64,000 bases of DNA, taken from Clostridiaceae bacterium (GTDB lineage: Bacteria > Bacillota > Clostridia > TANB77 > CAG-508). Under the pieces are notes generated by a model that did not search any database, was not told the DNA's origin, and worked only from the letters and a program-made list of their open reading frames with translations. Where the stretch lies: assembly GCA_021771025.1 (NCBI GenBank), contig JAETPW010000003.1, positions 108,010 through 172,009 of the forward strand, given 5' to 3'. Made by a program: the position numbers and the translations under genes. Positions 1 to 64,000 of this stretch are shown here, piece by piece. Within the stretch, counting starts at the first letter, position 1. Every line of letters starts with the position of its first letter.

Positions 1-1052
<1,052 letters not shown>

Positions 1053-1061
1053 TAAAAGGAG

Positions 1062-1100
1062 AAGAAGGTATTCAAAAGAGATTGAGTACCTTCTTTTTTT
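1062..1100 (+). terminator. Rho-independent terminator after groEL
   Basis: aagaaggtattcaa / ttgagtaccttctt stem followed by T run. Confidence 0.85.
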
Positions 1101-1407
1101 GAGTCAGTAAGTTATCATAAACTTGACTAAACAACAATACAAGATAAAAAAAAGAAGGATTAATCATTCTAATAGGAATTAATTTACAAAAATCAAAATG
1201 AAAACCACAAATCTCGGAAAACTAGGTATGGAAAAGAAAAAGAAGGAATGATATATTGACAAAGAAAAGTATAATACTAAAAAAACAATAATATCCATAT
1301 TAAAAAAAGAGAAATCAAACTATTGCTAGAAAAATAATGAATAAAACAAGCCAAAAGGAACAAAATATAAGAAAAATGGAAAAAAGCAAAAGAGGAGGAT
1401 AATTATA

Positions 1408-2781
1408 GTGAACGGTACAAAAAATGAAGCAAAAATGAAAAAGATAAAAGAATATAAAATGGATAGAGGTATTACACTAATTGCCCTAGTAATCTCCATT
1501 ATTGTTTTATTAATTCTAGCAGGGGTAACAATAGCAGCATTAACAGGGCAAAATGGAATACTAAGCAACGCTACAAAATCAAAAGAAGCAAACGAAAAAG
1601 GAAACGAACTAGACCTAGTAAAATTAGCCACATCAGCTTCACTAATTGATAGTCAAGGGCAAGCCATATCGTTAGCCGATTTACAAAACAACTTAAGCAA
1701 ACAAAACAGTAATGCCATAGCAAGCCAAGAGGGAGAAGGATTTATCGTAAAATTTAATGACTCAGGAAGAGAATATAAAGTAGACAAATATGGAAACGTA
1801 CAAGAAACAGCAGGAGGATCAGGAAATTTACCATCAACTCTTGATACAACACCATTCTTACCAGACGGATTCACCCAAAAAGAAGGAACGAATCTAGACA
1901 ATGGACTAACCATAACCGACGGAACCAATAGTTATGTATGGGTAGAAGTACCAAAAAGTATTTATACCACAGCAACATCAGAAACAGACTATACCAATAT
2001 AGAAGTCGATATGAAAACATATACTGCAGATTATAAAAGTGATACGTATAAAGACGAATATTATTCAGATGAAACAACAGGGCTAACACAAGCAGAATAT
2101 AACAGTTTAAAACAATCCATGTTAACTAGTGTATATAAGAATGGAGGATTTTGGATCAGTCAATATGAAATAGGAACAGACATACTAAGGACAAGTAGTT
2201 CAGCACCATTAACAACTCCAAAAAGTCAAGAGGGATTATACCCCTATAACTATGTAACCTGTACGCAAGCACAAGAATTAGCAGAGCAAATGAATCCCAA
2301 TAGTAGTAAATACAAAAGTAGTTTATTGTTTGGAGTACAATGGGATTTAACTTGTAAGTTCTTAGAAACGAAAGCAACGAATTTAGGGGAAACGCAAGAT
2401 GTAAGAAAAAATGTTATAAAAAGTGATAGTACAACATGGGGAAACTACTATAAAGCAACATTTGAAATAACCAAGGGAAAATACTCAAGCAATAGTGGTA
2501 GTAGTTATACAGATGTAAATGGAACTTATACAAAACCGAATTCAAGTGTATTATTAACAACAGGAGCAACAGAAAGAAACAGTAGCATGAATATCTATGA
2601 TTTCGCTGGAAATGAATGGGAATGGACTTTAGAATATTATACCAGCAACATCAACTATCCTTGCATTAATCGAGGTGGCTATTTCTTCAGCAGTGGAACC
2701 GTCTTTCCGGCCAGCAGTCGTAACAACAATTCGGATCCTTATAGTAGCGGCGACATTACGTTGCGTACGGCTTTATATTAG
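1408..2781 (+). CDS. Type IV prepilin-like protein with C-terminal CLec/FGE-like domain (candidate DGR target)
   Basis: N-terminal RG|ITLIALVISIIVLLILAGVTI class III signal-like segment; C-terminal YDFAGNEWEWT...RGG...R.ALY; AGGAGG upstream of GTG. Confidence 0.85.
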   Translation: MNGTKNEAKMKKIKEYKMDRGITLIALVISIIVLLILAGVTIAALTGQNGILSNATKSKEANEKGNELDLVKLATSASLIDSQGQAISLADLQNNLSKQNSNAIASQEGEGFIVKFNDSGREYKVDKYGNVQETAGGSGNLPSTLDTTPFLPDGFTQKEGTNLDNGLTITDGTNSYVWVEVPKSIYTTATSETDYTNIEVDMKTYTADYKSDTYKDEYYSDETTGLTQAEYNSLKQSMLTSVYKNGGFWISQYEIGTDILRTSSSAPLTTPKSQEGLYPYNYVTCTQAQELAEQMNPNSSKYKSSLLFGVQWDLTCKFLETKATNLGETQDVRKNVIKSDSTTWGNYYKATFEITKGKYSSNSGSSYTDVNGTYTKPNSSVLLTTGATERNSSMNIYDFAGNEWEWTLEYYTSNINYPCINRGGYFFSSGTVFPASSRNNNSDPYSSGDITLRTALY

Positions 2782-2803
2782 TAAAAATGAGGAGTGTTAA
2801 ATA

Positions 2804-2847
2804 TAACTGTGCAAATTCAAAATTTAATTTTTGAATTTATACAGTTA
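2804..2847 (+). other. Imperfect inverted repeat just downstream of the putative variable region (terminator or DGR-type hairpin)
   Basis: taactgt-gc-aaattcaaaa / ttttgaattt-at-acagtta, followed by T run. Confidence 0.6.
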
Positions 2848-2930
2848 ATTTTTTTGATGGGAAGTAGAGAAATAAAGAAAGTAAATAGTAACTGTCGCCA
2901 CAATATTCGAAAAATTCCTCCCAAAAACAA

Positions 2931-2959
2931 TTGCAATTTCCCAAAAACTATGATAGAAT
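2931..2959 (+). promoter_or_regulatory. sigmaA-type promoter of secG
   Basis: TTGCAA-17-TAGAAT with extended TG. Confidence 0.65.
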
Positions 2960-3003
2960 AACCAAGAAATAAAAAAAGACAAACCATAGGGAGGAATACA
3001 CAA

Positions 3004-3252
3004 ATGGAAATCGCAAAAACAGTATTAGCCATTATCTACTTCATCAACATTATAGCCATAGTAATACTAGCTCTTATCCAAACCAAGGAAGACTCAGGGC
3101 TATCATCAACCTTAACCGGTTCCTCAACCGACAATTTTTATGAAAAAAATAAAGGAAGAACCAAAGAAGGAAAACAAAAAAGATGGACGATCATATTATC
3201 CATAACCTTTGCAATCTTAACCATAGCACTAGGAATCTTATGGATGGCATAG
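3004..3252 (+). CDS. secG: Preprotein translocase subunit SecG
   Basis: 82 aa, two TM helices, LIQ...GLSS.L.G motif, upstream of rnr. Confidence 0.92.
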   Translation: MEIAKTVLAIIYFINIIAIVILALIQTKEDSGLSSTLTGSSTDNFYEKNKGRTKEGKQKRWTIILSITFAILTIALGILWMA

Positions 3253-3306
3253 AAACAAGAAAAGGAGCAAGTTATCAACTAACTAGCTCTTTTTTGAAGT
3301 AGAAGA

Positions 3307-3437
3307 GAAAAAAGGGTAGGGAAATGTGGGGACGCCCTTTTCTTCCCTATATACTAAAAGATATAAAAAATAAATAAATAAATAGGAAAGTAGATAGGGA
3401 AAAAAAGGGCGTCCCTACATTTCCCTACCCCTTTTTT
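3307..3437. repeat. GGGGACG-core inverted repeat pair (REP/REPIN-like)
   Basis: agggtagggaaatgtggggacgcccttttcttccctat (3313-3350) vs atagggaaaaaaagggcgtccctacatttccctaccct (3394-3431). Confidence 0.85.
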
Positions 3438-3465
3438 CCCTACCTTTCCTATTAGGAGGATTTAA

Positions 3466-5589
3466 ATGAATAAGAAAGAAGAAATTATTTTAGCGGTAAT
3501 GAAAGATGATGATTATGTGCCGATGAAGGCCAAAGAGTTGGCCATGATTTTAGGTGTACCAAAAAAAGAATATCAAGATTTTTTATCTATTTTAAGTGAA
3601 TTGGAAATGGAGTTTAAAATAGGAAAAAACAGAAAGAATCGTTATCGCGTAATAGAACAAAATTATCATGAGGGAATCTATCGTAAACACCAAAAAGGAT
3701 TCGGATTTGTGAAATTAGACGGGCAAGAAGAGGAAGTGTATATTGCTAAAGAAAATGCGAACAATGCTTTAAATGGAGATCGAGTGTTAATTGAAATTCT
3801 AGAAGAAAAAAATAAAGTAAAAAAAGCAGAGGGAATCATTAAAAGAATCATTAAACACGAGAAAGATACTTTGGTGGGGACTTTTGAAAATCATAAAGAT
3901 TTTGGTTTTGTTGTTCCTGATGATAAAAATTTTGGTACAGATGTTTTTATCTCTAAAGCCAACTTTGGAAAGGCCAGAAACGGTCATAAAGTGTTAGTGA
4001 AAATTACCCAGTATCCATTAAAAGGGAAAAAAGCAGAAGGAAAAATCATAGAAGTGTTAGGTCCACCAAATGAGGCAGGAATTGACATGTTATCTTTGAT
4101 CAAAGAATACGATTTACCGTATCGTTTTCCTGAACCAGTGGTAGAAGAAGCTAAACGATGTGGAAATAAAGTAGATAAAAAAGACATTCCTAATCGAGTA
4201 GATTTACGTGATGATATGATCTTTACCATTGATGGGGAAGATGCCAAAGATTTAGATGATGCAGTAAGAGTAAGTAAGTTAGAAAATGGAAACTATCGTT
4301 TAGATGTACACATTGCCGATGTGAGTTACTATGTCACAGAAGGAAGTTTACTTGACCAAGAGGCATTACTTAGAGGAACCAGTATCTATTTACTAGGAAG
4401 AGTTATTCCCATGCTCCCACGTGAACTATCGAATGGAATCTGTAGTTTAAACGCAGGAGAAGATCGATTTACTCTGTCCTGTAGTATGGAAATCGACGAA
4501 AAAGGAAAAGTTATCGGAAGTGAAGTATATAAAGCCATAATTAACGTAACCGAAAGAATGAATTATCATGATGTACAAAAAATAATTGACCATTCTGACC
4601 CAGAGGTCATGAAACGTTATGAACCATACCAAGAACAGTTTGAATTAATGGAAGAATTAGCCCAAATCTTAAAACAAAAAAGACAAGAACAAGGCTACTT
4701 AAACTTAGACATTCCCGAAAGCAAAATTGAGTTAGACGATAATGGAAAAGTAATCAATATTGGAAAATACGAAACAACCTTTGCCAATGAAATCATCGAA
4801 CAATTCATGCTAATAGCCAATGAAACGATTGCCGAAAAATTTTATTGGTTAGAGGCACCATTTATCTACCGTGTTCATGAAGAACCAGACATCGACAAAG
4901 TAAAAGAACTAAATAAATTTTTATGGAACTTTGGTTACAAAATAAAAATCACCAACAACAAAGTACACCCAACGGAATTTGCCAAAATTCTAGAAGAAAT
5001 AAAAGGGAAACCAGAAGAAAAAGTAGTAGCCAACTTAATTTTAAGAACCCTAAAAGTTGCACGCTACGAAGCAGAAGACAAAGGTCACTTTGGCATTGCC
5101 AGCAATCACTACTGCCACTTTACATCGCCAATTAGAAGATACCCAGACTTATATATTCACCGCATAATATCGGAATACCTAAAAAAACACTATGAAGTAA
5201 AAGAAGAATGGAAAATGCAGAACCTAGAAATCGCCGAGCAAAGAGCATACCAAAGTTCAGAACGAGAAAAAATAGCCACAAAAGTAGAACGAGAAAGTGA
5301 AGACTTAAAGAAAGCAGAATACATGGAAGGGAAAATAGGAGAAATTTATGAAGGAATTATCTCATCTGTTACCCAATTTGGAATTTTTGTGGAACTAGAA
5401 AATACAGTAGAAGGGTTAATTCGATTCGACCATTTAGGAGACGAATATTTTGAATATGACGAGGAACACAAAAGACTAGTGGGAGAGAAATCAAACAAGA
5501 CCTACCAGATTGGAGATAAAATAACAATTCGCGTAATTTCAGCAAGTAAAATGTTGAGGCAAGTTGACTTTGAATTAGTACATGAATAG
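3466..5589 (+). CDS. rnr: Ribonuclease R
   Basis: TIDGEDAKDLDDA, HFTSPIRRYPD, C-terminal S1 domain. Confidence 0.97.
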   Translation: MNKKEEIILAVMKDDDYVPMKAKELAMILGVPKKEYQDFLSILSELEMEFKIGKNRKNRYRVIEQNYHEGIYRKHQKGFGFVKLDGQEEEVYIAKENANNALNGDRVLIEILEEKNKVKKAEGIIKRIIKHEKDTLVGTFENHKDFGFVVPDDKNFGTDVFISKANFGKARNGHKVLVKITQYPLKGKKAEGKIIEVLGPPNEAGIDMLSLIKEYDLPYRFPEPVVEEAKRCGNKVDKKDIPNRVDLRDDMIFTIDGEDAKDLDDAVRVSKLENGNYRLDVHIADVSYYVTEGSLLDQEALLRGTSIYLLGRVIPMLPRELSNGICSLNAGEDRFTLSCSMEIDEKGKVIGSEVYKAIINVTERMNYHDVQKIIDHSDPEVMKRYEPYQEQFELMEELAQILKQKRQEQGYLNLDIPESKIELDDNGKVINIGKYETTFANEIIEQFMLIANETIAEKFYWLEAPFIYRVHEEPDIDKVKELNKFLWNFGYKIKITNNKVHPTEFAKILEEIKGKPEEKVVANLILRTLKVARYEAEDKGHFGIASNHYCHFTSPIRRYPDLYIHRIISEYLKKHYEVKEEWKMQNLEIAEQRAYQSSEREKIATKVERESEDLKKAEYMEGKIGEIYEGIISSVTQFGIFVELENTVEGLIRFDHLGDEYFEYDEEHKRLVGEKSNKTYQIGDKITIRVISASKMLRQVDFELVHE

Positions 5590-5620
5590 ATGGCTTTATA
5601 TGAATTAGGTTACTAAATTT

Positions 5621-5850
5621 AGGTTGAGGAATAAGTCCGCCTGAAAATGGTTCTTTGTTGAGGATGGGGTTATCTTCATGAATTTAGTCTTCCATAGCAG
5701 GGTCGTTTTAAAACCCGATAACAAGCTCCTTGTGAGGGACCTAAGGGTTTTAAAACGACCCTGCTATGGAAGATTAAATTACTAGACAATAAGATAGCCA
5801 TACTCCTCACTGGGAAGCGGACTCACACCTCACATCCAAACCTCAACCCC
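5621..5850. repeat. Long nested palindromic element with 36-bp core inverted repeat
   Basis: 5681-5716 vs 5745-5780 match at 35/36; outer pairs agtccgc/gcggact and ggttgagg/cctcaacc. Confidence 0.85.
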
Positions 5851-5894
5851 CATAATCCACTAACTTTTACACAAAACCAAAGGAGGATCTAAAA

Positions 5895-7145
5895 ATGATT
5901 TCCATAGCCCAAAAAATACAAAAAGCAGGAGGAACCCTCTACCTAGTAGGAGGAGCAGTCAGAGACGAAATAGTAAATAGACCAATTACCGATGAAGACT
6001 ATTGCATAACAGGTCTAACCCAAGAGCAATTCACTAACCTATTTCCCGGAGCCATCAAACAAGGAAAAAACTTTCCTGTATGGCGCTTAGAAGGAAAAGA
6101 ATTTGCCTTAGCCCGAACCGAACAAAAAACAGGAAAAGGCCATACTCATTTTCATACACAAACAAGCCCTGAAATTACCATAGAGCAAGATTTAGCCAGA
6201 AGAGACTTAAGCATCAATAGCATGGCAAAAGAAGTATTAACCGGAAAAATCATCGATCCCTATAACGGAAAACAAGACAGTAAACAAAAAATTCTGCGAG
6301 CAACAAGTACTCATTTTTCAGAAGATCCACTCCGTGTTTACCGCGTAGCTAGACTAGCAGCAGTACTAGAATTTACCATAGAACGTCAAACAGAAGCACA
6401 AATGAAAAAACTAATCCCAGAACTTAGCACTCTATCAGTAGAACGAATCACCGAAGAATTAAAAAAAGCCCTAGACACCGATAAACCATCAATCTTCTTT
6501 CGCGTACTAGAAAAAATAGGAGCATTGTCCATTCACTTTCCAGAATTACAAAGCTTAATAGGAGCCGAACAACCAATAAAATATCATCCTGAAGGAGATG
6601 CTTTTAAGCACACCATGATGACTTTAGATGAAGCAGCAAAACTAACCCAAAATCACCCAAACCGAATAGCCATCCGTTTTAGTAGTTTAGTTCATGATGT
6701 AGGAAAAGGACTAACCCCAAAATCTGAATATCCTCACCATTATGGACATGACCAAAAAGGAGTAGCTGTAGTTGAACAAATGGGAAAACGCCTAAAATTA
6801 CCTAATAAGTGGATTTCTTGTGGAAAAACAGCGTGCCGAGAACACATGAGAGAAGGCATTTTTCCTGAAATGAAACCAGCAACAAAAGTGGATTTCATTG
6901 AACGAGTCAATAAAACGCAATTGGGGTTAGAAGGATTAAAAATCGTTGTTTGGGCAGATCAAGCAAATGGTAGAACCCAAGAAAAAGAACATGATTTTGC
7001 TTGTTTAGGTAAACAAATGTTAACCCAAGTAACTGGAAAAAAAATTAAACAAAATCATGAACTATTAACAGGGCTTATGATTAAAGAAAAACTAAGAGAA
7101 GAAAGAATTAAGTGGATAAAAATTAACTATCCACCCAAAACATAA
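5895..7145 (+). CDS. cca: CCA-adding tRNA nucleotidyltransferase with HD domain
   Basis: LYLVGGAVRD, DLARRDLSINSMA, EDPLRVYR, YHPEGD, LVHDVGK. Confidence 0.93.
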   Translation: MISIAQKIQKAGGTLYLVGGAVRDEIVNRPITDEDYCITGLTQEQFTNLFPGAIKQGKNFPVWRLEGKEFALARTEQKTGKGHTHFHTQTSPEITIEQDLARRDLSINSMAKEVLTGKIIDPYNGKQDSKQKILRATSTHFSEDPLRVYRVARLAAVLEFTIERQTEAQMKKLIPELSTLSVERITEELKKALDTDKPSIFFRVLEKIGALSIHFPELQSLIGAEQPIKYHPEGDAFKHTMMTLDEAAKLTQNHPNRIAIRFSSLVHDVGKGLTPKSEYPHHYGHDQKGVAVVEQMGKRLKLPNKWISCGKTACREHMREGIFPEMKPATKVDFIERVNKTQLGLEGLKIVVWADQANGRTQEKEHDFACLGKQMLTQVTGKKIKQNHELLTGLMIKEKLREERIKWIKINYPPKT

Positions 7146-7302
7146 TCACACTAAAAAGAGTCACAAAACAAGCAAAAGCAATTAAGCAAATCCCTCCGGA
7201 TTTGTTTTTTTCTTGGTCAATTTCATATTTAGCGTAGGCAATACTTCTCAGTAAAACATAAATCGCAAAAACAATAAATAAAATTCGATAAAAAATTTCC
7301 AT
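7123..7302 (-). CDS. 59-aa two-TM membrane protein downstream of the gerK operon (below ORF-track cutoff)
   Basis: AGAGGTG SD then MEIFYRILFIVFAIYVLLRSIAYAKYEIDQEKNKSGGICLIAFACFVTLFSVIMFWVDS*. Confidence 0.75.
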   Translation of the reverse strand: MEIFYRILFIVFAIYVLLRSIAYAKYEIDQEKNKSGGICLIAFACFVTLFSVIMFWVDS

Positions 7303-7499
7303 CTAATCACCTCTTTATACCATTCACAGTCACTAAAATAGTAGAGTAGCTAGAGAGGGGCGATATCGACTCGAAAGCGGACTACACTCAAATAGCTGTG
7401 AATGGTAACTTCATTTATTAAAACAATAGAAAATAGTAACATTCTATAAAAATAATTTCCCTTAACCAACATTTAATGGCTAGTCAGTAAATACACAAC

Positions 7500-8723
7500 T
7501 TAAGTTTCTGTTAATAACGAACCAGACTTAATATTGGTATCTACATGTACATCAAAAAAGCAATTTCGGTAATTTTCATTCCAATTATAGGTTTCAAAAT
7601 CCGGCATAGTAAAAAAATTAGTTAAAGCTTTTTTTCCGATACCATTAATATCTGTTCCAAATTCTTTAGAAGTTTTATACAAATAAGAAGAAAAAGTAGA
7701 TTCTAAATAACTGCTGCAATAATTGGAAACAGCAGATAAAACATCGCTTTCTAAATATTTTGCACCATTCTTCATCGAATAAATACGTCCCTTAAAAGAA
7801 TAATTTACCGTAACATAAGGAGATCCATTTACTAAGTCTACTTTAGTTTTTGTTTCTTTGGCAGGTGTTAAGTAAAGATCTATATAGGAATTTTCTACAT
7901 CAGGATTAGGAACAGTAACTAAAAAGCCCTCTACTTCATTACGAGTAGATAAGAAAGAAAGTGTTTCAATGGCATTTAATTCCCCAACTAAAGTTCCATT
8001 TTTAAAAATGGCTAAACCTATATTCTCAGAACGTGAAGAACCACTAACTGGAGACTCATTTGCCTTAACATTAGCATCTTTCTGACTAACATTAGTCGTA
8101 TTGGTTTGCAAAGGCTCAGAGTTAATACCTCCTAAGATAGCAAAAGGTTCACAGGTTTCACATAACATATCGTTAAAAAAATCACCAATCGTAGCGTTAA
8201 CGGTATAACCGGTATATTGGCTAGAATTACTAAATACTTCATAATATTTCGTAATTAAAGGTTCCAAAATTGGTTTAGAATTTTGAATATAGGCCTTAGC
8301 GGTGCATTTGCTAATAACAATATTGGTAGAAGGTCTAATTTGACTATCATTCATGAGTGTATAGATTTCATCTTGAATACCTTGTTTTGCTACTTCCTCT
8401 GAAAAAACAATTAACTTACAATGGGAAAGGGTTAATTCTTTTCCAATATAGGCATTCATTAGATTAATGGCAGAAGATAGAGAAGAAGCCTCAATTGTAT
8501 TAACAATAGAAGGAGCTTTTTCAGTTGTTCCTGTTTCAGAGACAGAAGAAGAATTCGTAAATTGGAAAGTAACTTGATAGCGATTCGTATCAGAACGATC
8601 TACTGCCATAGAAACCAAAATAGCAATATTATCTAAATTTAATGTCTTATAGGAAGCAGAAAACATAGTAATAAAAACAAACAAGAGAAGAAACACAAAA
8701 AATTTTTTGGCTATACTATTCAT
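7500..8723 (-). CDS. gerKC: Ger(x)C family spore germination protein
   Basis: SMAVD...YQVTFQ, LSHCKLIVFSEEVA, GLAIFK motifs; third gene of the germinant receptor operon. Confidence 0.9.
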   Translation of the reverse strand: MNSIAKKFFVFLLLFVFITMFSASYKTLNLDNIAILVSMAVDRSDTNRYQVTFQFTNSSSVSETGTTEKAPSIVNTIEASSLSSAINLMNAYIGKELTLSHCKLIVFSEEVAKQGIQDEIYTLMNDSQIRPSTNIVISKCTAKAYIQNSKPILEPLITKYYEVFSNSSQYTGYTVNATIGDFFNDMLCETCEPFAILGGINSEPLQTNTTNVSQKDANVKANESPVSGSSRSENIGLAIFKNGTLVGELNAIETLSFLSTRNEVEGFLVTVPNPDVENSYIDLYLTPAKETKTKVDLVNGSPYVTVNYSFKGRIYSMKNGAKYLESDVLSAVSNYCSSYLESTFSSYLYKTSKEFGTDINGIGKKALTNFFTMPDFETYNWNENYRNCFFDVHVDTNIKSGSLLTET

Positions 8724-9819
8724 GAGTAACACCCACTTTCTTTCTATTCTTTTTACTGTTGGCTAAAATCAAAATCGTAAATGTTAGGACTAAATTAATA
8801 CCGAGAACTAAATAAGGATATATGCTATCTTCTAAATAACGAGATATAGCATAATTTTTAGGAATCATGGCAATGGCAAATAGCAGAAGCGGAAAAAGAA
8901 ACGCTAATGGTTTTAGCTTCTTTAAATTAGTGATTTTTTGAAAAATAGCCATAGAAAAACGATTAGCTATACACAAATAGGAACAAATTTCTAACATCCA
9001 AACCAATAAAAATAATGATTCTAAACGTTGAAAAAAGGTTCCAAATTCAATATAACGAGCAGCCGAGTATAAAGGCAAAACTTCATCAACATTGACAAAG
9101 AAGGAGAAAGTAAATAATAGGGTGGAGACACAAAAAATCAGATAAATGGCAGCAACTCCTACAGAAAGCATAGATATTTTTTTGAACTTTTGCGGTTCTT
9201 TTAAGTAAGGAGGAAGAAAATATAAACACCCAATTCCTCCAAAAGCAGCTAGATTACCTAATCCAACAACAAAAGTTTGATAAAGTCCGTCTCCTAAAAC
9301 TGGTAACATACGCTCTATGAAAAAATTTTTAGCATTACCAAAAAACAATAAAATAATACTCACAAGCACGATAGGTAAAATTAATGAAATTGTTTTAACA
9401 TTAGAACGAAAGGTAAACGTATTGGTAATACAGAGAACAACCACAAACGTTAAGATAATATAGGTTAAACTAGTAAAAGGAAAGTAAATAATTTTAATAC
9501 CCTCGCAAAAATTGCGAAGCAAAAAAGCAGAACTACTAATAAAATAAGCAATAAAAACAAAGCCAACGATTTTTTGTAACCAAGGTCCTCCTAAAAACTG
9601 GCTAATATCAACAATATCTTGCCCGTGAAATTGGCGGAACAAACGATAAATAACATAGCCAAGTAAAATGGCAATAATGCCAACATAAATCATATTAATA
9701 ATGACCGCTGATTTAGCCGTAGACAATAAGGTTTTAGGAAGAGAAACAATCGTATGAGAAACAATAACGGTAACCACTAAAATAATAGCTTCTCGAGTGG
9801 TAATTTTGGATTGTGGCAT
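8716..9819 (-). CDS. gerKB: GerAB/ArcD/ProY family germination permease
   Basis: About 10 TM helices, FFQRLESLFLLVW motif. Confidence 0.9.
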   Translation of the reverse strand: MPQSKITTREAIILVVTVIVSHTIVSLPKTLLSTAKSAVIINMIYVGIIAILLGYVIYRLFRQFHGQDIVDISQFLGGPWLQKIVGFVFIAYFISSSAFLLRNFCEGIKIIYFPFTSLTYIILTFVVVLCITNTFTFRSNVKTISLILPIVLVSIILLFFGNAKNFFIERMLPVLGDGLYQTFVVGLGNLAAFGGIGCLYFLPPYLKEPQKFKKISMLSVGVAAIYLIFCVSTLLFTFSFFVNVDEVLPLYSAARYIEFGTFFQRLESLFLLVWMLEICSYLCIANRFSMAIFQKITNLKKLKPLAFLFPLLLFAIAMIPKNYAISRYLEDSIYPYLVLGINLVLTFTILILANSKKNRKKVGVTHE

Positions 9820-9851
9820 AATAATCTCCTTTCATCATAAAATAACCTAAT

Positions 9852-11555
9852 TTATTTATACTTCCATTTCATGGCAATTGGTTCTTGGCGCTTTTCTTTT
9901 TGTGGATTTAAAAAATTAGCACGATATTCTCTTTTCCAAATGGGAGGAAGAAAATAACTGTGGTGCTTTGAGTTTTCAAGGGAAGAGGTATTAACCATAT
10001 ACGGAATACCAAAGGAATCGGTGTTGCAAAGCACAGCTAAGTACACAAAAAAGCCTAGAGCGATACCAAAGAAACCTGACATATACCCTAAAAAGATAAA
10101 CAAGAAGCGGAAGTAGCGTAGGTGAAAGCCAAAGCTATAATCAGGAATGGCAAAAGAGGCAATTCCAGTAATAGCAACGATAATAATTAAAATCGGACTA
10201 ACAATACCAGCACTAACAGCAGCTTGCCCTAATACCAAAGCACCAACAATACCAATGGTAGGACCAATTGGTGATGGGACCCTTAAACCTGCTTCTCGTA
10301 TTAATTCAAAAGAAATTTCCATGACTAGCAGTTCGAAAATAATAGGAAAGGGAACACTCTCTCGTGAGGCTAAAATAGAAAACAGCAATTCTGTTGGTAA
10401 TACTTCTTGGTGAAAACTAGTAACAGCTATATAAAACCCTGGCAATAATAATGTTAAAAAGACAGCGAGAAAACGAATTCCTTTTAAAAAGTTAGAAAAA
10501 GTAACCTTTAGGTTGCGATCATCTGGTGAACTTAAAAAATCATTAAAAATAGCAGGAACAACAATTGCATAAGGAGTACCATTAACCATAAGAACAACTC
10601 TTCCATCTAATAAATAACCAACAGCTTTATCAGGACGTTCAGTAGAAAGAGCCTGTGGAACACCTAAATCATTTGAATCAGCAATTAGTTGTTCTAATTG
10701 ACCGGCAGAAAGCATAGAATCAATTTCTAAATTATTTAAACGATAACGAGCTTCAGCTATTAAATCAGTATTGGTGATATTTTTCATATAACATAAAGCA
10801 CATTTTGTTTTAGTAATTTTTCCTATTTCTACATTTTCTATGATTAGATTTTCATTATTAATTACTCGGCGAATCAATGAAGTATTTGTACGAATACTTT
10901 CTACAAAGGCCTCATGAGGGCCTTTAATAACAATCTCATTACTTGGTTTATCTACGCTTCTTTGTTTAAACCCTTTTACTTCTATATCGAAAACAATTGG
11001 TAAAGTATCTACAAATAAGGCACAATTTCCAGAGTTTACACCAGAAAAAGCCTCTTCAAAATTAGAAACTTGATTAACAGTATTTTGAGGAAGAAGGCAA
11101 TTCATTAAATAAGCCCCTAAATCGAATTTTTTTACTTTACGAACCGTGATATTATTGGTAACAGCTTCCGAAATAACACGATTTTGTTCTCCTTCAAATA
11201 AATTGTTTTGATTTCTCATCATTAAAGGTTGCAAAACAAAATGATCCATTAGTTCAGAATCAATCATTCCATCAATATAAAGCAAAAAGGCATGATACTG
11301 CTTACCACGAGCATTTAAGGTGAATTCACGAACAATAATATCACTATTTATCATCACATTGTAATGAGTATTAACATATTCCAAACTAACAGATAAGCTA
11401 GGGTAAATAGCGGTTTTGGCTTTAGGAGAATTATTTTCTTGCCTATTACCAGAATAAGGTGATGGAGGGCGATTACTCTTTTCCAATAACGAAAATTGAT
11501 ATTCATTTGGCGGGGTATAACTAGTTAAGCTATTCCATAGATTTTTGAAACTCAT
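9852..11555 (-). CDS. gerKA: GerA family spore germination protein
   Basis: GPHEAFVE, TERPD, ELIREAGLRVPSPIG, IGIVGALVLGQAAV. Confidence 0.95.
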   Translation of the reverse strand: MSFKNLWNSLTSYTPPNEYQFSLLEKSNRPPSPYSGNRQENNSPKAKTAIYPSLSVSLEYVNTHYNVMINSDIIVREFTLNARGKQYHAFLLYIDGMIDSELMDHFVLQPLMMRNQNNLFEGEQNRVISEAVTNNITVRKVKKFDLGAYLMNCLLPQNTVNQVSNFEEAFSGVNSGNCALFVDTLPIVFDIEVKGFKQRSVDKPSNEIVIKGPHEAFVESIRTNTSLIRRVINNENLIIENVEIGKITKTKCALCYMKNITNTDLIAEARYRLNNLEIDSMLSAGQLEQLIADSNDLGVPQALSTERPDKAVGYLLDGRVVLMVNGTPYAIVVPAIFNDFLSSPDDRNLKVTFSNFLKGIRFLAVFLTLLLPGFYIAVTSFHQEVLPTELLFSILASRESVPFPIIFELLVMEISFELIREAGLRVPSPIGPTIGIVGALVLGQAAVSAGIVSPILIIIVAITGIASFAIPDYSFGFHLRYFRFLFIFLGYMSGFFGIALGFFVYLAVLCNTDSFGIPYMVNTSSLENSKHHSYFLPPIWKREYRANFLNPQKEKRQEPIAMKWKYK

Positions 11556-11591
11556 GATTAGTCATCCTTTCAATTTACATAGACTTTGTAC

Positions 11592-11621
11592 TAGTATTGG
11601 TAAAAGTGGAAAAAAATATAC
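11592..11621 (-). promoter_or_regulatory. Forespore sigmaG/F-like promoter of the gerK operon
   Basis: GTATA-17-CAATACTA on the minus strand. Confidence 0.5.
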
Positions 11622-11725
11622 GAGAAAGAAAAATTTAAATGAAAAAATTAGAGTAGATTTTCGAGTTCTATTATGATATAATAAAAAGGAAGCTGTATAG
11701 CAAAAGGAAAAAAAGGAAGAGGAAT

Positions 11726-12859
11726 ATGAAAAGTAAAATAAGTAGTTTTATTATGACGATCATTTCTTTGTTCATTATTGCCATTTTAATTATCTTTGGC
11801 ATGATGTTTTGGGAAGATTTTAAAGATACAGAAGTAGGAACGCAAATTCAAAATTTCGTTTCTGATGTTACTTCATTAGCAGATGAAAACTCGGTACAAG
11901 AAAACATAAAAGAACCACAAATCATTGAAGGAAGTTTAGATGCCCTTGAAAGTAGCAGTTCTCCATCAAACACGAATCAGTATTCTGGTGTTAATATCAA
12001 CCGTCACTTTTATGATCAATTAGAAGAACCAGCAAAAATCATATATCGTGCATTAGAAGCGAATAAAGAAGAAATCAAAACAGGAACCCATCAAATTAAT
12101 TTAGGCACAACACTTTCTGATGTGTTAAGTAGTGAAGGTGGGGAAGAAAAACTAGGTTATTACTACCAATCTGCCATAGAAAGTTATATTTACGATAATC
12201 CAGAGGCATTTTACTTAAACGTGAATAAGATGTATTTAAATATTGAAACAACGACCAAAAGAAATAAAACAACCTACAATGTATTTATTAACCAAGGAAA
12301 AGAAGCGAATTACTTAGCAGATGGGTATTACAGCAAAACAGACGTTGACCAAGCCATGGGGCAAATCGAACAAGCCAAAAACCAAATATTAGCACAAAAG
12401 ACAGGAAATACATACAAAGATATTAAAATGGTACACGATTATTTAGTAGACCATATTGAATATGACAGTAGTATTTCAGCAGATGATATTTACAACTTAT
12501 ATGGAGCATTAGTAAGAGGAAAAAGTGTATGTGAAGGGTATGCCAAAGCTTTTAAATACTTAATGGATCAATTAGATATCCCTTGCGTAATTGTTATTGG
12601 AAAAGGAACCAATTCATCAGGAAAAACGGAAAATCATGCTTGGAATTATGTAGAACTAAATCAAACTTGGTATGCGATAGATTCTACTTGGGATGATCCA
12701 GTGATCATTGGCGGAGGAAAAGCAAGTAGTTCTTCTAAGGTGAAATACTTTTTGAAAGGGTCAAGTGAATTTAATCGTGATCATGTACCAAATGGGCAAT
12801 TTACAGAAGGGGGAAAGGTATTTAGTTATCCAGAGTTAAGTGCGCGTAGTTATTCGTAA
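11726..12859 (+). CDS. Membrane-anchored transglutaminase-like domain protein
   Basis: N-terminal TM; VCEGYAKAF, HAWNYV, DSTWDD catalytic triad motifs. Confidence 0.9.
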   Translation: MKSKISSFIMTIISLFIIAILIIFGMMFWEDFKDTEVGTQIQNFVSDVTSLADENSVQENIKEPQIIEGSLDALESSSSPSNTNQYSGVNINRHFYDQLEEPAKIIYRALEANKEEIKTGTHQINLGTTLSDVLSSEGGEEKLGYYYQSAIESYIYDNPEAFYLNVNKMYLNIETTTKRNKTTYNVFINQGKEANYLADGYYSKTDVDQAMGQIEQAKNQILAQKTGNTYKDIKMVHDYLVDHIEYDSSISADDIYNLYGALVRGKSVCEGYAKAFKYLMDQLDIPCVIVIGKGTNSSGKTENHAWNYVELNQTWYAIDSTWDDPVIIGGGKASSSSKVKYFLKGSSEFNRDHVPNGQFTEGGKVFSYPELSARSYS

Positions 12860-12864
12860 GGCAA

Positions 12865-12935
12865 TGTCCAATTGGGGACGGGTACAAATTGGACACTTTT
12901 CTTTGTCCTTTTTGGGGACGTTTCTTAAAAGGACA
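12865..12935. repeat. GGGGACG-core palindromes (two tandem copies); left end of an inverted pair
   Basis: tgtccaatt-ggggacgggtaca-aattggaca and tgtcctttttggggacgtttcttaaaaggaca. Confidence 0.85.
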
Positions 12936-13113
12936 TTTTTTACTGAATATGAGGGATTGTTAGGAAATGGATTTTGTTTTAAACAGAGTCCGTTCTTTTT
13001 TTATGGTTCAGAGCTACTTTAGTACCAATAACTTAAGTAGTAACATTTTTTTATTTATGGTTGTAAAAAAAATGTTTTTTTATTATACTTGATATAGTAG
13101 GGAGGAATGGTTG

Positions 13114-14047
13114 ATGAAAAAAGAAAGAAAGGTAGCAATTAAACTCCTGTTATTTACGATAGGAATACTTTTTATCGTAATCGTTAGTTTGATAACAATT
13201 TATCTGATTCATATTCAAAAATCGAAATTATTCAGTAGTAATCAGGTGGAAGGCATTAATACAAAAGATGTACAGCAAGAAAATAAAATAGCGCAAGATA
13301 AAGCAAATTCATCAACTACTAATAAGATAGAAAATGTGAATCCAGAATCATCATCAATACGAGCTGTCATTGTGCAAGTAAATGAAAATAATTTAATGGT
13401 AATGCCAATAGAAACAGATATTTCATTGGCACTAGCCAGTTTTGCGGAAGAAGGAAATATTGGCTTCAAACAAGGACAAGAAGTTTTGATTTATCATGAT
13501 GGTTTTATCGATTGTACTTATCCAGCTGGTATTTCTCATGTGAGTAAAATCGAAATTGTCAAAGAGAAAAGTTCTGTAACCATACCAGATAAACTGTTAA
13601 AGTCGATGAGTCTTGTTAGTGTATCAGTAGAAAAGATGACAAATACAAGTTTAACCATTACTATTATGGATAAAAATGAGAAACCTTATCATTATCCTGA
13701 TCACTATAAAATAAGAAAGAAAGTAAAAAATAAAGATTATACAGGTAAAGGAAAAAAGGTAGGAGAGGATACCGAAACCACTATTTCAGGATTTACGCGG
13801 TACAGGGGTAGAATATATTTATGAAGAGATAAAAAATTCAAATGAAAGGAAAATACAAACAACAACCAATCCCGAAACAAAAGAAACAAAGCAGGATATG
13901 GATTGGACAAATGAATATGGCGAATTAAAAAGTGGAGAATATGTAATTGAACTATTAGGGGAAGAATTAAACATAAGCATAAAGTTTGCTATTGAGACTA
14001 ATGGAGAAGTGGTTCAAGATAAATTAGAGATAACGAAACAATCGTGA
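13114..14047 (+). CDS. Membrane-anchored protein with YobA-like OB region and Ig-like C-terminus, split by a +1 frameshift at CGG 13798
   Basis: Frame 1 stops at 13824; the +1 frame from GGT 13799 reads GTGVEYIYEE...DWTNEYGELKSGEY...KQS* to 14047. Confidence 0.7.
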
Positions 14048-14089
14048 AAATAAGACTACAAAGTGAAGGAAAAGTAGTTTTTAAAATCA

Positions 14090-14118
14090 TTGAATTATGT
14101 TAATAGATATGATATACT
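14090..14118 (+). promoter_or_regulatory. sigmaA-type promoter of an orphan ~230-nt transcript
   Basis: TTGAAT-17-TATACT with extended TG. Confidence 0.55.
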
Positions 14119-14317
14119 ATAGCAAAAGCCGGGAGACAAAGTAGGAAGGAGGGTATAGATAATGTATCCGGAAGAGGAAAAATATTTCCAATTAATAGCT
14201 AAGGCGGAGAGAGAAGAAGTAAAAAATAGGTTCCGTACTTTATCAAGGAAACCCGGGATGCTGGCTATTCCATTATATTGGGGTAGTTGTAAAAGATCGA
14301 CCAACTATTTTTTAAAG

Positions 14318-14358
14318 CCAAAAGAGAAGAAACCGGATATTGGTTTCTTTTCTTTTGC
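14318..14358 (+). terminator. Rho-independent terminator
   Basis: aaaagagaagaaacc / ggtttcttttctttt. Confidence 0.8.
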
Positions 14359-14459
14359 ACTACTCTACAATAGATAAGGCTTGAATGATAATCCAGTAAC
14401 TCAACCAAAGAAAACAAAAGCAAAACAGTTGCTATTTTACAAAATTTATAGTAAAATAA

Positions 14460-14502
14460 ACAAAGAAAAAATGTCCATTTTGTACCCGTCCCCAATTGGA
14501 CA
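14460..14502. repeat. GGGGACG-core palindrome; inverted partner of 12865-12906
   Basis: Reverse complement matches 12865-12906 with 2 substitutions and 1 indel. Confidence 0.88.
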
Positions 14503-14529
14503 GAGGACAAACAAGAAAGAGGAGAAAAC

Positions 14530-15402
14530 ATGGTCACACTAAAAGATTTTTTCGGAAATAAAATAGAAGTATATGCCTTTGTTGGACCATCAGGAACAGG
14601 GAAAAGTTACCGTGCACAAATGGTGGCCAGTGAAAAAGGAATTAATTATATCATAGATGATGGATTACTCATCCGCGAAAATGGAGTAATTGCAGGAGAG
14701 TCAGCTAAAAAAGCACCGACAAAAGTGGAAACGGTAAAAAAGGCGTTATTTTATAATGAAGCAGAAAGACAAGAAATCATCAAAGCCTTTCGTAAATATC
14801 GCCCTGATAAAATTTTGTTGTTAGGAACATCAGATAAAATGGTTGCCAAAATTGCTGAAAATTTAGGATTACCACCAATTACCGAAACAGTATATATCAC
14901 TGATGTAGCTACTAAACAAGAAATGGAAACAGCAAGAAGAATACGTATAACTGAAGGAAAACATGTCATTCCTGTACCCACTTTTGAAATCAAAAAAGAT
15001 TTTTCAGGGTATTTGCTTGATCCATTACAAATTTTCAAATCAAAAGGAAAAGGTCAAAAACCATACATTTCAGAAAAATCCATTATTCGCCCTACATTTA
15101 GCTATATGGGGAAATTCACGATATCTGATACCGTGTTTCGCCAAATTTTAGAATTCTTAGCCCAAAAGATAGAGGGAATTTATAAAGTACAAAAAACGCG
15201 TGTAGAAAATTATGGCGAAGGAGTAGGTCTTTACATGGAAGTCACCGTTGTGTATGGATCAAATGTAGTCAAAGAAATTAAAAACTTTAAAGAAAAAGCC
15301 AAAAAAGAAATAGAAAAACTAACAGCCATGAATGTAGTAAGTTTAGAAGTAGTCGCGAAAAATATTTATGTGCCAGAAAAACAAGAAGAAGTTAAATCGT
15401 AA
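14530..15402 (+). CDS. P-loop ATPase fused to Asp23/Gls24-like domain
   Basis: GPSGTGKS Walker A; C-terminal VVYG...IEKLTAMNVVSLEVVAK. Confidence 0.8.
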   Translation: MVTLKDFFGNKIEVYAFVGPSGTGKSYRAQMVASEKGINYIIDDGLLIRENGVIAGESAKKAPTKVETVKKALFYNEAERQEIIKAFRKYRPDKILLLGTSDKMVAKIAENLGLPPITETVYITDVATKQEMETARRIRITEGKHVIPVPTFEIKKDFSGYLLDPLQIFKSKGKGQKPYISEKSIIRPTFSYMGKFTISDTVFRQILEFLAQKIEGIYKVQKTRVENYGEGVGLYMEVTVVYGSNVVKEIKNFKEKAKKEIEKLTAMNVVSLEVVAKNIYVPEKQEEVKS

Positions 15403-15457
15403 GAACCAGCATAATACTAGTAAATTAGCCAAAAAACAAAATAGGGGGAAAAGAAAG

Positions 15458-16321
15458 ATGTCATTTGTGGTAGCCATTGATGGACCAGCAGGAGCAGGAA
15501 AAGGAACCATTACTGAATTAGTAGGTAAGCAAGTAGGACTAGTGAATATCGACACAGGGGCGACTTTTCGCTGTGTTACTCTAGCAATGATTAAGAATAA
15601 GATTAAGTTAGAAGAGGAAGAAAAAATAAAAGACCTATTAGCCAGTATTCATATTGACTTAAAAAAAGAAGAAGGAGAAGAAAAAGTTTATTTAGATGGC
15701 GAAGATGTCACAAAACAAATTCGTGAAAAACAAGTAAATGACTTAGTATCTCCAGTATCTACGATTAAAATCGTAAGGGACAATTTACTCCTACTGCAAC
15801 GCAAGATGGCAGAAGGAAAAGATGTCATCATGGAAGGAAGAGATATAGGCACAACGGTTTTCCCTGATGCACAAGTCAAAATCTATTTAACCGCAACAGC
15901 AGAAGAAAGAGCCAGAAGACGTGTAGAACAAAACAAAGAGAAAGGAATAGAAACCACCTATGAAGAGGCACTAGCCAATGTAAAAGCAAGAGACAAAATG
16001 GATTCAGAACGAAAACAAGCACCATTAAAACAAGCCGAAGATGCTATCTGCATCGATAGTACCCAAATGAATATCTCAGAAGTAGCCCGCGAAATCATCA
16101 AAATCATTGAACAAAAAAGAATAGAAAATGTATATGAAGTAGGATTACCATCATATCTGCAACATGACATAGACCAATTTATCGAAGGAAAAAAGAGTAA
16201 TTCAAGTGTTTTAGATTGCTATTTCGACGAATTATATGGTTCAATTAATTCAGCCTACTATTCAGATGAGATCACTGAAGATCAGGCCAATTACCTACGT
16301 CATAAATATCTATTTAAATAA
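15458..16321 (+). CDS. cmk: Cytidylate kinase with fused 65-aa C-terminal antitoxin-like domain
   Basis: AIDGPAGAGKGT, MEGRDIGTTVFPDA, YLTATAEERARRR; extension GLPSYLQ...ELYGSINSA...QANYLRHKYL. Confidence 0.93.
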   Translation: MSFVVAIDGPAGAGKGTITELVGKQVGLVNIDTGATFRCVTLAMIKNKIKLEEEEKIKDLLASIHIDLKKEEGEEKVYLDGEDVTKQIREKQVNDLVSPVSTIKIVRDNLLLLQRKMAEGKDVIMEGRDIGTTVFPDAQVKIYLTATAEERARRRVEQNKEKGIETTYEEALANVKARDKMDSERKQAPLKQAEDAICIDSTQMNISEVAREIIKIIEQKRIENVYEVGLPSYLQHDIDQFIEGKKSNSSVLDCYFDELYGSINSAYYSDEITEDQANYLRHKYLFK

Positions 16322-16345
16322 ATTAAGCCAAAGGAGGAGAGGAAA

Positions 16346-17260
16346 ATGGATTTCACCCCTTATCTACAACAAAATATACCTCGTTTTTATGGAGGAAGTA
16401 ATGGAAATAAACGTGCTATCCAGTTAGAAAATAATAATATCTATATGCTAAAATTCCCTCCTATTGCCAAAGATACACAAAATTTAAGTTATTCCAATAG
16501 TACTATATCCGAATACATCAGTTGCCAAATTATCGAAAGTATGGGGCTAGAGGTACAAAAAACAAGACTGGGAAAAGTGAACATAGAAGGAAAAGAAAAA
16601 ATAGTAGTAGCCTGCCAAGATTTTACCCAAGATGACAGTAAACTATATGAATTTGCGATGATCAAAAACGGATGTATTTGTTCTTCTCAAAATGGATACG
16701 GAACTGAATTATCAACGATATTATCAGCGATTGAAGAACAAACTATCTACCCACCAGAAAAAGTAAAAGACTATTTTTGGGATTTATTTATTCTTGACGC
16801 ATTTTTAGGCAATTTTGATAGGCACAATGGAAATTGGGGATTTTTGATTAACGAAAAAACAGGAGAAATAAAGCTAGCTCCCATCTTTGACTGTGGATCT
16901 TGCTTATTTCCCCAGTTAGATGACGAAATGATGGAAAAAATTCTTCAAGACGAAAAAGAAATGGAGCTGAGAATTTATCAATTTCCTAATTCAGCCTTAA
17001 AAGAAGAAGACAAGAAAATCAATTATTTTGGGTACATATCTAGCTTAGCTAACCAAGACACCAATGAAGCCTTAAAAAGAATATTTCCTAAAATCGAGTT
17101 AAAAAAAGTAAATTCAATCATCGAAAAAACGCCTTTTATTAGTAAGATTAGAAAACAATTTTACCAAGAGATATTAACCAAACGATACGAAAAAATACTA
17201 GAATACAGTTACCATAAATTATATATCCAAGAAAGCAAAGAGAAAGAAGGAATGAACTAG
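16346..17260 (+). CDS. HipA/CtkA-like kinase (putative toxin)
   Basis: YGGSNGNK, YMLKFP, SEYI, NFDRHNGNWG, APIFDCGS. Confidence 0.88.
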   Translation: MDFTPYLQQNIPRFYGGSNGNKRAIQLENNNIYMLKFPPIAKDTQNLSYSNSTISEYISCQIIESMGLEVQKTRLGKVNIEGKEKIVVACQDFTQDDSKLYEFAMIKNGCICSSQNGYGTELSTILSAIEEQTIYPPEKVKDYFWDLFILDAFLGNFDRHNGNWGFLINEKTGEIKLAPIFDCGSCLFPQLDDEMMEKILQDEKEMELRIYQFPNSALKEEDKKINYFGYISSLANQDTNEALKRIFPKIELKKVNSIIEKTPFISKIRKQFYQEILTKRYEKILEYSYHKLYIQESKEKEGMN

Positions 17261-17943
17261 TGGAAAAAAATCTACAAAAACAAGATAAACAAGAAAAACA
17301 ATTGACAGTACAAGCCTTTGACCAAAGCTCGAAAAAATTTGACCATCCAGAAGATTCATGGTGGAAAAAAGTACAAAGAAGGTTTGCTTGGAGCGTATTA
17401 AGAGGATTTTACCGTTTAGGTTATCGCCTAGAAACCCAAGGAGAAGAAAACATTCCTCGAGAGGGAGCATTTATCATTTGTGGAAATCACGTAGACTTCG
17501 TCAAAGTACCAGTCATTGTTCTATTTACGCCAAGAAAAGTCAATTTTATTGGAAAAGCAGAACTATTCAAAAATCCCATTTTAGCATGGCTAGGAGGACT
17601 ATTTGACGTCATTTCCGTCAAACGTGGAAAGCAAGATGTAGAATCCATGAAACGTTCGTTAAAAGTATTAAACAAAGGAGAAGGGCTAGGCTTATTTCCA
17701 GAAGGAACTAGGCGTGGATTAGAAAAAGGAGTCAAAGTAAAAAATGGAGCAGCCTTCATGGCCTTACGCACAGGAAAACCAATCGTACCAGTAGGTGTAA
17801 AGGTAAGTAAGCGCAAAATCATTTTAAACTATGGAAAACCATTAGACTATAGTAAATATCAATCCAAAACACCAGAAAAAGAAGTACTAGAAAAAGTAAG
17901 TAAAGAAATGATGGACACCATAGTTAAGTTGACAAATGAGTAA
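17260..17943 (+). CDS. plsC: 1-acyl-sn-glycerol-3-phosphate acyltransferase
   Basis: NH, KAELF, FPEGTR, PIVPV motifs; typical cmk neighbour; NHxxxxD appears degenerate (NHVDFVK). Confidence 0.85.
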   Translation: MEKNLQKQDKQEKQLTVQAFDQSSKKFDHPEDSWWKKVQRRFAWSVLRGFYRLGYRLETQGEENIPREGAFIICGNHVDFVKVPVIVLFTPRKVNFIGKAELFKNPILAWLGGLFDVISVKRGKQDVESMKRSLKVLNKGEGLGLFPEGTRRGLEKGVKVKNGAAFMALRTGKPIVPVGVKVSKRKIILNYGKPLDYSKYQSKTPEKEVLEKVSKEMMDTIVKLTNE

Positions 17944-17957
17944 AAATAAGATATAAT
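17929..17957 (+). promoter_or_regulatory. sigmaA promoter of typA
   Basis: TTGACA-17-TATAAT exact consensus. Confidence 0.85.
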
Positions 17958-17989
17958 AGATAACGTTGAATAAAAAAGGAGAAGAAAAA

Positions 17990-19804
17990 ATGAACAACCA
18001 AAAAATCAGAAACATTGCGATTATTGCCCACGTAGATCACGGAAAAACCACACTTGTAGACGCTTTGCTTAGACAAAGCCATATTTTTAGAGAAAACGAA
18101 CAAGTACAAGAAAGAGTCATGGACTCTAATGATCAAGAAAAAGAAAGAGGAATTACCATTCTTTCTAAAAATACATCAGTTATGTATAATGATACTAAAA
18201 TTAACATTGTAGATACACCTGGACATGCTGATTTCGGAGGAGAAGTTGAACGTGTGTTAAAAACAGTTGATGGAGTATTACTATTAGTGGATGCTTTTGA
18301 AGGAGCTATGCCTCAAACCAGAGAAGTACTAAAAAAATCATTAGCTTTAGGATTAAAACCAATTGTAGTCATCAATAAAATCGACCGCCCAGGAGCTAAT
18401 CCTGAAAAAGTGGTTGATCAAGTTATTGAATTATTTATTGAATTAGAAGCAACAGATGATCAATTAGATTTCCCAGTCGTGTATGCGTCTGCTAAAAATG
18501 GAATCGCTAAACTAGATTTAGCTGATGAATCAGACAACCTTACTTGTCTTTTTGAAACAATTATTAATACCATAGATGCACCAAATTGTGACTTAGAAGG
18601 ACCAGCACAAATGTTGGTTTCTAATATTGATTATGATGATTATGTAGGAAGAATTGCCGTAGGACGTATAGAAAGAGGAACCATTAAATTAGGAATGCCA
18701 GTTTCCATTTGTGGAAAAGAAGATAAAATTGGTCAAGGAAGAATTGCTAAATTATACACTCATGTTGGACTAAAACGTGTAGAAGTAGAAGAAGTAGGAG
18801 CAGGGGACATCATTGCTTTATCTGGAATTCCGAATATTAATATTGGTGATACCATTTGTGATTTTGACCACCCAGAAAAAATTCCTTTTGTGGATATTGA
18901 TGAACCAACTGTTTCGATGACCTTTAGTGTTAACAATGGACCATTTGCCGGAAAAGAAGGAGAATTCATTACGTCTCGACACATCAGAGATCGTTTATTT
19001 AAAGAACTAGAAAAAAATGTAAGTTTACGCGTAAAAGAAACAGAAAGTGCTGATAGCTTTGAAGTATCAGGAAGAGGAGAATTACATTTATCCGTATTAA
19101 TTGAAACCATGAGAAGAGAAGGGTTTGAGCTATTAGTATCACGTCCAAAAGTTATTTTCAAAGAAATCGACGGAGTAAAATGTGAACCAATAGAAGACCT
19201 AGTTGTCAATGTTCCTGACGATTGTGTAGGAAACGTCATTGAAAAACTAGGAAGAAGAAAAGCAGAAATGGTCAATATGGAACCAGCAGAAGATGGACAT
19301 ACCAAAATTGAATTTAAAATTCCAGCAAGAGGGCTAATTGGTTACCGCACAGAATTTTTAACTGACACCAAAGGGGAAGGAACCATGAATCACATTTTTG
19401 ATTCTTATCAAGCCTTTAAAGGAGAAATCCAATCTAGAGTAAGAGGGACCATTGTTGCTTTTGAAGCAGGAAAATCAGTAACCTATGGACTATTTAATGC
19501 CCAAGACAAAGGGGAATTATTTATTGGACCTGGTGTAGAAGTGTATGAAGGAATGATCGTAGGACTAAACTCCAGAGGAGAAGACCTAGCAATCAACGTA
19601 TGCAAAGAAAAACATTTAACCAACACCAGAGCATCTGGGTCAGATGAAGCACTACGTTTAGTTCCACCAGTTCAAATGTCCTTAGAAAAAGCGATCGAAT
19701 TTATTCAAGACGATGAATTAGTAGAAATTACACCAAAAAATATTCGTTTAAGAAAGAAAATATTAGACACCAAGGAAAGAGAAAGAGCAAATCGAAATAA
19801 ATAA
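17990..19804 (+). CDS. typA: Translational GTPase TypA/BipA
   Basis: [42 protein letters not shown]. Confidence 0.98.
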
Positions 19805-19818
19805 TAAATAAAAGAAAC

Positions 19819-19860
19819 AAAGATAAGGTTAGGCAGGAAGAATGTCTAGCCTTATCTTTC
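19819..19860 (+). terminator. Stem-loop after typA
   Basis: aaagataaggttaggca / tgtctagccttatcttt. Confidence 0.65.
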
Positions 19861-19946
19861 CATTAAGCAGATAGTAGGAATAAACTAAGCAAAGTCATAA
19901 TAAAAGCAATATGAAAAAGAAAAAAGGGAAGAGAGGAAAGATAACC

Positions 19947-20552
19947 ATGGATCAAGAAGAATTACAAAAAATCAAACAAAAAGCGTTAGCAGAGCACATC
20001 CCTATCATTATGGATGATACATTACAAGTCATTGACCAATATTTACAAGAAAATAAACCCCAAAAGATCCTAGAAATAGGAACAGCAGTAGGCTATTCTG
20101 CGATGTGTTTTTCCTCATTTTTGCTTGATGGAGGAAGAATCGATACCATTGAACGAGACGAAGAACGAATAAAAGAAGCAAAAGAAAATGTCAAAAAAGT
20201 AGGAGTAGCTGATAAAATTAACATTTGGGCAGGAGACGCAGTAGAAATCTTGCCAACACTAGAAGAAAAGTACGATATGGTCTTTATTGATGCAGCTAAA
20301 GGAAAATATCCATTTTTCCTAAGCCAAGCTTTACGACTTTTATCTCCAACAGGAATCATTTTTGCCGATAATGTGTTATATAAAGGATATGTAATGGGAG
20401 ACTACAATAAGCACAAACAACGCACAGCAGTAAGAAATTTACGTGAATACATTAAAGAAGTAACTGAAAACCCAGAATTAGAAACTGAAATTTTGGAAGT
20501 AGGGGATGGGTTAGCCATTACCAAAAGAGAAGTGCATTCTCGCAAAAGTTAG
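19947..20552 (+). CDS. O-methyltransferase (TrmR/YrrM-like)
   Basis: LEIGTAVGYSA, FIDAAKGKY, DNVLYKG, GDGLAI. Confidence 0.9.
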   Translation: MDQEELQKIKQKALAEHIPIIMDDTLQVIDQYLQENKPQKILEIGTAVGYSAMCFSSFLLDGGRIDTIERDEERIKEAKENVKKVGVADKINIWAGDAVEILPTLEEKYDMVFIDAAKGKYPFFLSQALRLLSPTGIIFADNVLYKGYVMGDYNKHKQRTAVRNLREYIKEVTENPELETEILEVGDGLAITKREVHSRKS

Positions 20553-20639
20553 GTCAAAAACATAGTCCTCTTGAGTAAATCTTTTTAAGATAAAACAAAT
20601 AAAGAAAATAAAAAACACTATTTTCAACATAAAACAAAT

Positions 20640-20690
20640 AAAAATAGAGATATACACTTGAGTTAAGAGTGGATAATCTCTATTTTTTAA
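20640..20690. terminator. Bidirectional stem-loop between convergent genes
   Basis: aaaaatagagat...atctctattttt. Confidence 0.7.
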
Positions 20691-20717
20691 ATTAAATTAA
20701 AAAGTTAAGCTGTAACC

Positions 20718-22739
20718 TTAAATCATAAACGATTCATCATCTACCAATTCAGAAACAGAAAATTCATCATCAGAGAATGGGTTACTCATCTCATCAAGAT
20801 TATCATAAGGCTGTCCGTAAAGGATCTGATACAATTCTTTAGGGTTAAAAGTATAAGTGCCAATTTCTTCGTCTGCTTTTTTAAAAACAGTGATAACTCT
20901 ACCCAAAACATCAGATAAGTTAACTCCAGGAGTATTAATGAGTGCTAAAATATCATCATTTGTAGCAGAATTAGCGAACTCCTGATAGCGATTTTTCTTA
21001 TGAAAATCATGCCCCATAGTAGTTGAATCATCTTCTGCCATATCGTTCATTAAAAGAGTACGCTTTTGACTTTCCATAGCAAAGCCTGATTGCTTAAATT
21101 CAGATTTAGTACTAGATTTGTTACCCAATCTTCTCATCGGATAGAAAATTGAATCATGAAGAGATTGATATCCATTTAATTTAGGCATAGCAATATAATC
21201 TTTTCTCTTTCTGGAAATATGAACGATACCATGCTTTTTATAAAAGTCTTCTTCTAAATTCTCTAAATGATAAATTGCTTTAATTAAACTTGGTTCATCA
21301 TATTGGTAAACCTCAATCTGATGTTTAGGATCATGAACTAAAGAAGAAATATCATGAAGATTACCATCTTCATCTTCAATAGAAATAGAATTTGAATTCT
21401 TATCATGATAAATTTGTAAAACATTGAAAAAGGTTTGGCAATTGGTTTCAAGATCAGTAGACTGAATAGCATCTCGTAACAAAGTTAAATGACCATTTTC
21501 ATCTTTTTTTGCATTTTCAAACTTTCTTTGCTGTGAAGAAAGTTCAGAAGAATAGAGAAGATCTCTTTCATTAAGTATTTGCTCTTTTCCATCAATCATA
21601 ATATATTTTACGTGATTTTCTTTCGTTTTAATATCTTCAGGAGAAAAGGAAAAAGCAGAGTGAACAATTTGCTTCTTTCCATCAGTATTATAACAATACA
21701 GTTTTCCCTCTTCATAAGATACATCAGTTAACGGAAAATGAATACTACGTATAACAGGACGATGAGCAAATAAATCTTCAGTTCGACCGAAATGCTCTAC
21801 TAATTTTTTACTCAGGTCAGGAGATAAAGAATTTATCATTTTTGAAAATTTATATTGCTGCTCCTGAAGGGAATAAGAATATAAAAGAGAAGATAATAAA
21901 GAATAAGATACACTAGACTGGTCTCCCAAATCATTAATCAACTGTTCAATAGATTCCTGTTCCTGATCTGTATGAAAAGAAGAAAGTAAAGAATCAATGG
22001 AATTTTCTAAATGAGAAACATCGAAACCATTGAGTTCTAAAAACTCTTTTATACGATCTTTTTTCATCACGAACTCATTTTCATCAAAATGTTCCATTAG
22101 ATTCATTATTTTTGTATAAGAAGATTGTTGTTCGGATTTTTCTAAAGTAGATACTAATAGAGAATAATCATCAAGAGCGAACAACTCTGGATTTTGTTTT
22201 ATACGAGTTAACAAAGAATATACGTTCAAATTCTTATTTGGTAAAGACAATTTAGCACAACAGGTATTTAGCTGATCCATTAGTTGCTGAATAATTAAAG
22301 GGTCTTTTTCCTGTGATAAAATATCAGAGATATATTTGTCATGTAAAAACCAAAAAATTTTCTTCTTTTTCGCTTCTTTATCCTGTAAAAACTTTTCATA
22401 GGCTTCTTTATCTTTTGTCGATTTATTTCGATTTTCTCTTAATCCATTTTGATGATAAATGGTTTTAAGATTAGGAAAAAACAAATCAAGATTATCTTTC
22501 AAATATAAGAGAGTTTTGGTAAAATAACTAGGTTTAGCCTTTAATCTACCAGTTAAAGAAAAATCCACAGAAGGACATTCTTGAACTAAATAGGTATATA
22601 ATTTTTTCATATACGTTTCATAAAACATAAAATATTCATTGGAATATGTATGGTATGTACTAATAAAAATATCAGGATCAATATCACTATTAATTTTTTT
22701 GAGGGATTGAATAAAATTATTTTCGATAATGGAGTACAT
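20718..22739 (-). CDS. Stand-alone RelA/SpoT-type synthetase domain protein with two large insertions
   Basis: GRLKAKPSYFTK (aa 64-75), DLFAHR (aa 322), KDYIAMPKLNGYQSLH (aa ~513), ESQKRT..M..MAE (aa 556); AAAGGTGA SD. Confidence 0.75.
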   Translation of the reverse strand: MYSIIENNFIQSLKKINSDIDPDIFISTYHTYSNEYFMFYETYMKKLYTYLVQECPSVDFSLTGRLKAKPSYFTKTLLYLKDNLDLFFPNLKTIYHQNGLRENRNKSTKDKEAYEKFLQDKEAKKKKIFWFLHDKYISDILSQEKDPLIIQQLMDQLNTCCAKLSLPNKNLNVYSLLTRIKQNPELFALDDYSLLVSTLEKSEQQSSYTKIMNLMEHFDENEFVMKKDRIKEFLELNGFDVSHLENSIDSLLSSFHTDQEQESIEQLINDLGDQSSVSYSLLSSLLYSYSLQEQQYKFSKMINSLSPDLSKKLVEHFGRTEDLFAHRPVIRSIHFPLTDVSYEEGKLYCYNTDGKKQIVHSAFSFSPEDIKTKENHVKYIMIDGKEQILNERDLLYSSELSSQQRKFENAKKDENGHLTLLRDAIQSTDLETNCQTFFNVLQIYHDKNSNSISIEDEDGNLHDISSLVHDPKHQIEVYQYDEPSLIKAIYHLENLEEDFYKKHGIVHISRKRKDYIAMPKLNGYQSLHDSIFYPMRRLGNKSSTKSEFKQSGFAMESQKRTLLMNDMAEDDSTTMGHDFHKKNRYQEFANSATNDDILALINTPGVNLSDVLGRVITVFKKADEEIGTYTFNPKELYQILYGQPYDNLDEMSNPFSDDEFSVSELVDDESFMI

Positions 22740-22822
22740 AAAATCACCTTTCTTTCCTTATATCTACCTAGTAATTAGTATAACAAAATTAGAAAGAAAA
22801 AACAAGTGGACATAAAACAAAA

Positions 22823-22851
22823 TTGACAAAGAGGATAATTTTTTATATAAT
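22823..22851 (+). promoter_or_regulatory. sigmaA promoter upstream of the U32 peptidase gene
   Basis: TTGACA-17-TATAAT exact consensus. Confidence 0.85.
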
Positions 22852-23030
22852 TAAATAGAAAAATAGTCAAAATAAGCCAATAACTAAGGCGGTGCATAAA
22901 GCTAATTGATTTCAAGGAAATTTAGTGATTCAGTTTTATGCTACTTTACAATAATAGCCCCTAAGTTAGTACAAAATAAGAAAAATAGCAAACAAGAAAA
23001 ACAAAGAGAAATAAGAAAGAAGGAAAATAA

Positions 23031-24269
23031 ATGAAACCAATCGAACTATTAGCCCCAGCAGGTTCCTTTGAAAAAGCCAAAACAGCATTTTTATACGGAG
23101 CAGACGCCGTCTACTGTGGGACATCATCATTATCCTTAAGAACAAGAGCCGATATGGGAAATGAAGATTTAATAAAAACCATAGAATATGCTCATCAAAT
23201 AGGAAAAAAAGTCTATGTGACCTTAAATATATTTGCTTGGGACGAAAAATACCCAGAAATCATAGAAATGGCTAAGATACTAGAAAAAATTAGACCAGAT
23301 GGAATCATTGCCTCAGATGGGGGAGTAATGGAAATCTTAAAACAATATGCCCCACATGTAGATATCCATGTTAGTACACAAGCAAATGTTGTTAGCTTGC
23401 AAGCAGCAAACTTTTGGTATAAAAATGGAGCCAAAAGAATGGTCATGGGAAGAGAATTAAACAAAGAACAATTAAGCTATATCATGAAAAATAAACCAGA
23501 AGATATGGAAATAGAAGTATTTATCCACGGAGCATTATGTTTTGCCTATTCAGGAAGATGTTTCCTCAGTGATTTTCTATCCGGAAGAAGTGCCAATTTA
23601 GGAAGTTGTTCGCAAAGCTGCCGTTGGTCGTATCAATTGTATGCAGAAGAAGCAAACAACCCGGGAGAATATATGCCCATTGAAGAAAACGAATATGGAA
23701 CAAGCATATTCTCCTCAAAAGACCTATGCTTAATCAAAGAAATCCCAGAATTGATAGAAATGGGAGTAGATAGCTTAAAAATTGAAGGAAGATTAAAAAC
23801 AGACTACTATATTGCGAGTGTAGTCAGTAGTTACCGAGCAGCCATTGATGATTATCAAAAAGATCCTGATCATTATGACTATACAAAGTATTTAACTGAA
23901 CTAGAAAAAGTCAAAACAAGAAAATATACCACCTACTATTTTAATGACAGAAATAACCAAGAACTACAAGATTATAGTGGAAAACAATATAATGAAAACT
24001 ACGAATTCGGAGGAAAAGTAATTAGGCAAGAAGAAGGAAAAGTCATGTTAGAAATCAAAAATAAATTACAAGTCGGAGACGAAATGGAAATCCTTATTCC
24101 GGGCCAGTTAGCTCCATATCCCTTTACGATTAATCAATTATGGGATAGTGAAACACAAGAAGAAATCACTAGCGTAAGCCCAGGGGTAAAAGGGCAACAA
24201 GTCATCATGACAATTCCCATTCCAGTAGAGAAAGATTGGATTTTGAGAAGAAAAAAAGTTACTGCCTAA
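23031..24269 (+). CDS. U32 family peptidase (TrhP-like tRNA hydroxylation protein)
   Basis: ELLAPAG, HGALCFAYSGRC, CSQSCRW, SLKIEGR. Confidence 0.93.
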   Translation: MKPIELLAPAGSFEKAKTAFLYGADAVYCGTSSLSLRTRADMGNEDLIKTIEYAHQIGKKVYVTLNIFAWDEKYPEIIEMAKILEKIRPDGIIASDGGVMEILKQYAPHVDIHVSTQANVVSLQAANFWYKNGAKRMVMGRELNKEQLSYIMKNKPEDMEIEVFIHGALCFAYSGRCFLSDFLSGRSANLGSCSQSCRWSYQLYAEEANNPGEYMPIEENEYGTSIFSSKDLCLIKEIPELIEMGVDSLKIEGRLKTDYYIASVVSSYRAAIDDYQKDPDHYDYTKYLTELEKVKTRKYTTYYFNDRNNQELQDYSGKQYNENYEFGGKVIRQEEGKVMLEIKNKLQVGDEMEILIPGQLAPYPFTINQLWDSETQEEITSVSPGVKGQQVIMTIPIPVEKDWILRRKKVTA

Positions 24270-24343
24270 TGGGTTTGAGAATGAGTCTACTCTGCCATCA
24301 AGGTATCTTAGGTAAAAGTATTAGCATTGACCGTTCTCGCTGT

Positions 24344-25135
24344 TTAGGAAGAAAACAGATGAAAAATAGCAAAGCCTAAAATGACACATAAAATGCAGAT
24401 AATACCACCCAAAACATCAGGAATAACAGGAAAAAGGACAAAAACAGAGCCAAGGGTAAAGCCAATAATACTCCAAAAGGTTTGCCCATAAAAATGATCT
24501 AGCAAAAACTTAGTCACATTCATCCAAAGAAGACCGCCAATCAAAAGACCAATCCCCATAGGTACTAAAACAGGTAAATACAATTGTGAAACAGAGGTCA
24601 AGTAAGTAGAATATACTCCTAGTAGCATAAGAATAATGGTACTACTCACACCGGGAACAACAATGCCAACAGACATAAAAAATCCACAGATAAACAGGTG
24701 CAGAAAACTAATATGACTTATTTCTTGAAGCACTAAGGTTTTTTCTAAAAAAACAGAAGCAATACCAATTCCTAGTGCAATGAGAAAGAAAAGAGCAAAA
24801 GACCAGTGAAAAGTAGATTTTTGTTCAACCTGTTTTTTTAACGAGGGAATACTAGCTAATATTAGTCCAATAAAGATAGATTGTGTCTGCAAAGGAAAGG
24901 TAGACAAAGCGTAAGAAAGAATACGACTAAATAAGAGAACACCTAAAAAGCCACCAAAAACCAAAGGAAATAGAAATTTACTATTTTCTTTTATGTTATG
25001 GAAAAAGTGCAAAATACGATCTAATAAAGTTTCGTAAATGCCAAAGATAACACAGAGTACACCACTACTTATACCGGGGAGAATGGCTCCTGCCCCAATA
25101 GCAATTCCTTTTGCCGTGTTAACAAACCAGTTCAT
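24344..25135 (-). CDS. DUF368 family membrane protein
   Basis: Duplicated PG[IV]S[SG] motifs (ILPGISSG, VVPGVSS), multi-TM. Confidence 0.88.
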   Translation of the reverse strand: MNWFVNTAKGIAIGAGAILPGISSGVLCVIFGIYETLLDRILHFFHNIKENSKFLFPLVFGGFLGVLLFSRILSYALSTFPLQTQSIFIGLILASIPSLKKQVEQKSTFHWSFALFFLIALGIGIASVFLEKTLVLQEISHISFLHLFICGFFMSVGIVVPGVSSTIILMLLGVYSTYLTSVSQLYLPVLVPMGIGLLIGGLLWMNVTKFLLDHFYGQTFWSIIGFTLGSVFVLFPVIPDVLGGIICILCVILGFAIFHLFSS

Positions 25136-25438
25136 GGGATCAACCTCCTAGTATTCATTAGGGTCAATAAATGAAAGAAAATCATCTCTTTTCAATGTAT
25201 GAAAGAGATGAGGAAATATGAGTAAAATATCCTATCATAGGCTATTTATTACGCGAGACAACCCACACAGATAACCATTGTTTGAGACTACCTGTTAACT
25301 AATTTTGGTTTAAAAGCATTACGAATAAGAAAACTAGCTTAAAAGAAAAATGAATTAAGGAAGAAGGGGAAAAAACGAAAAGAAATTAGCATAAGGATAA
25401 AAATAATTGGATAATAAAAGAGAGGAATGTTTAGTATA

Positions 25439-26125
25439 ATGATAAAAAGAGTGATTATTGATGTAGATAATACATTGCTTGAATGGAAAAAAGAATACAG
25501 TAAAGCAATTAACCAAGCATTAGAGGAATTTGGTTTTTCTGCCAATACAGAAACCGTATTAGCCATCCAAAAAGCATTTGATGATTATGAAATAGAAAAT
25601 TTCATGGTGGATAAAAAGAAAATGGCTAAGTTTATTAATCAGGCGATGAAGAAGGAATTTCCAGAAGAATGTATAACAAAAATAATAGAAAATTGGTCAG
25701 AATGTGCGCCAGAGCAGGTAGATGATGAGATAAAAGAAACACTTATGCAGTTAAGTCAACACTACGAATTAGTCATTTTAACAGATTGGTTTGCCAAAGA
25801 ACAAAAAAGAAGGTTAGAAAAAGCAGGAATTTTGCATTTCTTCCCCGTTATTTATCATGCAGAACAAACAAAACGAAAACCATTTCCAGAAGCTTTTGAG
25901 CAGGCAATAGGTAATCATAAACCAGAAGAATGTGCCATGATAGGCGATGATTTTGAACGAGATATCCAAGGGGCAATAAATATGGGAATATTACCAATCT
26001 GGCTAACCAAAAAAGAAAAACAGGAAAAACAAGAAAAGGGTAACTTAAAATTCATTCAAGTAGCTAATTGGAAAGAGGTAAAACAGGTTTTATTAAGTAA
26101 AAACAAAAAAAGCTACGATAAGTAG
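25439..26125 (+). CDS. HAD family hydrolase
   Basis: DVDNTL, KP, MIGDD...DIQGA. Confidence 0.9.
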   Translation: MIKRVIIDVDNTLLEWKKEYSKAINQALEEFGFSANTETVLAIQKAFDDYEIENFMVDKKKMAKFINQAMKKEFPEECITKIIENWSECAPEQVDDEIKETLMQLSQHYELVILTDWFAKEQKRRLEKAGILHFFPVIYHAEQTKRKPFPEAFEQAIGNHKPEECAMIGDDFERDIQGAINMGILPIWLTKKEKQEKQEKGNLKFIQVANWKEVKQVLLSKNKKSYDK

Positions 26126-26247
26126 CCAAAAAAAGGAGAAAAGGAAACAAAGATAGGCAGAAAAAAAGGAGAAAAAAGAATAAACTAAAGATAAGAAGAA
26201 AAAGGAAGGAGGAATCTATGTTGGTAAAAAACGAACATAGAGGAAAT

Positions 26248-27093
26248 ATGAAATTAAACGAAAAATTACGAAAATTAAGAACCCAAAAACAATTAACCCA
26301 AGAAGCATTAGCAGAAAAACTAAATGTATCCAGACAAGCCATTACTAAGTGGGAAAAAGGAGAGGGAATACCAGACATAGAAAATATAACACAAATTAGT
26401 CGATTTTTTGGCATCACTATTGATGAATTGGTAAAAGAAGAACAAGAAATCAAGCCAAATGAAATCTATGCTTATACTTGGAAAAAAAGTTTGGCATTAA
26501 CTCATAGTAAGCGACTAGAGTTAACCGTAAAAAATATGAGGGAAATCACGTTAACAGGAAGTAAGGAAGATGCCATAGAAATAGAAATAAGCTCTAATGA
26601 AGTCGAACACCTAGAAGAAAGTATACGAATCAAAATTGATGACCCAAAAGATTTAAATAATCGCTATCAATTAAACATCAATAATCAAGAAAGCAAAAAA
26701 TCAGTAAATCTTAAAGTAACTATCCCACAAAAATTAATCGAGCACGTAGAAATAAAAACACACACGCAAAACATGATTTTAACAGAAATGAAATTAACTC
26801 ATTTAGAAGTTGATGGAGAAGTTCGTTATGTGAAAGCCATTCACACCAAAGGGTATATTGTTTTCAATAACGGCAGATCAGATATCGACCTTGAATTTGA
26901 CGAATTAGTAGAAAAATTAGACATTAATTTGATCAGTTCAAAAGCAACCTTAACCATACCAGAAACTAGTCGTTATGTGACATATAACAAAGGAAGATGG
27001 ACTACTATTGAAGGAAATCACGATACAGAAAAGGCAACAAATGAAATCGAATTAAATGGGCTAACCAGTAAACTAATGATCTTAACTAAATAG
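26248..27093 (+). CDS. XRE-family HTH protein with C-terminal beta-rich domain
   Basis: LTQEALAEKLNVSRQAITKWEKG..PD; alternative in-frame start at 26218. Confidence 0.85.
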   Translation: MKLNEKLRKLRTQKQLTQEALAEKLNVSRQAITKWEKGEGIPDIENITQISRFFGITIDELVKEEQEIKPNEIYAYTWKKSLALTHSKRLELTVKNMREITLTGSKEDAIEIEISSNEVEHLEESIRIKIDDPKDLNNRYQLNINNQESKKSVNLKVTIPQKLIEHVEIKTHTQNMILTEMKLTHLEVDGEVRYVKAIHTKGYIVFNNGRSDIDLEFDELVEKLDINLISSKATLTIPETSRYVTYNKGRWTTIEGNHDTEKATNEIELNGLTSKLMILTK

Positions 27094-27808
27094 AAAGTTA
27101 ATAGGGTACATTTTAGCGTAGTGCATAAAGCATTAAGCAAAAGAGTACTCTATCTTAAATTTTTATGATTTACAACTGATCCAAAATTTATTAACATTTT
27201 TTTGAATTCAGAATAAAAAAGATTTTCCACTTCAATAACCCTTTCTAAAATTGTTTTTTAGGCACTTCTTTTTTGCCATATTTTTTTCGTATTTATCCAA
27301 AATCTACTAAAAAACCAAATAGTAATAAACTTGAAATCTTATCTAGATAGGGGAGATAGAAATTATAGTTCAAGCCTTTTTCTATCTATATAGATAAATA
27401 AGAGTTAGATAGAATATACCATAGAAGAAAAGAATAATCTAGATTCTTAAAAAAAAGATTTACGTATTGCTAGATAAGAGGAGGGAAAAAAGAGATCTAA
27501 AAGAAATTCAGGGTAAAGATGATTGATGATAATAATAACCAAGATACAGAAAATTCATATAATAATTATTATAGCATATAGGAGGAAGACTCAAAAAAAT
27601 TATCATCCATTTAAGTTACGATATGTCTATAAAATTATTATGCTTTTAAACATACTTTGATTTTTATGTGGTTTATTTTATATAAATTGAATGAAGCTAT
27701 AGATAAATCATAAAAAAATCAACAAAAAAAGAGATGACGAAAGATAATCTTTATCAAATTGAGAGAGGAGGAATATGTTGGTGATAAAAGCTAACATATA
27801 CAAGAAAG

Positions 27809-28780
27809 ATGAATTCAAAAGTTATTTTAGAAAAGGCTGCCTGTGAGGTAGCAAAACAAAATTCAATTCCCCCTTTAATTTTTCAGCTTCCAGTAGAGGA
27901 GGGAAGAAGAAGACTAGAGGAAGCTCAAAATAGTCCTGTATATATGTATCCAGCTAATATTCAAGTAGATCATATCCATACAGGATGCTATGGAACAATT
28001 CCGGTATATATTGTTCTACCCAACTATGCACAAAAAACAAGAAATATCATTTTTTATCTGCATGGAGCTGGATGGGTGTTTGGTAGTTTTCATACTCACG
28101 AAAAATTAGTAAGAGAATTAGCTTATCGAACTAATTCAGTCGTTATATTTCCTGAATATACACGATCACCAGAAGCAAAGTTTCCTGTTGCCATTGAGCA
28201 GTGTTATTCCCTATTAACCCAAATTCCAGAAATAGTAAAACACCATCAAATTAGTGTAAATTTAGATACGCTAACTGTTGCAGGGGATAGTGTAGGAGGA
28301 AATCTAGCTATTGGTATGACACTCTTAGCCAAATTTCAAAATGGTCCTAAAATTCATAAACAATTATTATATTATCCAGTAACCAATGATGATTTTGAAA
28401 CAAATTCTTACAAAGAATTTGCCACTTGTTACTATTTATATAGAGAAGGGATGATATGGTTTTGGAATCAATATGAACCAGACAAGCAAAAAAGAAATTC
28501 TATTTTAGCTACTCCCTTAAAAGCAAGCTTAGAACAATTGTATGATTTACCAGATGCCATGATTTTAAATGGAGAGGCAGATGTATTAAGAGATGAAGGA
28601 GAGGCATATGCAAATCGATTAAGGGAGGCTTGTAATGAAGTAACAGCCATACGATTTCAAGGAATGATTCATGATTTTGTTATGCTAAATAGTTTAGATC
28701 AGACGAATGCTTGTAGAGCAGCTATGGATGTTTCAACAGATTGGATTAATCGAAAAAATGAACAAATAATTTTTAGGTAA
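27809..28780 (+). CDS. Alpha/beta hydrolase (HSL-type esterase)
   Basis: HGAGW, GDSVGG, D.LRDEG, HDF. Confidence 0.93.
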   Translation: MNSKVILEKAACEVAKQNSIPPLIFQLPVEEGRRRLEEAQNSPVYMYPANIQVDHIHTGCYGTIPVYIVLPNYAQKTRNIIFYLHGAGWVFGSFHTHEKLVRELAYRTNSVVIFPEYTRSPEAKFPVAIEQCYSLLTQIPEIVKHHQISVNLDTLTVAGDSVGGNLAIGMTLLAKFQNGPKIHKQLLYYPVTNDDFETNSYKEFATCYYLYREGMIWFWNQYEPDKQKRNSILATPLKASLEQLYDLPDAMILNGEADVLRDEGEAYANRLREACNEVTAIRFQGMIHDFVMLNSLDQTNACRAAMDVSTDWINRKNEQIIFR

Positions 28781-28873
28781 AGAAAATAATGTTTATAATT
28801 ATCATAGGTAGAATGATGAATCATAACGTCAGATAAAAAACATCAAATAAAAAAAGACGGGCGCCAAATAAAA

Positions 28874-28925
28874 TATACCCAATGGAAAGACACTCTTTTT
28901 TAGTGTCTATTCCATTGGGTACATA
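28874..28925. terminator. Bidirectional stem-loop between the esterase gene and sigK
   Basis: tacccaatggaaagacact / agtgtctattccattgggta. Confidence 0.75.
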
Positions 28926-28938
28926 AAAAAACGGTGCC

Positions 28939-29649
28939 CTATTCTTTTATCTCTTTTGCCAACTTACCAATTGCTTTTGTCTCAATACGAGAAACATAGC
29001 TACGGGAAATTCCCATCATTTCAGCAATTTCATGTTGAGTTTTGGGTTTATGACCATCTAAACCAAAACGAAGTTCAATGATGGTTTTTTCACGATCTTT
29101 AAGAACCTCTTTGATTTTATCGTATAATAGACGAATTTTCATCTTTAAATCTACTTCATCTTCAATATTTCGTTCATCATTTTCTAAAACTTCCTGCAAA
29201 GTTACCACATTATCATCTTTATCTTTTCCAATAGGTTCATTTAAGTAAACCTCAGAATTTAATTTCTTGGTAGCCCTTAGGTGCATTAAAATTTCATTAT
29301 CAATGCAACGAGAAACATAGGTAGATAATTTACTTCCTTTTTCTAATTTAAAACTATTAATTCCTTTAATTAAGCCAATGGTTCCAATCGAAATTAAATC
29401 ATCTTGATCAACATGACTGGTATTGTATTTTTTAGCCACATGGGCAACTAATCTTAAGTTTCGTTCAATTAACATATTGCGTGCTTCTTCGTCACCTTTT
29501 GCCATTTGCTCTAAACATTGCTTTTCTTCTTCTGATGATAAAGGTTCAGGAAACAAATTACTTCCTTGAATATATCCGACCACAAAAACGGCTGATGTTA
29601 AGAATTCAAAAAATCCCATTAGACCAGTCATACATAGTAGAGAAACCAT
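28939..29649 (-). CDS. sigK: Sporulation sigma factor pro-sigmaK (uninterrupted)
   Basis: GYI...FPEPLS.EEE, NLRLVAHVAKKY, DLISIGTIGLIK, ISRSYVSRIE. Confidence 0.93.
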   Translation of the reverse strand: MVSLLCMTGLMGFFEFLTSAVFVVGYIQGSNLFPEPLSSEEEKQCLEQMAKGDEEARNMLIERNLRLVAHVAKKYNTSHVDQDDLISIGTIGLIKGINSFKLEKGSKLSTYVSRCIDNEILMHLRATKKLNSEVYLNEPIGKDKDDNVVTLQEVLENDERNIEDEVDLKMKIRLLYDKIKEVLKDREKTIIELRFGLDGHKPKTQHEIAEMMGISRSYVSRIETKAIGKLAKEIKE

Positions 29650-29677
29650 ACATGCACCCCCAACTTTCTTACATTCA

Positions 29678-29710
29678 ATTATATGTAGGGAAAAAAGAAA
29701 AGTGCATGAC
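29678..29710 (-). promoter_or_regulatory. sigmaE-like promoter of sigK
   Basis: GTCATGC...CATATAAT on the minus strand. Confidence 0.5.
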
Positions 29711-29863
29711 CTGATAAAATTGGCAAATAGGACAGTTAGGCGTGAACAACCTTTTTTAGTTGCGGGCAAACAAAAAGACAAACAAAAAACAAGTAAAGTA
29801 AAAGAGAATAAAAAAAGAAAAAAGAAGCAAAATAAAAGAAAACAAAAAATGAAGGAGGAAAAT

Positions 29864-30349
29864 GTGAGTATTCATCTAGAAGAACTACCATTAACCCAAT
29901 ATCAAGAATTAACAGAAATTTATCATAAGCAACAAAAATATCATTATGAGTTAGGAGGAAGTTTGGCTGGTCAATTTCTGGAAATAGATATTGAAAAATA
30001 TTATCAATATTTACCAAAAGAACCAAATCAGGTAACCATTCAGGTAGCAAGAAATGAAAAAAATGAAATCGTAGGATTTGGCACAGTCATCATCGTCCAT
30101 AAAAGTGCAGCAAAAATAGAAGACCTATACGTAGACTCCGATTACCGAGGGCAAAAAATAGGAGAAAAATTAATGAACCAAATGAATGAGTGGATAACCA
30201 AAAAAAAAGTAAAAACAGTAGAACTAACGGTCATCAAAGGAAATGAAAAAGTAATTCAGTTTTATGAAAAATTGGGATTCAATCTAACAGGATATACCAT
30301 GAAAAAAAGAAAGGACAACCTTCCTTACGAACCAAAAATATTAATTTAA
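29864..30349 (+). CDS. GNAT family N-acetyltransferase
   Basis: LYVDSDYRGQKIG, N..VIQFYEKLGF; AGGAGG before GTG 29864. Confidence 0.88.
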   Translation: MSIHLEELPLTQYQELTEIYHKQQKYHYELGGSLAGQFLEIDIEKYYQYLPKEPNQVTIQVARNEKNEIVGFGTVIIVHKSAAKIEDLYVDSDYRGQKIGEKLMNQMNEWITKKKVKTVELTVIKGNEKVIQFYEKLGFNLTGYTMKKRKDNLPYEPKILI

Positions 30350-30567
30350 TTTTAACACACAAAAAGCAAAAAAGCAAATCAAAAAAAGTGTAAATGAAAG
30401 AGAATAAGATATGAAATGAAGAGATAAAATTACTTTAGAAAAGAAAAAACAATATTTTAGAACCAAAACAAATTTGTCAAGGTAACTAAGGTGTGTTAAA
30501 ATAAAAATAACTTAAGGGAAACCAAATAAACAATCCCCTAAGTACCAATTAAATAAGTTATCAATTT

Positions 30568-30756
30568 ACCCTGCATAGTACGTGTAGACAGAATTTTTAG
30601 AACCAACACATAGATAAGAGGGGCTGATCTTAGAAATATGGCGTGCAAGCTCACCGTTTGAATTGTGAGAAGCCCATGAATATTTCGGTAGGCACCCACC
30701 TGTTTGTAGGAACAGGTCCTTAAAAATTCGAGACATCTTACGGCTAAGGCGGGGAT
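30568..30756 (+). ncRNA. ssrS: 6S RNA (SsrS)
   Basis: Ends pair (ccctgc / gcgggg); Firmicutes-type GAACCAACAC and GGCACCCACCTG segments; ~190 nt intergenic. Confidence 0.8.
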
Positions 30757-30763
30757 TTTTTTG

Positions 30764-30817
30764 TTTTTTCGTTTTGGGGACGGTTCTCAAAAGGAAGTTT
30801 TTTTCTTTTTTGGGACA
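30764..30817. repeat. GGGGACG-core repeat; left end of an inverted pair
   Basis: ttttttcgttttggggacggttctcaaaaggaag is the exact reverse complement of 33104-33137. Confidence 0.9.
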
Positions 30818-30928
30818 GGTTTCAGACAAATACGTTAAAAATTAAATAGAAAATCTTAATTTCGCCAGACTATATAGGTTAAGAATGAAAAGAAGCAGAT
30901 AAATGTTTATCTGCTGTTTCTTCTCATT

Positions 30929-32950
30929 TTATAATTCTTTTTCTTCCCTCTTTTGTTTTAACTGATTACCCATTGGTTCTCTTTTTAGGACAAAAGAATT
31001 ATCTCCATTTAATCCATTTCTAGAGCTAAATAAAACTTTTAATCTGTCTAAATAGGCATCGTAATCGTAAGTTTTACACTTTTCATCATTCAAATCAAAG
31101 TTTTGTGCATAAATACTTTTTATTTTTTTACTTACTTTTGCAAATTCTTCAATTCCTTGATTAAATGTACTAATATCAGAAGTGATTATTGTCCCTATAA
31201 TTTCTTCTAACAATTTCATTACATTGGCATCAGAAAAAATGGTATTTCTGATATCTTTTAGTATACCCATTTGAGCTGCTCGATTATTTTCTATTTTATG
31301 AATAATAAGAGGGATTAAATCCATTCTTCTTTCTTCTTTAAGACTTCTTATCATTTCTTGTACTTTTTCAAATTCTAACTTTGTACATTGTGTCCCATCA
31401 ATTACGGCAACTGGTATACCTAATTCAGCAGCCATTCTTTTGGTTTCTACCCATCTGTGATTTTTATTATCATGGATATCATCAATAGTTTCTGCGATAA
31501 ATACGGCAAAAGAAGGAGTTCTATTTACTAGTTTACCATCTATTTCCATTTTTCTTTCAATAAATAATTCATTATAATATTTAGAAAAATTTTTTTGATT
31601 TTCAGGTGTTAAAAACATATTTCCTTGTAAATCTTCATAGCGTTCAAAGGGAAAATTTACAGTTCCAGCATCTTTATTACTTGCCCTTAATAATTGGTTT
31701 TCTCCTAGATCGGAAAAAGCCAATAAGTAACTTTCATCAACTACTCCTAGAAAATCATTTCCTATGTATGAGCATGATATGGTATGATTTTCATCAGTTC
31801 TATCCCAATCAGCTTTTAAATCATCATAATTATGGTTGAGAAAAAAGATTCCTCCTAGTGAAGTTAATATCATATTAAAATCTGCTCTATCATTATTTTT
31901 TCCTAAAACATTATAAATTTTTACATCAAATTTTTTCCCCTTTGTTTTCACTGTCTGTGTTTCAATATAATCTTCGTCATTTATTTGATATAAAGTTTCT
32001 TGATACTGATGTAGATAGGCATTTCTTAAATTTGGTACAATATTAATTGTTCCTGTATAATTAGCATAATTTTCATCTAAATTGATCTGTCTTAAACTGT
32101 CAATGTCATTATCTTCCAATATAGCTTTTAATTCTTTAATTATTCTTGTTTCTTCTGATTGTTCAATATTTTCTGCGTCATTTCCAAAGGCAGTACATAA
32201 AATTTTTGCTTTTTCTAAACTCATTCCGTATTTTGTTTCTAATATGGCATACTTTATTCTGTCTATATCACTTAAATCTTGCATATCGTATAGAAATCCA
32301 AAAGGAAATAAAGATATTTCTTCTTCGGAATTCATAATTTTTTCATATTCTTCTTCCGCTTTTTGGGGATTAGTTATTATTTGCATACCCATTTTTTTTC
32401 TTTCTTCATAGTAATCATTTAATTCACTTAAATTCTGTAAATTAAAGTTACTATTGCTAAATAAGATACTAATTGCTTTCAATCTATCTTTTTCACTTAA
32501 ATTTTGCAATTGTTCTAATTGTATATTTATACAGGAACATGGATAAAAATTTGCAATTCTTTCATTAAAATCCACTAAATGATAATTTAATAGATAAATA
32601 TAGGTCTGCAATTCTTCCCTAGATAGTTCTAATATATTTTCTTGTAAAGCTACATCAGTAATGATTCGTTCAAACTTAGCTTTGCCAAATAAATCGACGA
32701 ATTGCTTATCTAACATTCTAACGTCTAATGTTTCTAGTAAATGATTATTTCTCGTTAATAATTCTTGTAATAATTCCTTAGCCTGCTTTTGATCTAACTC
32801 ATTTGGGAATAGTTTATTTATTTTATCTTCGATAGATTTATCGTATGTTTTTGAAAATCCCAATTTACTCTTCATTTTAGCCAAAACATTAGCAAACCAT
32901 TTTTGGATAAGATTTTTCTTATACTTTACTAATTGATTATGAATAATCAT
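30929..32950 (-). CDS. Hypothetical 673-aa accessory protein
   Basis: Long ORF with AGAGA SD-like site; no family confidently recognised. Confidence 0.85.
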   Translation of the reverse strand: MIIHNQLVKYKKNLIQKWFANVLAKMKSKLGFSKTYDKSIEDKINKLFPNELDQKQAKELLQELLTRNNHLLETLDVRMLDKQFVDLFGKAKFERIITDVALQENILELSREELQTYIYLLNYHLVDFNERIANFYPCSCINIQLEQLQNLSEKDRLKAISILFSNSNFNLQNLSELNDYYEERKKMGMQIITNPQKAEEEYEKIMNSEEEISLFPFGFLYDMQDLSDIDRIKYAILETKYGMSLEKAKILCTAFGNDAENIEQSEETRIIKELKAILEDNDIDSLRQINLDENYANYTGTINIVPNLRNAYLHQYQETLYQINDEDYIETQTVKTKGKKFDVKIYNVLGKNNDRADFNMILTSLGGIFFLNHNYDDLKADWDRTDENHTISCSYIGNDFLGVVDESYLLAFSDLGENQLLRASNKDAGTVNFPFERYEDLQGNMFLTPENQKNFSKYYNELFIERKMEIDGKLVNRTPSFAVFIAETIDDIHDNKNHRWVETKRMAAELGIPVAVIDGTQCTKLEFEKVQEMIRSLKEERRMDLIPLIIHKIENNRAAQMGILKDIRNTIFSDANVMKLLEEIIGTIITSDISTFNQGIEEFAKVSKKIKSIYAQNFDLNDEKCKTYDYDAYLDRLKVLFSSRNGLNGDNSFVLKREPMGNQLKQKREEKEL

Positions 32951-33083
32951 GATTTCTCTTTCTCTAACTATTTTTTATACTTCAATTATAGCATGACATT
33001 TTTTATTCTACAATGGTATAATTAAAAACAATGGTTGTATCTGATACTAGATAATACTTTTACACAAACTTTCATCTTTAACG

Positions 33084-33137
33084 TGTCCCCAAAACGAAAA
33101 AATCTTCCTTTTGAGAACCGTCCCCAAAACGAAAAAA
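33084..33137. repeat. GGGGACG-core repeat; right end of an inverted pair
   Basis: 34-bp perfect plus ~20-bp degenerate inverted match to 30764-30817. Confidence 0.9.
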
Positions 33138-33141
33138 AGAG

Positions 33142-33170
33142 TTGAAAAAGAAAGAGTTTAATGGTAGAAT
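33142..33170 (+). promoter_or_regulatory. sigmaA-type promoter of prmC-whiA
   Basis: TTGAAA-17-TAGAAT with extended TG. Confidence 0.65.
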
Positions 33171-33191
33171 AAGGCAAAAGAAGGTGATAAG

Positions 33192-34037
33192 ATGAAAATA
33201 AAAGAAGCCATTCAAAAAGGAGCTGTTTCTTTAAAAATGGAAAATATTGATACGCCTAAGATGAAAGCAAGATTAATTATGCAATTTGTTATGCAGAAAG
33301 ATAGGCAGTATATTATTGTACACGATCAAGAAGAAATGACTCAGAAGCAAGAAGAAAGATATAAAGAAGCTATTGAAAAAATAAAACAAGGAATTCCTTT
33401 AGAACATCTTACTCATCAAAAAGAATTTATGAAATTAACTTTTTTTGTGAACGAAAATGTACTCATTCCAAGACAAGACACGGAAAAATTAGTAGAAGAA
33501 GTAATCACCATAGCTAAACCAAAAAAGAAAGTAAAAATCTTAGACTTATGCACAGGTAGTGGTGCAATTGGGATTTCTTTAGCTAAATATTTACCGGATA
33601 GCGAAGTAACAGCTAGTGATATTAGTCATGAAGCCATACAAATAGCTAAGAAAAATGCGATTTATAATCAAGTAGAAAACCAAGTTACATTTATTGAATC
33701 AAATTTATGGGAAAACATTCCTAAAGAAAAATATGATATCATTGTTTCCAATCCTCCCTATATCAAGCGAGAAGTCATTCAAAACTTAGATAAAGAAGTA
33801 AGACAAGAACCGATAATAGCGTTAGATGGAGGATGGGATGGACTTACTTTTTATCGTAAAATTATTCATCAGGCTAATGAGTATTTAAAATTCCAAGGTC
33901 ACTTATGCTTAGAAATTGGATATGATCAAAAAGAAGATGTAATCGAGTTAATCCAAGAACAAAAAACGTATGAAACTCCTATTTGTTACCGAGATTATGG
34001 GGGAAATAATCGAGTTATCATAACTCAAGTAAAATAG
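33192..34037 (+). CDS. prmC: Release factor glutamine methyltransferase
   Basis: VLIPRQDTE, LDLCTGSGAI, VSNPPYI, ALDGG.DGL.FY, EIG. Confidence 0.96.
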   Translation: MKIKEAIQKGAVSLKMENIDTPKMKARLIMQFVMQKDRQYIIVHDQEEMTQKQEERYKEAIEKIKQGIPLEHLTHQKEFMKLTFFVNENVLIPRQDTEKLVEEVITIAKPKKKVKILDLCTGSGAIGISLAKYLPDSEVTASDISHEAIQIAKKNAIYNQVENQVTFIESNLWENIPKEKYDIIVSNPPYIKREVIQNLDKEVRQEPIIALDGGWDGLTFYRKIIHQANEYLKFQGHLCLEIGYDQKEDVIELIQEQKTYETPICYRDYGGNNRVIITQVK

Positions 34038-34065
34038 AATAAAAAGGAAAGAAAAGGAGGAAAAA

Positions 34066-34986
34066 ATGTCATTTTCATCTGAGGTAAAAAAAGAACTTAG
34101 CGAAATAGCTAATTTAGCCAATAAAAAACTCGTGAAACAAGAACTAATAGGATACCTAATTTCCTGTAATAGTAGCCTAATAGCTAAAAAGAAAATCCGC
34201 TATGCCACAGAAAGTGAATATAACATCAACCGTTTTTCCAAATTATTAACTAACCTCCAAATCGACCATGAAATTGAGATAGAAGGAGCCTCCTTTGTTA
34301 TCACCATAAACAAAAAACAAATCGATTTTATCCAGTTTATTAAGCTAGAAGAAAACAAAATAAAAATAGGAGTAGAAGAGCAAACAGAAAAAAGCGAAGA
34401 AGAACATAAAGCCTTTATTCGAGGAACATTCTTAGGAGGAGGTTCAATCAACAACCCAGAAAACACTTATCATTTAGAAATTGTCTATTCCAGTAAAGAT
34501 AATGCAAACCTAGCCAAAACAATATTATCAAAATACCAAATCATAACCAAAGAACTAGAACGAAAAAATAAATACTCACTATACGAAAAAGAAGCAGAAC
34601 AAATATCCAACTTATTAGCCTTTATGGGAGCAAACCGTAGCGTGCTTAACTTTGAAGAAATACGAGTACAAAAAGAAATGAGAGGAAAAGTCAATCGCCT
34701 AGTCAACTGTGAAACAGCAAACCTCACCAAAACCATCAATGCCTCAATCGAACAAATCGAAGCCATCAAAAAATTACAAGAAACCAATCAATTTAGCCAA
34801 CTAGATGATAACTTAAAAGAAATTGCCCTACTACGTTTAGAAAATCCAGATATGTCATTAGTGGAATTAGGAAAAAAATTAAACCAACCAATAGGAAAAT
34901 CAGGGGTCAACTATCGTTTAAAAAAAATTATCGAATTATCCAACTTATCAAATTTACCCAATTGGGGACGTCCTGAAAAAAGGTAA
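34066..34986 (+). CDS. whiA: DNA-binding protein WhiA
   Basis: MSFSSEVKKEL, FLGGGSINNP..YHLE, NRLVNCETANL, KSGVNYRL. Confidence 0.95.
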   Translation: MSFSSEVKKELSEIANLANKKLVKQELIGYLISCNSSLIAKKKIRYATESEYNINRFSKLLTNLQIDHEIEIEGASFVITINKKQIDFIQFIKLEENKIKIGVEEQTEKSEEEHKAFIRGTFLGGGSINNPENTYHLEIVYSSKDNANLAKTILSKYQIITKELERKNKYSLYEKEAEQISNLLAFMGANRSVLNFEEIRVQKEMRGKVNRLVNCETANLTKTINASIEQIEAIKKLQETNQFSQLDDNLKEIALLRLENPDMSLVELGKKLNQPIGKSGVNYRLKKIIELSNLSNLPNWGRPEKR

Positions 34987-35008
34987 AATTACTATTTTAG
35001 GGACAGGG
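34951..35008. repeat. GGGGACG-core palindrome overlapping the whiA 3' end
   Basis: aatttacc-caattggggacgtcctgaaaaa-aggtaaaatt, then gggaca. Confidence 0.65.
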
Positions 35009-35060
35009 AGAAAATGAATAAAACATAAAGAAAAACAAAAAAATGAGGAGAATTAGAAAT

Positions 35061-35420
35061 ATGTTTAAGAATTTAACTGAGCAAGAAAAAGAAGACAGAT
35101 TTAATGGATTAATGGATTATGCAGATAAAATAAACAACAATAGTTTAAAAAAGGTTTGTAAAGAAATATTAATAACCTAAAAAGAACTATTTTGCCGAGG
35201 AGCAGGGCATGATGGAATCGAAATTAATCTTGTTTATGAGCAGATTGTTAAGCCACCACTATCCTTTACCTATAAGCTTACTAACATAGATATGGGAATT
35301 GCATTATGCCATTATGCGTTAGCTTGTGAACATTATGGTAGACCATTCATATTTCAACGAAAAAATGGAGTGTCGGACAAAAAAGGATATAAACTATTTG
35401 GAGAGTTAACGATTGATTAA
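35061..35420 (+). pseudogene. Degraded ORF with internal TAA; 3' part resembles a nitroreductase-family C-terminus
   Basis: GAGGAG SD; MFKNL...EILIT* then in-frame KELF...IDMGIALCHYALACE...TID*. Confidence 0.6.
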
Positions 35421-35548
35421 TAGGCGATAAAGAGGTTTAATATTAATGACTAGAAATAAACAGAAAAGAAATACAGCAGATAACGTTCTTTCCAATGGAA
35501 CAGTTTATTGGAATACCATTACTTATCAACAATAAAAGGAGATTAAAA

Positions 35549-36760
35549 TTGAAACAAACCGAAGCGGGAATCTACATCCACCTACCCTTTTGCCCCAAAA
35601 AATGCGATTACTGTGACTTTATATCCTACCCCAATCAATACCACCAGCAAGAAAAATACATCACTAACCTAATCCAAGAAATAAAAGCACAAAAAGAGTT
35701 ATTGAAGCAAAAGGAAATCACCACCATCTATTTTGGAGGAGGAACTCCTTCATCAATCGAATCAAAATGGATACAAAAAGTATTAAGTGAATTAAAAACC
35801 ATACTAGGCGAAAATAAACAAAGAGAAATTACCCTAGAAATCAATCCGGGAACTGTCACCAAAGAAAAACTACTAGATTATCATAAAGCAGGGATTAACC
35901 GTTTAAGCATAGGTCTACAAAGTGCAGAGGATACCCTCTTAACCCGAATCGGAAGAATCCATACTTGGAACGATTTTAAGCAAACCATTCAGTTAATCAG
36001 CAAAATAGGGTTTACCAATTACAATGTAGACCTAATGATAGGCCTACCAAATCAATCGATTGAAAACATAAAAACAAGCATAGACCAAGTACTAAATTTA
36101 CCCCTAAAGCCAAACCATCTATCTGTCTATTCGCTCATCGTAGAAGAAGGAACACCAATAGCAAGCCAGCTAGAAAAGGGAAGTATCACTCTGCCAGAAG
36201 AGGAAGAAGAACGTCTGCAATATCACTACGTAAAAAATCGCTTAGAACTAGCTGGATACACTCATTATGAAATTTCTAATTTTGCCAAAGAAGGATACCA
36301 ATCAAAACACAATACCAATTGTTGGGAACAAAAAGAATACTTTGGGTTTGGCGTAGCTGCCCATTCCTACTTAGAGGGAGTAAGATTTTCCAATACAGAA
36401 GACCTAGAAGAATACCTAGCACAAAACAAAAACGATTGGGAAAACCAAAAAATAGAAAAATGGATTCACTCAATTGATGAGACAAAACCATTTCCCCAAA
36501 CTAGAGGAATTCGTACCATTCATGAAAAACAAACCCAAAAAGAGCAAGAAAAAGAATATATTATGCTTGGGTTAAGAATGTTAAAAGGAATATCCATATC
36601 AGCATTCAAAGAAAAATTTGGGCAAAATCCACTCTATCTTTTTCACCAGCAATGGGCAGGATTAGTAAAGGAAGAACTCATTGAAGTAGACTTAGATCAA
36701 ATTCGTTTAACGAGCAAAGGATTAGACTTAGCCAACCTAGTTTGGGAAGAATTTATTTAA
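35549..36760 (+). CDS. hemW: Radical SAM heme chaperone HemW
   Basis: YIHLPFCPKKCDYCDF, YFGGGTPS, YEISNFA, HNTNCW; TTG start after AGGAG. Confidence 0.9.
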   Translation: MKQTEAGIYIHLPFCPKKCDYCDFISYPNQYHQQEKYITNLIQEIKAQKELLKQKEITTIYFGGGTPSSIESKWIQKVLSELKTILGENKQREITLEINPGTVTKEKLLDYHKAGINRLSIGLQSAEDTLLTRIGRIHTWNDFKQTIQLISKIGFTNYNVDLMIGLPNQSIENIKTSIDQVLNLPLKPNHLSVYSLIVEEGTPIASQLEKGSITLPEEEEERLQYHYVKNRLELAGYTHYEISNFAKEGYQSKHNTNCWEQKEYFGFGVAAHSYLEGVRFSNTEDLEEYLAQNKNDWENQKIEKWIHSIDETKPFPQTRGIRTIHEKQTQKEQEKEYIMLGLRMLKGISISAFKEKFGQNPLYLFHQQWAGLVKEELIEVDLDQIRLTSKGLDLANLVWEEFI

Positions 36761-36793
36761 GAAAACGTAAAACAATTGACAAGGAGAAAGTAA

Positions 36794-38107
36794 ATGAAAG
36801 AAAAACAAAAAGAACGTAAATGGGAATGGAGAAGGCTAGACAATTCAGCTAAAATATTCCCCATATCCACGGGAAAAAAATACAGCAGTGTTTTTCGTTT
36901 ATCAGTAGTATTGACGGAAAATATTCAGCCCAAAGCCTTGAAACAAGCTGTTAGTCAAGCACTAGCCAAATATGAATCCTTTCGTGTCAGAATGAGAAAT
37001 GGATTTTTTTGGAACTATCTAGAATATAATCCCAAAGAACCAATCGTAGAACAAGAAAAAGATTATCCTTGCCAATACATCAACCCAAGAACAAACCATG
37101 ATTATTTATTTAAAGTAACGTATTTTGATCAAAAAATAAATATAGACATATTTCATTCATTAACCGATGGAAATAGTGGCACCAACTTCTTCAAAGAAAT
37201 CATCTATCACTATTTAGAAATAACTCATCCAGAAGACTTTAATGAAGAAATAAGAGGAAACCGAAAAATTGAATATTCCATAGAAGATAGTTACCTCAAA
37301 AATTACGATAAAAAAGCCAAAGGAAATGCCTCATCAGCAAAAGCCTATCGCCTAAAAGGAAAAAAATTAGCCTTAGGGGCAGTTTCAGCCATTCATGAAA
37401 TCATCGATCTAGAACAACTAAAGAAAGTCAGCAAAGAAGAAGGAGCAACCGTTACTCAATACTTAACAGCAATACTCATCTATGTTATCTACCAAGAGAA
37501 TTACTTAAAAAATAAAGGAAAAAAACCAATCAAAATTTGTATCCCGGTCAACTTAAAAAAATATTTTCCATCCAATACGATAAGCAACTTTTTTTCCTAT
37601 ATAACGGTAATTGCCCAAATGGAAAAACAAGGCTTAACCGACTTTAACAAAATATTAGCTTTTGTCAAAGAGGAATTTAAAGAGAGGTTAACGCCAGAAG
37701 AAATTGGAAAAACAATGTCTTCCAATGTAAAATTAGGCATTAATCCATTCATCAAAATGATTCCCCTATTCATCAAAAAACCATTAGTTCGTTTATCCTA
37801 TGTAGAAATACGTAAATATACCACCACAACATTTTCCAATATAGGAAGAATAGGAATTATTGGAAAATACCAAAAATACATCCAAGAATTTTTGATGTTA
37901 ATTGCTCCTGAACCAGTAGAAAAAATAAAATGTGCAGCATGTTCTTTTGAAAACAAAATGGTCATGACATTTACCTCAGTACTGAAAGAAGGAAACATAG
38001 AAAAAGGGTTTTATGAATTCCTCTCCCAAAAAGGAATTCCAATCCAAATAGAAAGTAATGGTGTTATTGATGTTATATCCACAGAAACTAACCAGCAAAA
38101 AAAGTGA
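36794..38107 (+). CDS. Alcohol acetyltransferase/condensation-like protein
   Basis: W.RLDNSAKIFP, FHSLTDG (HxxxDG), FSNIG. Confidence 0.75.
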   Translation: MKEKQKERKWEWRRLDNSAKIFPISTGKKYSSVFRLSVVLTENIQPKALKQAVSQALAKYESFRVRMRNGFFWNYLEYNPKEPIVEQEKDYPCQYINPRTNHDYLFKVTYFDQKINIDIFHSLTDGNSGTNFFKEIIYHYLEITHPEDFNEEIRGNRKIEYSIEDSYLKNYDKKAKGNASSAKAYRLKGKKLALGAVSAIHEIIDLEQLKKVSKEEGATVTQYLTAILIYVIYQENYLKNKGKKPIKICIPVNLKKYFPSNTISNFFSYITVIAQMEKQGLTDFNKILAFVKEEFKERLTPEEIGKTMSSNVKLGINPFIKMIPLFIKKPLVRLSYVEIRKYTTTTFSNIGRIGIIGKYQKYIQEFLMLIAPEPVEKIKCAACSFENKMVMTFTSVLKEGNIEKGFYEFLSQKGIPIQIESNGVIDVISTETNQQKK

Positions 38108-38633
38108 TACATTAATTCGTATTTTTATCGGAATATCAGTAGTAATAGCTATCGTCTTAGTCATCATCAATAAAATAACTACCCCAGATTTACATTGGGC
38201 AGCATTAGTTAACGCGGGAATGATTTATGCATGGGTAACGGTGATTTATGCCATTCATAAACATACGAATATTGCCGCACACGTTATGCTCCAGACGATA
38301 GGAGTATCATGCCTAACCGTATATATCGACTATAAATTAGGTTTTCAAGGATGGTCTTTTGATATTTCCATTCCTATCATGGTAATCATTGCTAATATCA
38401 CGATGCTTGTACTGACCATTATCAGCCACAAAAAGTTCCTTCGCTATGCCATTTACCAGCTCATTATTTGTGCCTTTAGTTTAGGAACACTATTTTGGGT
38501 CTATGAAGGAATAGTTCATCAAAAGACATTAAGCTATATTGCCAGTTCAATCTCACTTATTAATTTTATCGTAACCCTATGTCTATGTGCAAAAGACGTA
38601 AAAGAAGAAATCATTCGAAAATTTCATCTATAG
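38070..38633 (+). CDS. Multi-TM protein (DUF6320-like) coupled to the acyltransferase
   Basis: Six hydrophobic segments, GWS..I.IP, ends EEIIRKFHL. Confidence 0.7.
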   Translation: MLYPQKLTSKKSDTLIRIFIGISVVIAIVLVIINKITTPDLHWAALVNAGMIYAWVTVIYAIHKHTNIAAHVMLQTIGVSCLTVYIDYKLGFQGWSFDISIPIMVIIANITMLVLTIISHKKFLRYAIYQLIICAFSLGTLFWVYEGIVHQKTLSYIASSISLINFIVTLCLCAKDVKEEIIRKFHL

Positions 38634-38654
38634 AGAAAAAGCAAAGAGGAAAAG

Positions 38655-38995
38655 AGGGAAAAAAGGGGACGCCCTTTTTTTCCCTAGCTAAAATTTCCCT
38701 ATTTTGTATTTCTTTACTTGACTTTTACCGTTAATGAGTAAAGGGAAACATGGATCTTTTCCATTTGAGTATTATTGAAAGACAAGAACTTCCACCGTAA
38801 CGTGAGTCTGCTTCTTTAGTGGATAGCTTGTTAGATTAAAATCAGAACTAAGCAGTAAACTTAAGAAGTAAATAAGAAAAGTATTTCACCAGCAAAAGAT
38901 TCCTAAAGTAATAGCTTGATCAGAATAAGAAAAAAGAAAATAGGGAAAAATTTAATAGGGAAAAAACGAATAGGGAAAAAAAGGGCGTCCCCTTT
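38655..38995. repeat. GGGGACG-core inverted pair enclosing ~280 bp of non-coding DNA
   Basis: 38662-38686 is the exact reverse complement of 38971-38995; tagggaaaaa subrepeats at 38941, 38956, 38971. Confidence 0.9.
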
Positions 38996-39027
38996 AGAAA
39001 AGTAAATAGAAAGAGGAGGAGTTTAAA

Positions 39028-40215
39028 ATGGCTAGAAAAATAACAAATCGAGTAACATGGGTCGGAAAGACCGATTGGGAGTTAAAAAAATTTCATGGAG
39101 ATGAGTTTACGACGATTCATGGATCATCGTACAATAGTTATCTAATTAGAGATGAAAAGACAGTTCTTATTGATACGGCTTGGTTACCTTTTGACCGTGA
39201 GTTTGTTAAGCAATTAAAAGAGGAAATTGAGTTAAGTCAAATTGATGCAATTATAGCCTTACATGGAGAAGTAGATCATACAGGGGCATTAGTAGAGCTT
39301 ATGAACCAAATGCCAGAAAATACACCAATTTATTGTACGGCTAATGGAGTAAAATCCATAAAAGGTCAATATCATCAAGATTGGAATTTTCAAGTGGTAA
39401 AAACAGGAGATACTTTATCGTTAGGGGAGACAAGCCTTACTTTTATTGAAGCACCTATGCTTCATTGGCCAGATACGATGTTTGCTTATTTAAGTGAAGA
39501 AAATATTTTGTTTAGCAGTGATGGATTTGGGCAACATATGGCTTCTGAGTTTTTGTATGCTCATGAAGTAGATAAAGCAGTATTATATCATGAGGCATTA
39601 ACTTACTATGCTAATATTTTGGCACCATTTAGTATGATGGTTACGAAAAAAGTAAAAGAATTATTGGCAATGAATTTACCAATAGAAATGATCTGCCCAA
39701 GCCATGGATTAATTTGGAAAGAAAACCCAAGTCAAATTGTAGAAAAATATTTAGAGTGGGCAAACGAATATCAAGAAAACCAAATTACCATAGTTTATGA
39801 TACGATGTGGAATGATACAAGAAAAATGGCAGAAATGATTTCTCAGGGAATTCAAAACAAAGATAAGGAAGTTACCATTAAATTGATGAATGCAGCTAAA
39901 GATGATAAGACAGATATTTTAACCGAGGTATTTAAGTCTAAAATGGTGTTAGTAGGGTCGCCTACGGTTAATAATGGATACCTTCATTCCATTGCTGGAA
40001 TTTTGGAAATGATAAAAGGAATGAAATTGAAAGGAAAAAAGGCTGCTGCTTTTGGAAGTTATGGCTGGAGTGGAGAATCAGTTAAACAGATAACAGAGGA
40101 ACTTTGTCATGCTGGATTTAATGTGATAAATGAAGGAATTCGCGTGATGTGGACTCCTGATGAAGAAGCAGAAAAACAATTGATTACTTTTGGAGAGAAT
40201 TTGGTACAAGAGTAG
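39028..40215 (+). CDS. fprA: Flavodiiron protein (FprA/NorV family)
   Basis: YNSYLI, HGEVDH, LHWPD, CPSHG, flavodoxin AFGSYGWSGE. Confidence 0.93.
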   Translation: MARKITNRVTWVGKTDWELKKFHGDEFTTIHGSSYNSYLIRDEKTVLIDTAWLPFDREFVKQLKEEIELSQIDAIIALHGEVDHTGALVELMNQMPENTPIYCTANGVKSIKGQYHQDWNFQVVKTGDTLSLGETSLTFIEAPMLHWPDTMFAYLSEENILFSSDGFGQHMASEFLYAHEVDKAVLYHEALTYYANILAPFSMMVTKKVKELLAMNLPIEMICPSHGLIWKENPSQIVEKYLEWANEYQENQITIVYDTMWNDTRKMAEMISQGIQNKDKEVTIKLMNAAKDDKTDILTEVFKSKMVLVGSPTVNNGYLHSIAGILEMIKGMKLKGKKAAAFGSYGWSGESVKQITEELCHAGFNVINEGIRVMWTPDEEAEKQLITFGENLVQE

Positions 40216-40223
40216 GATAGGGA

Positions 40224-40290
40224 TAGGGAAAAAAAGGGGACGCCCTTTTTTTCCCTAGTTGAAATTTCCCTAGTTGAATTTTCCCTATTG
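40224..40290. repeat. GGGGACG-core palindrome with tttcccta subrepeats
   Basis: tagggaaaaaaagggg-acg-ccctttttttcccta; direct copy of 38655-38686. Confidence 0.88.
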
Positions 40291-40361
40291 TATTACAATA
40301 CCAGTTTGCTGAAAATGGTAACAAAGAGGAATAACAAATCTAAAATTCCCCTGTTTTTGGA

Positions 40362-40390
40362 TTGACATAATTTGAAAAACAAAGTAAAAT
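40362..40390 (+). promoter_or_regulatory. sigmaA promoter of rlmN
   Basis: TTGACA-17-TAAAAT. Confidence 0.75.
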
Positions 40391-40490
40391 AAAAAGGAAA
40401 GATGGATTTTATGGTGAAAACCGTTTTGATATAATTTAATATGCTGAAAGGGGAAATGTGTTGGCGTAAAAGGCTGACATAGAAATATAA

Positions 40491-41513
40491 ATGAAAAACA
40501 TTAAAGATTATTCATTAGATGAATTAAAAGAAGAATTAAAAGCAATAGGAGAAAAGCCATTTCGTGCAGAACAGATTTTTAAGTGGTTATACCAAGAAAA
40601 GGTGATTAGTTTTGAGGAAATGACGAATTTATCTTTAACCTTAAGAGAAAAATTAGTTCAAAACTATACTATGGATAATTTTGGCATTTTACAAAAGCAA
40701 GAATCTTCTGATGGTACCATTAAATATTTGTTTGATTTGCTAGATGGAAATGCTATCGAGACAGTGCTTATGAGTTATCACCATGGATATAGTATTTGCG
40801 TGTCTTCACAAGTAGGTTGCAAAATGGGATGTAAATTTTGCGCTTCAACAGGAATTAATTTTATCCGAAACTTAAGTAGTGGAGAGATTGTTGAGCAAAT
40901 ATTAGCGGTAGAACAAGATGCAGGGGTGACTATTTCTAATGTTGTGTTTATGGGAATTGGAGAACCATTAGATAACTATGATCATGTGGTAAAAGCGATT
41001 CGTTTGATTAATCATCCAAAGGGATTAAACATAGGAGCAAGACACATTAGTATTTCTACGAGTGGATTAGTTCCCAAAATTGAAGACTTAGCTAAAGAAA
41101 ATATTCAGTGCACTTTGTCGATTTCATTACATGCGACAACCAATGAAAAGAGAAGTGAAATGATGCCAGTAAATACGCGCTATCCTATTGAAGAATTATT
41201 AGAAGCCTGCCGAAATTATACCAAACTGACTCATCGTAGAATTTCATTTGAATATGCTCTGGCTAAAGATAAAAATGATAATTTAGAAGATGCTAAACGA
41301 TTAGTCAATTTATTAAAAGGGATGTTATGTCATGTTAATTTAATTCCCATTAACCCGATTGAAAAAGGAACTTTCAAAAAAGCAAGTAACGAAAACATTA
41401 TTCGCTTTCGTGACTACTTAAATGATCATGGAATCGTAGCTACGATCAGGAGAGAATTAGGGTCAGATATTGATGCTGCATGTGGTCAACTAAGAAGAAA
41501 AAACTTAACTTAA
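40491..41513 (+). CDS. rlmN: 23S rRNA/tRNA m2A methyltransferase RlmN
   Basis: CVSSQVGCKMGCKFCAS, FMGIGEPL, DIDAACGQL. Confidence 0.97.
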   Translation: MKNIKDYSLDELKEELKAIGEKPFRAEQIFKWLYQEKVISFEEMTNLSLTLREKLVQNYTMDNFGILQKQESSDGTIKYLFDLLDGNAIETVLMSYHHGYSICVSSQVGCKMGCKFCASTGINFIRNLSSGEIVEQILAVEQDAGVTISNVVFMGIGEPLDNYDHVVKAIRLINHPKGLNIGARHISISTSGLVPKIEDLAKENIQCTLSISLHATTNEKRSEMMPVNTRYPIEELLEACRNYTKLTHRRISFEYALAKDKNDNLEDAKRLVNLLKGMLCHVNLIPINPIEKGTFKKASNENIIRFRDYLNDHGIVATIRRELGSDIDAACGQLRRKNLT

Positions 41514-41633
41514 AAGAGAGGAGAAGGCTGGAAAATAATTTTCATCCATCCAGTCTAGGTAAGCGTTCAACGTTTACCAGTATAAGGGAAGGGGGAATAT
41601 GTTGGCTTTTAAAGCTAACATATGATAGGAAAA

Positions 41634-42434
41634 ATGGAAGCTAAACGTACAATACAAAATCGACAACGCTATCGTAGAAAAAAGGTTATGATAAGAATGG
41701 CAGTCTTAGGCATATTCTTCTTTACCATTGGATTTATGATAGGTCAATTAGGTCAAAATAAACCAAAAATAGATGAGCAAGACAAAACAGATCATCAAGA
41801 AAATGAGGAGAAAGTAGCCGAAGAACAAGTAGCAGAAATAGCTAGCCAAGTAAATCCAGCCCTTGACGATTGGCGATTGCGTTTAGCCAACAAGGATCAT
41901 ATTTTGCCTAGTGATTTTACTGTTGAACTAGCTAACATAGATAAAACAAGAAAATTTGATAGCAGAGCAATTGGCGATCTACAAGAAATGATGAATGACT
42001 TAAAAAGAGCAGGTTATACCAATATTTGGGTACAATCTTCCTATCGTAGTATAGCTGAACAAGAAAGATTATACAACAATCGAGTGAATATGTATATGAA
42101 AAAGGGAAAAACACAAAAAGAAGCAGAATCATTAACGCAAGAAACAATTAATAAGCCGGGAGCAAGCGATCATAATTTAGGGTTAGCCGTAGATTTTAAT
42201 GAAGTAACAACATCATTTGACCGATTAAAAGGGTATGAGTGGTTAGAAGAACATGCACAGGAGTATGGATTTATTTTACGTTATCCAGAAGACAAGGTAG
42301 AAATAACAGGAGTAACTTATGAACCATGGCACTGGCGTTATGTAGGACAAGAACATGCAAAAATAATCAAAGAAAAAGAATTATGCTTAGAAGAATATAT
42401 TGAGCTCTTAAAAAATCAAAAACAGCAAGTATAG
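41634..42434 (+). CDS. M15B (VanY/LdcB-like) carboxypeptidase, membrane anchored
   Basis: SSYRS, PGASDHNLGLAVD, YGFILRYP, YEPWHWRYVG; alternative start at 41622. Confidence 0.92.
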   Translation: MEAKRTIQNRQRYRRKKVMIRMAVLGIFFFTIGFMIGQLGQNKPKIDEQDKTDHQENEEKVAEEQVAEIASQVNPALDDWRLRLANKDHILPSDFTVELANIDKTRKFDSRAIGDLQEMMNDLKRAGYTNIWVQSSYRSIAEQERLYNNRVNMYMKKGKTQKEAESLTQETINKPGASDHNLGLAVDFNEVTTSFDRLKGYEWLEEHAQEYGFILRYPEDKVEITGVTYEPWHWRYVGQEHAKIIKEKELCLEEYIELLKNQKQQV

Positions 42435-42512
42435 AAAAAACTAAATATAATTTTACCAAAACATATTAGTCAATCATAAAAATAGGTTAAATAATTAACG
42501 AATAATACAAAT

Positions 42513-42566
42513 AAATTACCTTGTCATTCTAATTCACATAAATCAATTAGAATGACAGGGTAATTT
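42513..42566. terminator. Hairpin at the left edge of a low-GC island
   Basis: aaattaccttgtcattctaatt / aattagaatgacagggtaattt. Confidence 0.7.
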
Positions 42567-42764
42567 TAATTGTTAAAAAAAGCAAAATATTCTAATAAAA
42601 ATCGAAAAATCAAATAGAGAAATAACAAATTAAAATTTGAAATCATAAGTAAAAAACAGATAGAAACAAAGTGACATTTCTAAATAAAAAAAAGAGTGGT
42701 AACCTTTTTAAAAAAAATGGTAATATATAGATGAAGATATCTAAAAGGGAGTTCTAGAACTAAT

Positions 42765-43319
42765 ATGAGTAATAATAAAAAAATAAAACAGTATATAGCT
42801 AATCAGCAACTTGACATAGATAGTATTATCAATGAATTTACTCCTTATGTTTTTGTTATGATAAGAAATAGCAATTATCATTTTAATAATGAAGATATAG
42901 AGGAGATAGCATCAGATGTATTTCTTACTATATGGAAAAATAGTAATAAGTTGGATATCAATAAAGAAATATCTCCATATATAGCAGGAATAACTAAAAA
43001 TCTGATATTAAAAAAGAATAGAGAAATAAAATGTCAAAATGCAAATATAGATGAATTTGAAAACTTGTTATATAGTAAAAATGACGTCATAGTGCAAGTA
43101 GAAAATAATGACAGAAATACTATTATTTTAAAAGAAATAGCTAACATGAATAAAGAAGATAAAGAAATTTTCATCTATTACTACTATTATGCTAATGGAA
43201 TAAAAGAAATAGCAAAAAAATTAGATATATCCGAAAAAAAAGTAAAGTCAAGGCTATTTAGAATAAGAAAAAAATTAAAAAAAATATTAGAAAAAAGGGG
43301 GTACGGTTATGGAAGATAG
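42765..43319 (+). CDS. ECF sigma factor
   Basis: DIEEIASDVFLTIW (region 2), IKEIAKKLDISEKKVKSRLFR (region 4). Confidence 0.9.
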   Translation: MSNNKKIKQYIANQQLDIDSIINEFTPYVFVMIRNSNYHFNNEDIEEIASDVFLTIWKNSNKLDINKEISPYIAGITKNLILKKNREIKCQNANIDEFENLLYSKNDVIVQVENNDRNTIILKEIANMNKEDKEIFIYYYYYANGIKEIAKKLDISEKKVKSRLFRIRKKLKKILEKRGYGYGR

Positions 43320-44454
43320 TAAAATAATAGACAATATTAAGGAAAAAGCACAAATGAAAATAGCTATATCTAAATTCAAAGAGGAGGATAGAAAAATGCC
43401 TAAAATGAAAAATATCTCGAAAGTTGTAGCAACTGTTGCAATTACTATTGGGGTCACATCAGGACTTGTGTATGCAAGTAGTGTTGTATATGATAAAATT
43501 TGGAAAGAACCGAAAAGCTATACTATACAAAAAGAATTAAGTGATGAAGAAAAACAAAAATGTATAACAGAAGAAGAAGCTAGAAATGTAGGGAATCATT
43601 ATTTGAAAAAAATAGGAATTGATAACGAAACAATAAACAGGTTAAAATTAGAAAACGATTTTATCTCTGGTGATAATATATGGTCAATGTATTCAGAAAA
43701 AGTTTCATTGACTATTGATGGTACTACAGGAAATATTAAGCATGTTCTAATACCTACATGGGAATATAGAATCCCAGATAATTATGGAATAACAAGAGAA
43801 GAAGCAAGAAAAGTAGCAAGAGAACTATTAGAAAAATACAGACCTGAAAATGACAGTGGAGAATATAAGTTAGTGAGTCTAAAACGAAATTCAGAAGAAG
43901 ATAAAAGTGCATATATCTGGTATGCAGATTTTTATAAAAAATATGGAGACTTAGTAAATGAAAATGAACACATAAATATTGGATGGATACCAACGATAAA
44001 TGGATTATATTCATTAGACATAAAAAAGGATAAATACGAAAATAATGAAGAAAAAATAGCAAAAGAAGATGCAATAAAAATTGCCACAGAAAAAGATAGA
44101 ACAATAGAAAAAGAACATACAATAGTAGACAGCAGAGCAGAAATAAGAATAAAGCAAATGAATGAAAATGTATACTTAAGAGAGAATTTTAAAACCGAAT
44201 ATGAAAACGGAACTCTTAATTGGAAAAAGATAGGAGAAAACACATTCAAATTAAAAGATGATGCAATATTTTATAAAACTGAGGAAAGAGTAAGAAAAGT
44301 ATGGATGGTATTTCTTAAGTATGAAACCGAATGGGAAGGATACACTTATTATATTGACGCGACAACAGGAGAAATCATTGGAGGAGAACGTTTTAGTAGT
44401 TTTTGGTCAGAAGAAGGATTATTCAATGATGTAAATAATGTAATAGAAAAATAG
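43309..44454 (+). CDS. Putative anti-sigma factor with PepSY-like repeats
   Basis: Overlaps the sigma gene; one TM; IT.EEA..IA repeats; YYIDATTGEIIGG. Confidence 0.7.
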   Translation: MEDSKIIDNIKEKAQMKIAISKFKEEDRKMPKMKNISKVVATVAITIGVTSGLVYASSVVYDKIWKEPKSYTIQKELSDEEKQKCITEEEARNVGNHYLKKIGIDNETINRLKLENDFISGDNIWSMYSEKVSLTIDGTTGNIKHVLIPTWEYRIPDNYGITREEARKVARELLEKYRPENDSGEYKLVSLKRNSEEDKSAYIWYADFYKKYGDLVNENEHINIGWIPTINGLYSLDIKKDKYENNEEKIAKEDAIKIATEKDRTIEKEHTIVDSRAEIRIKQMNENVYLRENFKTEYENGTLNWKKIGENTFKLKDDAIFYKTEERVRKVWMVFLKYETEWEGYTYYIDATTGEIIGGERFSSFWSEEGLFNDVNNVIEK

Positions 44455-44712
44455 AAATGTAGTTTTTCTATATAGATATGTCAATAAAAAAATAACGAAA
44501 TAATGGTAAGAGTTAAATATTCATACAAAAAAATTGGACAAGAACTAAAAAGTAAAGCATTTCAAGAAACAAATAAATATAATTTTATAGATACTTTTTT
44601 AATTCCAAATCAAATAGGCATTAGGAAATAACTCTTATTATGCCATAAAATGAGAAATATACGAAAAATTAGGTATATAATTGAAAAAAGAAAGAGAGTG
44701 AGAAGAAAGATA

Positions 44713-45759
44713 ATGGGAATTCAAAATTCTAATTTAGAAGAACATATCATAAGAAAATTAGTAAAGGAAAACTACAAAATAGATGTTTTTAGAATAAAAA
44801 AAATTAATAGAGGAACAGCTAATATAGTTGAAGTAGAATCAAAAGAAAAAAAATACATTTTAAAGGAATTTAGTGAAGGAAGAACAGAAGAGTCAGTAAT
44901 AAAAGAAACAAGTATAATTAATTTTTTGAAAGATAAAAATATTAAAGTTCCTATTTATATTAAATCAACACAAGATAACTTTTATATCAAATTTGAAAAT
45001 AGAATAATAATCTTACAAGAATATGTTGATGGCTATACTATGGAAAATAACACAGGAGATTATAATGAAACAATTGAAAGTGCCAAAATACTTGGAAAAA
45101 TAACAAAGGAATTACAAAACTACATAGGACTAGAAGAAGATGGAATTATAGAAAAATGGTTCTCAAAAGAAAGTTTAGAAAATGGAATAACGAAAATGTT
45201 AGATTTAAAAAGTAAGCTAAACGAGAATAATCCATACAAATCAATATTTGAAAAAGATTTAGAAGATAAGATAAATATGTCAAAAGATTTAAAAGAAAAT
45301 TTTCAATTTGATAGGATAAAAAAAATGACCATAATGAATAGTCATGGGGATTATAGTGTACAGCAATTGATATATAATGATCAGGGAGAGACAACAGTAA
45401 TTGATTTTGAAACGGCAAAAAAGTTACCTATAATTTGGGAAGTAATAAGATCATATAGTTATATTGATAAAGAGGCTAAAAATGGGGAATTAAATATAGA
45501 TACATTAGTAGACTATGTCAAGGAATTTTCAAAATACGTAAAATTAAATGAGTATGATTTAAAATATGTAGCACAAATATATCTAATACAAATAGTAAGC
45601 AGTACATTTGGCTATAAACAATATAATGATAATTATGAAAAAACAGGCTTATTAGAATTTGCACTTTTTAGGACAAATTTGTGCAGATATTTATATAAAC
45701 ATACAGAAGAAATAAGTTCAAGATTACAAAAGGAAATTAAAAATGTTACTAAAGTATAA
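44713..45759 (+). CDS. APH/choline kinase-like phosphotransferase
   Basis: YILK, HGDY, VIDFE. Confidence 0.85.
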   Translation: MGIQNSNLEEHIIRKLVKENYKIDVFRIKKINRGTANIVEVESKEKKYILKEFSEGRTEESVIKETSIINFLKDKNIKVPIYIKSTQDNFYIKFENRIIILQEYVDGYTMENNTGDYNETIESAKILGKITKELQNYIGLEEDGIIEKWFSKESLENGITKMLDLKSKLNENNPYKSIFEKDLEDKINMSKDLKENFQFDRIKKMTIMNSHGDYSVQQLIYNDQGETTVIDFETAKKLPIIWEVIRSYSYIDKEAKNGELNIDTLVDYVKEFSKYVKLNEYDLKYVAQIYLIQIVSSTFGYKQYNDNYEKTGLLEFALFRTNLCRYLYKHTEEISSRLQKEIKNVTKV

Positions 45760-45966
45760 TAAAACAGAGGACAAAGGATGCAGATAAAATATAATGTTTT
45801 ATCCCATCTAATTTTGCTATTATTATATAATGTGGCGATGTTCTTAGGCTATTAACTGTAAAAGAGAGAAAAATTATTTAAAAGAGAAATAGATGGATTC
45901 TTGGTATTAGAATAGATATATGGACACATTTTATGAGAAAGTATATACTATAGATAAATGAAACAA

Positions 45967-46008
45967 CCTTGTCATTTTGATTAATCCATAATAATCAAAA
46001 TAACAAGG
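45967..46008. terminator. Hairpin at the right edge of the low-GC island, similar to 42513-42566
   Basis: ccttgtcattttgatta / taatcaaaataacaagg. Confidence 0.7.
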
Positions 46009-46066
46009 CGTTTTTAACTTCAAGAAAAGAATATCTCCATTTCTTATTTAACTTAGCATACAAATA

Positions 46067-47545
46067 CTATAAAATAATACAAATGAGTCCACCACTACCC
46101 TCATTAACAATACGTTCCAAAGTTTCCTGAAGCTTAATTTGAGCATCTTCAGGCATCTTAGAAAGTTTAGTTTGTAATCCTTCATTAACCAGTTCATGCA
46201 AGCTTTTTCCAAAAATATTCGATCCCCATATTTTTTTCGGATCACTTTCAAATTCAGATAACAAGTAATTCACCAATTCTTCTGATTGTTTTTCAGAACC
46301 AACAATAGGAGAAACCTCTGTTGTTACATTGGTACGAATCATGTGAATAGAAGGGGCCGTGGCCTTTAATTTAACTCCAAAGCGAGATCCTTGTTTCACC
46401 ATTTCTGGTTCATCTAAAATCAATTCATCCATAGAAGGGGTAACAATACCATACCCTTTAGCCTCTACTTCTTCTAAAGCGTAAGCAATTTTATCGTATT
46501 TTAATTTGGTTTGTGACAAATTAGCAATAATACTAAATAAATCGCCTTCATTTTGAACAGTAACTCCCGTCATTTCCGATAAAATTTGATAGAATAATTC
46601 TTCCTTAATATCAATACGAATTTTTACATTACCAGAACCAAGTTGAATATCTTCTACTTTTGTTTGATCAATAATTTCCGTTTGAGCAATTTTTTGGCTA
46701 CAAGAAGTAATATCTTTTAGAACAGAAACGTCAGAAAAAGCATCTTGGATTTCTTGCATCAATTCTGATTTTAGTGGATGAGTCAAATCTAAACCATCTA
46801 CCCAACGTGGGAATTTAATAGAAATTTGTTCAACAGGGAATTCATATAATACTTTAGAGAACATCATGTTGATATCATCAATACTCAAATCAGCACAGTT
46901 AACAGGAATAACTGTATTTTGGTATTTATCAGATAATTTTTCTGCTAATTCTTGTGCAAAAGAAGAATTAGGTTCCTCGGAATTTAGCAAAATAATAAAT
47001 GGTTTGTTTAATGCTTTTAGTTCAGAAACCACTCGTTCTTCTGCCTTGATGTAATCTTCTCTAGGAATATCAGTAATTGATCCATCTGTTGTGACCAAAA
47101 TGCCAATGGTAGAATGTTCGTCAATTACTTTTTTCGTACCAATTTCAGCTGCTTTTTCAAAAGGAATTTCTTCCTCTGACCAAGGCGTTTTTACCATTCT
47201 TGGCATGTCATCTTCCAAATAGCCAATGGCATTATCGACTAAATAACCAACACAATCCACTAAACGAGTTTTAAACGTTAAATTGTTATCCAAATTAATT
47301 TCAATTGCCTCATTAGGAACAAATTTTGGCTCTGTCGTCATAATTGTTTTTCCACCAGCACTTTGGGGAAGTTCATCTTTTGCACGTTCTTTTTTGTATT
47401 CATTGTCGATGTTCGGAATCACCAGTAAATCCATAAATTTTTTAATAAAAGTGGATTTCCCTGTTCGAACCGGACCAACAACTCCTACGTAAATATCACC
47501 ATCAGTCCTTTTTGCGATGTCTTCATACAATCTCGTATTTTCCAT
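46067..47545 (-). CDS. spoIVA: Stage IV sporulation protein A
   Basis: GVVGPVRTGKSTFIK, MTTEPKF, ends GGLICIIL; 492 aa. Confidence 0.99.
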   Translation of the reverse strand: MENTRLYEDIAKRTDGDIYVGVVGPVRTGKSTFIKKFMDLLVIPNIDNEYKKERAKDELPQSAGGKTIMTTEPKFVPNEAIEINLDNNLTFKTRLVDCVGYLVDNAIGYLEDDMPRMVKTPWSEEEIPFEKAAEIGTKKVIDEHSTIGILVTTDGSITDIPREDYIKAEERVVSELKALNKPFIILLNSEEPNSSFAQELAEKLSDKYQNTVIPVNCADLSIDDINMMFSKVLYEFPVEQISIKFPRWVDGLDLTHPLKSELMQEIQDAFSDVSVLKDITSCSQKIAQTEIIDQTKVEDIQLGSGNVKIRIDIKEELFYQILSEMTGVTVQNEGDLFSIIANLSQTKLKYDKIAYALEEVEAKGYGIVTPSMDELILDEPEMVKQGSRFGVKLKATAPSIHMIRTNVTTEVSPIVGSEKQSEELVNYLLSEFESDPKKIWGSNIFGKSLHELVNEGLQTKLSKMPEDAQIKLQETLERIVNEGSGGLICIIL

Positions 47546-47597
47546 CTATATACCTCCTTCAAAATCAAGAATATGTTTGTACGAAATTTCTTTAGTT

Positions 47598-47628
47598 AAT
47601 GTATATTTCTATTTTTCAAGGATATGAC
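47598..47628 (-). promoter_or_regulatory. sigmaE-like promoter of spoIVA
   Basis: GTCATATC...TATACATT on the minus strand. Confidence 0.55.
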
Positions 47629-47831
47629 AAGTTTTCAAAAATATTTGCATATGAACTGAATTTGTGATAAAATAACGCCATATGAACAAATTGACAATGG
47701 ATACTTACACACACTAAATCCAGCACAGAATGGTAGCAAACAATAACCAATTAGAAAGTAAATGAATAAGATAGAGTAAAATAAATAAGATTAGGAGAAA
47801 AATAACCGAATCTTAGGAAGGATGAACCAAT

Positions 47832-49088
47832 ATGGATAAATGGCAAGACACCATTGATTTATTAAAACAGTATCACCAAGAACATATTATTGATTGGTTA
47901 GAACAAGTAGATGAACAAAAACGCAAAGAATTAATGAATCAATTAAATGAAATTGACTTCCATGAAATGACAGAACTATACGAAAATACCAAAAAAGAAA
48001 TTGAATTTAAAGAAAATATAATTGAATCAATCCCATACATAGACAAAGAGAAATTAACCTTTGAACAAAAACAGCATTATGAAGAACTCGGCGAAACAGC
48101 AATCAGATCAGGTCATTATGCTGTAGTTACCATGGCAGGTGGGCAAGGCACTAGGCTTGAACATTTAGGACCAAAAGGAACCTTCAAACTAGATGTATAC
48201 GGAAAAGGTAAATATTTATTTGAAATCTTAGCCGAAAACTTAAAACAAGCAAATGAAAGCTATCAGACAACCATTCCTTGGTACATCATGACGAGCCAAG
48301 AAAATCATGAGCAAACACAAAAATTTTTAGCAAAACATAACTATTTTGGTTATCCAAAAGAAGAAGTGATTTTATTTAAACAAGGAGAATTACCTTTAAT
48401 TAGTACAGAAGGAAAATTGTTAATCGGAAAAGACCAAACCATAAAATTAGCATCCAATGGAAATGGAGGGGTTTATTCATCACTTCGTATATCAGGAGCC
48501 TTAGCTAACATGAAAGAAAAAGGAATAAAATGGATTTTTATTGGTGGAGTAGATAACGCTCTACTGAAAATGGCAGATACGATTCTTTTAGGAATGGCAA
48601 TAGAAGCCAAAGTACAAATTGCTGCTAAAACAGTAGTAAAAGCAAATCCACACGAACGTGTTGGCGTTTTTTGTAAAATGAATGGGCATCCAAAAGTAAT
48701 CGAATATACCGAACTACCAGAAAAAATGGCAGAAGAAGTTGACGAAAATGGAGAACTACGATATGGAGAATCCCACATCATGTGTAATCTTTATTCCATT
48801 GAGGCCATTGAAAAAATTAGTAAAGAACCATTAATTTATCATAGTGCACTCAAAAAAAATTCCTATTTAGATAGTAAAGGAAAAGAAGTAATCCCTACAG
48901 AACCAAACTCGTATAAATTTGAAGCTTTTATTTTTGATGGGTTTGAATTTTTTGATGATATTGCCTTATTAAGAGGAAAAAGAGAAGTAGATTTTGCTCC
49001 TGTAAAAAATAAAGAAGGAGTAGACAGCCCCAAAACAGCAAAAGAGTTATACGAAAAATTTTGGGAGAAAAATAGTAAAAACCAATAA
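47832..49088 (+). CDS. UDPGP type 1 family protein (UAP-like UDP-sugar pyrophosphorylase)
   Basis: MAGGQGTRL..GPKG, NGNGG, VDN, KFEAFIFD, FAPVKN. Confidence 0.92.
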   Translation: MDKWQDTIDLLKQYHQEHIIDWLEQVDEQKRKELMNQLNEIDFHEMTELYENTKKEIEFKENIIESIPYIDKEKLTFEQKQHYEELGETAIRSGHYAVVTMAGGQGTRLEHLGPKGTFKLDVYGKGKYLFEILAENLKQANESYQTTIPWYIMTSQENHEQTQKFLAKHNYFGYPKEEVILFKQGELPLISTEGKLLIGKDQTIKLASNGNGGVYSSLRISGALANMKEKGIKWIFIGGVDNALLKMADTILLGMAIEAKVQIAAKTVVKANPHERVGVFCKMNGHPKVIEYTELPEKMAEEVDENGELRYGESHIMCNLYSIEAIEKISKEPLIYHSALKKNSYLDSKGKEVIPTEPNSYKFEAFIFDGFEFFDDIALLRGKREVDFAPVKNKEGVDSPKTAKELYEKFWEKNSKNQ

Positions 49089-49178
49089 TCAAGAAAGAGA
49101 AATAACAAAAAATAAAATAGAAAAAAAGAAAGAAAGTAAAACAGCTAATAGAGAAATGTTTTACTTTCTTTCTTTTTG

Positions 49179-49553
49179 TTACATGGATTGATTTCCAGGA
49201 ATGAAATAATCCACTACACCATAGATTAATGCACCTATAATAGCAGCTATCCAAGAAATAGAATATCCTGCTACGAAAAATTGTGTTACGTATAAAGTAA
49301 TAGCAGCTAATGCAAAGCCAACAAATCCTTTACCGAAAGGACTAGCATGTAAGCCTGTAAACTTAGTAACAAGATAATCAATAACAGTTAAAACAACTGC
49401 TGCTATAATTAAAGTCCATATATTATTAATGGTAAATCCTGGTGTAAAAAATGCAGTAATAGCTAATACAACTGCTGCAGCAACAAGTCTTCCAACAATT
49501 TGCCATACAGTAGAAGTACCAGATTTTGCACGATTAACATCTGTGTTCGACAT
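49179..49553 (-). CDS. 4-TM phage-holin-family (YvlD-like) membrane protein
   Basis: FFTPGF.I, AAIIGALIYG. Confidence 0.75.
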   Translation of the reverse strand: MSNTDVNRAKSGTSTVWQIVGRLVAAAVVLAITAFFTPGFTINNIWTLIIAAVVLTVIDYLVTKFTGLHASPFGKGFVGFALAAITLYVTQFFVAGYSISWIAAIIGALIYGVVDYFIPGNQSM

Positions 49554-49792
49554 TTTCGTCTAACCTCCTTAGTTTTTAATCTTTTAAGCACATTTTTTTT
49601 CAAGGTTCTAATTTTAGTATGAACCAAAAAATAATAATTATTCAAAAAATTTAGTATAAAAAAGTTAAAAAATGTTAATCCTAAAAGAAAAAACAAAAAG
49701 GCTTTAAAAAGGTCAAAACCTTCTAGCCAAAAAAGGTTTCAAAAGGGTTAGAACTTTGTAGCTTATTAAAGCAAAGGAAGGAAGAATTTTAG

Positions 49793-50470
49793 ATGCTTAT
49801 CACTTTTTTTCGTGCCATTATTTTATACATTATCGTTTTAATTGTTATGAGACTTATGGGAAAACGTGAAATTGGACAATTGCAACCGTTTGAATTAGCC
49901 ATTTCCATTATGATTGCTGATCTTGCTTCCATTCCTATGACTGAAACAGGTGTACCTATATCTAATGGAATTATTCCGATTTTAGGATTATTGGTTATGC
50001 ACTTAGTTATTTCTATGGTTAATTTAAAAAGCTTAAAAGCAAGAGAGGTTATTTGTGGAAAACCAAGTATTTTAATTTATCGTGGAAAAATCGATGAAAA
50101 AGCATTAAAAAAAGAAAGATTTACCATTAATGAATTACAAGAACGTCTACGTGGAAATAATATTGTCAATCTTGGTGACGTAGAATATGCAATTCTTGAA
50201 ACGAGTGGAGAGGTAACGGTCATCCAAAAACCAGAAAAGAGAAATACTATTCCAGAAGATTTTAATATTACCCCTGATTATGAAGGAATTCCTTATGATT
50301 TAGTGGTAGATGGAAAAGTGATGAATCAAAATCTTCGTACTATTGGAAAAAATTATGCTTGGCTAAAAAAAGAAGTAGAAAAATTTGGCATGAAACCAGA
50401 AGAAGCTTTAGTTGTTACCTTAGATGGAAAAGGTCAAATTTTCTGCCAGAAAAAAGAAAAAGCAAGTTAG
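49793..50470 (+). CDS. DUF421 (YetF) family protein
   Basis: RLMGKREIGQLQPFEL, AILETSG. Confidence 0.93.
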   Translation: MLITFFRAIILYIIVLIVMRLMGKREIGQLQPFELAISIMIADLASIPMTETGVPISNGIIPILGLLVMHLVISMVNLKSLKAREVICGKPSILIYRGKIDEKALKKERFTINELQERLRGNNIVNLGDVEYAILETSGEVTVIQKPEKRNTIPEDFNITPDYEGIPYDLVVDGKVMNQNLRTIGKNYAWLKKEVEKFGMKPEEALVVTLDGKGQIFCQKKEKAS

Positions 50471-50488
50471 AAAAGGGGAGGAAAAATA

Positions 50489-50878
50489 ATGTGGAAAGAA
50501 GCAACCATTGTGATGATCATTATCCTTGCCATCTTATGGGGAAATTGGGTTACCGAAAATTACACTAAACAATCAGTAGAACTAATGACACAACAATTAG
50601 AAACAATTAAACAAGAAATGGGAGAAGAAGAAAAAGATCATTCATTATTAGTAAATCATATGGAAGAAATAGAAGAAAAATGGACTGATATTCACGATAA
50701 AATGGCCTATTACATTGAGCATGATGAATTAGAAAAAGTAGATACAGATTTAACAGCCATGAAAAGTTATATTCAAACAGAAGAATATGAAGAAGCAATA
50801 AGTGAATTAGATAAAGCAGTATTTTGCTTAAATCATATTGAAGAAAAATATATTTTAGAACTACAGAATATATTTTAA
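50489..50878 (+). CDS. DUF4363 family protein
   Basis: N-terminal TM, YYIEHDELEKV, ends LQNIF; follows DUF421. Confidence 0.85.
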   Translation: MWKEATIVMIIILAILWGNWVTENYTKQSVELMTQQLETIKQEMGEEEKDHSLLVNHMEEIEEKWTDIHDKMAYYIEHDELEKVDTDLTAMKSYIQTEEYEEAISELDKAVFCLNHIEEKYILELQNIF

Positions 50879-50963
50879 CGTATAATAGCCCCTCCAATAG
50901 GCACAGGATAGTTCCAAAGTGAGTCTACTGCCTAAGATCCTATTTAGAAATAGTTACTGGTTT

Positions 50964-51122
50964 GCGGAGTGAGTCCGCTCTGAACCAAAGTCCTCAGTGG
51001 TATCGAAACAATACCACTGAGGATTTTGGTTCAGAGCTACTTTAGGGTAAAACTAGTAGAAGGTTACCAATCACAACTTTCCTTTTTTCCTTCTATGAGT
51101 GAATAAGGTTGCGATTGGTAAC
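50964..51122. repeat. Cluster of long hairpins between convergent genes
   Basis: 27-bp IR 50977-51003 / 51011-51037 (one G.T); gttaccaatcacaac / gttgcgattggtaac. Confidence 0.85.
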
Positions 51123-51143
51123 ACTAAACTTTAAATTTTAAGA

Positions 51144-60547: not shown

Positions 60548-60949
60548 ATGAAAAAATTAATCAATTGGATTCTTACTGGGGCAATTGCTCTCTTTCTCTT
60601 CATTTTATTTCTTACCAATTATCTTCATTACAAACCAATTCAACCTTTTGGAATTACCCTATTAAAAGTTTCTTCCAATAGCATGAAACCAGAATTACAA
60701 ACAGGGGATTTGATCCTAGTAAAAAAAGAAAAAACATATGAAATAGGTGAGATAATTACCTATCAAACAAAAGATGGATATTTAATTACCCACCGAATTA
60801 TTGAGCAAGGTAAAAATGGATTTATTACTCAAGGAGATGCCAATAACTGTGCAGATGAATTAACCGTAAAACAAGAACAAATTATAGGGAAAGTAATTCA
60901 AAAAGTAGCCATAGTTAGGCAAGAAGGAAAGGAGGAGAATGAACATTAA
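60548..60949 (+). CDS. sipW: Signal peptidase I, SipW/archaeal type
   Basis: SNSMKP, GDLILV, ITHRI, TQGDAN..D. Confidence 0.88.
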   Translation: MKKLINWILTGAIALFLFILFLTNYLHYKPIQPFGITLLKVSSNSMKPELQTGDLILVKKEKTYEIGEIITYQTKDGYLITHRIIEQGKNGFITQGDANNCADELTVKQEQIIGKVIQKVAIVRQEGKEENEH

Positions 60950-61484
60950 AAAAGAAAATAAACCAATCTATTTGCCTGAGTATTTTCCACAAAGAAAACC
61001 AGAAAATAAGTTAAAAATACTAGCCATGATTATCATTCCTTTTTTGGTTCTTATCCTTTGGTTATCCGGGAGTAGCTTAGGAAAAAGTATAACTGAATAT
61101 ATCATCCAAAGCAAAACACCCATAGCAAAACCCATTGTAACAGTAGAAACAGATCCGATGATCCAAATTACTAGAGAGGAGCAAGAACAAACTTACACTT
61201 TTACCGTAAAAAATTATGAAGGAGAAAGCATATCAGAAGTAGACATGAAATATACCATAGAAATCATCGGAAATGACAATCAATTATTCACCTTAAGCTT
61301 AAGCAAAGAAGAGAACCCCATCACACTTCAAGAACAAAAAACAGAATGGATAGCCTTGAAAGGAAAAGAAAAAGAAGAACACCATTACCAATTAAAAATA
61401 ACTGACCCAAAAAAGCCAATTCAAGTTAACCCAAATCAACAAGAATCCATACAATTAAAGGTACATGCTGAACAAGTAAAATAA
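60939..61484 (+). CDS. Secreted SipW-cluster protein
   Basis: TM followed by SLGK cleavage-like site; beta-rich body. Confidence 0.7.
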   Translation: MNIKKENKPIYLPEYFPQRKPENKLKILAMIIIPFLVLILWLSGSSLGKSITEYIIQSKTPIAKPIVTVETDPMIQITREEQEQTYTFTVKNYEGESISEVDMKYTIEIIGNDNQLFTLSLSKEENPITLQEQKTEWIALKGKEKEEHHYQLKITDPKKPIQVNPNQQESIQLKVHAEQVK

Positions 61485-61584
61485 AAAAAGCAAAATAAAA
61501 AACTATAGCTAAGTCTATGAAATAATTAAGTCAATAATAAAAGAGAGGAAAAAGTTAGTAGTAAAGCTAACCATAGCTAGAAAA

Positions 61585-62217
61585 ATGAAAAAGAACAAAA
61601 AGAAAACACCAATCAGCTATCTTGTTATTTTGTTGGGAATAATGCTAATAGGGCTAATCGCCATTATTCCTATTTCAACTAATCAATTAGAAGAAATTTG
61701 GTTTTATACATGGTTAAACGAACCAGTAAAAGACAATAAACAAGATAAGAAGAAAAATAACAAGAACGATAATGCCATAAATGATACATCCATATATTTA
61801 ATGAACCTTTCAGATAAAAAAACAGATAGCCAAAAAATTCATTTATTAGACACACTATCACTCCAAACAAACATAAACGAAAAACTAGCACCCGGAGTAA
61901 AAGGGAAATTTACCATTAAAGTAAAAGCAAAAGAACAGTTAAACTACCAATTAAAATTCATTAGCCTAACCAACAAACCCCAGAATTTAATGTTTCTAGA
62001 AAGCAAAACAGAAAAAAAAGGATATGAATTACAAGAATTAGAACCAGTTTTAGCAGGAAACTTAAAAAAAGGTGAAAGCAAGGTATATACCATCCAATGG
62101 ATTTGGGAATATGAAACAAATAAAGAAAATGATAAACAAGATACAAAAGATGGAAAAGAATTAAAAAATTATCAATTTGAAATAAAGGCAATAGTCAAAG
62201 AAATCATAAAGGAGTAA
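61585..62217 (+). CDS. Paralog of the 59947 protein
   Basis: Shares KLAPG..G.F.I, KF...T.KPQNL.F, W.W.YET...KQDT.D with 59947. Confidence 0.75.
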   Translation: MKKNKKKTPISYLVILLGIMLIGLIAIIPISTNQLEEIWFYTWLNEPVKDNKQDKKKNNKNDNAINDTSIYLMNLSDKKTDSQKIHLLDTLSLQTNINEKLAPGVKGKFTIKVKAKEQLNYQLKFISLTNKPQNLMFLESKTEKKGYELQELEPVLAGNLKKGESKVYTIQWIWEYETNKENDKQDTKDGKELKNYQFEIKAIVKEIIKE

Positions 62218-62221
62218 AAAG

Positions 62222-62905
62222 TTGGATAAACAAAAAATAATAAAAGTGATACTAATGTGTATGGCAATCATTAGCATAAAAAGCAATGTATGGGCCAAAT
62301 ACACCATTGACTACCAAGAAAAAATTATTGAAATAAATTTTGATCAAACAAAACCCAAAATAAGCATTACCGCTATTCAAAATACAAACCAAGGTTATGA
62401 AGCCTATGCAAGTAAACAAGATACCATAATGATACAACTAAAAATAAGCGAGCCAATTCAACAAAAAGAAGGAATAACAACACAAGACATAGAGATAAAA
62501 GTAGGAAAACAAACCATAAATCCACCCATCTATCGCCTAGAAAAGTTAACGGGAAATACCCAAAAATTAATAGTACAAGGTATCTCTGGAAATGGAAAGT
62601 TAAGCCTCAACCTAAAAAAAGGTGCTATCACAGATTTAGCCGGTTGGGAAAATGAAGAAATCAATATTTTCAGCGGAATTAATATTGACAATTTACCACC
62701 TAAAGTAACCTATGCAAAAGAAAACACAGCTGAAGGAGAAACGATAGCTATTATACAGGCAGAAGAACCATTAAGGCCAATAGAAGGCTGGGAAGCAAGC
62801 AACGGTCAACAGACGTGGAAAAAAATAGTGGAAGAAGAAATTATCTTCCCTCATGTAATTGATTATGCAGGAAATGAAAGTGGGCAAGGAATTAGTATGG
62901 AATAG
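62222..62905 (+). CDS. Secreted Ig-like protein of the SipW cluster
   Basis: Signal peptide ending VWAKY; two D.AG[WN] Ig-like ends. Confidence 0.7.
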   Translation: MDKQKIIKVILMCMAIISIKSNVWAKYTIDYQEKIIEINFDQTKPKISITAIQNTNQGYEAYASKQDTIMIQLKISEPIQQKEGITTQDIEIKVGKQTINPPIYRLEKLTGNTQKLIVQGISGNGKLSLNLKKGAITDLAGWENEEINIFSGINIDNLPPKVTYAKENTAEGETIAIIQAEEPLRPIEGWEASNGQQTWKKIVEEEIIFPHVIDYAGNESGQGISME

Positions 62906-62961
62906 ATTCATTATTTATTAAAATTTGAAGATTCATTTGCAAAATTAGGAAGTAGGTAATA

Positions 62962-64000
62962 ATGAGCAAATTAGAAAAAATAGAAAATATAAATATAGAT
63001 AAATTATATAATGATGTAGCAGATTTAATAGAAAGAGCAAAAATTAAGGTGGTTTCACACGTTAATACAGAGTTTGTTATATTAAACTGGAATATTGGAA
63101 ATAGAATAAAAAATGAGTTGTTAGGGAATAAGAAACCAGACTATGGTAAAAAAGTTATAAAAAATCTAAGTAAGCAACTAATTGAAAAATATGGTAGAGG
63201 TTATAGCTATTCAAATTTATATAGAATGTTACAGATAAATGAAGATTTTTCAGATTTTGAAAATTTTGCGACAATGTCGCAAAAATTGAGTTGGTCTCAT
63301 TTTGTAGAAATTGTGAAAATAGATACTGATATTAAAAGAAAGTTTTATGCAACGATGTGTATGAATGAGAATTGGTCAGTAAGAACTTTAAAAGAAAGAA
63401 TAGATTCAGCTTTATTCGAAAGAACTGCAATATCAAAAAAACCAGAACAAACTATAAAAAATGATTTACAATTATTAACAGATGAAAATAAAATGACATC
63501 AGATTTATTTTTTAGAGATCCATATATTTTAGATTTTTTGGAGTTAAAAGACACTTATAGTGAAAAAGATTTAGAGAATGCAATAATAAAAGAATTAGAA
63601 AAATTTATTTTGGAAATGGGTAATGATTTTGCTTTTTTGACTAGACAAAAAAGAATAACAATAGATGGCAGAGATTACTATATGGACTTATTATTTTACC
63701 ATAGAAAGTTAAAAAGATTAGTTATCATAGAGTTAAAATTGGATGAATTTAAACCAGAACATAAAGGACAAGTAGAACTATATCTAAAGTGGCTTGATAA
63801 GTATGAAAAAGCAGAAGGGGAAGAAACACCAGTAGCAATTATATTATGTGCTACTAAGAGTGATATGATGACAGAATTATTAGGATTAGGTAATAGTGGA
63901 ATACATGTTGCACAATATATTACAAATTATGTTCCTAAGGAATTATTAGAAGAGAAATTTTTATCTAGTATAAGAAATGCAAAAATACAATTAGAGCAAA
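62962..64000 (+). CDS. YhcG/DUF1016 PDDEXK nuclease-domain protein (3'-truncated; absent from the ORF track)
   Basis: NWNIG.RI, YGRGYS..NL..M, LSWSHF, RDPYILDFL, EKDLE, RQKRI, DLLFYHR, IELK. Confidence 0.92.
   Translation, partial: MSKLEKIENINIDKLYNDVADLIERAKIKVVSHVNTEFVILNWNIGNRIKNELLGNKKPDYGKKVIKNLSKQLIEKYGRGYSYSNLYRMLQINEDFSDFENFATMSQKLSWSHFVEIVKIDTDIKRKFYATMCMNENWSVRTLKERIDSALFERTAISKKPEQTIKNDLQLLTDENKMTSDLFFRDPYILDFLELKDTYSEKDLENAIIKELEKFILEMGNDFAFLTRQKRITIDGRDYYMDLLFYHRKLKRLVIIELKLDEFKPEHKGQVELYLKWLDKYEKAEGEETPVAIILCATKSDMMTELLGLGNSGIHVAQYITNYVPKELLEEKFLSSIRNAKIQLEQ

Follow-up and report, generated by a model that had tools for sequence, protein, structure and literature searches.

A putative HipR-type antitoxin domain forms the C-terminal tail of cytidylate kinase upstream of a CtkA/HipG-like kinase in a Clostridiaceae bacterium

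We analysed a stretch of 64,000 nucleotides (the window) from a Clostridiaceae genome assembly (contig JAETPW010000003.1); all positions are counted from its first letter. Within a housekeeping operon, the gene for cytidylate kinase (cmk) runs on into an additional domain, and a gene for a second kinase, of the CtkA/HipA-like type, lies between cmk and plsC. The features are as follows.

14530..15402, + strand: gene with a P-loop ATPase-like N-terminus and an Asp23-like C-terminus (Pfam Asp23 6.2e-07, AAA 1.8e-04)
15458-16321, + strand: open reading frame of cmk plus tail, 287 amino acids (ATG at 15458, stop at 16319-16321)
15458..16123, + strand: complete cytidylate kinase domain, residues 1-222 (PF02224, TIGR00017)
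16124..16321, + strand: 65-residue tail plus stop codon; predicted three-helix domain, homologous to the HipR C-terminal domain
16322..16345, + strand: spacer of 24 nt that holds AAGGAGGAG, a Shine-Dalgarno-like site for the kinase gene (read from the sequence)
16346-17260, + strand: 304-amino-acid CtkA/HipG-type core kinase, a putative toxin (P0002; HipA_C, CtkA homology)
17260..17943, + strand: plsC-type acyltransferase (Pfam Acyltransferase 2.2e-22)

The Cmk part of the fused protein (P0001) is complete. Pfam's Cytidylate_kin (PF02224) covers residues 5-219 (E = 2.5e-71), and the equivalog model TIGR00017 matches residues 2-215 with its positions 2-215 of 217 (240 bits; the cut-off is 135.55). 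With the P-loop GPAGAGKGT at residues 9-17, the protein has what is expected of a (d)CMP kinase, and it is the single cmk match in its own genome. Measured against Cmk of 18 relatives, whose C-terminus corresponds to residue ~220-223 of the window's protein, the final 65 residues (16124-16318) are an addition; full-length Cmk matches in the 59 other genomes that gave a match all have frames of 219-256 amino acids. A longer reading of cmk, 317 amino acids from the ATG at 15368, was set aside: it runs into the gene upstream, and the related clusters do not use it. The tail contains no methionine: there is no in-frame ATG from which a separate tail gene might start, and the neighbouring ATGs are out of frame. 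The second kinase begins 24 nt on, at 16346, with the motifs DRHNGN and DCG at residues 158-163 and 182-184, and its TAG (17258-17260) shares one base with the GTG of plsC. In all of these points, the open reading frames and the sequence agree with the first-pass annotation, which was made from the letters alone and had described a Cmk extending past ~16120 into 65 extra residues without an in-frame ATG, a kinase with both motifs 24 nt later, and a kinase stop overlapping the plsC start.

The fusion of cmk to the tail is real and is not a read error, an outcome that the first-pass annotation had named as fatal to its proposal. The 2001 nucleotides of 15400-17400 are intact in contigs from three of four runs, which come from three different studies, without a single differing letter or gap (some of the matching runs may be the source sample itself); the fourth run covers 15400-17212. 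Four 90%-identity clusters of 287-293 amino acids (P0004, P0006, P0007 and P0008) have the same Cmk plus tail with a gapless junction, and such clusters reach down to 64% overall identity. In principle, a one-base error in sequencing or assembly, or a mistake in gene calling, could have erased a stop or a start between cmk and a small gene, and related stand-alone genes for the domain do exist. But with contigs of several studies identical and free of indels, the frame kept open in four more diverged clusters, and a tail that lacks its own start codon, we consider an artefact extremely improbable. Among the Cmk fusions, the tail equals or exceeds the enzyme in conservation: tail identities are 100, 85, 77, and 71%, versus 96, 83, 70, and 62% for the Cmk part. 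Within the genus, one of 338 species genomes has a Cmk fusion and the 337 others have none, and a metagenome scan for more Cmk fusions found nothing above 67% tail identity. Separately, retention of the fusion through divergence to 64% identity would also suit a selected function of the fusion.

In the loci of relatives, the ATPase/Asp23-like gene precedes cmk in 21 of 29 cases (73-86% identity), and plsC lies directly 3' of cmk in 25 of 29, so the survey for cmk-plsC loci without the insert that had been suggested did find them. This comparison of gene orders indicates an ancestral order of ATPase-cmk-plsC-typA, with a two-gene module inserted between cmk and plsC. The insert is mildly lower in GC (0.29-0.33 versus 0.35-0.39). 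We found no direct repeats flanking it, and no terminator-like sites on the + strand between cmk, the kinase gene and plsC.

The tail has no match in Pfam, NCBIfam, PADLOC or PHROGs, and the Pfam search of the whole fused protein gave no match to a helix-turn-helix (HTH) family. A tail profile found 669 representative clusters. Compared with HTH proteins sited upstream of kinases, the tail has 54-64% identity to their C-terminal part (64% for one HTH-fused homologue); to the stand-alone type of its own genus it has 42-50%, which places it nearer the HTH-linked type. By sequence comparison, then, it is a homologue of the domain at the C-terminus of the small HTH proteins that immediately precede CtkA-like kinases in gut Clostridia, and this homology bears out the resemblance put forward in the first-pass annotation. 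We think it likely that the tail is a kinase-neutralising (antitoxin) domain. AlphaFold2 predicts it with confidence as a three-helix bundle (mean pLDDT 96.3). In the full-length model, the last helix of Cmk continues straight into the tail (pLDDT 87-97, pTM 0.78), and the two parts may be rigidly coupled. Foldseek against the PDB gave nothing at E ≤ 1e-3 for the tail; the best match in a wide VIA-align search was ribosomal protein S20 (Z = 7.4), which is under the noise level for helical bundles; the ESM Atlas returned only unnamed clusters of 64-72 amino acids (scores of 0.84-0.85); and a sequence search of the PDB reached E = 0.24 at best, with no solved relative. An Stl-like fold was considered and set aside, as these searches give only a generic three-helix bundle that cannot be assigned to a fold family.

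The kinase matches Pfam HipA_C with 43.3 bits (cut-off 30.5) and is a full-length homologue of CtkA, as the first-pass annotation had suggested: its residues 2-291 align with residues 5-289 of CtkA (PDB 3AKJ) at E = 8.4e-84, the kinase family profile reaches 1.4e-120, and CtkA is the only solved relative. It has the features of a CtkA/HipG core kinase, namely a length within ~280-320 amino acids, no HipA N-subdomain-1, a Gly-rich loop (GGSNGNK, residues 16-22), a catalytic loop, and a Mg-binding aspartate (D182). PDC-M03A, a component of a candidate defence system in PADLOC, matches residues 19-287 (6e-32); the PDC-M03 models have no match to the tail or to an HTH-HipR. In our own tree, the window's kinase groups with kinases linked to stand-alone or QueH-fused domains, apart from the HTH-linked clade, with support of only 92-93. 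The tail's sequence is nearer to the HTH-linked type, whereas the kinase clusters with the stand-alone/QueH-linked clade. A sister clade of ~285-amino-acid kinases has no partner domain; it has members in this genome and in 20 of the 24 genomes sampled from the genus, so kinases of such a fold are not always harmful alone.

Homologues of the tail are usually found beside such kinases, which is the linkage that the first-pass annotation had called for. Of 80 loci from species genomes, 65 have the domain directly upstream of a co-oriented CtkA-like kinase (in 55 of them, the kinase frame has at least 291 amino acids); so do 55 of 80 metagenome loci and 14 of 19 loci of the same genus. A search of all 338 genomes of the genus gave 30 places with a kinase at E ≤ 1e-75. 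In 29 of these the domain immediately precedes the kinase, and the one exception is a truncated kinase. Conversely, 19 of 47 places with the domain have no such kinase (3 of the 19 are at contig ends), and at some of the domain loci N-terminal remnants of the kinase persist. Orphan domains are thus frequent and orphan close kinases are rare, a loss asymmetry that is typical of toxin-antitoxin pairs; it concerns close kinases (E ≤ 1e-75), and the orphan clade of ~285-amino-acid kinases stands outside it.

Degraded kinases next to intact domains are common in relatives, and the module here lacks an autoregulatory HTH, as might be expected if tail and kinase were non-functional, neutral passengers of the cmk operon. 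The window's kinase argues against decay: it is full length, it retains all 29 columns that do not vary among 92 members of the family, D158-G165 and D182 among them, and it is preceded by a strong ribosome-binding site. The tail is conserved no less than Cmk is. Also, a kinase that is 72% identical (P0160) and the fusion with the 71%-identical tail (P0008) both have a longest contig of 54,714, which suggests that the pair may have been kept together in a diverged relative. A decaying relic is therefore improbable in our view.

Co-folding, another of the checks proposed at the outset, supports binding of the tail to the kinase. The ipSAE was 0.87 in three of three runs, as compared to 0.01 for the best of three controls. 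(Of 157 solved complexes, 116 pass the mark that we used, as do 2 of 215 mismatched pairs; this calibration is rough here, with our own alignments used.) The runs share at least 89% of contacts, with a partner pLDDT of at least 89, and because the tail has no solved relative, the result is not a memory of a known complex. In these models, the interface comprises only tail residues 9-65 and the active-site region of the kinase. The most conserved helix of the tail (residues 28-49) is predicted to contact F157, D158, H160-G162, and residues 185-191 and 205-224 of the kinase, so that it would lie on the catalytic loop.

In relatives, the domain occurs fused to an HTH, alone (~72 amino acids; in the genus, more often than in any other form), or as an in-frame fusion to another protein. 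It is fused to QueH in three genomes (G131, G257, and G035, with junctions of different lengths) and to HepT in another (G306); other partners include a peptidase S51, a histidine phosphatase (two examples), a membrane protein, and others. In one genome (G108), queH, a stand-alone domain and the kinase are three adjacent genes, plausibly an intermediate. A domain that is found alone and also joined to unrelated genes suggests that fusion is opportunistic and takes in any gene that happens to be upstream. Among the papers listed in a literature search on antitoxin domains fused to housekeeping genes, none was relevant by title or abstract.

These other forms bear on what the fusion to Cmk means. 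The tail could dock the kinase on Cmk, with Cmk as the substrate or regulated target, or with the kinase set free according to the state of Cmk (its nucleotide binding, abundance or degradation). On this view, the module would guard pyrimidine-nucleotide metabolism, or the housekeeping operon, during phage attack. This would fit with a gapless junction kept down to 64% identity, a tail no less conserved than Cmk, the genome's sole cmk being the fused gene, the kinase family's match to the candidate defence family PDC-M03A, and the modelled helix that runs from Cmk into the tail and may couple them rigidly. The sensing of phage proteins through HipR, as proposed in the consulted parts of Gerdes et al. 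2021 (PMC8262856), would fit as well. However, the proteins to which the domain is fused have unrelated functions, the stand-alone domain is the commonest form in the genus, one in 338 species genomes has the Cmk fusion, and the interface predicted in the co-fold of tail with kinase involves just tail residues and the active-site region of the kinase. We consider such functional coupling unlikely. The first-pass annotation had proposed that a toxin-antitoxin module was grafted onto a housekeeping enzyme, and that neutralisation was tied to the level or state of Cmk, with possible sensing of phage or nucleotide stress. The anatomy stands and the mechanism is likely; the tie to Cmk is not supported, as the domain also occurs alone and fused to unrelated genes.

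Instead, we think it probable that a HipR-type antitoxin domain was opportunistically welded to cmk and holds the downstream CtkA/HipG kinase inactive. A hipRG-type module (a HipG kinase with its HipR partner) would have entered between cmk and plsC. The HipR partner would have lost its DNA-binding HTH, and a small deletion or the loss of a stop would have joined the remaining domain in frame to the host gene just upstream, so that its 65 residues are now translated as the C-terminal tail of Cmk. We infer that the tail binds across the catalytic loop and keeps the kinase off, as a type II antitoxin domain would, and that a freed kinase would phosphorylate an essential target and halt growth, for example in abortive phage defence or addiction. 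Fusions would persist because the antidote stays expressed; once fused, any truncation ahead of the tail would release the kinase.

If this is correct, the likely neutralising part of HipR is pinpointed to a 65-residue three-helix domain whose predicted place is on the catalytic loop of the kinase, and the HTH would be dispensable in this putative antitoxin partner. That a host protein absorbs an antidote domain with which it has nothing in common, as the sole Cmk has done here, would be a recurring evolutionary outcome, and the locus would be an example of how addiction modules get locked into core operons. The tail alone, Cmk with the tail, and truncated Cmk make up a simple test system for the control of CtkA/HipG kinases. 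For annotators, the locus is a caution that C-terminal extensions of housekeeping enzymes may be captured antitoxin domains. A bolder view is that the C-terminal domain of HipR is a self-sufficient, portable inhibitor or dock of CtkA-type kinases that is repeatedly welded to upstream genes, and that the weld to Cmk is adaptive, locking both the supply and the fate of the antidote to Cmk. We give this view a small chance. If it were true, the kinase would fire once Cmk is shut off, degraded or remodelled by a phage or by nucleotide stress, and a guard would be wired directly into a housekeeping enzyme.

The closest known system is hipRG. The sole relevant work that our search on HipG, HipR, and hipRG returned is the bioinformatic study of Gerdes, Baerentsen & Brodersen 2021 (mBio, PMC8262856), and the search gave no experiment on the toxicity of this clade's HipG/CtkA-type kinases or on their neutralisation by HipR. 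The consulted parts of that study define hipRG, propose HipR as the antitoxin, describe HipR as an HTH plus an Stl-like part, and place HipG kinases in a subclade of clade XI. As in hipRG, the window has a short core Hip kinase without the HipA N-subdomain (279-321 amino acids there, 304 here), and the gene before the kinase encodes a product that ends in the same ~65-residue domain; by eye only, the HipG and HipR rows of Table S1 share the catalytic and tail motifs. We recovered HTH-plus-domain proteins with adjacent kinases independently, and the HTH proteins upstream of CtkA-like kinases correspond to the HipR of the published modules. Unlike in hipRG, the HTH that defines HipR is missing here and a complete Cmk takes its place. 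The stand-alone and enzyme-fused forms are not mentioned in the consulted parts of that study, and an Stl chain is not among the matches listed for the C-terminal domain alone.

CtkA itself (JHP0940 of Helicobacter pylori, PDB 3AKJ/3AKK/3AKL) is homologous to the window's kinase over its full length. In the consulted parts of the work on it, CtkA is described as a host-acting cargo gene of the integrative element (ICE) tfs3, no partner domain or antitoxin is reported, and its last ~35 residues, which fall outside the alignment with the window's kinase, are said to resemble a possible secretion signal. In contrast, the window's kinase lies in a housekeeping operon and has a partner domain.

HipBST, in the descriptions that we consulted, resembles the locus in that a small protein without a DNA-binding domain (HipS) neutralises a short Hip kinase (HipT), with regulation (HipB) separate from neutralisation. 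HipS resembles the HipA N-subdomain-1, whereas the tail is an unrelated three-helix bundle, and here the neutralising domain would be upstream and part of another enzyme. From canonical HipBA, the locus differs in having no HipB-type HTH dimer and a kinase without the N-terminal subdomain, and the NCBIfam model for the HipA family gives the kinase 17 bits against a cut-off of 401, which places it outside that class. What it shares with hipBA is the upstream position of the antitoxin, here a putative one, and the same motifs for the catalytic loop and for Mg binding (Pfam HipA_C). More generally, the two genes are adjacent and co-oriented, as those of a type II system would be; the direct binding by which such a system neutralises its toxin is here a prediction of the co-fold.

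In the window, the partner domain of a hipRG-type kinase module is welded to the genome's only cytidylate kinase (Cmk). From the ORF listing and the sequence, the locus consists of:

15458..16321, + strand: cmk with its tail (P0001), 287 amino acids; ATG at 15458, stop codon at 16319-16321
16124-16318, + strand: the tail (P0003), the 65 extra residues of P0001
16346-17260, + strand: kinase ORF (P0002), 304 amino acids, 24 bases 3' of the cmk stop codon and behind AAGGAGGAG

As the first-pass annotation had described, cmk reads through into the extra residues. Residues 5-219 of P0001 match Pfam Cytidylate_kin (E = 2.5e-71), and residues 2-215 span positions 2-215 of the 217 in TIGR00017 (240 bits; the cut-off is 135.55). 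In 18 relatives from the same genus, Cmk ends at about the equivalent of window residue 220-223. Given these models and the ends of the relatives' proteins, the enzyme is whole and the last 65 residues were added at its natural C-terminus. The tail contains no methionine and hence no in-frame ATG of its own, and it has no match in Pfam, NCBIfam, PADLOC, or PHROGs. The kinase was also described correctly: it matches Pfam HipA_C (43.3 bits; the cut-off is 30.5), its DRHNGN (158-163) and DCG (182-184) motifs are intact, and its TAG overlaps the GTG of a plsC-type acyltransferase gene by one base. No terminator-like site was found between cmk, the kinase, and plsC.

Sequencing runs and diverged homologs exclude that the fusion stems from a read error, the possibility raised in the first-pass annotation, or from an assembly error. 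The junction stretch is complete in 20 runs from 7 studies, some of which may be the window's own source. When we compared contigs of four runs (from four studies) over 15400-17400, three carried all 2001 nt in one piece, with no other letters and no gaps, and the contigs of the fourth spanned 15400-17212. Furthermore, searching proteins by word matches with the tail as query brought up four other Cmk-plus-tail clusters, each at 90% identity (P0004, P0006, P0007, and P0008; 287-293 amino acids). These are 97, 84, 71, and 64% identical to P0001 overall, with a gapless junction, and their tails are conserved at least as well as their Cmk parts (100/85/77/71% versus 96/83/70/62%).

A match to Cmk (best identity, 68%) was found in 59 of the 60 other genomes sampled in the genus, with frames of 219-256 amino acids around those that are full length. 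In 25 of the relatives' 29 loci, plsC is directly 3' of cmk; an Asp23-like ATPase gene is 5' of cmk in 21 of the 29, and typA is next in order wherever the cmk-plsC loci extend far enough. The tail and kinase thus make up an insert of about 1.14 kb that separates cmk from plsC in the window. No direct repeats were found at the insert's flanks, and GC content dips slightly over it. In the window, the gene 5' of cmk (14530-15402, + strand) has an N-terminus like that of P-loop ATPases and an Asp23-like C-terminus, and its identity across the genus (73-86%) is above that of Cmk (55-68%). A 12/12 match to the sigma-70 consensus (TTGACA, 17 nt, TATAAT; 17929-17957, + strand) overlaps the last codons and stop codon of plsC, just 5' of typA.

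P0002 is a full-length homolog of CtkA from Helicobacter pylori (PDB 3AKJ; E = 8.4e-84 over residues 2-291), and CtkA was the sole match in PDB to a profile of 92 family members (1.4e-120). The family comprises 6287 clusters at E ≤ 1e-10. Every one of the 29 invariant columns of the 92-sequence alignment, D158-G165 and D182 among them, is conserved in P0002, which also matches the PADLOC candidate defence model PDC-M03A (6e-32). A separate clade of CtkA-like kinases of about 285 amino acids, 41-47% identical to the window's kinase, occurs in 20 of the 24 genomes sampled in the genus, as well as in the window's own genome (contig 48, 1465-2331, - strand). These kinases (L013; L004-L012) have no partner domain, their contexts vary between genomes, and they differ little among themselves (tree end branches of 0.06-0.29). 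The window's genome also has two more distant HipA-like ORFs, of 409 amino acids (L014; contig 31, 895-2124, outside the window) and 340 amino acids (L015; contig 3, 1186-2208), which match the window's kinase weakly.

To find relatives of the tail, we compared a profile of seven tails (A1) to 1.84 billion representative proteins, which gave 669 clusters at E ≤ 1e-3, 306 of them at E ≤ 1e-10. Lengths are mostly 60-130 amino acids among the best 150. Pfam was run on 41 of these 150, the longer ones: eight have a helix-turn-helix (HTH) in front of the domain, and other partners are UPF0047 (P0056), DUF7695 (P0147), and regions without a family. The partner in P0042 has a weak, below-cut-off match to DUF6249 and reads as a membrane segment, and P0039 and P0040 have the domain at the N-terminus. 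Metagenome fusions, some of which could be assembly chimeras, join the domain in frame to peptidase S51 (P0052), to histidine phosphatase (two diverged examples, P0110 and L159 at 1257-2051, the latter with no kinase after it), to a fragment of an ABC ATPase with half an HTH (P0092), or to a metallophosphatase-like protein that has a GNHE motif and matches nothing in Pfam (P0127); in P0013, part of the domain is duplicated in tandem. P0052, P0110, and P0092 are among the 41 proteins above.

A scan of one genome per species gave 354 domain loci, and we analyzed the best 80 (nearly all Clostridia, with three from Selenomonas). The domain's homologs are indeed linked to HipA-like genes: in 65 of the best 80, the domain is immediately followed by a CtkA-like kinase in the same orientation (gaps of -134 to +16 nt), and 55 of these 65 kinase ORFs have at least 291 amino acids. 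The domain's ORF has 111-170 amino acids, the size of HTH plus domain, in 56 of the best 80, and Pfam confirmed the HTH in all seven that were tested. Besides the 65 with an adjacent kinase, 13 loci lack one (two of which, L111 and L144, keep an N-terminal remnant), and two have only a distant Hip-like ORF. Among 80 metagenome loci, the kinase is adjacent in 55, a contig edge intervenes in 3, and 22 have no kinase.

Within the genus, 41 of 338 genomes carry the domain, in 47 places, and an in-frame fusion to Cmk is confined to the window's genome. From a search of 201 of the genomes, we analyzed 19 loci of other genomes. In 18 of these the domain is a stand-alone ORF of 60-96 amino acids, and in the other (L021) it is fused to QueH. 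A kinase of at least 287 amino acids, 54-57% identical to the window's, follows in 14 loci; two have short kinase remnants and three have none, and genomic contexts vary. Complete QueH is fused in frame to the domain in G131 (L021), G257 (L156), and, from another family, G035 (L002), with Pfam QueH at 2.4e-60, 6.6e-63, and 1e-57 and junctions of differing lengths. In G108 (L026), queH, a stand-alone domain, and the kinase are three adjacent genes. (QueH is epoxyqueuosine reductase; the kinase in L002 is broken by one TAA.) In G306 (L157), an MNT gene (2003-2314), a HepT-domain fusion (1444-2010; Pfam HepT, 4.4e-23), and the kinase (506-1426) are all on the - strand. MNT is a nucleotidyltransferase and HepT is an RNase, so the toxin of one pair bears the putative antidote domain of another.

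Across the 338 genomes, the kinase occurs (E ≤ 1e-75) in 30 places in 28 genomes, and a domain match is immediately upstream at 29 of them; the lone exception, in G264, is truncated and spans residues 13-226. In the other direction, no such kinase accompanies 19 of the 47 domain places (3 of the 19 are at contig ends). Thus, genomes essentially never retain the kinase alone, and they often retain the domain alone. This is the pattern to expect of a kinase that does harm in the domain's absence, with the caveat that the separate clade of shorter kinases persists without such a domain.

The tail is predicted, with high confidence, to be a three-helix bundle (mean pLDDT 96.3), with no significant structural or sequence relative in PDB. 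Ribosomal protein S20 chains were rejected as relatives (model m45f0eb32a25b; E = 0.24, TM 0.74-0.78, Z = 7.4), as these scores are at chance level for a three-helix bundle. In the model of full-length P0001 (pLDDT 92.1, pTM 0.78), the last helix of Cmk continues straight into the tail. Co-folding of kinase and extension, which the first-pass annotation had proposed, predicted binding: using our own alignments (90 rows used for the kinase and 96 for the domain), the score was 0.87 in each of three runs, versus 0.01 for the best of three controls. Among solved complexes, 116 of 157 reach this mark, as do 2 of 215 mismatched pairs; both counts are only approximate here, given our own alignments. 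The runs share at least 89% of contacts, with partner pLDDT of at least 89. Because the tail is without a solved relative, this is not the recall of a known complex. The predicted interface involves tail residues 9-11, 28-49 (the site of the domain's most conserved motif), and 63-65, and kinase residues 39-42, 117-120, F157, D158, H160-G162 (the catalytic loop), 185-191 (behind DCG), and 205-224. Tail residues 1-8, at the Cmk attachment end, lie outside it. The co-folds support binding of the tail over the kinase's active site, and the best-supported mechanism is that the tail would neutralize a putative CtkA-type toxin kinase.

We built two kinase trees, one of 82 sequences with FastTree and one of 48 with IQ-TREE quick. 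In both, the window's kinase is sister to the genus's stand-alone and QueH-linked clade (support of 92 and 93, neither starred). The 82-row tree sets the HTH-linked kinases apart as a clade (99, starred), and the orphan kinases are a clade of their own in both trees (100). In contrast, the tail is 54-64% identical to HTH-linked domains versus 42-50% to the genus's stand-alone type. Given these differing affinities, the HTH may have gone before the domain was joined to cmk or in that same step. As fusion partners are varied and G108 shows a plausible queH intermediate, the weld was most likely opportunistic, and the continued need for the antidote would then have preserved it. So the proposal of a toxin-antitoxin module grafted onto a housekeeping enzyme stands for the anatomy, a hipRG-type module on cmk, and as the likely mechanism. 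The other part of it, a sensing role tied to Cmk, is less likely, and nothing here supports it.

We found no other relevant paper on HipG, HipR, or hipRG besides Gerdes, Baerentsen and Brodersen (2021, PMC8262856). In the portions of that paper drawn on here, Hip kinases are divided by gene context into ten families, of which hipRG consists of a short core kinase, HipG, and an upstream HipR (short families have 279-321 amino acids). The authors describe HipR as carrying an HTH and resembling Stl by Phyre2, and they propose it as the antitoxin; the hipRG rows of Table S1 list kinases of 291-314 amino acids and HipR of 145-147 amino acids. We recovered HTH-plus-domain proteins directly 5' of CtkA-like kinases independently of that work, which bears out the likeness, put forward in the first-pass annotation, to a small domain encoded upstream of such kinases and often fused to an HTH. 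By eye, the C-terminal parts of the HipR proteins in Table S1 visibly carry the tail's conserved motifs.

Follow-up and report, generated by a model that had tools for sequence, protein, structure and literature searches.

The locus and its split synthetase gene

In the window (the whole stretch of 64,000 nucleotides of clostridial DNA analysed here), the gene for a RelA/SpoT-type synthetase of 673 amino acids, P0001, lies antisense between the genes for a TrmR-like methyltransferase and a U32 protein, where the earlier note on this DNA had placed it. The locus comprises the following features:

19911..20552, plus strand: left flank, a TrmR-like O-methyltransferase (Pfam Methyltransf_3), which we take to be TrmR
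20718..22739, minus strand: split RelA/SpoT-type synthetase P0001, 673 aa (ORF calls, Pfam, AlphaFold model, structural alignment)
20721..20804, minus strand: acidic tail, aa 646-673, low confidence, net charge -10 (AlphaFold, charge count)
20805..20969, minus strand: C-terminal subdomain, aa 591-645, helices and a beta hairpin (model, alignment)
20997..21074, minus strand: motif 4, E556-K581, catalytic Glu, Gln and His-x-x-x-Lys (alignment)
21156..21203, minus strand: motif 3, K513-H528, KDYIAMPKLNGYQSLH, Rel-type G-loop with Y524 (alignment, profile matches)
21303..21731, minus strand: insert 2, aa 337-479, predicted SH3/Tudor/Sm-like beta barrel with extra hairpins, net charge -11 (AlphaFold, structural search)
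21759..21776, minus strand: motif 2, DLFAHR, D322-R327, putative Mg-binding Asp and start of strand 2 (conservation)
21789..22478, minus strand: insert 1, aa 88-317, predicted all-helical (AlphaFold model)
22515..22550, minus strand: motif 1, aa 64-75, GRLKAKPSYFTK, with R65, K67, S71 and K75 as the putative ATP donor site (conservation)
22744..22750, minus strand: Shine-Dalgarno-like AAGGTGA, 4 nt before the ATG (read directly from the DNA)
22777..22805, minus strand: possible promoter of the P0001 gene, TTGTTT, 17 nt and a TG-extended TATACT, weak (by eye)
22823-22851: consensus sigma-70 site ahead of the U32 gene (promoter scan)
23031..24269, plus strand: right flank, U32/TrhP-like protein (Pfam, NCBIfam)

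The possible promoter of the P0001 gene is absent from the output of the promoter scan, and the slot contains no second ORF of at least 60 aa that could be a partner of this gene.

The four RelA/SpoT motifs occur in the order and at the positions that the earlier note had reported (motif 4 reads ESQKRT at 556 and GHDFHKK at 576-582), and their residues are conserved in 22-24 of the 24 homologues in the family alignment, which consists of representatives from a 50% library, with one row truncated. R65, K67, S71, K75 and D322 are invariant throughout, so the motif match is above chance; position 327 is Arg or Lys in 23 homologues, and K513, Y515, P519, K520, H528, E556, Q558 and K581 are kept in 22-23 rows. 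The loss of D322, the G-loop segment and E556 in homologues had been named as grounds for abandoning the assignment, and this is not what is found: D322 is retained in 24/24, H528 in 22/24, and E556, like Q558, in 23/24. The SYNTH residue set (R-x-K-x3-S-x3-K, catalytic Asp, G-loop Tyr and E-x-Q) is present in P0001. The two closest full-length homologues are 76% and 70% identical, and a word-index search with the family alignment yields no further ones.

In eight close genomes, simple pairwise counting gives a dN/dS of 0.22 for the gene overall and 0.03 at motif 2, with values of 0.29 and 0.31 in the inserts compared with 0.06 for trmR; no region exceeds 1, and at similar dS the gene has about 4.5 times the dN of trmR. 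The catalytic residues of P0001 are under purifying selection.

The Pfam RelA_SpoT match covers residues 497-569 only (E 6e-7, above the cut-off), so that Pfam and NCBIfam detect just the C-terminal half of the synthetase. In agreement with the earlier note, no HD, TGS, ACT or intein family is listed by Pfam at E<=1; no Hint family is listed either, insert 1 is predicted to be helical, and insert 2 SH3-like. P0001 has the composition that defines a small alarmone synthetase (SAS), that is, SYNTH without HD and without TGS or ACT, according to Pfam, NCBIfam and the model. The only HD_4 match in the genome belongs to a separate long Rel, and P0001 lacks the combination of HD hydrolase and C-terminal TGS/ACT domains that defines a long RSH.

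The gene appears to be correctly assembled. One near-identical contig (run X3, possibly the source of the window) covers the whole stretch, and near-identical pieces from three other runs, among the four compared, lie across the P0001 gene, which excludes an assembly chimera. Where the organism is named, the runs that contain the sequence are mouse or rat gut metagenomes, bar one coded label; no RNA data set is listed among them. Copies interrupted by a frameshift or stops make up 3/26 in the genus, compared with short trmR frames in 3/61 genomes, and excess pseudogenization of the slot gene is not claimed. At window position 20527, near the 3' end of trmR, three of the four runs carry one extra A, so a one-base deletion or an assembly error may have displaced the C-terminus of trmR in the window.

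Two inserts in a predicted Rel-type domain

The distance between the motif 1 Arg and the catalytic Asp is 257 residues in P0001, and that between the Asp and the G-loop Tyr is 202, compared with 23 and 44 in the host's own Rel, and 19-26 and 57-59 in insert-less relatives. The net inserts therefore amount to about 230-235 and 145-158 aa. The earlier note had given about 250 and 190 residues; the two large inserts are borne out, but these figures correspond to motif spacings rather than insert lengths.

The AlphaFold model built with 24 sequences (pLDDT 83.9, pTM 0.79) finds its top structural matches among Rel SYNTH domains, with Z of 12.7-13.5 (Streptococcus equisimilis 1vj7/24io, Staphylococcus aureus 7oiw, Bacillus subtilis 8acu, Thermus thermophilus 6s2u). 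The alignment to 6s2u extends across both inserts, with 1.9 Å over 132 residues in the model range 26-566, and the N-terminal helices align to the linker helices of Rel itself (model 3-576 to 24io 186-341). RelP/RelQ (5ded, 6ewz, 6fgk) follow at Z 9.7-12.7, and CapRel (7ztb, 9erv) at 9.8-9.9. Since Rel SYNTH ranks first and the alignment spans the inserts, the four motif segments are predicted to reassemble into one Rel-type catalytic domain around the two inserts, which is the single nucleotidyltransferase fold for which the earlier note had suggested a structural check. Foldseek with the whole model returns nothing at E<=0.001, with RelP/RelQ matches of about 75 columns at the top, and no viral structure matches at that threshold. 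In the family profile's PDB matches, 18/19 are of the Rel/RelA/RelP/RelQ type, and FaRel2 and CapRel are absent.

Modelled alone, insert 2 reaches a pLDDT of 93.6. Its structural matches are confined to Z 5-6.8 and comprise SH3, Tudor, Sm and BAH barrels, the best (6.8) being a mix of BAH, Pelota, Tudor and TraI, and Foldseek yields nothing at E<=0.001. Given the lack of a Foldseek match and the mixed low-Z hits, only the common barrel shape, and no function, is claimed for this insert, and assignment to a specific fold family was dropped. The structural matches of insert 1, obtained as part of the whole-model search, are weak. An origin of insert 1 by internal duplication was considered, but the hints are weak (best hhalign probability 14%), and this is not claimed.

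The clade forms a size series that includes insert-less proteins of 246-275 aa, barrel-only forms of 366-451 aa, members with both inserts of 490-567 aa, and three proteins of 673-678 aa, P0001 among them, in which the helical insert is tripled. Insert 1 spans about 65-90 aa in most double-insert relatives and is near zero in insert-less ones. The C-terminal subdomain is common to the whole clade, insert-less members included, and acidic tails occur in many members. In P0001, the N-terminus carries a net charge of -3. Three barrel-only members (L020:544-1758, L146:1318-2535 and L160:79-1434) have a third insert of about 40-80 aa inside the G-loop.

The slot between trmR and the U32 gene

The clade profile matches 26/338 genomes of the genus, and in 25 of the 26 carriers the gene is antisense with a trmR and/or U32 flank, the remaining one lying just beyond U32. 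At the family level, 49/400 genomes match at a looser cut-off, and in 22 of 26 inspected loci the gene has trmR or U32 as its direct neighbour. The residence of the clade in this slot thus spans many genera of one Clostridia family; four other families of the order yield no match to the profile in 125 genomes, and the class-level matches are 10 frames of 697-861 aa, over the core only, which presumably represent long Rel. The earlier note had regarded the gene as apparently inserted. This impression is not borne out: the synteny just described, together with host-like composition (GC at the 18th and GC3 at the 29th percentile of the host range), leads us to reject a recent horizontal insertion. 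Across the genus and family loci inspected, no antitoxin-like neighbour is conserved, and the insert-less relatives occupy the same slot singly, again without a visible antitoxin-like partner.

The slot content was surveyed in 60 evenly drawn genus genomes, of which 55 were read downstream of trmR, two were not fetched, and three were known carriers. Synthetase-like genes of other classes occupy the slot in 38/55; in 8/55 it is empty, with trmR directly beside U32, another 8/55 show a different arrangement or a contig end, and 1/55 has a long RSH. With the three known carriers added, 41/58 genomes have a synthetase-like gene in the slot, and these belong to at least four very different classes. 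The other classes are S (about 210-370 aa), H (510-730 aa, with a helical insert after the Asp), M (about 400 aa) and one odd form. Motif order and modest profile matches (best segment at E about 7e-5) were the basis for assigning H and M, and Pfam RelA_SpoT is found in only 1/21 of the larger slot proteins (385-732 aa, long Rel excluded), so that these assignments are less firm than that of S. Judging by motif spacings, large domains have been gained at the same loops in different slot classes.

Several slot genes deserve separate mention. Class H proteins (L086, L091, L099, L116, L121, L122, L126, L135 and others) are missed by Pfam and have an altered G-loop, K-x-N-G-F-x-A-x-Y-Y. Tandem slots occur in five genomes with two different classes and in one with two S-class genes (L099, L124, L127, L129, L132, L084). 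The long RSH (L137:3769-5475, genome G661) is a 568-aa protein with HD, TGS and ACT and an altered motif 1, encoded in the sense orientation. A 333-aa synthetase-like protein, also in sense after trmR (L092:704-1705, genome G455), carries its insert after the G-loop, ahead of the catalytic Glu, and is not recognized by Pfam.

Genomes whose flanks (trmR and U32) are 89-97% identical bear either the P0001 class or class H, with no nucleotide match in the slot; for instance, between G702 (P0001 class) and G196 (helical class), trmR is 97% and U32 94% identical at the nucleotide level, and the slot genes give no blastn match. In a tree of the unlinked rel gene from 10 genomes (88-95% identical), the three class H carriers are not monophyletic (AU p=0.005), and G421 groups with G326 (bootstrap 98). 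The slot class tracks the flank tree beyond chance, with 23 changes compared with a shuffled mean of 34, which indicates that class exchange is occasional. This swapping is most simply read as replacement by recombination through the conserved flanks; alternatively, an ancestral tandem may have undergone differential loss that left the classes interleaved, and tandems of other class pairs do exist. A core tree (60 columns and 74 rows, two sequences omitted because their motifs gave no anchor) is weak at its deep nodes, which affects both the choice between insert gain and loss and the relations among classes.

Relation to known synthetases and possible function

The catalytic part of P0001 resembles Rel SYNTH in its catalytic residues, the KDYIxxPKxNxYQSxH G-loop and the pre-SYNTH helices. 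Unlike long Rel, P0001 contains two large domains inside the catalytic domain and a clade-specific C-terminal subdomain. It is stand-alone and lacks a hydrolase, like RelP and RelQ, but is three times longer, and the host has a separate RelP/Q-like gene. RelP and RelQ have a C-terminal four-helix oligomerization bundle according to the available part of PMC11782079, whereas the C-terminal region of P0001 is modelled as a hairpin with short helices (pLDDT 62-92). The same source, in its available part, lists R64, K66, S70, K74, D90, R95, Y128 and E145 as FaRel2 site residues, onto which P0001 residues map one-to-one, with an identical donor-site pattern and spacing. Compared with FaRel2-type toxSAS, P0001 has a different G-loop and no basic N-terminal patch. 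The conserved adjacent antitoxin gene that marks bipartite toxSAS is missing at P0001 and at homologous loci. The true FaRel2-like gene of the host, whose G-loop differs from that of P0001, is located elsewhere beside a Panacea gene (L004:645-2070, G000 contig C14; a 213-aa toxSAS directly upstream of a 270-aa Panacea-domain antitoxin).

Like CapRel, P0001 combines a synthetase with extra domains in one gene that lacks a partner, but these domains are internal inserts rather than a C-terminal pseudo-zinc finger. In CapRel, the latter includes a three-stranded sheet, according to the available part of PMC9712102; the P0001 model has only two C-terminal strands (614-620 and 626-630), and YXXY is replaced by Y645-D-N-L, with Y/F-x-x-Y/F present at this site in many relatives. 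Thus, by the pseudo-zinc-finger and YXXY tests, P0001 is not a CapRel, and the analogy to CapRel drawn in the earlier note survives only in the sense that P0001 may work like one. The available part of Jimmy et al. counts 30 SAS subfamilies. The literature searched, with most subscription papers outside its scope, contains nothing on inserted synthetase domains, this slot or PDC-S33. The architecture of P0001 is absent from the libraries and literature searched, in keeping with the new stand-alone SAS-like architecture proposed in the earlier note, and P0001 is an RSH synthetase without hydrolase, neither a long RSH nor a bipartite toxSAS.

The active site is intact and constrained, so P0001 likely moves pyrophosphate from ATP. 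R65, K67, S71, K75, D322 and E556 would bind the ATP donor and Mg, and a guanine nucleotide would be the acceptor at the Rel-like G-loop. This acceptor is favoured by the Rel-type loop and close matches, the different loop of the host's FaRel2-like protein, and the acidic N-terminus and barrel. Kurata et al., in the available part, report no clear sequence signature for toxSAS that act on tRNA, which means that sequence alone does not identify the acceptor. The barrel, carried on the strand-2 loop, may serve in binding or sensing, and the helices of insert 1 beside the catalytic Asp may tune access to the active site. The earlier note had suggested autoinhibitory inserts, an idea that is weakened by the insert-less relatives: these sit in the slot without an antitoxin-like partner, so the clade apparently does not need inserts for tolerance, and any restraint probably lies within the protein and predates the inserts. 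For the same reason, the clade-wide C-terminal subdomain would be a better candidate for built-in restraint, and the inserts are more likely to add sensing or input specificity than to act as a lock.

The host genome also encodes the long Rel, the RelP/Q-like enzyme and the toxSAS-Panacea pair, and the slot can be empty, so the P0001 gene is accessory. We tentatively favour, at somewhat less than even confidence, the view that P0001 is a trigger-activated, self-restrained (p)ppGpp-type synthetase at an immune-like swap locus, a defence-like effector that would stay quiet until triggered and then cause growth arrest by pyrophosphate transfer. Conflict loci are characterized by fast evolution, domain gain and allele exchange, and the resemblance of the slot to such loci is what suggests defence. 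That the trmR-U32 interval is a polymorphic immune locus, in which a synthetase chassis repeatedly gains unrelated in-fold sensors such as the SH3-like barrel or helical bundles and whole alleles are exchanged between species, is a more doubtful proposition. PADLOC matches P0001 in the shared synthetase core only (PDC-S33, aa 488-563) and none of five co-inserted neighbour genes; phage genomes searched with the insert-less relative P0027 give no match, and in PHROGs there is nothing for P0001, with one unnamed family matching 5/24 members. The hold of the clade on the slot across many genera counts against defence in that it also suits a stable accessory stress enzyme.

Such an enzyme, a stress (p)ppGpp synthetase with a RelP/RelQ-like role, in which the inserts are regulatory or tolerated and the slot varies by relaxed constraint or loss, is a serious if rather unlikely alternative. 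The Rel-type G-loop, the best structural and sequence matches to housekeeping synthetases, the old residence across the family, purifying selection throughout and the host-like composition fit this role; the presence of Rel and a RelP/Q-like enzyme in the same genome, the swapping of mutually unalignable classes between flanks that are 89-97% identical and the repeated gain of large domains at the same loops do not. Catalytic death or decay of a synthetase that accumulated insertions could account for the interrupted genus copies but appears extremely improbable given the invariant catalytic residues, the strong constraint at motif 2, the confident fold of insert 2 on its own and the short frames that trmR shows as well.

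Two further possibilities involve toxicity. P0001 could be a self-gated, CapRel-like toxin that pyrophosphorylates the tRNA 3' end or another non-guanine acceptor, with the barrel binding RNA or a phage protein. Sm/Tudor-like barrels often bind RNA, the gene stands without a partner next to tRNA-modification genes, CapRel is among the structural matches, and many relatives have Y/F-x-x-Y/F near the C-terminus; also, the missing signature of tRNA-using toxSAS in the available part of the source leaves room for this acceptor. CapRel, however, scores below Rel and RelP/Q, neither it nor FaRel2 is among the PDB matches of the profile, P0001 lacks YXXY and the three-stranded pseudo-zinc finger, and its acidic N-terminus and barrel contrast with the basic tRNA patch of FaRel2 in the available description, so that a tRNA toxin appears quite unlikely. 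Polymorphic loci are typical of competition toxins, and the slot is polymorphic, so P0001 might also be an exported or contact-delivered effector against other cells, in which the inserts or the acidic tail would help in delivery or in binding the target. According to the available part of PMC12691689, exported enzymes can be encoded by isolated synthetase genes that lack an immunity partner, and P0001 is isolated as well; the barrel shows a weak resemblance to the translocation-signal domain of TraI (Z 5.3), and acidic tails are widespread in the clade. Export seems very unlikely, with no hydrophobic signal peptide visible in the P0001 sequence, no secretion-linked domain detected by Pfam or NCBIfam, and N-terminal helices that align to those of the Rel linker; a Z of about 5 denotes merely a common arrangement.

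With such different synthetases in close relatives, the slot is likely to be an undescribed, fast-changing defence or stress-sensing locus. Annotation largely overlooks its repertoire, since the Pfam match is broken by the inserts. The known control of these enzymes relies on flanking domains or separate antitoxins, and in P0001 folded domains are predicted to be grafted inside the catalytic domain; the natural series of forms with no insert, the barrel only, both inserts and an expanded insert makes the role of each insert directly testable. The alternative synthetase classes in the slot of close relatives bear on the question of why bacteria carry many SAS. Should the immune-locus reading be true, these proteins would form a class of RSH defence effectors that are programmed by their inserts, work without antitoxins and largely escape standard Pfam scans.

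Elsewhere in the window, a HipA-like kinase gene (16346-17260, plus strand; Pfam HipA_C, E 4e-11), noted together with the short frame ending at 16321, follows cmk; the cmk ORF is unusually extended at its C-terminus, and this extension could represent an antitoxin that is fused or made by read-through.
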